Source of the DNA: Scyliorhinus canicula
Taxonomy: Eukaryota
Length of the DNA: 64,000 nt
Assembly (NCBI RefSeq): GCF_902713615.1
Contig: NW_024055467.1
Span: 62,001-126,000 of the forward strand
Reading direction: 5' to 3'
Shown here: positions 1 through 64,000 of the stretch, piece by piece
Layout: every line of letters starts with the position of its first letter
Numbering within the stretch: position 1 is the stretch's first letter
The notes under the pieces: generated by a model
What the model saw: the letters and a program-made list of their open reading frames with translations, nothing else
Told to the model about the DNA's origin: nothing
The model's database searches: none
Made by a program: the position numbers and the translations under genes

Positions 1-39
1 TCATCCAACCTTGTGAGACACCAGCGAGTTCACAAGTGA
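1..39 (+). CDS. 3' end of a C2H2 zinc-finger gene (partial, begins before the window)
   Basis: Frame 1 reads SSNLVRHQRVHK-stop, a terminal finger, followed by the TGCTGTTAATCA 3'UTR motif seen after other ZNFs here. Confidence 0.8.
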   Translation, partial: SSNLVRHQRVHK

Positions 40-175
40 CTGCAATGTTCCAATTCTGCAGTTATTCCTGCTGTTAATCAGATTTAGGAGTAAAACGTGT
101 TCATTATGAAACAGGGGAGTGTCTATGCTGTTGCTGATAGCCACAGTAACCAGGTTGCAGTTGGAAGACTTTGCA

Positions 176-430
176 TTTATAATAATAATAATCTTTATTG
201 TCACACGTAGGCTTACATTAACACTGCAATGAAGTTACTATGAAAATCCCCTCGTCGCCACATTCCAGCGCCTGCTTGGGTACACGGCGGGAGAATTCAG
301 AATGTCTAAATTACCTAACAGCATGTCTTTCTGGATTGTGGGAGGAAACCAGAGCACCCAGAGGAAAACAACACAGGCACAGGGAGAACTCTGCACTGAC
401 AGTGCCCAAAGCAGGGAATCGAACCTGGGC
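176..430 (-). mobile_element. SINE, HE1-like head with GTGACAATAAAGATTATT tail
   Basis: Reverse complement of the 2929-3238 copy. Confidence 0.75.
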
Positions 431-597
431 CTTTGCAGTATATAGTGCCTTTCACAACTTCAGATGTCTCTGTTCGCCTCCAAAACAGCAATGTGATAAT
501 GACCAGTGATTTTGTTTTTAGTGAGTTTGATTGCGAGTAAGCTATTAGTCAGAGAGCAGTGAGAACTCCCCCTACTGTCCTTCTAACAATGCTCGGA

Positions 598-968
598 GAT
601 TTTGTTTAATAATATTACTCCAGAATAGATAAGGGGAACCAATGGATGTGGTGCATTTGGATCTTCAGAAGACTTTTGATAAACTCCCACAGAGAAGGTT
701 AACAAACAAGATTGGGGGGGGGGGGGGGGCGGGGGAGTATAATGGCACGGATTGAGGATTCACAGAAAACAGAGAGTAGGAATAATCAGGTCATTTTCAG
801 GTTGGCAGACTGAATAGTGAGGTACGGGAAGGATCAGTACTTGGGCTCCAGCTATTCACAATCTACATCAATGATTTGGATGTGGGGACTAAATGCAATA
901 TTTCCATGTTTGCTGATGACTCAAAACTAGGTGAGAATATGCATTGTGAGGAGAGTACAAGGAGGATT
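598..968 (+). mobile_element. CR1 LINE reverse-transcriptase fragment
   Basis: Degenerate DVVHLDLQKTFDKLPH, GSVLG..LFTIYINDLD and SMFADDSKL motifs. Confidence 0.8.
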
Positions 969-1318
969 CAAGATGAGTAACGCAAACTGAACATCATGTC
1001 AAGATCTGACACAGTCACTTGATTCATCAGGACCTGAATATCATCAGCCTTTGAATGTGGAAGGAGAAATGTTTGTCTGTTCTGTCTGTGGGAAAAGATT
1101 TCAAATATCAGTGTGACTGGAAAAGCACCGAGACCCACACAACACACACCCGAGTGAGAGTGTTCCAATGAACTGACTGTGGAAAGAGCTTTTACCAGTT
1201 ACACAGCCTGAAGAAACATTACACCATTCACAGTGAGGAGAGACAGTGCACATGTTCTATGTCTGATCAAGATTGCAACTGATCATCCATCCTGGAGAGA
1301 CACAAGGACACCGGCACC

Positions 1319-1825
1319 ATGAAGAAACCTTGGAAATGTGGGGACTGTGGGAAGGGATTCAGTTACCCATCCCAGCTGGAGAGCCATCGGCGCAGTCATA
1401 CTGGGGAGAGACCGTTCACCTGCTCCATGTGTGGGAAGGGATTCACAAAGTCATCCAGCCTGGGGTCGGATCAGAGAGTTCACAGTGATGAGAGACCTTT
1501 TAAATGCTTTTACTGTGGGGATTCCTTTAAAACCTCTCCAGATCTAATTAAACACCAGCTTGTTCACACTGACAAGAGACCATTCAGTTGCTCTCATTGT
1601 GAGAAGAGATTCAGACAATCGTCTCACCTTATTCAACACCAGCAAATTCACACTGGGGAAAGGATATTCACCTGCTCCGTGTGCAGAAAACAATTCACTC
1701 AATCATCCAATCTCCAGAAACACCAACACATTCACAGTGGGGAGAAGCTGTTCACCTGCCCCGAGTGTGGGAAGGGATTCAATCGATCATCCAACCTGCT
1801 GAGACACCAGCGGGTTCATGTGTGA
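1319..1825 (+). CDS. C2H2 zinc-finger protein ZNF-A, 168 aa, 6 fingers (finger 2 has His>Asp)
   Basis: CxxC-x12-HxxxH repeats with TGERPF-type linkers. Decayed fingers lie upstream (1069-1318), and the usual splice-acceptor module is replaced by CR1, so expression is uncertain. Confidence 0.8.
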   Translation: MKKPWKCGDCGKGFSYPSQLESHRRSHTGERPFTCSMCGKGFTKSSSLGSDQRVHSDERPFKCFYCGDSFKTSPDLIKHQLVHTDKRPFSCSHCEKRFRQSSHLIQHQQIHTGERIFTCSVCRKQFTQSSNLQKHQHIHSGEKLFTCPECGKGFNRSSNLLRHQRVHV

Positions 1826-1844
1826 CTGCAGGAGTTGGGTGTTG

Positions 1845-2190
1845 GGTAACACGGTAGCCTTGTGGATAGCACAATTGCTTCACAGCTCCAGGGTCCCAGG
1901 TTCGATTCCGGCTTGGGTCACTGTCTGTGTGGAGTCTGCACGTCCTCCCCGTGTGTGTGTGAGTTTTCTCCGGGTGCTCCGGTTTCTTCCCACAGTCCAA
2001 AGATGTGCAGGTTAGGTGGATTGGCCATGATAAATTGTCCTTAGTGTCCAAAATTGCCCTTAGTGTTGGGTGGGGTTACTGGGTTATGGGGATAAGGTGG
2101 AGGTGTTGACCTTGGGTAGGGTGCTCTTTCCAAGAGCCGGTGCAGACTCGATGGGCTGAATGGCCTTCTTCTGCACTGTAAATTATATCT
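1845..2190 (+). mobile_element. HE1-type V-SINE with CR1-type tail
   Basis: tRNA-derived head with B box GGTTCGATTCC, central GTCTGTGTGGAGTCTGCACGT domain and GACTCGATGGGCTGAATGGCCT tail. Confidence 0.9.
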
Positions 2191-2269
2191 TTGATAATCA
2201 CATCCTTTGTTTATTTCTGTTCAAGTTAATAACCCCTATAAGTGGGCTGGAGTTTGATGTTGTCCACAG

Positions 2270-2420
2270 GACAGGTGATGTGCCGGGATTGCAGTATGTG
2301 GGAGTTTTTGGAGAACATTGCCATCCTGGACAATCATATCTGCGGGAGTGTCTGTAACTTGCAGAATCTGGGCTCAGGGTTATTGAGCTGGAGTCTGAGC
2401 TGCTGACATTGTGGGGCATC
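2270..2420 (+). mobile_element. CR1 ORF1 zinc-finger fragment
   Basis: Reads VMCRDCSMWE...IC...L.LRVIELESEL, typical of the CR1 ORF1 N-terminus. Confidence 0.55.
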
Positions 2421-2470
2421 AAGGGGGGGGGGGGGGGGAAGTCACCTGTACACTTCCCCAAAGTTCAGTA

Positions 2471-2639
2471 GAAAGTTGCAGTGGGTGGGGGACTCGATTT
2501 TCTGCAACATTCGACAGTTTGAAATGTGTGGGGATAAGTGAGGAATGATCAGTGAGCTCCGGCTGTCTGACAGCTCGATGTATTACTGCAGGCTCAGAGA
2601 CTCAGTGACAGGAACCAGAGGGAACCTCATACAAAAACA
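2471..2639 (+). pseudogene. Antigen-receptor (TCR alpha/delta-like) V-segment 3' fragment with 23-RSS
   Basis: GTRFSATFDSLK, then a frameshift, then MISELRLSDSSMYYCRLR. Followed by heptamer CTCAGTG (2601-2607), an exactly 23-bp spacer and nonamer ACAAAAACA (2631-2639). Confidence 0.8.
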
Positions 2640-2928
2640 CTGTTGCAGTGGGACATGATGAATGGAGCAGTGGGCTGTGGCGGAAGTTATGTGGAGTTCT
2701 AGCATTTAACAGACAATAACGTCCCGACAATGTGTCCACAGACAGCTCTCATCAGCTCTGAAGAGAGAAGTCAGATTTCATGCCCTTATATTTTTCTGCT
2801 CTATTTGATATGCCACTGATAGAGGATAACCAGAACAAATCTTACCCTTTTTATGTCCCCAGTGGAAGATTAATCAGAACCCACCCCGTCACCAAGCTCA
2901 GTCTAATTCATGACAGTGAGTGAAATAT

Positions 2929-3238
2929 GGGCAGCACGGTAGCACAGTGGTAAGCACTGTTGCTTCACAGCGCCAGGGACCCGGGTTCGATTCCAGGCTT
3001 GGTCACTGTCTGTGCGGAGTCTGCACGTTCTCCCCGTGTCGTTGTGGGTTTCCTCCGGGTGCTCCGGTTTCCTCCCACAAGTTCCGAAATACTTCCTTAC
3101 TCGGTGATTTAAACATTCTGAATTCTCCCTCAGTCTACCTGAACTGGCATCAGAGTGTGGCAACTAGGTGCTTTTCACAGTAAATTCATCGCAGTGTTAA
3201 TATAAGCCTACTTGTAACACTAATAAAGATTATTATTA
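2929..3238 (+). mobile_element. SINE, HE1-like head with Rex1/Babar-like tail
   Basis: GGGCAGCACGGTAGCACAGTGG head; tail CTTTTCACAGTAA...AAGCCTACTTGTAACACTAATAAAGATTATTATT. Confidence 0.85.
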
Positions 3239-3267
3239 AACAGGACATCTCCATCTACATTCAACAC

Positions 3268-3450
3268 AGGTTGTTTAGCATAGGGCTAAATCGCTGGCTT
3301 TGAAAGCAGACCAAGGCAGGCCAGCAGCACGGTTCAATTCCCGCAACAGCCTCCCCGAACAGGTGCCGGAATGCGGCGACTAGGGGCGTTTCACAGTAAC
3401 TTCATTTGAAGCCTACTTGTGACAATAAGCAATTTTCAATTTCAATTTTC
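3268..3450 (+). mobile_element. Short (~180 bp) tRNA-derived SINE
   Basis: Near-identical copies at 47030-47211 (-) and 49305-49480 (+); B box GGTTCAATTCC; GTGACAATAAG-(TTTCA)n tail. Confidence 0.8.
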
Positions 3451-4054
3451 AACACCTGTTCTTTGAGATGATTTATTTCAAATCAATTAAAGATCAAACT
3501 TATTCGGATCAATGAGATCGCTGTCATTATTTCATTCCAATTACTTGGTTATAACAGTGATATCGTGATTCTAATCAACATTTACAGCAACATTGCTATT
3601 GACTAATGTGTACAAATTGTCCTCCCATCAGTTCCAGCACCTCCAGGAAGGCACAATATTCCATTGCCCGTTGCAACTTGGCTTTAAGGGTTAGCCCTGA
3701 GCCTGGTGGTAGCTTCACTCATGATACCCAGTTACATGTGAGGTAGAAATGGGACGGGAATAGAAGTAAAATATTGCGGTTGCTAGAAATCTGAAATAAA
3801 AACAAAATGCTGGATAAACTCAGCAAGTCTCGCATCATTTGTTAAGAAACCGTTAACATTTGGTTGCTATGTTTCTGGTTGCAGAATGTTAACGGTGATC
3901 TGGTCCTTTGGACTTCATTTGTACGTTGGAAGACGGAGTGAGGGAAAAAGGAAGCAATATCTCAATGTCTCTGACAGCGCGTGGTGTCCATCTTTGTGCG
4001 GGGCAGAGCTCCATTAGGTCAGAGTGTTAATGGAATCGGGATCGACGTGCCCCT

Positions 4055-4214
4055 AACAAAGATGGGGAAGACGCGAGCGATGTCTGCATTTCGCCGAGGA
4101 CTTCCGGACAGCAGCGCATGCGCATTGCAGCGGGTGTGGTTTGTTGACGGAAGCGCGCGGACTATTCCCCGGATCAGATGTGAGGGGGGACGGTTAACGG
4201 TCGCCGGCGTTGCC
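4055..4214 (+). promoter_or_regulatory. CpG-rich EMC4 promoter
   Basis: ETS sites ACTTCCGG (4100-4107) and CGGAAG (4148-4153), NRF1 site GCGCATGCGC (4114-4123), Kozak context GCCATGG. Confidence 0.7.
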
Positions 4215-4294
4215 ATGGCTGCGGGGGCGGCGCTCGCCAACCGCGCGCGCTGGCATAAGTGGACCCTCGAGCTCAACCCGAGCGGCAGCAGCAG
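4215..4294 (+). CDS. EMC4: EMC4 exon 1
   Basis: MAAGAALANRARWHKWTLELNPSGSS(R); donor AG/GTGCAG. Confidence 0.85.
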
Positions 4295-4952
4295 GTGCAG
4301 AGGCCGCGCGGGGAGCCTGGGGCTCGAGTAGGTCGGGCCAGCCTGCCTCACCCGCGGGGAGGGCACCGCACACTGACCCAGGGATGTGGGCACCAACCTA
4401 AAACTTTACACCCCACGGTTTTCCAGGATCCTTTCACCCCTCACTTGGCCCCTTGGCAGAAAGCAGCTTTTCAAATCTCCTAGAAACCACTCCGACCCCA
4501 CTTGACTTATTTTCCCGGGGTCACGACCCTGAGACACCATCTTGGTTTCAGCCCCCCCACCTGATCGGGTGCCAACTGCGGTGTTGGCTGGAGGAATGAT
4601 TGCTGGTTTCTAGGGCCGGGTGCTGCACTGGCTCTCTCGACATTCAACATCGTTCACTTTCAAGCTAAAATTTAGTTCCTCCGGTGATTCGGTGTGATCG
4701 CCATTTGACAGAGGACTGGACAAGGGGATTGGCACCCTGATTGTCAGTTGACTCCAACCACTTTTGTGGCCGTCCATTACCATGGCAGTTTTGTGGATGC
4801 AGTGGTACTGTGTGCTCTTGGCTTGCTCATGGTTTAGTTCATGCTGGCAGTATTGCCACCATGGTGGGGTCCCTGATGGAGAGACTCCCTCTTTAAAGAG
4901 AGTCCTGAAAGGGTTGCTGAGGTGACCAATTTGTGTTCTCTGTTTCTCGCAG

Positions 4953-5064
4953 GAGCTGTGATAAACAGAATGGTCAGGCTGACTTCATGTGCCCAGTCGC
5001 ATATTCAGACAAACAGCTTCCAGACATCCGCGTCCAAGAAACAAACCGGATCGTGGTTGAGAAA
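4953..5064 (+). CDS. EMC4: EMC4 exon 2
   Basis: Acceptor TTTCTCGCAG; SCDKQNGQADFMCPVAYSDKQLPDIRVQETNRIVVEK; donor GTAAGT. Confidence 0.93.
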
Positions 5065-5269
5065 GTAAGTTGGATTTGAATGTGTCCTCGGTGTCCAGCT
5101 AGCCAGGCTAGGTTTGTCAACAGTGGTTAACTAGGTTGGTGAACCGCTGCACCCTATGTGCTAAAGGGACCTTTTGTGATGTTAACCGTCATCCTTATTT
5201 CCAGGCCTGGGTGTGACCTTCCCCAACCTGGCTCCCTTTACTGATGCTCTGCTTGCTTTCTGTTTTCAG

Positions 5270-5423
5270 TTCTGCTGGGACATCGCCTTGGCTCCATTGA
5301 AGCAGCTGCCCATGAATCTGTTCATTATGTACACGGCTGGCAACAACATCTCCATCTTCCCTATCATGATGGTTTGCATGATGGCCTGGAGACCCATACA
5401 GGCACTGATGTCCATGTCGGCAA
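5270..5423 (+). CDS. EMC4: EMC4 exon 3
   Basis: Acceptor TGTTTTCAG; [18 protein letters not shown]...QALMSMSA; donor GTGAGT. Confidence 0.95.
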
Positions 5424-5754
5424 GTGAGTATTGTATTGATTCTGCAGCTGCGAAACCGCTCTGAACTGGCATCATTTGAATGGGATTTAGAATAGAGTGC
5501 TGAGAGCTCAGTGAATGAGGGAGTTCGGGAAGGACGGGAAAGAGGAGCTCTTTTACTTTCCAGATTTCTTGGCCTTCAAGAAGTGGTCTTACTCTGCTAC
5601 AGGAGAAGAAGTTAGTTTGTTAGTGAGTAACTGCCAAGTGACATGGGGTTATTCTATTTCTATGGCTCAAAATACTGTAGCAACTGGTTGTAAGGTTGAT
5701 AAAATATATAAAAACAAAAGTAAAACATATTAGGGGTGGCACGGTAGGTTTATA

Positions 5755-5956
5755 CCTCCAATGTACGGATATCCCCCTGGGAGAGAGAGGGGACAGAGAC
5801 ACCAGTCACTGTACAGATATCCACCTGAGAGAGAGGGGACAGAGACACCAGTCAGTGTACAGATATCCCCCTGAGAGACACCAGTGAGTGTACAGATATC
5901 TCCCTGGGGGAGAGAGGGGACAGAGACACCAGTCACTGTACAGATATCTCCCTGAG
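5755..5956. repeat. Minisatellite, ~46-48 bp unit, ~4-5 copies, in EMC4 intron 3
   Basis: Repeated TGTACAGATATCYCCCTG(AG)nGGGACAGAGACACCAGTCA. Confidence 0.85.
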
Positions 5957-5959
5957 ATT

Positions 5960-6830
5960 TCTCTTGGTGTCCAACAATCCATTGATATCAGTTTGGAATA
6001 TAATCAGTGATTGAACATCCACAACTCATGGGGTGAGGAAATTCCACTTCAGCTCAGTCCGAACTGGCTGCCCCTGATCCTGAGGCTGTGTCTCTGTGTT
6101 CCGGATTCTGCAGCCAGAGGAAACAGTGTCTCCACATCTCCCTGTCAAACCCTATTTACAATTATATCTGCTTCAATCGGATCAACTCTCAGTCTCGGAA
6201 ACCCAAGAGAGTAAAGGCCCATTCTTCCCAATCTCTCCTCGTTGGACAATCCTGTCATCCCAGGAACCAATCTGGTGAACCTTTGTTACCCTCCCTCCTG
6301 GGCAATTCTGTAGATAAGGAGACCCAAACTGCATAAGTTTTTCCTGCTGTGTTTGACCAAAGCTGCAATTTGTACAATTGCAGAAAGATTTCCTCACTCA
6401 AACTCCAGCGAATCATAGAAACCCTATAGTGCAGAAGGAGGCCATTCGGCCCATCGAGTCTGCACCAACCATTTGAAAGGCCACCATACAGAGACCCAAT
6501 TCCCCCCCTATCCCTGTAACCCCACCTGACCTTTGGACACTTGAGGGGCAATTTAGCATGGCCAATCTACCAAACCTGTACATTTTTGGACTGTGGGAGG
6601 AACCCGGAGGAAACCCACGCAGACACTGGGTGAACGTGCAGACTCTGCACTGGCAGTCAGCCGAAGCTGTAATCAAACCCGGGTCCCTGGCGCCATCCCT
6701 CGGTGAAGGCTAACGGAATACCTGCCGTCCCAATTTCTTGCTGTATCTCCATGCTGACTGTTTGTGATTCGAGTACAAAGATCCCCCAATCCTCTGTGAA
6801 CATTTCAATCTCTCTCCTGTTCCTGATCTT
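5960..6830 (-). mobile_element. Degenerate CR1 3' region with a nested HE1 SINE (6412-6700, -)
   Basis: Antisense CR1 ORF2-end sequence interrupted by an HE1 copy. Confidence 0.65.
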
Positions 6831-6856
6831 TCTGTTTTTCCCATTCTCACTCCCAG

Positions 6857-7017
6857 TCTTTAAGGTCCTGGGGAATTCGACTCAGCACTGGCTGCAGTGT
6901 CTGCTCTACTTCATCGGCAACCTGCTGGGGTTGGCCCTGGCCGTCTACAAGTGCCAGGTGATGGGGTTGCTGCCCACACACTCCTCCGACTGGCTGGCAT
7001 TCCTCCGGCCGCCCCAG
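6857..7017 (+). CDS. EMC4: EMC4 exon 4
   Basis: Acceptor CTCCCAG; [13 protein letters not shown]...[10 protein letters not shown]; donor GTAAGA. Confidence 0.95.
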
Positions 7018-7129
7018 GTAAGATCTGAACTCGGAACGTGAGGGGAGTTAGGAAAATAGGAAGAGAAGGAGACCGTTCAGCGCTCTGGAGCCTGAGCGAC
7101 GGGTCCAACGTTCCCTGGAGTTTAGATCA

Positions 7130-7490
7130 TCCGATTGAAAGGTGTGAAATTCTGAGGAGACTCCGTAAGGTCGATGTGGAGAGGCTAAATCCCGGAGAGT
7201 CGGGGACACGGGGCCACAGTCTCGATAAGGGGGCGGCCATTTTGGACTGTGACGAGGGAGAATTTCTTCACCCAGAGGGTTTGTGAATCTTTGGAATTCT
7301 CTATCCCAGGGAATCCTGGATGTTCGGTCGTTGAGTGTGTTCAAGGCTGAGGTGGAGATATCTTTGAGAATTGTGGGGCGGGGAGGAGTGCGGGGAGAGT
7401 GGAGCTGAGGTCGATGATGAGCTGTAATCTTGTTGAATAGTGGAGCAGGCTCGCCAGGAGCTATTCCCACTCCTATTCCTGATGTTCCTC
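7130..7490 (+). mobile_element. Old CR1 3' end filling EMC4 intron 4
   Basis: CR1 ORF2-end motifs (GTRGHSL..., NFFTQR..NLWNSL) and the TTGAAT.G.GGAGCAGGCTCG tail. Confidence 0.7.
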
Positions 7491-7501
7491 TCCTTTCACA
7501 G

Positions 7502-7537
7502 AGAGTGGAGTACATGGGCGGGGGGCTGGTCCTGTGA
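7502..7537 (+). CDS. EMC4: EMC4 exon 5 (terminal)
   Basis: Acceptor CCTTTCACAG; RVEYMGGGLVL-stop, matching the vertebrate EMC4 C-terminus. Confidence 0.93.
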   Translation, partial: RVEYMGGGLVL

Positions 7538-8577
7538 TGGTCCCACTCTCCTCCCATCGCTCGGAGAGACAACGCCCGAGGATGATCGACACTGGACTGA
7601 ATCTGCTTCCTCCTGGTTAACGTCGGACCAGGCAGGCTCCAGGTAACCTGCCCTCCCATCGTTGCCCCATACACACTGACAGAAAGAGACAGACAGCTGG
7701 CCCGTGTACCTGTGACCACTGTCGGAATGGCCGGAGATGTTGGCAGCAGGGACTGTGAATTTTGTCACTGGTTATTCATTCGTTGATTCTTCAACTCCCT
7801 TTGCTGAGCCACGAATGAGGGATGTGTTGGGGCTGACGATGGGATGGGAGGCTCCTGAATCAGTCAGTCCCGGATGATCCCGGTGGCTCTTGCTCTCCAT
7901 CCCACCTGGGCCGGAAGGTCACAGGTTTGTAATCTGAGAGTCAAGCTGCTGTAATCAGGGCTGTCATTCCAGCCAGCAGAGCTGAGGGAATGCTGCTGTG
8001 TCAGTGAGATGTCAAACCGAGGCCCTCCACCCCCTCGAGTGGATGTAAAATACAAGCAGCAACAGTAGGATGGGGAGGGAAGTTATCTCCAGTGTCCCTC
8101 AAATCCTCACTGAAATTAGCTTCCTGACTGTGTGTTGCATAATGCTATGTGGGATCTTGCTGTGCACATAGCAGTCACCGTCTCCTCCCACAGAATGGCA
8201 GGGGCTACACTGCGGGAGTGACCCGTCGAAAGGAAGAGATTGTCTTCATCCTGTGCCTTTTCCGACTGGCCCAGAGCTTTCAATCAACACGGCAGCTTTT
8301 TATATTTGAAGCACAGTCACTGTTTTCACGTGCGAATCTCGGCAGGGACTGCACAGCAAGAGCCCATAAACACTCCGATTACCACCAGATACCACGTCAG
8401 GCTGTCTGAAGGATAATATTGCTGCTCGGACACCAGGCTGGGGAAAGGATTGGGCTGGGTAGTTGTTGCCGTCCTTCTCTCCATCACATTGGCCTCGGGA
8501 TCTTGTACATCCACCTGAGGGGGCACAATGTGACAGGGAACCTAGTTTATGTCCCACTGACAACAGGAGGCACGGTA

Positions 8578-8898
8578 GGGCAGCACGGTAGCACAGTGGA
8601 TAGCACTGTGGCTTCACAGCGCCAGGGTCCCACGATCGATTCCCTGCTGGGTCACTGTCTGTGCGGAGTCTGCACGTTCTCCCCGTGTCTGTGTGGGTTT
8701 CCCCCGGGTGCTCCGGTTTCCTCCCACAGTCCAAAGACGTGCAGGTTAGGTGGTTTGGCCATGATAAATTGCCCTTAGTGACCAATAAGGTGAGGAGCGG
8801 TCATTGGGTTACGGGGATAGGGTGGAAGTGAGGGCTTAAGTGGGTCGGTGCAGACTCGATGGGCCGAATGGCCTCCATCTGCACTGTATGTTCTATGT
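8578..8898 (+). mobile_element. HE1-type SINE with CR1-type tail
   Basis: Full head, central domain and tail ending TGTATGTTCTATGTT. Confidence 0.9.
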
Positions 8899-8924
8899 TA
8901 TTGAATATTTAGTGCTTGCATATC

Positions 8925-9157
8925 TGTGAGTGGGCGCACATACGTGCATGTCTGTGTATGTGTGTCTACGTTTGTATATGTGTGTGCCTATGTTTTTTTC
9001 TGTGCCTGTGTATGTGTATGCATGCGCCTGTATGTGTGTGGGTGTGCCTATGCGTGTGTGTGGGTGCATGCGCAAGTGTACCCAGCATATTGCGTGTGCG
9101 AGGGTGGCTAGGTGCGTGTGCCTACGGATGAGTACATGTGTGCCAATGGATGTGTGT
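8925..9157. repeat. Degenerate (TG)n-rich microsatellite
   Basis: Run of TGTG/TATG/TGCG units. Confidence 0.85.
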
Positions 9158-9393
9158 CTGGTCTTTCAACTGCCCTTCCCAGGTTCCAGAAGAGATTTGC
9201 TCCAAAGTCCTAATGGTCAGGGTGCACTTCTGACCCCTCCCAACTCTGAGACTGTGCCCGATACAGGAGTGAACCGAGGCCGCTGGAGGCGAATCGATAA
9301 CCTCGAGGTGAGTGGAGAAATATTCAGTCAGTGCGAGTTTGGCTCTGCTGTAAAGAAGCTGCAATGTCTTTTCAATGATCCTGTAACTGTGAA

Positions 9394-9399
9394 AATAAA
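9394..9399 (+). terminator. Candidate EMC4 polyadenylation signal
   Basis: AATAAA about 1.9 kb after the stop codon; no transcript support available. Confidence 0.35.
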
Positions 9400-10239
9400 G
9401 AATTTCAGCAAAACTAGGCCTCTGTGAAATAACAGTAAAGGAAAACGAGTCTCAGATTTCACTGACTCCACCAGCTCAAAGCTCTCCTGCTCCTTATTAA
9501 GTTACGTTTTTAACTCTGCCACAGCCTTGCCTCCTCTGTCCCAGACTTTATGCTACTGTCTCAGTGAATGGAATGACTGAGTGAATCAACACTCAGTCTT
9601 TAACGTTCTCTGTCTGCCTCTCTCTCTCTCGCTCCCTCCCTCTCATTCTCCCTGTTGTGCTGACACTCATGAATTTCAGGCTGATCACTGAGTTCCTATC
9701 GACAGTCAACAAGAACTTGATATTTATTGCACCTTCAATACAGTAAAAATCATTTAGCACTGGAGCTGCTTTCACCAGATATTCTAGTGTTCCAGATCAC
9801 CAGAATTCACTGAGTAAAATCATCTCTACTCGTGCCCATCCTGGCTGTTATGACAAATATTTTAAAGTTGCCTTCTGTTGTTACCAACCACCCTGCCAAT
9901 GGAAACAACTTCTCTCTGTTGATGAAAACCCCTCAAGCATTTCAGTCTCTCGATTAAATCTTTCCTTCACCTTCTCTGATACTGGGAGAACAATCCCGGC
10001 TTCGCAGGTCTCTTCACAGAACAGAAACCTCTCATCACTGATACTGTTCTAGTGAGGTTTCCCTGCACCCTCTCCAATTCCTTGATATCTTTCCTAAGGT
10101 GCGGTGCTCAGAATTGAACAAAATATTTCCGATGTGGATTAACCAGTGATTTAGAAAGATTCAGTATAACTTGTTTTTCCCACTCTTTTCCTCCAATAAA
10201 CCAAAGACCCAATTAGGATGTTTTAACCAAGTTGATCGA

Positions 10240-11192
10240 CCAGAAGGCCTTTGACAAGGTGCTGCATAGGAAACAATTAAATACGTTTTTAAAAATCAAT
10301 TTTGAGATTTTATTTTCCAATATAGGGGCAATTTAGCGTGGTCAATCCACCTCACCTGCACATCTTTGGGTTGTGGGGGTGAAACCCATGCAGACATGGG
10401 GAGAATGTGCAAACTCCACACGAACAGTCACCCAGGGCCGGAATTCCAATCCGGGTCCTGAGCGCCGCAGTCCCAGTGCTATCCACTGCGCCACATGCCG
10501 CCCTACTATTAAATAAGTTAACAAAGTGTCTTGGGAGTCCTTGTTCAAGATTTTCTTAAGGTGAACGTGCAGGTTCAGTCGGCAGTTAGGAAGGCAAATT
10601 CAATGCTAGCATTCATGTCGAGAGGGTGAGAATACAAGAGCAGTGATGTACATCTGAGGCTGTATGAGGCTCTGGTCAGACTCCATTTGGAGTATTGTGA
10701 GCAGTTTTGGGCCCTGTATCTAAGGAAGGATGTGCTGGCCTTGGAAAGGGTGCAGAGGAGGTTCACAAGAATGATCCCTGGAATGAAGAGCTTGTCGTAT
10801 GAGGAGCGGTTGAGGACTCTGTGTCTGTACTCATTGGAGTTTAGAAGGATGAGGGAGGGATCTTATTGATACTGCGAGGCCTGGATAGAGTGGATGTGGA
10901 GAGGATGTTTCCACTTTTAGGAAAAACTAGAACCAGAGAACACAATCTCAGACTAAAGGGACGATCCTTTAAAACAGAGATGAGGAGGAATTTCTTTGCT
11001 GTAGAATGCTGTGGAGGCCAAATCAGAGTGTCTTTAAGACAGAGATAGATAGGTTCTTGATCAATGAGGGGATCAGGGTTTATGGCGAGAAGGCAAGAGA
11101 ATGGGAATACCAAAATATCAGCCATGATTGAATGGTGCAGCAGACTCGATAGGCCGAGTGGCCTAATTCTGCTCATATGTCTTATGGTCCTG
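10240..11192 (+). mobile_element. CR1 LINE 3' fragment with nested A-tailed SINE (~10285-10503, -)
   Basis: EYCEQFWALYLRKDVLALERVQRRFTRMIPG and RTREHNLRLKG motifs plus CR1 tail. Confidence 0.85.
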
Positions 11193-11309
11193 TCCTGTTG
11201 CATTGAAATATTAGTTTATATTCACTCTCGGGTCACTTTACCTGCATTCTGTTTAAAATTGTACCGTTTAGTTTACTTTGCCTCTCCTCATTCTTCCTTC
11301 CAAATACAT

Positions 11310-11565
11310 ACTTTTTTAAAAAAATGTTTTGAAATATTTTTTAAAAATAAATTCAGAGTACCTAATTCAATTTTTCCAATTAAGGGAAATTTAGCGTGGC
11401 GAATCCACCTACCCTGCACATCTTTGGCTTGTGGGGGTGAAACCCACGCAAACGCGGGGAGAATGTGCAAATTCCACACGGACAGTGACCCAGAGCTGGG
11501 CTCGAACCTGGGACCTTGGTGCCATGAGGCAGCAGTGCTAACCACTGCACCGCCATGCTTCCTCA
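11310..11565 (-). mobile_element. Short HE1-head SINE with A/T-rich tail and 12-bp TSD
   Basis: TTCCAAATACAT at 11298-11309 and 11566-11577. Confidence 0.8.
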
Positions 11566-12139
11566 TTCCAAATACATCCTCAATTTGAATCGCTTTGGGA
11601 TGTTGTGAGCTTGTAAAAGATGCAACATGAACACAAGTATTTTCTATCACATTTACAGCTGACTTAAGTTGTAGATTTTGCTCTGGAACGTTTAAATGAG
11701 ATTGACAGTCACAGTTTAACTATTTTACTGCAGAAAGAGTTGGTTGTAAATACAAGGTTCCTTAGTGCAGCCTTGGCAAACTGAGTGTAACCCCGAGAGT
11801 CTGGTGAGTGGGGGAATTCGGTGAAGGAGGTGTTTGTTCCTTTTCTACCTTTTTCGTCCTGTACAAATTGGTTCTTACTCTACTACTGGGAAATCATTTG
11901 TAATTTGTTGAGTATTTGGTAAGTTGTTCAGGTTTACTCTATTCCTAAGGTTCAGCGGGGAGTCAGTGAATTCAGAGGGATGATCCCAGACAGCAGTTCT
12001 TCAAGGTTCACTGCAGCCCTGGCAGCTCCATTCTCATCTCAGGAGAGCTCAGCAACTGCAGACACTGTTTACATCGGAGTTCTCCTGGTGCGGCGGGAGC
12101 AACATTTTGCTTTAACACCAAAACAACCTGAGTAATCGG

Positions 12140-13440
12140 TCACTCGTCAGATGCTGGTTGTGGAATCTTACAGCCAGCACAGGGCGGGGAAGTGAGCAGG
12201 ACCTGACGTGCGAGAGCACATGGGCAGTAGAGATGTGGATGCTGACACATTCTGGTCAGGGGAAGTGCGGACTGAATGGGAGGTTGACCAGGAATTTAAA
12301 CAGGGGAATGGATGTGGGTTTCAGCAGTAGCCGAGCTGGGTGGGGTGGAGACAGGCGACATTATAGATTTTGAAGTATCTGGTATGAGTGATGGTGTGAA
12401 TATGTGGTCAGAATCTCATCTCAGCGCGGTGGCACGGTGGTTAGCACTGCTGCCTCCTAGCACCAGGAACCCGGATTCAATTCCGGCCTTGGGTGACTGT
12501 GTGGAGTTTACACATCCATTCCGTGGGTTTTCTGCGTGGGTTTCCTCCCACAGTCCACAGATGTGCAGGTTAGGTGGATTGGCCATGCTAAATTACCCCT
12601 TAGATCCAAAAGATGAGCAGGTTAGATGGGGTCCTGCACTGTAGAGATTCTATGATTGTGCAGAGTGTGGTTCAGCCTCAGATAGTTCCCAGGGAGAGGG
12701 ATGGACTCGGGATTTAGAGAACGGAATTTCTGATGGTGACTGAATACAATGGCTTTGGTCTTCCCAATTTTTAATTGGAAGAAATTTCTGCTCATCCAAT
12801 GCTGGATGTGGGATAAGCAGTTTGATAATTTAGTAACAGTGGAGGAATGGAGAGGGATGGGGGTGAGGTAGAGCTGGGTGTTGTCAGTGTACATGTGAAA
12901 ACTAACACGGTGCTTTGGGATGATGTCACCTAGTGGCAGCGTGCAGATGGGAAATAGGAGGGGCCGAGGGTAGATCCTTGGGGAACACCGAGTACACTGA
13001 CTTTGGAGAGGAAAGCGATATGAGATAGGCGGTACTTTGCAACATTAGTCGGAAAAGTTTTGTTTTTTAAAAGGATAGGTGATGATGGTGGATTTAAAGG
13101 TGAGAGTGACAGTACCAAAAGAGAGAGAGAAATATTAACAATATCAGCTAACACGGAGAAGCTAACATGGTCAGGATGTTTAGTGCGAATGGAGTCAAGG
13201 AGCAGAAGGCAGGTCTCTGACAAGATGAGCTCTGAGGAAGATTGAAGATAGGAGTGAAACTGGAGAAAGATGCAGATTTAGGGCTCAGACTTTGAGGAAA
13301 TTTAGAAATGGTTTGGTCTGGTGGGTTAGTGGGAGGGAGGGAAGTAGCAGAGGCAGCTGATCGGATTTACTCAATCTCCGTAACAAAGAAGCTCCACAAT
13401 CTCCTCACACTTGTTGGAGGTGAGGAAGGAAGAGACTGGG
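12140..13440 (-). mobile_element. Degenerate L2-type LINE with nested HE1 (12425-12655, +)
   Basis: GVPQGSTLGP, MYTDNTQLYL and WMSRNFFQLKIGKTKAIVF motifs. Confidence 0.75.
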
Positions 13441-13631
13441 GAACCTTTCAAAGGGAATTAATCTGTTAGAGATACTTTAAAAATTACCACACTGTTGAAC
13501 ATAAAGCTGGTTTATTTGACTTTTATGTGAAATGTTAACCACCAGAACTGGAGTTTATTAACACCAGCAGAAACTGACCCAATGAATATGGTTCACCCCC
13601 GGATACAATTAACAGAACAATTCAATCACAG

Positions 13632-14669
13632 TTACCTGTGAAGTTGCTGGTGTAGCAGCAGGTTGGCTGACTGTGTGAATCCCTTCCCACACTCTGGGCA
13701 AGTGAATGGTCTTTCCCCAGTGTGAATGCGCCGATGTGTCACCAGATGGGATGATTGACTGAATCCTTTCTCACACTCAGAGCAGGTGAATGGCCTCTCC
13801 CCAGTGTGAACTCGCTGGTGTGTCAGTAGGTGGGATGACCGAGTGAATCCCTTCCCACACTGGGAGCAGGTGAACGGCCTCTCTCCACTGTGGATGCGCT
13901 GATGTTCCAGCAGGGTGGATAACCGAGTAAATCCCTTCCCACACTCAGAGCAGTTGAAGGGTCTCTCCCCAGTATGAACTCGCTGATGTACTATCAGATC
14001 AGATGATCGCCTGAACCCAGTCCCACAGTGAGAACATCTGAACGGCCTCTCCCCAGTGTGAACACGTTGATGAAACATCAGTTCCCAGGAACTTGTATAG
14101 CCCTTCTCACAGTCCTGACATTTAAAAGGTCTCTCCCCGGTGTGAATTCGCTGGTGTGTCCGCAGGTGGGATGAGTGAGCAAATCCTTTGCCACACGTGG
14201 AGCAGATGAACGGCCTCTCCCCAGTGTGAATTCGCTGGTGGACAGTGAGGACAGATAATGTCTTGAACCCAGTCCTGCAGTGAGAGCACTTGAAAGGTCT
14301 CTCATCACTGTGAACACGTCGATGACCAGTCAGTTCCCGGGAACTTTTATAGCACTTCCCACAGTCTGGACATTTAAAAGGTCTCTCGTCTGTGTGAACT
14401 TGTCGGTGTTGCAGCAAGGAGGATGAACAAGTGAATCCCTTCCCACACTCTGAGCAGGTGAACGGTCTCTCCCCACTGTGACTACGCTGATGGTTCCCCA
14501 GCTCAGATGGGTAATTAAAGCCCTTCCCACAGTCTCCACATTTCCACGGCTTCTCTCTGTGGTGACTGCAGTTATGGTTTGTCATACCAGATGACGGACT
14601 AAAGTCTTGTCCATACACAGAACATGTGTCCGGTTTCTTTTCACTGTGAACGGTGCTTTTTCCTTCCAT
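13632..14669 (-). CDS. C2H2 zinc-finger protein ZNF-B, 345 aa, 11 intact fingers plus 1 degenerate
   Basis: Open ORF with TGERPF linkers; upstream acceptor TTTCACAG (exon starts at 14746); AATAAA at 13511-13516 (-). Confidence 0.92.
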
Positions 14670-15720
14670 GTTTCAAATATGGTGGTATACAGGTTACAAT
14701 AAACTGATTTAAGTTTCCTGACTGCAAATCCTCCCCTTCTAATACCCTGTGAAATTGATTTAAAACAGAAAAGATTGAGTGAGAGACCCAACAAAAACAC
14801 AATGGTAGGTTGTGAAATTGAGCTGAATGAATCTCGACATTTGTGGGACTGGCACTTGGAAAACGTGACCATGAATGAACTGGTTCATATGCCTTTCAAG
14901 GAAGGGAACCTGCCACTTGGTCTGGACCTATACAATTCTCTGGTCTCGCTGGGAGAGCAATAGAGGGGAGGGGAGGAGCAGGAAAGGAGAGGCAAGGAAT
15001 GAAGTAGAGATATTTTATATATCTACAACTCAACAAGACATTTGATGGAACTTCCAAAAACTCCTATCTTCCTCCACATAGAAGGACCAGGGTAGCAGGT
15101 GGTTGTGAACACCATCACCATCAAGTTCTCCTCCAACTTACACACCATTCTGACTTGTTCAACATCCAATACTGGAAGAATAGAAATTTCCTCCATTTTC
15201 ATATTGTCTGCAGTTCCCGCCAGCCACTATCTTCACCCCTTCTCCTTGGAACTGCCAGAGACCGAACCAGACTGAATATTTCACCTTAAACTTGAGCTTT
15301 CAACCAGATATCAACATCATCACCATTATTGACTATTTCCACCTCAATAACATCACCCAACCAAGGATGGCAGATTTACACAGTGAATGTCAATGACCTG
15401 GAACTCGATCATTATGCTAAAAGGGCGATTAAATTCAGGTGCTGATTAATCAAATAATGTGGCCAGATTTTGATGTGAAACTTGGTTCAAGTTTCCTGTC
15501 TGCAAATCCTCTTCTAATACCCTCTAAATGGAGGTTTACAAAAACCATCACTGTCAGTCCAGAAACTAAATTCAAAAGAGACAGACATTTCTCTTGGTTT
15601 AAGGTTGCTGTATCTAAATCCTCCCCTTCCAACCCCCAGTAAAGGAGTTTCCAAAATCTATCACGGCATTCCAGGAGAGAAATTCACAACACCCGCACCT
15701 CCGGCATCCTGAACAAAGAT

Positions 15721-15998
15721 GATGTGGAGATGCCAGTGTTGGACTGGGGTGGGCTCAGTAAGAAGTCTGACACCAGGTTAAAGTCCAACAGGTTTGTTTC
15801 GAATCACTAGATTTCGGAGCACTGCTCCTTCCTCAGGTGAATGAAGAGGTATATATATGTTTCTGGAACCTACCTCTTCATTCACCTGAGGAAGGAGCTG
15901 CGCTCCAAAAGCTCGTGTTTGAAACAAACCTGTTGGACTTTAACCTGGTGTCAGACTTACTGAGCTCACCCCAGTCCAACACCGGCATCTCCACGTCA
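15721..15998. mobile_element. Palindromic Penelope-derived element (two inverted terminal-repeat copies)
   Basis: 15721-15850 is the reverse complement of 15872-15998. The same repeat flanks GIY-YIG ORF fragments at 17.1 kb and 63.0 kb. Confidence 0.8.
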
Positions 15999-16089
15999 TC
16001 AGCAGCCAGTGAGGATGTGGAGGGAGCCATACAGTCGGCGGGTAGGATTTATAAATGTCTGGTGAAGGCTTCAAACTTCGAATACGAAC

Positions 16090-16260
16090 CTGCAGATCCC
16101 GTGTTTGCTGCTCCCAGTCTTTCTCCCGGGACAAGACTCTGGTTAACGGCCGCCATCTTGCTTCAGCGTGGAGCACAGCGCATGCGCTGGCATCGTAGTG
16201 ACGCAACAGAGTGGGCGGGACATCAAGGTTTCTATTCCCAGCCGGGTCCTAGCGCCAGGT
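16090..16260 (-). promoter_or_regulatory. ZNF-B promoter and first exon
   Basis: GC box (16213-16219), TGACGCAA, NRF1 GCGCATGCGC (16178-16187), YY1 AAGATGGCGG (16159-16150), candidate donor CAG/GTTCGT at 16090/16089. Confidence 0.7.
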
Positions 16261-16789
16261 AAAGAGTGAAGTACAACTTTTTTAAACCTCCCAATCCCAG
16301 GCTGCGCTGATGTTTGCAGCCTGGAGGATTCTATGAGTCATTGATATACAGTATTCAGTGTGAGAGGCTGCAGTCCTGTCTCGCTATCTGAACTGGTTAT
16401 ATAACTTTTGGTTGAATGAGTCAGGAGATTTACTCATTGTAACCCACAGGATTTGTGTGGTCCTTTCCAGTCCATTGTCAGCATGTTTGTGATATTTTCT
16501 TACCCTCACAGTGATTTGTCTTAATTTAAGATACATTTCAGCAGCAGGCTTTCTGGTGATTTTTAAATGGAAAGGTTATTTACTATCACACTGTTTCCAC
16601 GGATGTTTGAACATCTCAGTCCTTCGTCTCTTTCACACTCACTGACTCATACACGGAAATTAGATACAGATCGAGTTGAGGCTGGAATTGTGAATATGGA
16701 ATGTGTACTGCAATCTGTATATCGCTGCAGGTGTTGTTGAGTTGTTCCTTTAGTTGGAGTGAAGCGTTCTCAGAAACGAATCATTTCTG

Positions 16790-17030
16790 GGTGGCACGGT
16801 AGCACAGTGGTTAATACTGTTGCTTCACAGCGGCAGGTCCCAGGTTTGATTACTGCTTGGGTCACTGTAAATGTGGAGTCTGCATGTCCTCCCCGTGTGT
16901 GCGTGGGTTTCCTCTGGGTGCTTCGGTTTCCTCCCATGTGCAGGTTAGGTGGATTGGCTATGATAAATTGTCCTTAGTGTCCAAAAAGGTTAGGTACGGT
17001 TACCGGGTTACAGGGATGGGGTGGGGGGAA
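16790..17030 (+). mobile_element. HE1-type SINE (3' truncated)
   Basis: Head and central domain are recognisable. Confidence 0.8.
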
Positions 17031-17099
17031 AAATTAAATGAAAATCGCTTATTGCTCCTTCATCAGTGGAGGCAGGTTCACAAATGCTGTATAAATAGG

Positions 17100-17710
17100 T
17101 CATTCACCTGAGGAAGGAGCTGCGCTCCAAAAGCTGGTGATTTGAAACAAACTTGTTGGACTTTAAACTGGTGTTGTAAGACTTCTTACTGTGCCTACCC
17201 CAGTCCAATGCCGGCATCTCCACAGTATATATAGGCAGAGTCACAATTGCGAGATAATTACAGATTGGAATGTGAAGAATGCTTGGAATGTGAGTCTTTA
17301 CAGGTACAAACAATGTGAGGTAGACAATGTTGGCCGAGTTGCATGAGTATGTACTGTGTACTTGGTGGGTGGTGTTCTCATGTGTAATGGTGGTATCCAT
17401 GTTGATGATCCGGCGTGTCTTGCAGACATTGCCATGGCAGGTTTTGTGTTGTCACTATTCTCCTGAAGGCTTTTTGCTGCGAACAATGCTCTGTTTGAGG
17501 TTAGGCAAGGTTAGGATTGAAGGCAAGTAGTGGGGGTGTGGGGATGGCCTTGGCGTGATGTTCGTCGTCATCATTGACATGTTGAATGCTCCGAAGGAGA
17601 TGTCGTAGTTTCTCCACTCCAGGGAAGTACTGGACGACGAAGGGTATTCTGTCAGTCGTGTCCTGTGATCGTGTTCCGAGGAGGTCGGTGTGGCTTTTCA
17701 CTCTGGCTCA
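17100..17710 (-). mobile_element. Penelope-like element fragment with inverted terminal repeat
   Basis: DRIPFVVQYFPGVEKLRH and TYSCNSANIVY on -; terminal repeat 17100-17222 in the opposite orientation. Confidence 0.8.
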
Positions 17711-18999
17711 TTTCTTGCTCAGACATCCTGTTTAACCTTTACCCAGGTGTCTGGTTTACATATGGGACCTGAGATCCTCCCCAAATGATCAAGTTTATCT
17801 TGATTCAGGTTCTGTGCTGGAGACATGTCCTTGGCAGAGATAACAGACCGTCACTGTCCTGTGTTTGTCAAGTCAGGAAGCTTTCTTCACAATACATTTC
17901 TTAAGATTTTATAACACTATTGGACAATGATGTCTTACCTGGAGAAGGGAATATCCTTATTGACTGCTCACAACTGATTTCTGACTAACCCAGTTATTTC
18001 TAAGCTGTGAGCTTGTTTTCCTAATTTCTTGATTATAAACTGGAGATAACAAAGAAAAGCCACCAGAATGATGACAATCAGCAGCACAAACCCTTGAGCC
18101 ATCATCACGAATACAAGTCAAATATTTCCAGTAAAATGTGATAACCATCGACTCAGATTCATCCGCCCCACCTGCAGATCATCCCTCACAATTCTAAATT
18201 ATTGACATGCTGTAAATAGAACATAAAATATGTTTTAAATATCGATTGAACAAAAGTTCATGCACGGACTTTAATGATTCTCCAGCTCTCTGTTCACCTA
18301 CATCCACCTTGTCAATATTTTTCAAACTAATTAGCGGGGTTCCAGTGACTCTTCATCCACATTTGATTAAAAAATGTTCCGGTCTTTTGAACCAGGGTTC
18401 TATTCTGGCATCTTCCCATCCAGTTATAAGAGCAATGGAGTTTTTAACAGTTTTATTGATGGTGTCAGTTAAAACATGAATGTTGGTCCCACTGGACCAG
18501 GAGATCTCCCCTGTGGACAGTGTGTGGAGCTGCTGAGCTCTCCTGAGCTAAGAATGGAGCTGATTGAGCTGTCGGGCTGCAGTGAACCTGGGAGACCCGC
18601 TGTCTGGGATCTTTCCTCTTCATTCAGATTCCCAGCTGAAGCTGTTTCTGCAGTAAAATAGTTTAATTTGAATATCAATCCCAATTTAATCTTTGGAGCA
18701 AAATCTACAAATTTAAATCAGCTGTAAAAGAGAAAGATTTGACAGGGACTGTTATTGACCCCAAGGCACAGTCAATGGTAGATTTTGGAAGGAAGATGGA
18801 GGAGAGGCTGTATATAAATGGTGCAATTTTAAACAGAGTGTAGCATCAACAATACTAGGGGGTAAATGTAAAAAATTGATTTATTATGACAAGCGGAGTT
18901 GATGAAGCTGTTTAATAGGGTCCTTGGTTTATTAATGTAGACATGGTGTACAAATGAAAGGAAGCTATCGTGAATCTTAGTAAATTACTGATTATCCAG

Positions 19000-21655
19000 C
19001 AGTGTGGAAAATTATCCAGGAATGTCTTGTACACAAAGAGCAGGACAAATCAAACCCAGCCCATTACTGCCTCATCAGTCTTCTCTCAATCATCAGTAAA
19101 GTGATGGAGGGATCATCAACAGTGCTATCAAGTGGCACATGCTCAGCAATAACCTGCTCACTGATGCCAGGTTGCGTTCTGGCAGGGTCACTCAGCTCCT
19201 GACCTCATTATGTCCTTGGTTCAAACATAGACAAAAGAGCTGAACTCCAGAGGTGATCTGAGAGTGACTTATTGACACCACGGCAGTATTTGACCGAGTG
19301 TGGCATCAGGGAGTCCCAGCAAAATTGCTGTCAATGGGAATCGGGTAAACTGTCCGCTGGTTGGAGTCAAACCTGGCACAAAGAAAGATGGTTGTTGGAG
19401 GTCAATCATCTCAGCTTCAGGACATCACTGCAGGAGCTCCTCGGGGTCCTGTCCAAGGTCTAACCATCTTCAGCTGCTTCATCAATGACCTTCCTTCCAT
19501 CATAAGGTCAGACGTGGGGATGTTCAGCATCACTCACGACTCCTCAGACACTGAAGCAGTTCATGTCCAAATGCAGCAACCTGGGCAATATCCGGGCTTG
19601 GGCTGACAAGTGGCAAGTAACATTCATGCCACACAACTGCCAGGCAATGACCATCTCCAACAAGAGAGAAACTTATGATCACTGCTAAACATTTAAAGGC
19701 ATTACCATCATTGAGTCCCATACTATCAACATCCTGGGGGTTACCATTGAACAGAAACTGAACTGGACTAGAGGTTGAAGAAGGCAACTCACCACCATCT
19801 TCTGAAGGGCAACTCGGGATGGGCAATAAATGCTGGTCCAATGAGCGACATCCATATCCTGTAAATGAATAAAACAATACAAATATATAAATACTGTGGC
19901 TACAGAGCAGCTCAGAGGCGAGGAATCCTGCGGCGAGTAATTCACCTCCTGGCTCCGCAAGGCCAGACCACCATCGAAAAGCCACAAGTCAGGAGTGTGA
20001 TGGAATACTCTCCTCTTGACTGGATGAGTGTAGCACCAACAATATTCAAGAAGCTCATACCATCCAGTACAAACAAACCCATTTGATTGGCACCCCATCC
20101 ACAAATATTCAATCCCTCTACCATTGGCGAACAGTGACAGCCATGTGTATGTTCTTGAAAATACAGAAAAATGTGTCATTTGAAACATGGAAGTCTGGCA
20201 ATATCTGGTTTGAGAGGGTACAGGGAAAGATCCCACAAAAGGTTAATAGCAGCTGCAAAGAGCAGGGTTATAAAATGCAGATTCTTGCTCACAAGCAGGT
20301 TTCGCAGACACACAGGTTTTATGTGGTAAGCTAAAACAATGGCTCACACCTTCATGGAATGTAACTATCTCAGGAAGCATCTGAAAAAGCATGGATGAGA
20401 GTTTCAATTACATTAAGTGACGAATGTTTAAAACAGGCAAGTCTTTCAAGTCATAACCAAGTTAAATTTTAGCATACAGCTAAAAGCAAAGTTTCACACC
20501 TTAATTGAAATAAACTCTCTTAGTAAACAGCTGGAAAGGATGGATGATGCTCAGTCGAATTTGGTGTCAATTTTAAAGTGTAAAATTCTACGAACATCAA
20601 GTCAATTAAAAAAAATTGGAGACGACCTGTCTACGAGAAACATCATTTAAGTCAAAATCAAAGGCAAAGTTATGAGCTGGGGACAATTGGAAAATTAAAC
20701 GATTCGAAATCACAGAAATAAAAGTTAACTATTGAAACCAAAGCATTGTTTAATCAGATCTGAGAGGAGACGATATGCCCAAAATGAATAATTAGTTGTA
20801 GTAAAATGTTTACATCAAAGATACTTTTAAACTATCAAAGTGAAATAAGCTCATTTACAATAAAGTCGTTAAAACTTAATAACTCTCAGAAAGAGAATAT
20901 AAACCCAGGGAGCAGCAGAGGACAGGACAGAGGAAACCAGCAACAGGAGAGAAGGGGAGGAGAACTCAGAGAGAGAGAGAGCTCGGTCATGGGAAAGACA
21001 AGGCAAGCAGCCGAGTTTAAACGGTTATACATCTAAGGAAGACTAGAATTTAAACAAGAGCCAGAGCCAACTCTCACAGCTCGGTGCATGGGAAGGACCG
21101 GACACAGCAACCGAGTTCACCAGCGAATACAACTCAAGAAGACCAGATTTTAAGAAGATCGATTGACAAGGTGGGACTGAAGGTCTGTACAACCAACCAG
21201 CAGCAGCCAGAAGCAAGATCTTTTTTCCTTTCTGTAAAGAAAGTGTTTGCAGCTTTTAAAAGAAAATATATAATAATAAAAATAACTTAACCTGAAAAAG
21301 TGGTTATTAGCTTACTTCACTTCCTTAATAACGCAGGACCCAGGACATCAATGCTATTAAGGGGTAAGTAGGTAAAATTCTTCGGTGAAGGTATGGGTTA
21401 TACCGGGGGATAACTTGAAAAGATAGTTTGACCTGAATAGCACCCACAGAAGCCTGCAGTCAGGGAGTGAGAATCCCTGTTCACCATCTAGAATATCGAC
21501 CTTTTTTTTGGTATAGGGGGAATTCTAAGAATAGTGGTGAGTTTTAACTTCATGTACTGTCTACAAGTTGCACTATAGTAATTCACCAAAGCTCCTTATC
21601 ACCTTCCAAACCCATGACTTCCACCATCAAGAGAGACAATAGCAGCAGGTACCTG
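19000..21655 (+). mobile_element. CR1/L2-group LINE RT fragment interrupted by a solo LTR
   Basis: SNPAHYCLISLLSIISKVME and TIFSCFINDLP motifs; the LINE sequence resumes after 21552. Confidence 0.75.
20150..21552 (+). mobile_element. Solo LTR, 1403 bp
   Basis: Starts TG, ends CA, with 4-bp TSD TGTA (20146-20149 and 21553-21556). TATAAA at 20898-20903, AATAAA at 21275-21280. Confidence 0.8.
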
Positions 21656-21761
21656 ATAAAAGGTATGGATAAATTAGACGTGGAGCGGATGCTTCCTCTT
21701 GTGGGTCATTGTAGAACGCGAGGTCATTGTCTCAAGATAGGGATAGCAAATTTCAAATAGA

Positions 21762-22101
21762 GATAGAATTTACAGTGCAGAAGGAGGCTATTCGGCCCAT
21801 TGAGTCTGCACCGGCTCCTGGAGAGAGCACCCTACCCAAGGACCTCCACCCTATCCCCATAACCCAGTAACCCCACCCAAAACTAAGAACAATTTTGGAC
21901 ACTGAGGCAATTTATCATGGCCAATCCACCTAACCTACACATCTTTGGACTGTGGGAGGAAACCAGAGCACCCGGAAGAAACCCACGTACACACGGGGAG
22001 GATGTGCAGACTCCGCACAGACAGTGACCCAAGCCGGAATCGAACCTGGGACCCTGGAGCTGTGAAGCAATTGCGCTATCCACAATGCTACCGTACTGCC
22101 C
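21762..22101 (-). mobile_element. HE1-type SINE
   Basis: Full-length antisense copy inside a CR1 3' end. Confidence 0.9.
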
Positions 22102-22420
22102 AAATGAGGAGAAACTACTTCTCAAAGGGTCGTCATAAATCTGTGGACTTCGCTACTGAAGAGTGTGGTGGGTGCTGGGACAGTCAATAAATTTAAGGAG
22201 GAGGTGGACAGATTTTTTTTTAAATTACCAATTAAGGGGCAATTTACCATGACCAGTGCACCTACCCTGTGGGGGTGAAACCCACACAGACATGGGGAGA
22301 ATGTGCAAAATCCCCATGGATAGTGACCCTAGGCTGGGACGAAACCTGGGTCCTCAGCGCCGTGAAGCAGCAGTGCTAACCACTACACCGCCGTGTCGCC
22401 CTCCAGATTTTTAATCAGTA

Positions 22421-23570
22421 ATGGATTGACGGGTTACGGTGAACAGGCAGGACAGTGGAGATGGATTGACGGGTTATGGTGAAAGGGACGACAGTGGAGA
22501 TGGATTGACGGGTTATGGTGAAAGGGAGGACAGTGGAGATGGATTGACAGGTTATGGTGAAAGGGACGACAGTGGAGATGGATTGACGGGTTACGGTGAA
22601 AGGGCAGGACAGTGGAGATGGATTGACGGGTTATGGTGAAAGGGAGGACAGTGGAGATGGATTGATGGGTTATGGTGAAAGGGAGGACAGTGGAGATGGA
22701 TTGACGGGTTATGGTGAAAGGGCAGGACAGTGGAGATGGATTGACTGGTTATGGTGAAAGGGCAGGACAGTGGAGATGGATTGATGGGTTATGGTGAAAG
22801 GGCAGGACAGTGGAGATGGATTGACTGGTTATGGTGAAAGGGCAGGACAGTGGAGATGGATTGACTGGTTATGGTGAAAGGGAGGACAGTGGAGATGGAT
22901 TGACGGGCTATGGTGAAAGGGAGGACAGTGGAGATGGATTGATGGGTTATGGTGAAAGGGAGGACAGTGGAGATGGATTGACGGGTTATGGTGAAAGGGC
23001 AGGACAGTGGAGATGGATTGACTGGTTATGGTGAAAGGGCAGGACAGTGGAGATGGATTGATGGGTTATGGTGAAAGGGAGGACAGTGGAGATGGATTGA
23101 CGGGTTATGGTGAAGGGGGAGGACAGTGGAGATGGATTGACGGGTTATGGTGAAGGGGGAAGGACAGTGGAGATGGATTGATGGGTTATGGTGAAAGGGA
23201 GGACAGTGGAGATGGATTGACGGGTTATGGTGAAAGGGAGGACAGTGGAGATGGATTGACGGGTTATGGTGAAAGGGAGGACAGTGGAGATGGATTGACG
23301 GGTTATGGTGAAAGGGAGGACAGTGGAGATGGATTGACGGGTTATGGTGAAAGGGAGGACAGTGGAGATGGATTGATGGGTTATGGTGAAAGGGCAGGAC
23401 AGCGGAGATGGATTGACGGGTTATGGTGAAAGGGAGGACAGTGGAGATGGATTGACGGGTTATGGTGAAAGGGAGGACAGTGAAGATGGATTGACGGGTT
23501 ATGGTGAAAGGGCAGGACAGTGGAGATGGATTGACGGGTTCTGGTGAAAGGGAGGACAGTGGAGATGGAG
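22421..23570. repeat. Minisatellite, 39/40-bp unit, ~29 copies
   Basis: Tandem ATGGATTGACGGGTTATGGTGAAAGGG(C)AGGACAGTGGAG. Confidence 0.97.
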
Positions 23571-23749
23571 ATGAGGCCATGATAAGATCATCCATGATCG
23601 TATTGAATGGGGGAGCCGGCTCAAGAGGCTAAATTGCCTACTCCTGGTTCTCATGTTCTAGGAAAGAACTGTAGCCCTGTAGGTAACAGCACCTCAAGCA
23701 CAAAACTGGTTTTCTTTATTTGGAAGAGGATATCTCTTTTTCCTAATGT

Positions 23750-24860
23750 TCTCCAATTAAGGGGAAATTTAGCATGACCAACCCTGCACATCATTGGGTT
23801 GTGGGGGTGAAACCTGCGCAGACACAGGGAGAATGTGCAAACTCCACATGGACAGTAACCTGGGGCCAGAATCAAACCTGACTCCTTGGCACCGTGAAGC
23901 CACTGCGACACCATGTCACCCGAAAAGTGGATTTCTTGATTAATAAGGGTTCAGGGATAATGGGGAGAAGACAGGACACTAAAGGGCAATTTAGCATAGC
24001 CAATCCACCAAACCTGCATTGGTGGGAGAAAACCGGAGCACCCAGAGGAAACCCACGCAGACACAGAGAGAAAGTGCGATCTCCACACAGTCACCTAAGG
24101 CCAGAATTGAACTCGAGTCTCTGCCGCTGTGAGGCAATAGTGCTAAGCACTGTGCCACCCAACATCTGTGGATATTAAGGGGCAATTTAGCATTGCCAAT
24201 CCACCTAACCTGCACATCTTTGGACTGTGGGAGCAAACCGGAGCACCCAGAGGAAAAACACAGATATGGGGAGAAAGTGCGATCTCCACACACTCAACCA
24301 AGGCCGGAATTGAATTTGAGGCACTGGCACTGTGAGGCAACAGTGCTAATCACTGTGAGGCAACAATGCTAACCACTGTGAGGCAACAATGCTAACCACT
24401 GAGGCAACAATGCTAACCACTGCAGCACCAAAATGCTTCACTGAAATATTTAACTCAAATACTTAACTCAGTCACCCCACCCTCTGAGTTTACATTTGAC
24501 TGGAGCTGCTGTCTGGAAAGCGTTTGGGAATTTGAAATTCTCCACCAATTCCTACTCCATCTTTCTGATGGATAATCATAGGAGGCCATTCGGCCCATTG
24601 AGTCTGCACCGACCAACTTCCCCCCTATTACTATAACCCAATAACCCCTCCCAACCTTTTTGGTCACTAAGGGAAATGTATCATGGCCAATCAATCTAAC
24701 TTGCACGTCTTTGGACTGTGGGAGGAAACTGGAGCACCCGGAGGAAACCCACGCAGACACAGGGAGAACGTGCAGACTCCGCACAGACAGTGACCCAGCA
24801 GGGAATTGAACCTGGAACCCTGGCGCTGTGAAGCCACAGTGCTATTCACTTGTGCTGCCC
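23750..24860 (-). mobile_element. Cluster of four antisense HE1-head SINEs
   Basis: Copies at ~23750-23900, 23975-24160, 24175-24430 (with a 23-bp internal tandem repeat) and 24575-24860. Confidence 0.75.
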
Positions 24861-25032
24861 ATGAAGGGTCTGTGCACGTTATAACCTGGTTCCTAGTTTT
24901 ATTAATTTCTCGATTCTCCCCCAATATCCACATCGCAGGAAAAAGATTACGAGTCTCTAATTAGGGTATTCGATGTTGGTGTATTTACCCAGCATTCCCC
25001 CCAGCAGTGAATGCCCCCTATTGACACCAGAG

Positions 25033-26380
25033 GTTTTTTGTTTTTAAAAGTAATTTTTATTCAAATTTTAACCAACAAAACAAAGAAAAACAGTAACCAG
25101 TTTGATGAACCCGGCCATGTCGTTGATCCAGGATTCCGCGCTTGGGGGCTTCACATCCTTCCACTGTAAAAGAATCTTGCGCCGGGCTACCAGGGGCGCA
25201 ATGGCCAGAATACCGGCCTCTTTCACCTCCTGTGTTCCCGGCTCCAATGCTACCCCGAAAATTGCAAGCCCCCAGCCCGGCTCCACCCTGGAGCCAACCA
25301 CCCTTGACAACGTCCCCGCAACACCCCTCCAATGCAGGACACGCCGAGAACATGTGGGTGTGGTTTGCTGGGCTCCCCAAACACCTGCCACACCTGTCCT
25401 CTCCCCCAAAGAACTGGCTCAGCCTTGTCCCAGTCATATGCGCCCTATGCAGCACCGTTAGTTGGATTAAACTAAGCCACGCGCAAGAGGAGGAGGAATT
25501 CAACCTCCCCAAAGCATCCACCCACATCCCCTCGTCAATCTCCTCTCCCAGCTCCTCCTCCCACATCTTTCAGCTCTTCCACCGAGGCCTCCTCCCCTTC
25601 CTGCATCACTTGGTAGATTGCCGAGATCCTCCCCTCTCCAACCCACGTCCCCGAGAGCACCCTGTCCTGAACCCCCCTTGGCGACAACAGTGGAAACTCC
25701 GCCACCTGCCGCCTAACAAACACCCTAATCTGCATGTACCTAAAGGAATTCCCTGGGGGTAGACCCCACCTCCCCTCCAACTCCTCTAAAGTCGCAAACT
25801 TCCCACCGAGAAGGAGGTTCCCCATCCGCCTGATACCTGCCCTGTGCCAGCTCAAAAACCCTCCATCCATCCTCCCTGGTACAAACCGGTGGCTCCCCCA
25901 TAGCGGGGACCAAATTGAAGCCTTCACCTCCCTCCTATGCCGCCTCCACTGCCCCCATCTTTTGAGGGTAGCCACCACCACCGGACTCGTAGAATACCTT
26001 GCTGGGGGGAGCGGCAGCGGCGCCGTCACCAGCGCCTCTAGGCTCGTGCCCACACAGACGCCGCCTCCAACCTCTTCCATGCCGCCCCCTCCCCCTCCAT
26101 CACCCACCTACGTATCATCCCCATGTTCGCAGCCCAGCAGTACCTACACAGGTTGGGCAGCGCCAACCCCCCCCCCCCCCCCCCCCCCCCCCCCACCCCG
26201 CTCCAGGAATACCCTCCTCACCCTCGGGGTCTTCTGCGCCCACGCAAACCCCGTAATGCTCCTCCTGACCCTCCTGAAAAAAGCCTTCGGGATCATGATA
26301 GGTAGACACTGGAAGAGGAACAGAAACCTCGTGAGCACCGTCATTTTGACCGACTGGACCCTGCCCGCTAGGGAGAGGGC
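25033..26380 (-). mobile_element. L1 LINE ORF2 C-terminal fragment with 3' tail
   Basis: LSLAGRVQSVKMTVL.RFLFLFQCLP and C..C.....NHTHMF..CP motifs; AATAAAAA/poly(A) end. Confidence 0.9.
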
Positions 26381-26482
26381 AACACATTGTCTCCCCAATT
26401 ATTGACAATGTTGTTGTTTGTGTAACGTCCTGCTCCTCTGATTTATTTAATTGTTCACCACCATTTACGACTGGATGTAGCC

Positions 26483-26780
26483 GGGCTGCACAATGGCACA
26501 GTGGTTAGCACTGCTGCCTCACAGCGCCAGGCACCAGGGTCTAATTCTGACCTTGGGTTACTGTCTGTGTGGAGCTTGCACATTCTCCCCGTGTCTGCGT
26601 GGGTTTCCTCCGGGTGCTCCGGTTTCCTCCCACAGTCCAAAGATGTGCAGGTTAGGTAAATTGCTCCTCGGTGGGGTTAGGGGATAGGGTGGGGTTTGGG
26701 CTTAGATGGAGTGCTCTTTCAGAGGGTCAGTGGAGACTTGATGAATTGAAAAGCCTCCTATACTGTAGGGATTCAATGAC
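26483..26780 (+). mobile_element. HE1-type SINE
   Basis: Head, central domain and tail present. Confidence 0.8.
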
Positions 26781-27349
26781 TGCAGCTTTGATCTGATCCA
26801 TTGTTTTTGGGATTGTTTACTCCTGCCTCGAGCAAGCTGTTTATCTGCTTATTTTGCTAATTGTCCCATGTTATAGGGTCACAGATTGGAATGTGCTTTA
26901 GGGAAACCTGGTGCTGCTCCTGACATGTTCTCCTCCACTCCATGTTGAACCAGAGTTGGTCCCTTGGCTTGATGGTAATGGCAGAGTGAGGGATATACCG
27001 GCCTATGAGGTTTGATTGTAATTGAATATTAAGCTGCTGATGGCCCACAGCACCTCTTGGATACCTTGTTTTATCGAGATGTGTTCTGAATCTACCCCAT
27101 TTAGCACAGTGATAGTGTCACACAGGACAATGGAGGGTATCCTCAGTGTGAAGATGGGACTTTGTTTCATAAGATCACAAGAATATTGTTTTTTCTATTC
27201 TTTCTGCCAAAGTGAACAAGTGAAATACATCCCATGTCCCGAGGCCAGGACAAAGTTACACTTTAATGGTTTAATTACAGGACAACTGCTGCGAATCCCA
27301 TAAAGGTTGGGTGAGCTACGGTCTGGAACCGTTAGCGCCCCAGCCATTG

Positions 27350-28595
27350 GTTGACTCCCAGTGGGTCAGAATGGAGGAGAGTTTGTGTAGGGGGTCGGGA
27401 TTGAAGGTGTTAGCAACAGCGCCGCTCCTGACGGCCCCAGGGAAATACTCAGGGAGTCCGGTAGTAATAGCTTCATTGCGAATTTGGAGGAAGTTTCACC
27501 AGCATTTCTGGTTGGGGGCAGGGGCAAGGGAAAGGCCGATTTGGGGGAACCATAGATTTGAGCCAGGGAAGAGGGATGGAAATTTTCGGAGATGGGAGGA
27601 GAAAGGAATTAGGACACTGAAAGATATGCAGGTTCGAGACCTTGCCAGAAAGGAGATACAGAGCTTTCCGATAGAGCTGACTTCCACATTGCTGGAGGAG
27701 GTGCTGACAACAGGGGGACTGGAGAAGGAGGTAGTGTCGGCAATTTACATGGCTATTTTGGAAGAGAAGGCACCGCTGGATGGGATCAAGGCAAAGTGGG
27801 ATGAAGAGTTGGGAGAGGGTATGGAGGAGGTGTTCTGGTGTGCGGTGCTCCGGAGGGTGAACGGCTCCACCTCGTGCGCGTGCACACCTCATATGGGCGA
27901 GGCTTTTGAGGGGGTAGAAGATGTGTGTGAACGTTGCGGGGGGGCGCAAATCACGTTCATATGTTTTGATTCTGTCCAAAAATGGAGCATTACTGGAAGG
28001 AGGTTTTTAGGGTAATCTCTAAAGTGGTGCACGTGAAACTGGACCCAGGCCCTCGAGAGACCATGTTCGGGGTATCGGACCAGCCAGCGTTGGAAACGGG
28101 TACGGAGGCAGATGTTGTAGCCTTCGCCTCGTTGAGAGCCCGAAGGCAGATACTGTTAGGGTGGAGACAACCTCTCCACCCTGTGCCCTGGCGTGGTGGG
28201 GGGACCTGCTGGAATTCTTGACTCTTGAGAAGGTCAAATTTGAACTGAGGGGAAGGATGGAGGGGTTCTGTAATTCATGGGCGTTATTCATATTATTTAT
28301 TAAGCACTTTTGAGAATTGGATTACATCGAACATTGGGGGGGGGGGGCTGCTGGGAGGGTTGGAGGAGGGGCCTTTATGTTATAATGGTGACTTTCGGTG
28401 ATTCCTGATTCCTTTTTGTCATTTGTTTATGTTAACATGCTGGCTAATGTTTGGGGGCTTAGTGGGAGGATGGGATTGTTGCTATTGATATGGGGATTGA
28501 CATTGCATTCATTACTGATTGTTGTTTATTGTTGGTGAGTGTAAATTTGGGAGAAAATGTGAAAAAGGAGAATAAAAATATTTATTTAAAAAACA
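27350..28595 (+). mobile_element. 5'-truncated L1 LINE with 12-bp TSD
   Basis: ORF2 C-terminus homologous to the other L1 copies; A-rich tail; CCCCAGCCATTG at 27338-27349 and 28596-28607. Confidence 0.88.
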
Positions 28596-29184
28596 CCCCA
28601 GCCATTGATAATTAACCGTTATATTTCGGTCTGAGGCCTGTTGTGTGAAGAAAACTGAGGTTTCAAACCTTCAACCTTGTGTCTGAAATTAGTTTAACCT
28701 TCAACTTGTAGTTTCTGGAAAGAAGCAGTCACTTTCTGTCACACTATCTAACCACCTTTGGTTTGTGAACTTAAAGAATTTAAGTTCTACAGTTAGTTTT
28801 CATAGTTCGTTAGTTATTTAAACTCCTATTACTTACCAACATGTATTTATTGAATATATCATGCTGTATTTTGCTCTCTCAGCATTCACACACTGATCAC
28901 CTTTAAGCACTGATTTTACACACACTTGGTATAAATTTTATATCTGAAATGACTTTATAATTTCTGTATTAGTTTAAGGCTGTGTCACTTTGTATCCTTT
29001 TCATTAACTGAGTTCCAAGCTTTTGCAGCCACTATGAAAACATAAACCAGCAATTTCTTTTTCAAAACATGTTGAGAGGTGCCTGTCCCAGAGAGAACTC
29101 TACAGGATTTCTATACGTCAACTAGACATTTGGGACAATGAGCCCTGTGATGAGTGTATTTCAGATAGATTGTATTATAGGTAT

Positions 29185-29458
29185 TTGGTGCAGTAAGGGT
29201 TAAAGGCCTGGGTTAGTGTGTGTATGACTGCTGCAGTCATGGTGCAGTAAGGGTTAAAGGTCTGGGTTAGTGTGTGTATGACTGCTGCAGTCATGGTGCA
29301 GTAAGGGTTAAAGGTCTGGGTTAGTGTGTGTATGACTGCTGCAATCATGGTGCAGTAAGGGTTAAAGGTCTGGGTTAGTGTGTGTATGACTGCTGCAGTC
29401 ATGGTGCAGTAAGGGTTAAAGGCCTGGGTTAGTGTGTGTGTGTGAGACTGCTGCAGTA
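29185..29458. repeat. Tandem repeat, 54-bp unit, 5 copies
   Basis: ATGGTGCAGTAAGGGTTAAAGGTCTGGGTTAGTGTGTGTATGACTGCTGCAGTC. Confidence 0.95.
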
Positions 29459-29644
29459 GTGTTTTTAAGGTTCGAAAGATTTTGGGAGCCAGAGGTGTAA
29501 TTAAGGCATTGTAAAAATTGTTTGGATTAAGGAGATTCCCTGTGGAGTAAATTAGATTTCAGCTTGGTAAGGTGATGTAATTAATGGGAGGAGCTAAGGT
29601 AGCAGGCATTTTGCAGAAAAGCAGTTAGTTGAATTTTAGTTTTT

Positions 29645-29910
29645 AGAATAATCTTTATTGTCACAAGTACGCTTACATTAACACTGCAATGAAGTTACTG
29701 TGAAAATCCCCAAGTCGCCACATTACAGCGCCTGTTCAGATACACAGAGGGAGATTTCAGAATGTCCAATTCACCAAACAGCATGTCTTTCGGGACTTGT
29801 GGGAGGAAACCGGAGCGCCCGGAGGAAACTTACGCAGACACAGGGAAAACGTGCAGACTCCATACAGACAGTGACCCAAGCGGGAATCTAACCTGGGATC
29901 CTGGAGCTGT
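29645..29910 (-). mobile_element. SINE, HE1-like head with Rex1/Babar-like tail
   Basis: Homologous to 2929-3238. Confidence 0.8.
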
Positions 29911-30941
29911 GACTGAGAAGCAGCTTCTGAAGAAATGCAGCCAGAGATCCTGCGTGGGTCTGACTGTCAGTAAAAGACAATCTGTTGCTGGGAGTTAGAT
30001 TATCTGGTGTCTGAAACCACAAGATTCAATGTTTAGAGTCAGCAAGGTGAACAAGGAAAGAGATGAGGGCCCAAAGCTCCAGCTGGATATTCACAGGAGA
30101 AAGTTTATTATCAAACACCGACGGGACAGAACAGAGAAAGATCCCAACTGTAAGAAACCCGGAAATTATTTGTAAATATCTTTCAAATATTGACGGATTC
30201 CAACTGTCAGTTTCCACGACATTTGAAGCAAATGGAAGGTGAAAGAACGGTTTTTCTGGACCTATAATAAACACTAATTTGATCACAGCTACTGAGTATG
30301 AGAGATTGTTAAAGGTTCCATATGAAATTTGATTTTATTACCTTACATTGCCAGATTCAGACATTTTAAATCTTTAAGCTTCCAGTCTGTAGATAGTAAA
30401 GCTGCCGTTTCACTTTCAGTCAGGAACAGATCCGTTTTACATCAATCTCCGATCTGACAGCACATTTCCAGTATTCACCATTGTTCTTCCTGACTCTGAA
30501 CAGTTGTAAAGGAGCTTCTGTTCCGTGTCTAGGAGCTCTGAATCATGGAAGCGAGAGGCTGGACACGTTTCTTACACATCTCAGGATTAACCCACACGGG
30601 GACTTCGCTGTCAGTGGAGAGCTGAGAAAGACCAACGTGTTGTTTGTCCCTCTCAGTGTGACCCTGAAGGATTGTGTCCAGGCTGAAGTTCTGTTCCAGC
30701 TGTGTGATCCAACCCCAGATTGTCCTTTCTGAGCTCCAGACAGGTAAAGTTAACCACTTAGGTGGGAAAGACAAAATACACAACAGATTTAAACAAAGTT
30801 GATTTATTTGACATTAATCCAGAATATTAAACTTCATTCCAGTTACTAGAATTGTTAACATCAGCAGAAACAAACCCCAAATGTCGGAATGAACATGGTT
30901 CACTCCTGGATGTGATTAACAGCAGAATCCAACCCCTGTAA

Positions 30942-31640
30942 TCACCATGAATTTGCTGGTGTCTCGGTGGGTGAGATGACTAAGTGAATCTTTTGCCACA
31001 CAGAGTGGGTGAATAGCCTCTTACTCGTGTGAATGTGCTTGTGTGCCAGCAGATCCAATTTGCTTTTAAATCTCTGTTCACACTCAGAACTTTGAAAGCT
31101 GAACAAGTGGATGTGTGTTGAGGTGGGATGACTGAGCGAATCTCTTCCCACACATGGAACAGATGCACAGCCTCTGCCCAGTGTGAGTGTGCTGGCGGAC
31201 ACCGAGTCCACATGATCACCTGAACCCAGTCCCACTGTGAGAGATTCTGAACAGTCTCTTGTTAGTGTATTTTATACTTTCCACAATCCAGACATTTAGA
31301 ATATCTTCAGTCAGTGTGAACTCACTGGTGTTTTAACAGGTTGAATAACTCAGTGAATCCCTCCCCACACATGGAGCAGGTGAATGACCTCTCCCCGGTG
31401 TGAACTCACTGGTGTTGCTGCAGGATGGACCAACGGCTGAACCTCTTCCTGCACTGAGAGCAGATGAATGGAGTGGAACTGGAGTGACTGCGCTGGTGAA
31501 CCATCAGTGAATGTGGGTTTTACAGCTCCTGTCACAGTCTCAGCATTTAAACCCTCTCTCTGCAGTATGAACTCACTGGTATGTGGGGGGAGGCTGGATG
31601 GAGAAGGAAGTGGACACGGAGAGATATTTGTCCGTGTGGA
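30942..31640 (-). pseudogene. C2H2 ZNF pseudogene
   Basis: Multiple HTGE/CxxC remnants with frameshifts and stops; family 3'UTR motif at 30895-30925. Confidence 0.8.
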
Positions 31641-31941
31641 TTGGTGGAAGTGAGGAAACCCGCAGAGACAGCAGATCGGATTGTCTCGCACTGATTGGAG
31701 GTGAGGATGGAGGAGACAGGAAAGAGGGAGAACATTTCAAAACATTTCATATCTAACTTGTATTAGATATATTAAAAAGATTCAACATGATGTGTGTAAA
31801 ATAGAAAGTTGACTTATTTCACTTTTATCCACAATATTAGCTACTATAACTGGCTGGGGTTCATTACCAACAGGAGAAACAGCCCCCAATGAACATAGTT
31901 CAGTCCTGGATGTGATTAACAGCAAAGCTCAATCACTATTG

Positions 31942-32979
31942 TTACTCGTGAAGTCGCTGGTGTCTCAGCAGGGCGGATGTGTGAGTGAATCTCTTCTTAC
32001 ACACAAAGCAGGTGAATGGCCGCTCCCCCGTGTGAACTCGCTGGTGTGTCCGCAGACTGGATAAGGTAGTGACTCTCTTCCCACACCTGGAGCAGGTGAA
32101 TGGGCCCAGCATTGTGTGAGTGCGCTGATGTGTCAGCAGGGCGGATGACTCAATGAATCCCTTCCCACACATGGTACAGGTGAATGGCCTCTCCCCAGTG
32201 TGAATGCGCTGGTGTACCAGCTGGTTAGATAAGGTAGTGAATCCTTTCCCACACAGGGAACAGGTGAATGGTTTCTCCCCAGTGTGAACTCTCTGGTGTA
32301 TAACCAGGTGGGATGACCGAGGGAATCCCTTCCCACACTCGGAGCAGGTGAATGGCCTCTCCCCAGTGTGGGTGCGCTGGTGGACAGTGAGTTGAGAGGA
32401 CCATCGGAACCCAGTCCCACAGTGAGAGCACCTGTACGGTGTCTTGTCAGTGTGAACACGTCGATGTCGCATAAATTCCCAGGAACTTTTGAAGCACTTC
32501 TCACAGTCTGAGCATTTGAAAGGTCTCTCCCCAGTGTGAGCGCGTTGGTGTATCGTGAGTTGAGATGACCATTTGAACCCAGTCCCACAGTGAGAGCACC
32601 TAAATGGTCTCTCATCAGTGTGAACACGTTGGTGGGACATCAATTCGCTGGAACCTTTAAAGCACTTCCCGCATTCTGGACACTGAAAACGTTTCTCTTC
32701 AGTGTGAATCTGCTGCTGTTTTACCAGGCTCTTTGACTTCATGAATCCCTTCGCACACACAGAACAGGTGAACGGCCTCTCTCCAGTGTGACGGCGTCGA
32801 TGGGTTTCCAACTCAGACGGGTATCTGAATCCCTTCCCACATTCCCCACATTTCCACGGTTTCTGCCTGGTCTGACTGCATTTATGTTTTGACAGTCCAG
32901 ATGATTGACTGAATCCTCGCCCACACACACAGCACGTGAACGGTTTCTCCCCACTGCGAACGATTCTTTTTCCTTCCAT
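31942..32979 (-). CDS. C2H2 zinc-finger protein ZNF-D, 345 aa from ATG (MEGKRIV), 10 intact fingers plus 2 atypical
   Basis: Open ORF; the ATG aligns with MEGK of ZNF-B; acceptor TTTCACAG (exon starts at 33076). Confidence 0.92.
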
Positions 32980-33719
32980 GTTCGAAATTGGATGATATAA
33001 AGTCACAAATTGTGTGACTGTCGGATCCTGATGCGATGTTCGATTCGAGTTTCCCAACAAATCCCCATCTCACATCCTGTGAAATTGATTTAAAACAGAA
33101 AACAGGTAGAGAGAACCCACAAAAACACAAAAGCAGGTTGTCAAATTGAGCTGAATGAACCTGGTCATTTGTGGGGCCGACACTGGGAAAAAGTGACCAT
33201 GAAAATGGCTGGATTGTCACAAAACCCCAGCTGGATCACTGATGTCCTTCAGGGAAGAGAACCTCCCACCCAGTGTGGATCTACACAAGACTCTGTCCTT
33301 TATGTCTTCAACTCAAACAGAACTTAGAATCTCCAAACTCTGAAGCTCTCCCGCCACCAAGAAAGAGCTGAGAGCTCAGCCATTTCAGACTCAGCCTCAT
33401 TGCTGTTGGTGCTTCCACATGGAGGCCAGACTGGGTAAGGATGGCAGATTTCCTTCAAGGACATTTACCAGATGGGTTTTTACAACAATCAACAATAGTT
33501 TCACGGTCGTCATTTTAAACTTTTTAAATTCCATATTTTTACTCAATTCAAATTCCACCATCTGCCTGGTGGGATTCAAACCCATTTCCCCAGAGCATTA
33601 CCCTGGGTCTCTGGATTACAGGTGCAGTGACAATACCACTACGCCAATGTGTGCCCCTTTGTGATGTACGTTAACACCATCGCCTACAAGTTCCCATCAA
33701 AATCACACACCACCCTGAC

Positions 33720-34492
33720 CAGTCTGACATCCAGTACAAGAGGAACTGGAATCTCCTCCATTTAAATACTGGGAAAATGAAGTCATTGTCTTCAGTCCCC
33801 GCTCCAAACTCCACTCCCTGAACATCAACTCCAACCCTCTCCCTGGCAACTGAGTGAGGTTGACACAAACTCTTCACACCTTCAGAATAATATTTCACCC
33901 CAAGGTGAGTGTACAAGCACATATCCCCATCATCCCCAAGACCACTATTTCCACATCAGGAACTTCACCCAACTGCACCCTAATCCCAGTTCATCTATTG
34001 CTGAAACTCCCATCCATTCCTGTTACCTCTATTATCCTACACACTCCCGGCCAGCCTCTCAGATTCATTCTCCCTGTAGTTCTGGGGGTCACACAAAACA
34101 CTGCTGCCTGTGTGCTTCCTCACACCAAATCCTGTTCACCCATCACCCCTATGCTCACTGACTGACCACTGTAATCTCCTCCAGCCTCACAACCCTCTGG
34201 GATATCTGCACTTCCTCAAATTCCTGAACATTCTGATTTTAACTGTGCCTCCATTTGTGGCTGCACCTTCATTTTCCCCAAGGCCATAAATTGTGGAATT
34301 TCCTTCCTAACTCTTTCCGCCTCAATCTAACTTTCCTCCTTTAGGATATTCCTTCAAACTTACCTCTTTGATCCATCTTTTGGCCATCAGCCCTAATATC
34401 TGCTTACGTGGCTCATGTCAATGTTGTTTGATAACATTTCTGTGAAATATTGAGGAATGTTTTATTACCGTAAAGGCTCAATATAAATAGAT
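33720..34492 (+). mobile_element. Degenerate L2 LINE 3' end
   Basis: L.LNTGK.. and QNTAA..L..TKSCSPITPML.DL motifs; AAGG..ATATAAAT tail. Confidence 0.65.
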
Positions 34493-35274
34493 TAGCGCAT
34501 AATGATTTGGACATATATCACCGCTGTTCCGTCATCATCACTGGGTGAATAACCTGTAACTCCTTATCTAACAGCATTGTGGGAGCACCTTCACCACACA
34601 GACTGCAGCGGTTCAAGAAGGTCAAATGTTATAATCTCACCAACTGGGGTTTGGCAATATTTGCTGTTGGTCTTGTTAGTGACACCATTGAGGAGTCACC
34701 TGGGGAGTGGGGGTGATGTCACTGTGCAATTGTGGGTGCGCGATGACATCACAGACAGGAAGACAGAACATCTGGGTCGGTGCAAACCAGTGATCACCAC
34801 ACAGCCTGGAGGATGTGAGGGTCCTTGAGACAGTGCAAAGGAGATTTACCAGAATGTTTCCAGGGATGAGGGATTATAGTTGCAATGTTAGGTTGGAAAA
34901 ACTGCGGTTGGATTTGGATTTTGTTTATTGTCACATGTACCAAGAATGCGACAACTCAACAGATCATTAAGTACATGAAAATAAGGTAAAATAAATGCAT
35001 AATAGGGCAACACAAGGTACACAATGTAACTACATAAACACTGGCAATTATTTGTTGTAAAACACAGCGAGTTGTTGTGATTTGGAATGCACTGTCCATA
35101 AATGGTGCTAGAATCTCATTGAACTGTAACTTCCGAAAGGGAATTTGTTGCATTCCGAAAAAGAAAACAAAATAGTCGAACTGTGGGATTAAATGGGTCG
35201 CTGGACAAAGAGCTTGCATGGGAAAAATGGGCCAAATAGACTCCTCTGTGCTCTAGCAGCCTTGTGTACATGTA

Positions 35275-36092
35275 AAGGAAGTGACTTGCACAAGTTGAGT
35301 GAGTGGGCAAATGAAAGGATGCAGTAAAATATGGAGAAATGCGAGGTTATCCACTTTTGTAGCAAAAACAAGAAGGCAGACGATTAGCTGAATGGCCATA
35401 AATTAGGAGAGGGGAATGTGCAACGAGACCTGGGTGTCCTCGTACACCTGTCACTGAAGGTAAACATGCAGCTACAGCAGGCGGTACAGGAGCAGGAATA
35501 TCTTGCTGTCATTATACAGGGTCTTGGCGAGGCCATACCTGGAATATTGTGAGCAGTTTTGGCCTCCTTATCTGAAGCAGGATGTTCTTGCTCAAGAGGG
35601 AGTGCAGAGAAGGTTTACCAGACTGATTCCTGGGATGGTGGGACAGACGTATGAGAGATTGAATCAGTTAGGTTTGTATTTGCTGGAGTTCCGAAGAATG
35701 GGGGATCTCATAGAAATCTATAATATTCCAACAGGACTTGACAGGGTAGATGTGGCAAAGATTTTCCCGATGGTGGGAGTGTACAGAACCAGAGGTTGCA
35801 GTCTGAGGATACGGGGTAGACCACTGAGTTCAGAGATGAGGAGACATTTCTTCAACCAGAGAGTGGTGAGACTGTGGAATTTGTTACCACAGGAAATAGT
35901 TGAGGTCAATACATTGTATGTTTTCAAGAAGCAGTTAGATATCGCACTGAGGGCAAAGGGGATCAAAGGATATGGAGGGGAAAGCGGGATTAGGCTATGG
36001 AGTTGGATGATAAGCAATGATCATAATGAATGGCGGAGCAGGAGCAAAGGGCCAAATGGTCTCTTCCTGCTCCTATTTTCTATGTTTCTATG
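35275..36092 (+). mobile_element. CR1 LINE 3' fragment (older than the duplication)
   Basis: LYRVLARPYLEYCEQFW...VQRRFTRLIPG; mirror copy at 57140-57710. Confidence 0.9.
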
Positions 36093-36110
36093 TAATCCCT
36101 TCCCACACTA

Positions 36111-37401
36111 GAACATAGAACATTACAGCGCAGTACAGGCCCGTAGGCCCACGATGTTGCGCCGTCCTGTGAAACCCCTCTAAAGTCCTTCTACACTATT
36201 CCCTTATCGTCCATATGCCTATCCAATGACCATTTGAATGCGTTTAGTGTTGGTGAGTCCACTACTGTTGCAGGCAGGGCATTCCACGCCCTTACTACTC
36301 TCTGGGTGAAGAACATACCTCTGACATCTGTCCTATATCTATCTCCCCTCAATTTAAAGCTATGTCTGCTCGTGCTGGACATTACCATCCGAGGAAAAAG
36401 GCTCTCAATGTCCACCCTATCTAATCCTCTGATCATCTTGTATGCCTCAATTAAGTCACCTCTTAACCTTCTTCTCTCTAACGAAAACAGCCTCAAGTCC
36501 TTCAGCCTTTCCACATAAGATCTTCCCTCGATACCAGGCAACATCCTTGTAAATCTCCTCTGCACCCTTTCCAATACTTCCACATAACGTGGCGACCAGA
36601 ACTGCACGCAATACTCCAAATGCGGCCGCACCAGAGTTTTGTACAACTGCAACATGACCTCATGGCTCCGAAACTAAATTCCTCTACCAATAAAAGCTAA
36701 CACACCGTACGCCTTCTTAACAACCCTCTCAACCTGGGTGGCAACTTTCAGGGATCTATGTACATGGACACCGAGATCTCTCTGCTCGTCCACACTACCA
36801 AGAATCTTACCATTAGCCCAGTACTCTGTCTTCCTGTTATTCCTTCCAAAATGAATCACCTCACACTTCTCTGCATTGAACTCCATTTGCCACCTCTACA
36901 GCTTATCTATGTCCCTCTGTAACTTGTAACATCCTTCTGCACTGTCCACAACTCCACCGACTTTAGTATCATCTGCAAATTTACTCACCCATCCTTCTAC
37001 GCCCTCCTCCAGGTCATTTATAAAAATGACAAACAGCAGCGGCCCCAAAACAGATCCTTATGGTACACCACTAGTAACTGGACACCAGTCAGAACATTTC
37101 CCATCAACCACCACCCTTTGTCTTCTATCAGCTAGCCAATTTCTGATCCAAACTGCTAAATCACCCTGAATCCCATGCTTCTGTATTTTCTGCAATAGCC
37201 TACCGTGGGGAACCTTATCAAATGCTTTACTGAAATCCATTTACACCACATCAACTGCTTTACCCTCATCCACCTGTTTGGTCACCTTCTCGAAGAACAC
37301 AATGAGGTTTGTGAGGCACGACCTACCCTTCACAAAACCATGTTGACTATCTCTAAGCAAATTATTCCTTTCCAGATGATTATACATCCGATCTCTTATA
37401 A
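36111..37401 (-). mobile_element. Young CR1 LINE insertion with 6-bp TSD
   Basis: MDFSKAFDKVPH, KFADDTK and LYKTLVRPHLEYCVQFW motifs; ACACTA at 36105-36110 and 37402-37407; absent from the right arm. Confidence 0.9.
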
Positions 37402-37404
37402 ACA

Positions 37405-37935
37405 CTAAGAGCAGGTGAATGGCCTCTCCTCAGTGTGAACTCGCTGATGTCTCTGCAGGTTGGATAACTGTGTGAATCCATTCCCACAGAGGGAGCAGGT
37501 GAATGGCTTCACCCCAGTGTGAACTCGCTGATGTTTCAGTAGGGTGGATGAATCAATGAATCCTTTCACACACTGAGAGCAGGTGAATGGCCTCTCCCCA
37601 GTGTGAATTCGCTGATGTCTCCGCAGGGTGGATGAATCAATAAATCCCTTCCCACATTGAGAGCAAGTAAACGGCTTCTCCCCAGTGTGAATTCGCTGGT
37701 GTAACTGCAGGGTGGATAATCGAGTGAATCCCTTCCCACACCGAGAGCAGGTGAATGGCTTCTCCCCAGTGTGAATTCGCTGGTGTGTCTGCAGGGTGGA
37801 TGACTGAGCAAATCCCTTCTCACACTGAGAGCAGGTGAACGGTCTCTCTCCAGTGTGACTGCGGCGATGAATCTCCAGCTTAGATGGGAATCTGTATCCC
37901 TTCCCACAGTCCCCACATTTCCATGGTTTCTCCAT
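37405..37935 (-). CDS. C2H2 zinc-finger protein ZNF-C, 176 aa from MEKPW, 6 fingers
   Basis: Open ORF ending at a CAG>TAG change in a seventh finger. Confidence 0.8.
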
Positions 37936-39649
37936 GTTTTGGGTCTCCTCGTGTCTCTCCAGGTTGGACAATCAGTGGAAGCCTTGGCTACACACAGAAC
38001 ATGTGCACTGTCTCTCCTCACTGTGAATGGTGTGATGTTTTCAGGCTGTGTATCTGGTTGAAGTTCTTTCCACAGTCAGTTCACTGGAACACTCTCACTC
38101 GGGTGTGTGTTGTGTGGGTCTCGGTGCTTTTCCAGTCACACTCACATTAAAAAATTTTTGAAGCTCACAGATCGGACAAACATTTCTTCTTCTCGCCGAT
38201 GATATTCAGATCAGAAGGAATCGAGTGAGTTTGAGAAATCTGTCTATAATTCCTCCCCTTCCAATATCCTTTAAAAACAATTTACGAAAGTCATCAATTA
38301 GTACAGGATAGAAATTCAGAACAGACAATTCTAGTTTCGATGGAACTTTATTGCCTCTCTCGTTCTCCAAAAGCTGTAAATCTCCACCCCCCCCCCCCCC
38401 CCCCCCACCCCATTCTCACTCTGCTGTATCTAATATTCACCCTCCCAATTCTCCTGAAGGTGCTGATTCACGTTGATTGACAGATTCAACCTCAGCTCAC
38501 TGCTTCCTGACCAGGACACAGGGATTAAAATAGGAGTAAGAGTAGGCCATTCGGCCCACCGAGTCTGCTCAACCATTCAATGAGATCCTTGGCCGATCTA
38601 CCTCAGCACCATTTCCCACACGATCCCCTATCCCTCGATATCTTCAATATCTAGAAACCTATCAATATTTGTCTTGAACATATCTGATGACTGAGGCTCC
38701 ACATTCCTCTGGGGTAGAGAATTCCAAAGCTTCACCACATCCTCGAGTGAAGAAATCCCTCCTCACCTCAGCTTTCTCTCTATTTTCCTACCCGTTTCCC
38801 ATAACCCTTAACTCCATTGTCAATAAAATATCTGTCAAACTTGTGCTTCAATATATTCAATGACCCCCAGATACAACTGGTCCCTGTGGAAGAGAAATCC
38901 AAAGACTAACAACCCTCTGAGGGAAGAGATGACTGGAAATCTATAACGTAGCCACAGTCTTATATTACAAGGCGAGAAATAATAATAAATTTGCTTTATT
39001 ACAGAACGGTAAATAATATATCTAATCTGTACCATGTAACAACACCAGACACATCTCTGTCGATTGTTAATTTAATGTCCCCTGAAATGGCAGCCATCTC
39101 CTGGGGAACCCACCCCTTTAATTGTGAACATTAGGAAAGAAACCATCCTTTTAACCAGACAAATAAATATGTCAAGCTGAGGGGGAGACCTGGACGACAA
39201 GGGAGAACAATAAATCAGAGGTCTCTCCGATGGCAAGGAAGTGAACCCTGGCAGGTGGGCGGGGAGGATTCACAAACACCCGCTGGAGGCCCCAAACCCC
39301 CAATAAGATCCATTGATTTTGTCAGTCTGCAGACAGGAGCTGGAGAACTGAACCCAGGCAGAGGAGAGGGAGGGAGAAAACTGGGAGTGAGATGGTGAGA
39401 TGGGTTTGGATTTCAGCCCAGGGAGAAGGGAGAGTGTGTGCGACGAGGATTTACAGCTTTGGGGGAACAAGAGAGGAAAGAATGTTCCAGAGAAACTAGA
39501 ATTGCCTGTTCAGAATTTCTATCCTGGACTGACAGTGATGGCTTTTGTAAACTCCTTTTACAGGGGATTAGAATGGGAGAATTTGCACACAACAAACTGA
39601 ACCCAACAGAAAGGTTTGTCTCTTTGCGAATTCTATCCTGCATTGACAG

Positions 39650-40490
39650 TGATGACTTATGTAAACTCCTTTTATAGGGGATTAGAAGGGGAGAATTTAC
39701 AGATAGAAACTCAAATCAAATTTCACATCAAGTTTTAACAGAATCACTCCATTCATCAGGACCTGAATATCATTGGCCTGTGAATGTAGAAGAAGAAATG
39801 TTTGTCTGTTCTGTCTGTAGGAAAACATTTTCAAGATAAGTGTGACTGTAAAAAAAACCAATACACACTCGACTCGAGTGAGTGTTCCATTGAACTGACT
39901 GTGGAAAGAGCTTTAATCAGTTCCAGTCTGAAAAAACATCACACCATCCAGAGAGAGGAGAGATCATACACGTGCTCTCTGTGGAGACAAAGGCGCCACG
40001 GTAGCACAGTGTGTAGCACTGTTGATTCTCAGCTCCAGGGACTTGGGTTCGATTCCCGATTTGGGCCACTGTCTGTGCGGAGTCTGCACGTTCTCCCCGT
40101 GTCTGTGTGGGTTTCCTCCGGGTGTTCCTGTTTCCTCCCACAAGTCCCAAAAAACGTGCTTGTTTGGTGATTTGGACATTCTGAATTCTCCCTCTGTGTA
40201 CCCGAACAGGCGCCAGAGTGTGTCGACTGGGGCTTTTCACAGTAACGTCATTGCAGTGTTAATATAAGCCCATTTGTTACACTAATAAAGTTTACTATTT
40301 AGTATTCAACTGATCGTCAAACGTGGAGAGGGACAAGGACACCAGCAGCATGTTGAAAACTTGGAAACGTGGGGACTGTGGGAAGGGATTCAGGTCCCCA
40401 TGTGAGCTGGAGATTCATCACCGTAGTCACACCGGCGACAGAGCATTCACCTGCTAAGTATGGGAAGGGATTCACTCAGCTATCCGAGGT
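39650..40490 (+). pseudogene. C2H2 ZNF pseudogene interrupted by a SINE (39992-40300) and truncated by L1
   Basis: [27 protein letters not shown], with the first Cys lost, then a frameshift. Confidence 0.8.
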
Positions 40491-41810
40491 GAGGATTTAC
40501 CAGGATATGGAAGCTGAGCTGGTGAGGAAGCGAGCGGCCTTTAATAAGGTTCAGGCTGCTCTATGTAAGAAAGGAGTTTGATTCGGGGCGGTATACCCAG
40601 CAAAGCTGCGGGTTACAAATCAGTCCAAAGACTTCCATTTCGTGATACTAGTGGAGGCGAATGCCTTTATTGTAAAGCATGGACTGAGTCTAGTTATCTG
40701 TATTGGACAAGATCTACATTCCTGTGGGGTGGGATGGGTGTTGTGATATCCTCGATATAGTTTTTGACATTTTCTGATAGAATCTATTTTTCTGTGTGGG
40801 GATGAAGAGAGATTTTCTTTACAAAGCACAACGTAGATCTGTGTGGGTGGGTGGTGGGGGGAGGGGGGGGGGGGGGGGGGGGGAGGACGGCCCCCATTGG
40901 AAATTGAGTCTAGTAAGGGACTGCATTCTGAAATATGTTTTATTCACGCAGTGGGCAATATTGTTGTTTTTATTTTCTTGTTGTCCTGAGAGGAGTTTCC
41001 CTACCAGCAGTCAGCTGGTGAATGGGAGTGAGATTGGGGGGGGGGGGGGGTGTAGCTGCAGCTGGTGAACCAGTTTTGGCTGGTTCAACAAGCTCAGCGT
41101 CAGGGCCGGAGCCGGGGGGGGGAGGGTGGTTTTGGATTCAATGTGTGTGTCTAGGTGAGGCGTTGGTGAAAACTGGGGCAGGGGGGTTAGTTTGCTGATG
41201 ATGACTATAAAACTGTTTTTGTTTTACTCTGAAGATGTGTGCGCGTGGCGGTCATCTTGGGTGGACCCTTGGCCTGTACTTTTTGAAGATTTGCTGGATA
41301 GTCCCTCACGGTGGAAATGGCTGATTCCGTGATGGGGGCTGGTGCGGAGACTCTTGATTCAGGGCTGGTCATCTGGAACGCAAGGGGATTGGGTGGACCA
41401 GTGAAGGTCAAGGGTTTTCGCTCACCTAAAGAATCAAAATGCTGGTGTGGTATCCTTGCAGGAGACTCATTTGCAGGTTAGAGATCAGACCAGACTGCGG
41501 AGGGGTGAGCCAAGTGTTTCACTCGGGCTTTGACAAAGGGTTTGAGGTGCTGCAATTCTAATCAATAAACAGATCCCTCTTTCAGTCACTAGGATCATTG
41601 CGGACGCTAATGGGAGATACGTGGTGGTCAGTGGGTCGTTGGCAGATACATTGGTGGTGCTGGTGAATGGCTAAGTCCCTAACTGGGACGATGTGGCATT
41701 TGTAAAAAAAATTGTTGGGATCCATCCCAGACCTGGATACACATCAATCAATGCTTGGCAGAGACTTCACTTGTGTACTGGATCTGGAAATGGACTGGTC
41801 CAAGCCCATT
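40488..41810 (+). mobile_element. L1 fragment: ORF1 end, spacer and ORF2 endonuclease start
   Basis: VRIYQDM...RKRAAF...YPAKLRV (ORF1); IWNARGL, LQETHL and GRYVVVSG (APE endonuclease). Confidence 0.85.
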
Positions 41811-42459
41811 CAACCGCTATAAAAACACAATAACGGAGTGGAATCTGGGCGGACCATCTGACATGACCCAGGCACCGGAAACGACAACAGCGAACCCGGA
41901 AAAAAGATAAATCAATCTGTTCCCATCAGTAGATTGTTAAAGAATTGTGGGACACAGATTTCAGATTGTGAGCAAGATCTACAGGGAGGATACGAGGAAG
42001 AAATTTTACAGAGTGAGTGATAATGATATGGAACTCAATGCTTACACACAAAGGTCGATAATCTCCAGGTCCTGATAACTCGAATGGTGCTGTCAGAATT
42101 TGATGTGAGGATTGGTTGTGAGTTTCCTGTCTGCAAATCCCTTTCTAAGTCCCTATGAAAGAAGTTTACAAAGGCATCACTGTCAGTCCAGAAATGAAAT
42201 TCCGGAAAGATAAACATTTCTCCTGGTTTGAATTTGCTGTGTGTAAATCCTCCCCTACTAATCCCCTGTAAAAGGAGATTCCAAAATTAATCACCGTCAG
42301 TCCAGGATAGAAATTCACAACATTCTCCCCTCCTGTTCACGGGTCCAGGATGACCGCTCATGCCCCCCCCCCCCTGCCCCTGCCCCCCCCCCCTGCCCCT
42401 GCCCCTGCCCCTGCCCCTGCCCCGCTGCACACTGATCCTCTCGTCATCAACAGTCCCCT

Positions 42460-42725
42460 GATTTGAGGGTGATGTTGACTCAGGATTGTGAATTTCCACC
42501 CTGGGTCTTCATGTGGCTGAACAGAGCCGCAGAGCTTTGGACACATGGGGCAGGAGTTCCAATGAGAGAGTGAAATCTGGAGAGCAGGATTGGCTTCCTT
42601 TTCTTTCCATCTCTGCCACCGCTTTGCATCATCAATAAGACATTGGGACTCAAAGACTAATCCAGTTTGATGGACAAGTTGTCTCCATTCTGAACAATGG
42701 GGAACAAGCTCCTCCCACTCATTGA
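42460..42725 (-). mobile_element. RTE-clade LINE C-terminal remnant (mirror copy 52060-52370, +)
   Basis: WEEL....SEWRQLV...G..FE......KR.QR.KE...CPMCPKLC pattern. Confidence 0.55.
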
Positions 42726-42749
42726 AACGTCGCCCCGACAAAAATGAGA

Positions 42750-43135
42750 AACGCGCATGCGCCCTGATGCACATTCAATAAAGATGGCGGCCGTCAACCC
42801 GAGCCGAACATTAACTGCAGCCCCGTTCAGTACAAACTGTATTCGGAAACCTCTTTTCCGAGGATTGCAGCTTACAACAGCTTTACAGGACGTTTCCGCC
42901 CACTCCCGCGATCTCTCACTCCCTCCATGTTGTTAAACGCCTTTTACCAATTCCGGATCTAAATATACAGCCCTTCTCCTTCGCCATTACTCACACTGCG
43001 CATGCTTCAATCACAGAGGGCCCCGCCCCTCATTCACTCCGATTGGTTGGAGGACGAGCCGCTCTTGGTCGGTCGGTCCTCCAGTCTCGCCCCTCCTCGT
43101 CCTATTGGTCGGGAGCCGCCGTCAATCACCCGGGT
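42750..43135. promoter_or_regulatory. CpG-island promoter of the left arm
   Basis: NRF1 at 42753-42762, YY1 at 42781-42790, a second NRF1-like TGCGCATGC near 42998, a GC box near 43021 and two CCAAT boxes on -. Confidence 0.75.
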
Positions 43136-43442
43136 ATTGTGACGGTTCCAGATGGTGAGAGTGGCCACAGGCTCAGGCTGACTGACTGATTGTCCAATAA
43201 TAACAGTGAGAGTCTCAGTGGGACAATCAGACAATAATAGTGGAGATGGGGCCCTGAGGAGAAACAACAAAGGATTCACTCACTTTGAGAGTATCAAACA
43301 CAGTGCCTGTTCCCATAATAAGAGTCAGGCTGCAATGTGTGAGTGAACACATAATTGGATCCAATGTAGAATCATAGAATTCCCTCAGTGCAGAAGGAGG
43401 TCATTCGGCCCATTGAGTCTGTAGCAACCCTCTGAAAGAGCC

Positions 43443-43635
43443 ATGGTGTGGAAATGCCTGCGTTGGACTGGGGTGAGCACAGTAATAAGTCTTACAACAC
43501 CAGTCCAAACATGGTTAAAGTCCAACATGTTTGTTACAAACACGAGCTTTCGGAGCACTGCTCCTTCCTCAGGTGAAAGCTCGTGTTTGAAACAAACATG
43601 TTGTGCTTTAAACTGGTGTTGTAAGACTTCTTACT
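43443..43635. mobile_element. Palindromic Penelope-derived element nested in an HE1 SINE (43370-43880, -)
   Basis: Inverted copies of the Penelope terminal repeat with the centre deleted. Confidence 0.75.
43541..43576 (-). ncRNA. Minimal type I hammerhead ribozyme (Penelope-associated)
   Basis: CAC-CUGAGGA-A-GGAGC(AGU)GCUCC-GAA-AGCU-C-GUG: intact core, stem II, palindromic stem III and CAC/GUG stem I. Confidence 0.7.
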
Positions 43636-44406
43636 CTGAAAGAGCACCCGACCTTGGGGAATTCCCCACCCTATCCCCGTAACATCTCCCAGGGACAATT
43701 TAGCACAGCCAATCCACCTAATCTGCACATTTTTGGACTGTGGGAGGAAACCAGAGCGCCCAGAAAGGAAATTTACGCAGATGCAGGAAAATGCCACAGA
43801 GACAGTGACCCAAGGTCGGAATTAATCATAGAATCTACAGCGCAGAAGGCGTCCATTCAGCCCATCGAGTCTGCACCGGCATCACCTGATCTGGCCAACT
43901 CACTGAAATATGGTTAATTCTGAATTGCCTAGCAAGCCACTCAGTTTTAGGACAATTAGGAATGGACAACCAAGCTGGTTTGCCCGTGACATTCACATCC
44001 CATAAAGATTAGAGAAAATCAAAGGGCTGTTTCCAGTGCCGGTTTCCAAGGAATCAGTACTGGGCCGTTCACTCCTGGTTTATATCATTGACTTGAAAGT
44101 AAATGTAGGAACATGAGGAAGAAGTTTACCTCTGACACAAAAATGATTGAACACTTGATAGTGAGGAAGAAAGCTGGAGGGAAAACAAGGCAAAGGATTT
44201 CATGATAAATGGCAGGACAGGACTAGTTAGGCCAGAGCTAAATTCCTGTGCACAGGAAGATTGCACTAGAGAGAGCACAGAGTGGATTTAAGAACATCAA
44301 CCAGAAATTGACAATGTTTGCTCTGAGAAAAGTTTGGATAAACTGGGGCTGTTTTCTTTGGAACAGAAAAGACTGAGGGGAGACCAAAATGAAATTTTGA
44401 AAATCA

Positions 44407-44479
44407 CCGCGGCTAGCTCAGTCGGTAGAGCATGGGACTCTTAATCCCAGGGCTGTGGGTTCAAGACCGACGATGGGCG
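44407..44479 (+). pseudogene. tRNA-Lys(CTT) pseudogene
   Basis: D and anticodon arms match vertebrate tRNA-Lys-CTT (anticodon 44440-44442); acceptor and T stems carry several mismatches. Confidence 0.85.
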
Positions 44480-44687
44480 CTTCAGCTTCTTTAATCTGAG
44501 AACATTGAGCTGCACTGTTTACGGTAGCACAGTGTTTAGCACTGTTGCTTAACAGCACAGGGTCCTGGGGTTCAATTCCCACTTGGGACACTGTCTGTGC
44601 AGAGTCTACATGTTCTCCCAGTGGCTGTATGGGTTTCCTCCCACAAGTCCTGAAAGACATGGTTGTTAGATGAATTAGACATTCAGC

Positions 44688-46058
44688 CACCTCCTCCACA
44701 GTAGTCCTCAACACCGGTGCCCCGCAAGGCTGCGTACCTAGCCCTCAACTATACTCCCTGTACACACACGACTGTGTGGCAAAACTTGGTTCCAACTCCA
44801 TCTACAAGTTTGCTAACGATAAGACCATAGTGGGCCGGATCTCGAATAACGATGAGTCCGAATACAGGAGGGAGATAGAGAACCTAGTGGAGTGGTGTAA
44901 CAACAACAATCTCTCTCTCAATGCCAGCAAAACAAAAGACCTGATCATCAACTTCAGGAAGCAAAGTACTGGACACACCCCTGTCAGCATCAACGGGGCC
45001 GAGGTGGAGATGGTTAGCAGTTTCAAATTCCTAGGGGTGTACATCACCAAAAATCTGTCCTGGTCCACTCACGTCAACACTATCACCAAGAAAGCACAAC
45101 AGCGCCTATACTTCCTCAGGAACCTAAGGAAATTCGGCATTTCCACATTAACCTGTACCAACTTTTACAGATGCACAACAGAAAGCATCCTATCAGGCTG
45201 CATCACAGCCTGGTATGACAACTGCTCGACCCAGGACCGCAAGGAACTTCAGAGAGTCGCGAATACCGCCCAGTCCATCACACGATCCTGCCTCCCATCC
45301 ATGGACTCCATCTACACCTACCGCTGCCGGGGGAAAGCGGGCAGCATAATCAAGGATCCCTCCCACCCGGCTTACTCACTTTTCCAACTTATTCCATCGG
45401 GCAGGAGATTCAGAAGTCTGAGAACACACAGGAACAGACTCAAAAACAGCTTCTTCCCCACTGTCACCAGACTCCTAAAGGACCCTCTTATTGACTGACC
45501 TCATTAATACTACACCCTATATGCTTCAACCGATGCCAATACTTATGTAGTTACTTTTTTTTTAGAACAGTACAGCACAGAACAGACCCTTCGGCCCTCG
45601 ATGTTGTGCCGAGCCATGATCACCCTACTCAAACCCACGTATCCACCCTATACCCGTAACCCAACAACCCCCCCCCCTTAACCTTACTTTTTAGGACACT
45701 ACGGGCAATTTAGCATGGCCAATCCACCTAACCCGCACATCGTTGGACTGTGGGAGGAAACCGGAGCACCCGGAGGAAACCCACGCACACACGGGGAGGA
45801 CGTGCAGACTCCGCACAGACGGTGTCCCAGCCGGGAATCGAACCTGGGACCCTGGAGCTGTGAAGCATTTATGCTAACCACCATGCTACCGTGCTGCCCA
45901 CTATCTTGTGTTGCCCTATTATGTATTCTCGTGTATTTTCTTGAATTTTGTTTAATTCCCTTTTCTACCATGTACTGAATGATTTGTTGAGCTGCTTGCA
46001 GAAAAATACTTTTCACTGTACCTCGGTACACGTGACAATAAACAAATCCAATCCAATC
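44688..46058 (+). mobile_element. Rex1/Babar-type LINE 3' portion with nested HE1 (45562-45899, -)
   Basis: LNTGAPQGCV.SP.LYSLYTHDC, KFA.D, KKAQQRLYFLR and RLKNSFFP motifs; tail CTTTTCACTGTACCTCGGTACACGTGACAATAAA(CAATC)n. Confidence 0.85.
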
Positions 46059-46305
46059 TTTCTGTTTTTTTCAATCTCTCAGATCTTCTCTCAGTCTGTC
46101 TCTCTCCTTTCCTCCGTATCTCTCTCGATCTCTGTCTGTTCCTATTCAATTGAGGTCTTCAAATCATGAAGTGTTTGTGATAGATTGAAGAAAGAAAAAG
46201 AAGGAGAAAAACAGAAAGTGTTGGAAAAACTTTTCTTTTTTTTGTATGTTGGAAAAACTCAGTAGTTCTGGCAGCATCGGTACAGAGAGAAACAGAGTCT
46301 TTGAA

Positions 46306-46985
46306 ATCAGAGAATTTACAGTGCAGAAGGAGGCCATTCAGCCCATCAAGTCTGCACTGGCTCTTGGAAAGACCACTCGACCCAAGCCCACACCTCCACC
46401 CTATCCGCATAACCCAGTAACCCCAACCAACACTAAGGGCAATTTAGCATAGCCAATCCACCTAATCTGCACATCTTTGGACTGTGGGAGGAAACCGGAG
46501 CACCCGGAGGAATCCCACACACACATGGGGAGAACGTTTAGGGCAGCAGGGTAGCATGGTGGTTAGCATCAATGCTTCACAGCTCCAGGGTCCCAGGTTC
46601 GATTCCCGGCTGGGTCACTGTCTGTGTGGAGTCTGCACGTCCTCCCCCTGTGTGCGTGGGTTTCCTCCGGGTGCTCCGGTTTCCTCCCACAGTCCAAAGA
46701 TGTGCGGGTTAGGTGGATTGGCCATGCTAAATTGCCCGTAGTGTCCTGGTTAAGGGGGGGGGGGGGTTGTTGCGTTACGGGTATAGGGTGGATATGTGGG
46801 TTTGAGTAGGGTGATCATGGCTCGGCACAACATTGAGGGCCGAAGGGTCTGTTCTGTGCTGTACTGTTCTATGTTCTATGTTCTAACGTGCAGACTCCGC
46901 ACAGACAGTGACCCAAGCCGGGAATCGAACCTGGAACCCTGGAGCTGTGAAGCAATTGTGCTAACCACTATGCTACCATGCTGCC
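46306..46985 (-). mobile_element. HE1 SINE containing an inverted nested HE1 (46541-46885, +)
   Basis: Host copy is split at AACGT, which appears on both sides of the insert. Confidence 0.85.
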
Positions 46986-47029
46986 TTGTGACTCTTCAGA
47001 GCCGGGTAAACCAGGATTGTCCCTCTGAT

Positions 47030-47211
47030 ATGAAATGAAAATCGCTTATTGTCACGAGTAGGCTTCAATGAAGTTACTGTGAAAAGCCCCTAGTCGCCAC
47101 ATTCCAGCGCCTGTCCGGGGAGGCTGGTACGGGAATCGAACTGTGTTGCTGGCCTGCTTGGTCTGCTTTTTTAAAAGCCAGCGATTTAGCTGAGTGAGCT
47201 AAACCAGCCCC
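47030..47211 (-). mobile_element. Short tRNA-derived SINE
   Basis: Homologous to 3268-3450. Confidence 0.8.
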
Positions 47212-47599
47212 TTCACCCAGAAGGTGAAGAGGAGATTTAATCGAGGTGTTTAAAATGAGGAAGGATTTGTGATAGTGTCGATGGGGAGAAACTGTTTCCC
47301 AAGAGCAGGAGGGTTTGTAACCAGAGGACACCGAGATTTAAGATATTTGACAACAGGATCCAAGGGGGTGATGATGAGAATTGTTTTTACACAGTAATGT
47401 GATGTGATCTGGAATTCACACTGACAGGCTGCTGGAAGAAGATTTCACAGTAACTTTCAAAGGGAATTGGGTAAACACTTACAGAGGGTAAATTGGCAGA
47501 GTTATGGTGAATGGGTTTAATTGGACAGTTCACTCATCGACTGTCATATGATAAGGGCAGATAATTATAACTTTGTTATTTTGTGTTTTGAGTTTTGTG

Positions 47600-58920: not shown

Positions 58921-60179
58921 CGAGAATAGCACCAGGGATAAGGAACTCCAGTTATTTTGAGAGACTGGAGCAGCTGAATTTCTCTCTGAGATCACAGCAT
59001 CTGGAGGGTGGGGAATGGGGCCATTCAGCCCTTTGAGGCTAAGTCGGCTCTCTGTGGAGCAAGCCAGTCTGTCCATTGCCCTGTTCTATCCCCAAATTTG
59101 TGCAGGTTTATTTCTCTCGGTGCCTGTCCAATTTCCGATTGAAATCCTTCCGTCATCTCTGCATCTCCTACCCTCATAGGCAGTAGGTTCCAGGTCATTA
59201 CCACTCACTTTACATGTACGCAAGGCTCCTAGAGCACAGAGGAGTCTATTTGGCCCATTTTCCCCATGCCAGCTCTTTGTTCAGCGAACCATTTAATCCC
59301 AGAGTTCGACTATTTTGTTTTCTTTTTCGGAATGTATCAAATGTCAGTCTAATGGGGCCCGACCACCATTTACAGACAGTGTATTCCAAATCACAACAAC
59401 TCACTATGTTTTACAACAAACAATTGTGCATATGGTGTGTCTGGAGGCTCACAGAGTATTCATAATGAAGTCAACACCATGGTTATTACACAAAATTAAG
59501 ACTCAGTCTTCATCAATGATTCTGGTGAGGACACCGAGTGAAAAATATATCCGAGTTTGCGGACAATTAGAACAAATGTACATTTCTATAAAACCTCTCA
59601 CTACCACTGGACCTCTTAAAGTGTTTTAAAGCCAATGGAGTACTTTTGAAACATATACACTGTTGTAATGGAGGAATCTGTGAGGATGGATGTGTGATCA
59701 CATTTAGTTTTAAAATTGTTATTTTCATAGTGTATTCACTGCCATTAGTAACAAGGTCAAGGAAGCCCTTTTATATCTCAAACATGTGGCTTCCTGCAGC
59801 CATTTCACCTTCTGTACCATTTCTATATTAACTATGTATTGATTTCACAGCAAAAAATTATAATTAAATTGATGATTATTCAGTACTGTAGTGAACATTG
59901 GTTAACATTAGTGAATTGGTGTATCAGGTAATTGTATTGCAAAGGCTAGATCTTTGTTTCAAAAAATAACACGACCAACCAAAATGTTTCCAGAGACTGC
60001 AGAGCTATCAGAATTTGTTTGAAAAAATTAATTACTCAATAATTTTGAGAAGTTACTCCATTAATAAAGTCACCAGCAGTTCTGCAGAATCCTTGCAAGA
60101 CAAGATCACAGAACACAGCATTAGACATTATATCCTGTCAAGAATATGTGGGCTAGGTAGTGGTGGAATGGTATTGATT

Positions 60180-60408
60180 AAAAAAAAAAAAAATTTAGAG
60201 TATCCAATTATTTTTTTTCCAATTAAGGGGCAAATTAGCGTGGCCAATCCACCTACCCTGTACATCTTTGGGTTGTGGGGGCGAAACCCACGCAAACACG
60301 GGGAGAATGTGCAAACTACACACGGACAGTGACCCAGAGCCGGAATCGAACCTGAGACATTGGGGCTGTGAGGCAGCAATTCTAACCACTGAGCCACCGT
60401 GCTGCCCT
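60180..60408 (-). mobile_element. Short HE1-head SINE with A/T-rich tail
   Basis: Same structure as 55000-55213. Confidence 0.85.
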
Positions 60409-60409
60409 G

Positions 60410-60752
60410 TATTGTTACTGGCTGAGTAATCCAGAGACCCAGGTTAATGCTCTGGGGATCTGGGATTGAATCTGCCTGTGATAGATATTGAAATTGAATA
60501 AAAGTCCCGAATTAAGTCTGATGATAACATTGTCGATTGTTGTAAAAATCCATCTGGTTCACTAATGTACTTCAGGAAATCTGCTCTTCTGACGTGGTCT
60601 AGCCTACACGTGACTCCAGATCCACAGCAATGTTGTGGTTGATTTGAACGTGCCCTCTGAAATAGCCTCACAAGACACACAGTTCAAGAGCAATTGGAAT
60701 GAGCAGCAATTCCTGGTCCAGCCAGTGACGCCCACCTCCCATGAATGAATAA
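60410..60752 (+). mobile_element. Older tRNA-derived SINE with CCCATGAATGAAT tail
   Basis: Related fragments at 14800-14940, 33150-33650 and 43880-44010. Confidence 0.6.
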
Positions 60753-60965
60753 TTTTTAAGAAGACTTTTCAATTTGAAGACAAGTAAGAAACTGTCTCTT
60801 TGATTGGATTTGATTTATTGTCACGTGTACCGAGGTACAATGAAAAGTATTGTTCTGCGTACAGTCCAGACAGATCGTTCCATACATGAAAAAATAAAGT
60901 GCTGATCTTGGCAGTTTGCTCAGTTCACAAAAGAATTTAATGGCGTTATAGACACCGATTAATAT

Positions 60966-62057
60966 ATATATATTTTTTTAATAAACAATTTCATTGAGGT
61001 AGTTTTTGGCTTTGTAAACAGCTACAGACATCAACAGAAAGAAAGCAAAAAAGGCAAAAATGTGCAAACATCCATGTACTTTCAATACTTCAATCGTAAC
61101 ATACTGCACAAGCCCGCTCCTCTCCCACCGGTACTACCCGCCATATTTTTCCTCCTACTCTACTCTACCCCCCCCCCCCCCCCCCCCCCCCGCTGACGCT
61201 CACTCTCCCGCAAAGAAGTCAATAAATGGTTGCCACCTCCGGGTGAACCCCTGTACAGATCCCCTCTTGGCGAACTTAAGTTTTTCCATACTCAGGAAAC
61301 TCGACATGTCCGCAAGCCACAACTCCGTCTTCGGGGGCTTTGAGTCCCTCCACGCCAATAGTATTCGTCACCAGGCTATCAGGGAAGCAAAGGCCAAAAC
61401 ATCGGCCTCTTTCTCCCCCTGAACTCCCGGGTCTTCCGAAACCCCAAAAATTGCCACCCCTGGTCTCATCACCACCCTTGTTTTTAGCACCCGGGACATG
61501 ATCCCCGCATATCCCTCCCAGTACCCCCTCAGCTTAGGGCATGCCCAAAACATGTGAACCTGGTTCGCTGGTCCTCCCGCGCACCTAGTGCATTTGTCCT
61601 CTATCCCAAAGAATTTGCTCATCCGAGCCCCCGTCACATGGTGAACGACCTTAAATTGAATCAGCCCGAGCCGAGCACATGCCGAATTTACCCTACTCAG
61701 GGCCTCTGCCCACAGCCCGTCCTCCATTTCCCCGCCTAGCTCCTCCTCCCATTTAAGTTTCAGTTCCTCTGTCTGGGACCCTTCCTCCCTCATGAGCACC
61801 TTATAAATACCCGAGACTCTACCCTCCCCTTCTTCCCCCTTAGAGATTATTCTGTCTAGGATCCCCATTGGCGGGAGGCGTGGGAAAGATGGGACCTGTC
61901 TACGAACAAAGTCCCGCAACTGTAGGTACCTAAAATAATTTCCCCTTACCAACCCAAATTTCTCCTCCAAGCTCCTCAAACTCGCAAAGCTCCCTTCCAG
62001 GAAAATATCACCCACCTTTCCCACCCCCGCCCGCCGCCATACTCGGAACCCCCCATC
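60966..62057 (-). mobile_element. 5'-truncated L1 with 13-bp TSD
   Basis: ORF2 C-terminus (CTRC....ANQVHMFWACP), G-rich 3'UTR and AATAAA/poly(A); CACCGATTAATAT at 60953-60965 and 62058-62070. Confidence 0.92.
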
Positions 62058-62961
62058 CACCGATTAATATTTTAATCACCATCCGAAACATGTCTAATGG
62101 TAATGTGTGGTCATAGAGACAGACACAAACAATACTGTGACTGAATTTGAGGAAATGGCAGAGATTGAACTGACCCACATTTATGAAAGATTCGGCCTTA
62201 ATGATAGAGAATCAGGAAAAGTCACTCAGAGAAATGAGGAAATCCAGGCTCAGTGCGGATTTGCTATCACCCCTCTCTTATATGTGAACGGTATTTAGGC
62301 TGCAGAATGTTTCACACCAAAACACAGAGGGTCAAATATAAGCAACACATAATTCTCAATTCACTTCCATTTAATTATATTTGACTTTGTTTAAAAGCAA
62401 CAATCTCAACAAAGATTCAGGGGATCTGAATTACTCAGTGAAATGCTTTCTTTTATTGGTCAGTCATGTTTACAATACAATGGTGTATATTTCAGAGTTA
62501 TTCAGGGTGAAGACTCGAGAGCGATTCAATTCAAAATGAAGTCACAGGTAACACATAAATATACTGATGTTTAATATTGAATAATGAAACAGGTCTTAAG
62601 TAAAATTGGTGGAATTTTTTAATAGGAAGATAAGAATGATGCATTAATGATTGAACAGAGAGCATCGTTAAGTTAGATATTTGCTGAACAAATAATAAAG
62701 TTCAATATAATTTCTATATCTTATGGTCTTACAAGTTGAGACATCTGTTTTAAAGGAATAGTTGTCTTCATGTAATCAGTGACCTGGCCTCCCAGCCGAA
62801 CCATTGAAAGCTGCAGCAAGGCTGTGCAGTTGAATGTTGCACCGGGCCATTGGGTACTGTGCTTCCAGCTGTTTCTGTAGCATAGAGGTTATCACATTCA
62901 TCTAACGCACGAAAGGTATCTGATCCGAAATTGGCAGAAGCATTAAATGCTTCTAATTTAT

Positions 62962-64000
62962 GATGTGGAGATGCCGGCGTTGGACTGGGGTGGGCACAGT
63001 AAGAAGTCTTACAACACCAGGTTAAAGTCCAACACGTTTGTTTCGAATCACTGGCTTTTGGAGCGCAGCTCCTTCCTCAGTGAATGAAGATGTGGGTTCC
63101 ACAGACACACATGGGCAGCGTGGTAGCACACGTGGATAGCACTGTGCTTGACAGCGCCAGGGTCCCAGGTTCGATTCCCCGCTGGGTCACTGTCTGTACA
63201 GAGTCTGCACATTCTCCCTGTGTCTGCGTGGGTTTCCACCGGGTGCTCTGGTTTCCTCCCACAGTCTAAAGACGTGCAGGTTAGGTGGATTGGCCATGCT
63301 AAATTGCCCTTAGTGTTCAAAAATATTTGGAGGGGTTATTGGGTTATGGGGATAGGGTGGAAGTGAGGGCTGAAGTGGGTCAGTGCAGACTCGATGGGCT
63401 GAATGGCCTCCTTCTCTGTATGTTTTATGTTCTATATGTAGAAAAATTCAATGATGCAAAATGGTACTTTGAATGCGAGTCTTTGCAGGTAATTAAGTCT
63501 TTACAGATCCATATGGTGCGACTGGAGAGAGGGATAATCACAGGTTCAAGGTGTGTGAATTGTCTCAAGCCAGGACAGTTGGTAGGATTCCGCAAGCACG
63601 TGTAATGTGACATGAATCCAGGGTCCCGGGTGAGGCCGTACTCATGTGTGCGGAACTTGGCGATTCTGCGTTGTCACGAGTCCTGAAGGCCGCCTTGGAG
63701 AACACTTACCCGAAGATCAACGGCTGAATGCCCTTGACAGCTGAAGTGTTCCCTGACTGGAAGGGAACATTCCTGCCTGCCGATTGTTGCACGATGTCCG
63801 TTCGTCTGTTGTCGCGGCGTCTGCGTAGTCTCGCCAATGTACCACGCCTCGGGACATCCTTTGCTGCAGCGTATGAGGGAGATAACATTGACCGAGTCGC
63901 ACAAGTAGATACCGCATACTTGGTTGGGTGATGTTCTCACGTGAAATGATGGTACCCATGTTGATGATCTGACACGTCTTGCAGAGGTTGCCATGGCAGC
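62962..64000 (-). mobile_element. Penelope-like element 3' part (GIY-YIG endonuclease and terminal repeat) with nested HE1 (63113-63435, +)
   Basis: YLCDSVNVISLIRC..GC...WYIGET...RQ..NGHR; decayed hammerhead at 63048-63083. Confidence 0.88.

Follow-up and report, generated by a model that had tools for sequence, protein, structure and literature searches.

The window analysed here, a 64 kb stretch of Scyliorhinus canicula DNA, carries near its start a C2H2 zinc-finger exon, a tRNA-derived SINE copy, an ORF-like fragment presumed to be a transposon piece, a run of guanines, a short V-exon remnant with an adjoining recombination signal (RSS), and an EMC4-like gene (Table 1). The zinc-finger exon ends 0.65 kb before the V remnant, and the EMC4-like gene starts about 1.6 kb after it; both flanking exons were confirmed by Pfam, in agreement with an earlier note on this DNA that had placed the segment between a ZNF gene and EMC4. 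Five C2H2 zinc-finger exons were found in the window in both orientations (1223-1825, 13632-14669, 31942-33060, 37405-37971, and 56657-57124), including inverted paralogue pairs that are up to 86% identical (37585-38031 vs 56657-57103). For the presumed transposon piece, searches of Pfam and the ESM Atlas gave no match, nor did tblastn or a motif scan, and no further copy of it was detected in the window or in the fetched loci. The CR1 identity that the earlier note had assigned to the sequence replacing the 5' half of the V segment was thus not confirmed. Homopolymer runs of G or C, 10-28 nt in length, were counted 17 times in 64 kb, compared with three A/T runs. Examples lie at 714-729, 2423-2438, 26167-26194, 40863-40883, 50356-50381, 54535-54556, and 61168-61191; several are inside transposon ORFs, where they are read as GGGGGG or PPPPPP, and two related elements (26167-26194 and 61168-61191) each have such a run in comparable ORF surroundings. 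These runs could represent a microsatellite carried by an element, or else an artefact of the assembly.

Table 1. Features at the V remnant and in its immediate neighbourhood (window coordinates).
Feature	Position	Strand	Evidence or remarks
C2H2 zinc-finger exon, 3' part (upstream neighbour)	1319-1825 (exon listed 1223-1825)	+	Pfam zf-C2H2, E 1.4e-36, six fingers
tRNA-derived shark SINE copy	1843-2190	+	Repeat families D8, D10, D15, D18, D19; many copies in window
ORF-like fragment (…MCRDCSMWEFLEN…), presumed transposon piece	2255-2422	+	ORF reading
(G)16 run at junction of upstream fragment and V remnant	2423-2438	+	Sequence reading
Possible decayed FR2 end/CDR2	2439-2477	+	Frame 3 GKSPVHFPKVQ*KV, TAG at 2469-2471; weak
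FR3 remnant of TCR alpha/delta-type V exon (class likely)	2478-2600	+	BLASTP, HMMER, alignment A1
RSS heptamer CTCAGTG	2601-2607	+	Consensus CACAGTG; position 2 A to T
RSS spacer ACAGGAACCAGAGGGAACCTCAT	2608-2630	+	23 nt, homologous to shark V-segment spacers
RSS nonamer ACAAAAACA	2631-2639	+	8/9 to consensus
EMC4-like gene (downstream neighbour)	4216-7534	+	Pfam EMC4, E 2.7e-14; tblastn with Scyliorhinus canicula EMC4-like proteins
EMC4-like exons	about 4216-4328, 4939-5073, 5267-5422, 6856-7017, 7499-7534	+	

The coding part of the relic reads as the end of a V-domain framework 3 (FR3; …RFSATFDS…LRLSDSSMYYCRLRD) divided between two frames. Three-frame translation gave GTRFSATFDSLKCVGISEE in frame 2 (2489-2548), closed by a TGA at 2546-2548, and MISELRLSDSSMYYCRLRD in frame 1 (2545-2601), as the broken frame described in the earlier note had implied. 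Near 2530-2545 the reading moves out of frame 2 into frame 1 because the window has five extra nucleotides in the middle of FR3 relative to a bamboo-shark V segment, as seen in a four-way alignment (A1). The V-set FR3 ending D-S-x-x-Y-Y/F-C is present as LRLSDSSMYYC at 2557-2589, and a six-frame scan for [DE][STA]xxY[YFL]C found a single occurrence in 64 kb, with the RSS no more than 18 nt away. Upstream of FR3, a possible decayed end of FR2 and CDR2 can be read; in one PDB alignment, the 15 aa between GKSP and RFS agree with the spacing of V domains, and a loose match to the bamboo-shark V segment is seen in A1. This FR2-ward extension gained no score in PDB or Pfam searches, and secure V homology is therefore counted from 2478, where the BLASTP alignment starts, the preceding 39 nucleotides being without statistical support. 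The leader, FR1, CDR1, and most of FR2 are absent, and a tblastn search of the window with 60 V proteins detected no V-like sequence upstream. A complete V exon with a split leader, Cys23, Trp41, and an open frame is not present; what is left is FR3 alone, with a frameshift and stops.

The RSS directly abuts the V coding end, and its heptamer is followed by a spacer of 23 nt and an A-rich nonamer, with two mismatches to CACAGTG-N23-ACAAAAACC in a pattern scan. The letters reported earlier, namely FR3-type coding sequence followed by CTCAGTG, exactly 23 bp, and a nonamer, were recovered by direct reading and by the scan, as was the replacement of CAC by CTC in the heptamer. Bamboo-shark homologues have CACAGTG or CACGGTG at this column of A1. 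The spacer is identical at 17 of 23 positions to that of the bamboo-shark locus L003, and its translation (TGTRGNLIQK) agrees with the read-through of TRAV-type segments. Previous work has indicated that mutation of CAC drastically lowers recombination, and RIC models give a score of minus infinity to any signal that does not start with CA (Cowell et al., PMC2193808), a rule that settles the RIC scoring proposed in the earlier note. The heptamer lacks the initial CAC expected of a functional 23-RSS, and since it starts with CT, the rule predicts that it would be dead as a RAG substrate. The segment as a whole can thus no longer supply a V domain, nor would RAG be able to cut and join it.

Over both strands of the 64 kb window, two 23-RSS matches with at most two mismatches were found, one of them the signal of the relic. 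The other, at 25686-25724 (AACAGTG…ACAAACACC), lies within transposon-like ORFs, has no adjoining V-type coding end, and is most likely due to chance. Because the FR3 motif occurs once in six frames and such 23-RSS matches occur twice in the window, the probability of their adjacency by chance was estimated at roughly 3e-4 or less. A SINE tail at 3392-3430 (also at about 3170-3220) mimics a weak 23-RSS with three mismatches (CACAGTAAC…23…ACAATAAGC) and is unrelated to the signal of the V relic. No 12-spacer RSS with up to three mismatches was detected in the 64 kb window. A CTCF-type module 24-25 nt past the nonamer was also considered and rejected as unsupported, as GGAGCAGTGGGCTGT at 2664-2678 agrees at only 11 of 15 positions with the consensus. 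Similarity to bamboo-shark V flanks past the nonamer was not above that of shuffled sequences.

Homology to germline V segments was found at both the protein and the DNA level. An exhaustive HMMER search of 1.84 billion representative proteins with the 37-residue ORF at 2545-2655 returned 60 proteins at E<=0.001, three of them at E<=1e-10. Nearly all of the matches are V-segment gene models, probably of TCR alpha/delta type, that read through their own RSS (e.g., …LQLSDSAVYYCALRPTVTGNTNTLYKNL), and because of this the alignments cover the coding end, heptamer, spacer, and nonamer. The top three were P0012 (GCC45228.1) and P0030 (GCC20152.1), both V-set proteins of the bamboo shark Chiloscyllium punctatum, and P0053, from a sequencing-run contig; the single-domain E-value for P0030 was 2.5e-5, and P0053 showed 70% identity over 30 aa. 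BLASTP of the relic read-through against P0030 gave 49% identity over 57 aa (E 8e-17). At the DNA level, window positions 2552-2650 are 80.8% identical to bamboo-shark L003 over 99 nt (E 1.5e-21), and positions 2555-2642 are 80.7% identical to the bamboo-shark locus L001 over 88 nt (E 2.7e-18). The homology seen in A1 spans from the RFSA codons to the nonamer, taking in the coding end and RSS together; similarity to the bamboo-shark V segments ends about 10 nt beyond the nonamer. With the read-through as a phmmer query (X at the break), all 75 PDB matches at E<10 were Ig/TCR V domains aligned at the FR3 end. The Pfam V-set match was sub-threshold (E 0.11, 13 bits vs a cut-off of 26), and on fragments it was sub-threshold or absent. 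A word-indexed protein search returned no candidate for the relic read-through (X at breaks) and only the query itself for P0030, and an exact look-up of the 37-aa ORF found no match. In our view, the HMMER and DNA homology together can be taken as decisive sequence evidence for V-segment identity.

With regard to the class of the segment, the named HMMER matches are “T-cell receptor alpha chain V region” (the frog Pelobates and the pufferfish Takifugu) and “T cell receptor alpha chain-like” (the catfish Ictalurus), and the TRAV-type end …SDSAVYYCALRPTVTG occurs in about 45 of the 60 matches. Among human and mouse PDB chains, P0030, the nearest shark V segment, which itself bears no class name, scores best to lambda-type light chains. 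The earlier note had proposed a TCR V alpha/delta segment; its identity as a V segment with a 23-RSS is upheld by the HMMER and DNA homology, while the alpha/delta class is likely, resting on the hit list and on automatic names. The nearest relatives of the relic lie in Chiloscyllium punctatum, at L001 9962-10342 (P0030) and L003 87-553 (P0012). Counting P0030, the L001 locus has at least three V segments within 10 kb, and a typical TRAV signature (ITLNCSYS…, …LSDTAVSFCALEPT) marks one of them, so that the relatives of the relic are part of a V array. The P0030 and P0012 segments have Phe in place of Cys23 and Val or Leu in place of Trp41, with open frames and good RSSs kept; they may belong to a V subfamily that lacks the canonical disulfide, or they may be young pseudogene duplicates.

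The downstream neighbour belongs to an unusual family. EMC4 is a housekeeping subunit of the ER-membrane complex, and in carcharhiniform sharks a multicopy “EMC4-like” family was observed. The best matches of the EMC4 gene in the window are proteins named “ER membrane protein complex subunit 4-like”, distributed over at least 5 scaffolds of 159 kb to 4.9 Mb in Scyliorhinus canicula. In S. torazame a single 330.8 Mb chromosome holds at least 12 such genes, and in Mustelus asterias they occur on at least 15 contigs, while each of the other vertebrate species in the hit list has one protein named EMC4. Gene models near other EMC4-like copies show a similar arrangement, with a ZNF gene followed by the EMC4-like gene, and the two appear to have been co-amplified. 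Since EMC4-like genes are multicopy on many scaffolds, the region of the window is segmentally duplicated, which favours, without proving, a duplication origin of the V relic, one of the two origins put forward in the earlier note. The multicopy EMC4 of carcharhiniform sharks is a more unusual fact than the relic itself.

The most probable reading, to which we assign a probability of about 0.85, is that positions 2478-2639 (possibly from 2439) represent the 3' end of an unrearranged germline V segment of TCR alpha/delta type, comprising FR3 and its own 23-RSS, and that this piece is now a dead relic. The scan for flanking V, J, and C segments that the earlier note had suggested turned up no further element within 64 kb, tblastn with 60 V proteins returning the relic site alone. 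Because no other antigen-receptor element is present in the window, the relic can be designated a V orphon or solitary V pseudogene, “orphan” status being judged on 64 kb of context. Objects of this kind are well known. A piece of a V array would have been copied to the site, or left there, at the DNA level, and the stranded piece would afterwards have decayed neutrally. Its 5' half could have been lost by deletion or by insertion at the (G)16 junction, and the relic may then have travelled with the duplicated ZNF/EMC4-like region. Other routes were considered. Retroposition of a germline V transcript, or formation of a chimera through LINE activity, is not supported, as neither a poly(A) nor a target-site duplication was seen on reading 2640-2927. 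A RAG-cleavage product is excluded because the coding end and the signal remain joined, and RAG-mediated insertion is ruled out on the same ground.

The V+RSS piece might instead form part of a repeated unit, either an amplified ZNF/EMC4-like segment with many near-identical relics or a transposon that captured the end of a V segment. The multicopy state of EMC4-like genes in S. canicula, S. torazame, and Mustelus asterias and the shared ZNF-then-EMC4-like layout would fit this explanation, and one of the nearest bamboo-shark relatives is on an 886-nt contig, as is typical of repeats. However, no second copy of the piece was found in the 64 kb window, even though paralogous ZNF exons are present there, including the one at 56657-57124, which is related to the upstream ZNF; the bamboo-shark homology stops about 10 nt past the nonamer, as would be expected for a gene segment and not for a longer mobile unit; and no hallmarks of a transposable element bracket the piece. 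We thus hold a repeated unit to be unlikely.

Somewhat harder to sustain is the idea that the relic is no orphon but an outlying, decayed V segment, the ZNF/EMC4-like region belonging to the shark antigen-receptor complex of TCR alpha/delta and IgH clusters or forming its margin. In favour of this, TCR alpha/delta-type V exons have been described scattered between the IgH clusters in the catshark complex (Flajnik et al. 2025, PMC12227049). In addition, the accession of catshark UrIg2 (XP_038644097.1) falls numerically between those of the EMC4-like proteins XP_038644033.1 (4.93 Mb scaffold) and XP_038644199.1 (917 kb scaffold), so that UrIg2 and EMC4-like genes may share a scaffold or lie on neighbouring ones. 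Against this, accession order is a weak hint, the 64 kb contain no other V, J, C, or 12-RSS, and the neighbours of the relic are housekeeping and ZNF genes, and we regard this setting as improbable.

The probability of a chance resemblance, in which a YYC-containing ORF would happen to lie beside a fortuitous RSS-like string, is negligible. The shortness of the pieces, the sub-threshold Pfam V-set match, and a common SINE tail in the window that mimics a 23-RSS (3392-3430) would speak for it, but this explanation can be considered refuted by the DNA identity of 81% to shark V segments (E 1e-21), which extends over the coding end, heptamer, spacer, and nonamer, by single-domain HMMER E-values down to 1e-5 in a library of 1.84 billion proteins, and by the BLASTP match to P0030 (GCC20152.1; E 8e-17).

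Under this designation the relic is without function, and its value lies in annotation and in evolutionary history. In annotation, the appropriate label is V pseudogene or orphon, and the relic should be excluded from the count of the germline repertoire. It would indicate that in sharks, as in mammals, V segments can be left behind together with their signals at sites beyond the functioning V arrays, and it provides a marker for tracing the formation of the duplicated ZNF/EMC4-like region. A more speculative extension, which we consider doubtful, is that the TCR alpha/delta-IgH complex, or its immediate neighbourhood, was where the ZNF/EMC4-like amplicon of catsharks and houndsharks took its origin, and that the amplicon carried the V+RSS stub with it. 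If so, copies of the stub would be expected upstream of many EMC4-like paralogues, where they could serve to date and order the amplification, and dozens of former RSSs would have been spread into the promoters of ordinary genes.

Comparison with known systems places the relic closest to the germline TRAV/TRDV segments of cartilaginous and bony fishes, such as GCC45228.1, GCC20152.1, and the teleost “TCR alpha chain V region” models. It shares with them the FR3 motif RFSA…L(Q/R)LSDS(A/S)xYYCxLR, a heptamer in equal codon phase, a 23-nt spacer starting with ACAGGAA, and an A-rich nonamer, and over the FR3 end and RSS it is 81% identical in DNA to bamboo-shark V segments. However, unlike fish TRAV/TRDV, it lacks a leader, FR1, CDR1, and an intact FR2, contains a frameshift and stops, has CTC and not CAC in the heptamer, and is found outside any V array within 64 kb. 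The “orphon” is a structure type recognised by IMGT (PMC13113880), and a described example is opossum TRMV-OR2, a leaderless V+RSS orphon among LINE-like sequences (PMC2275272). The relic resembles such orphons in that a V and its RSS stand without another V, J, or C element, here within 64 kb, and in being non-functional, leaderless, and among retroelement-like sequences; in contrast, TRMV-OR2 is an entire V exon that arose by recent duplication and shares 95-96% identity with functional genes (PMC2275272), whereas the relic is truncated and decayed. Its heptamer-23-nonamer string lies outside a working gene segment, as do cryptic RSSs and the mimics in SINE tails. Unlike these mimics, the signal of the relic is joined directly to a V coding end and is homologous, spacer included, to the signals of genuine V segments and, judged by this homology, it is a formerly physiological RSS and not a fortuitous one.
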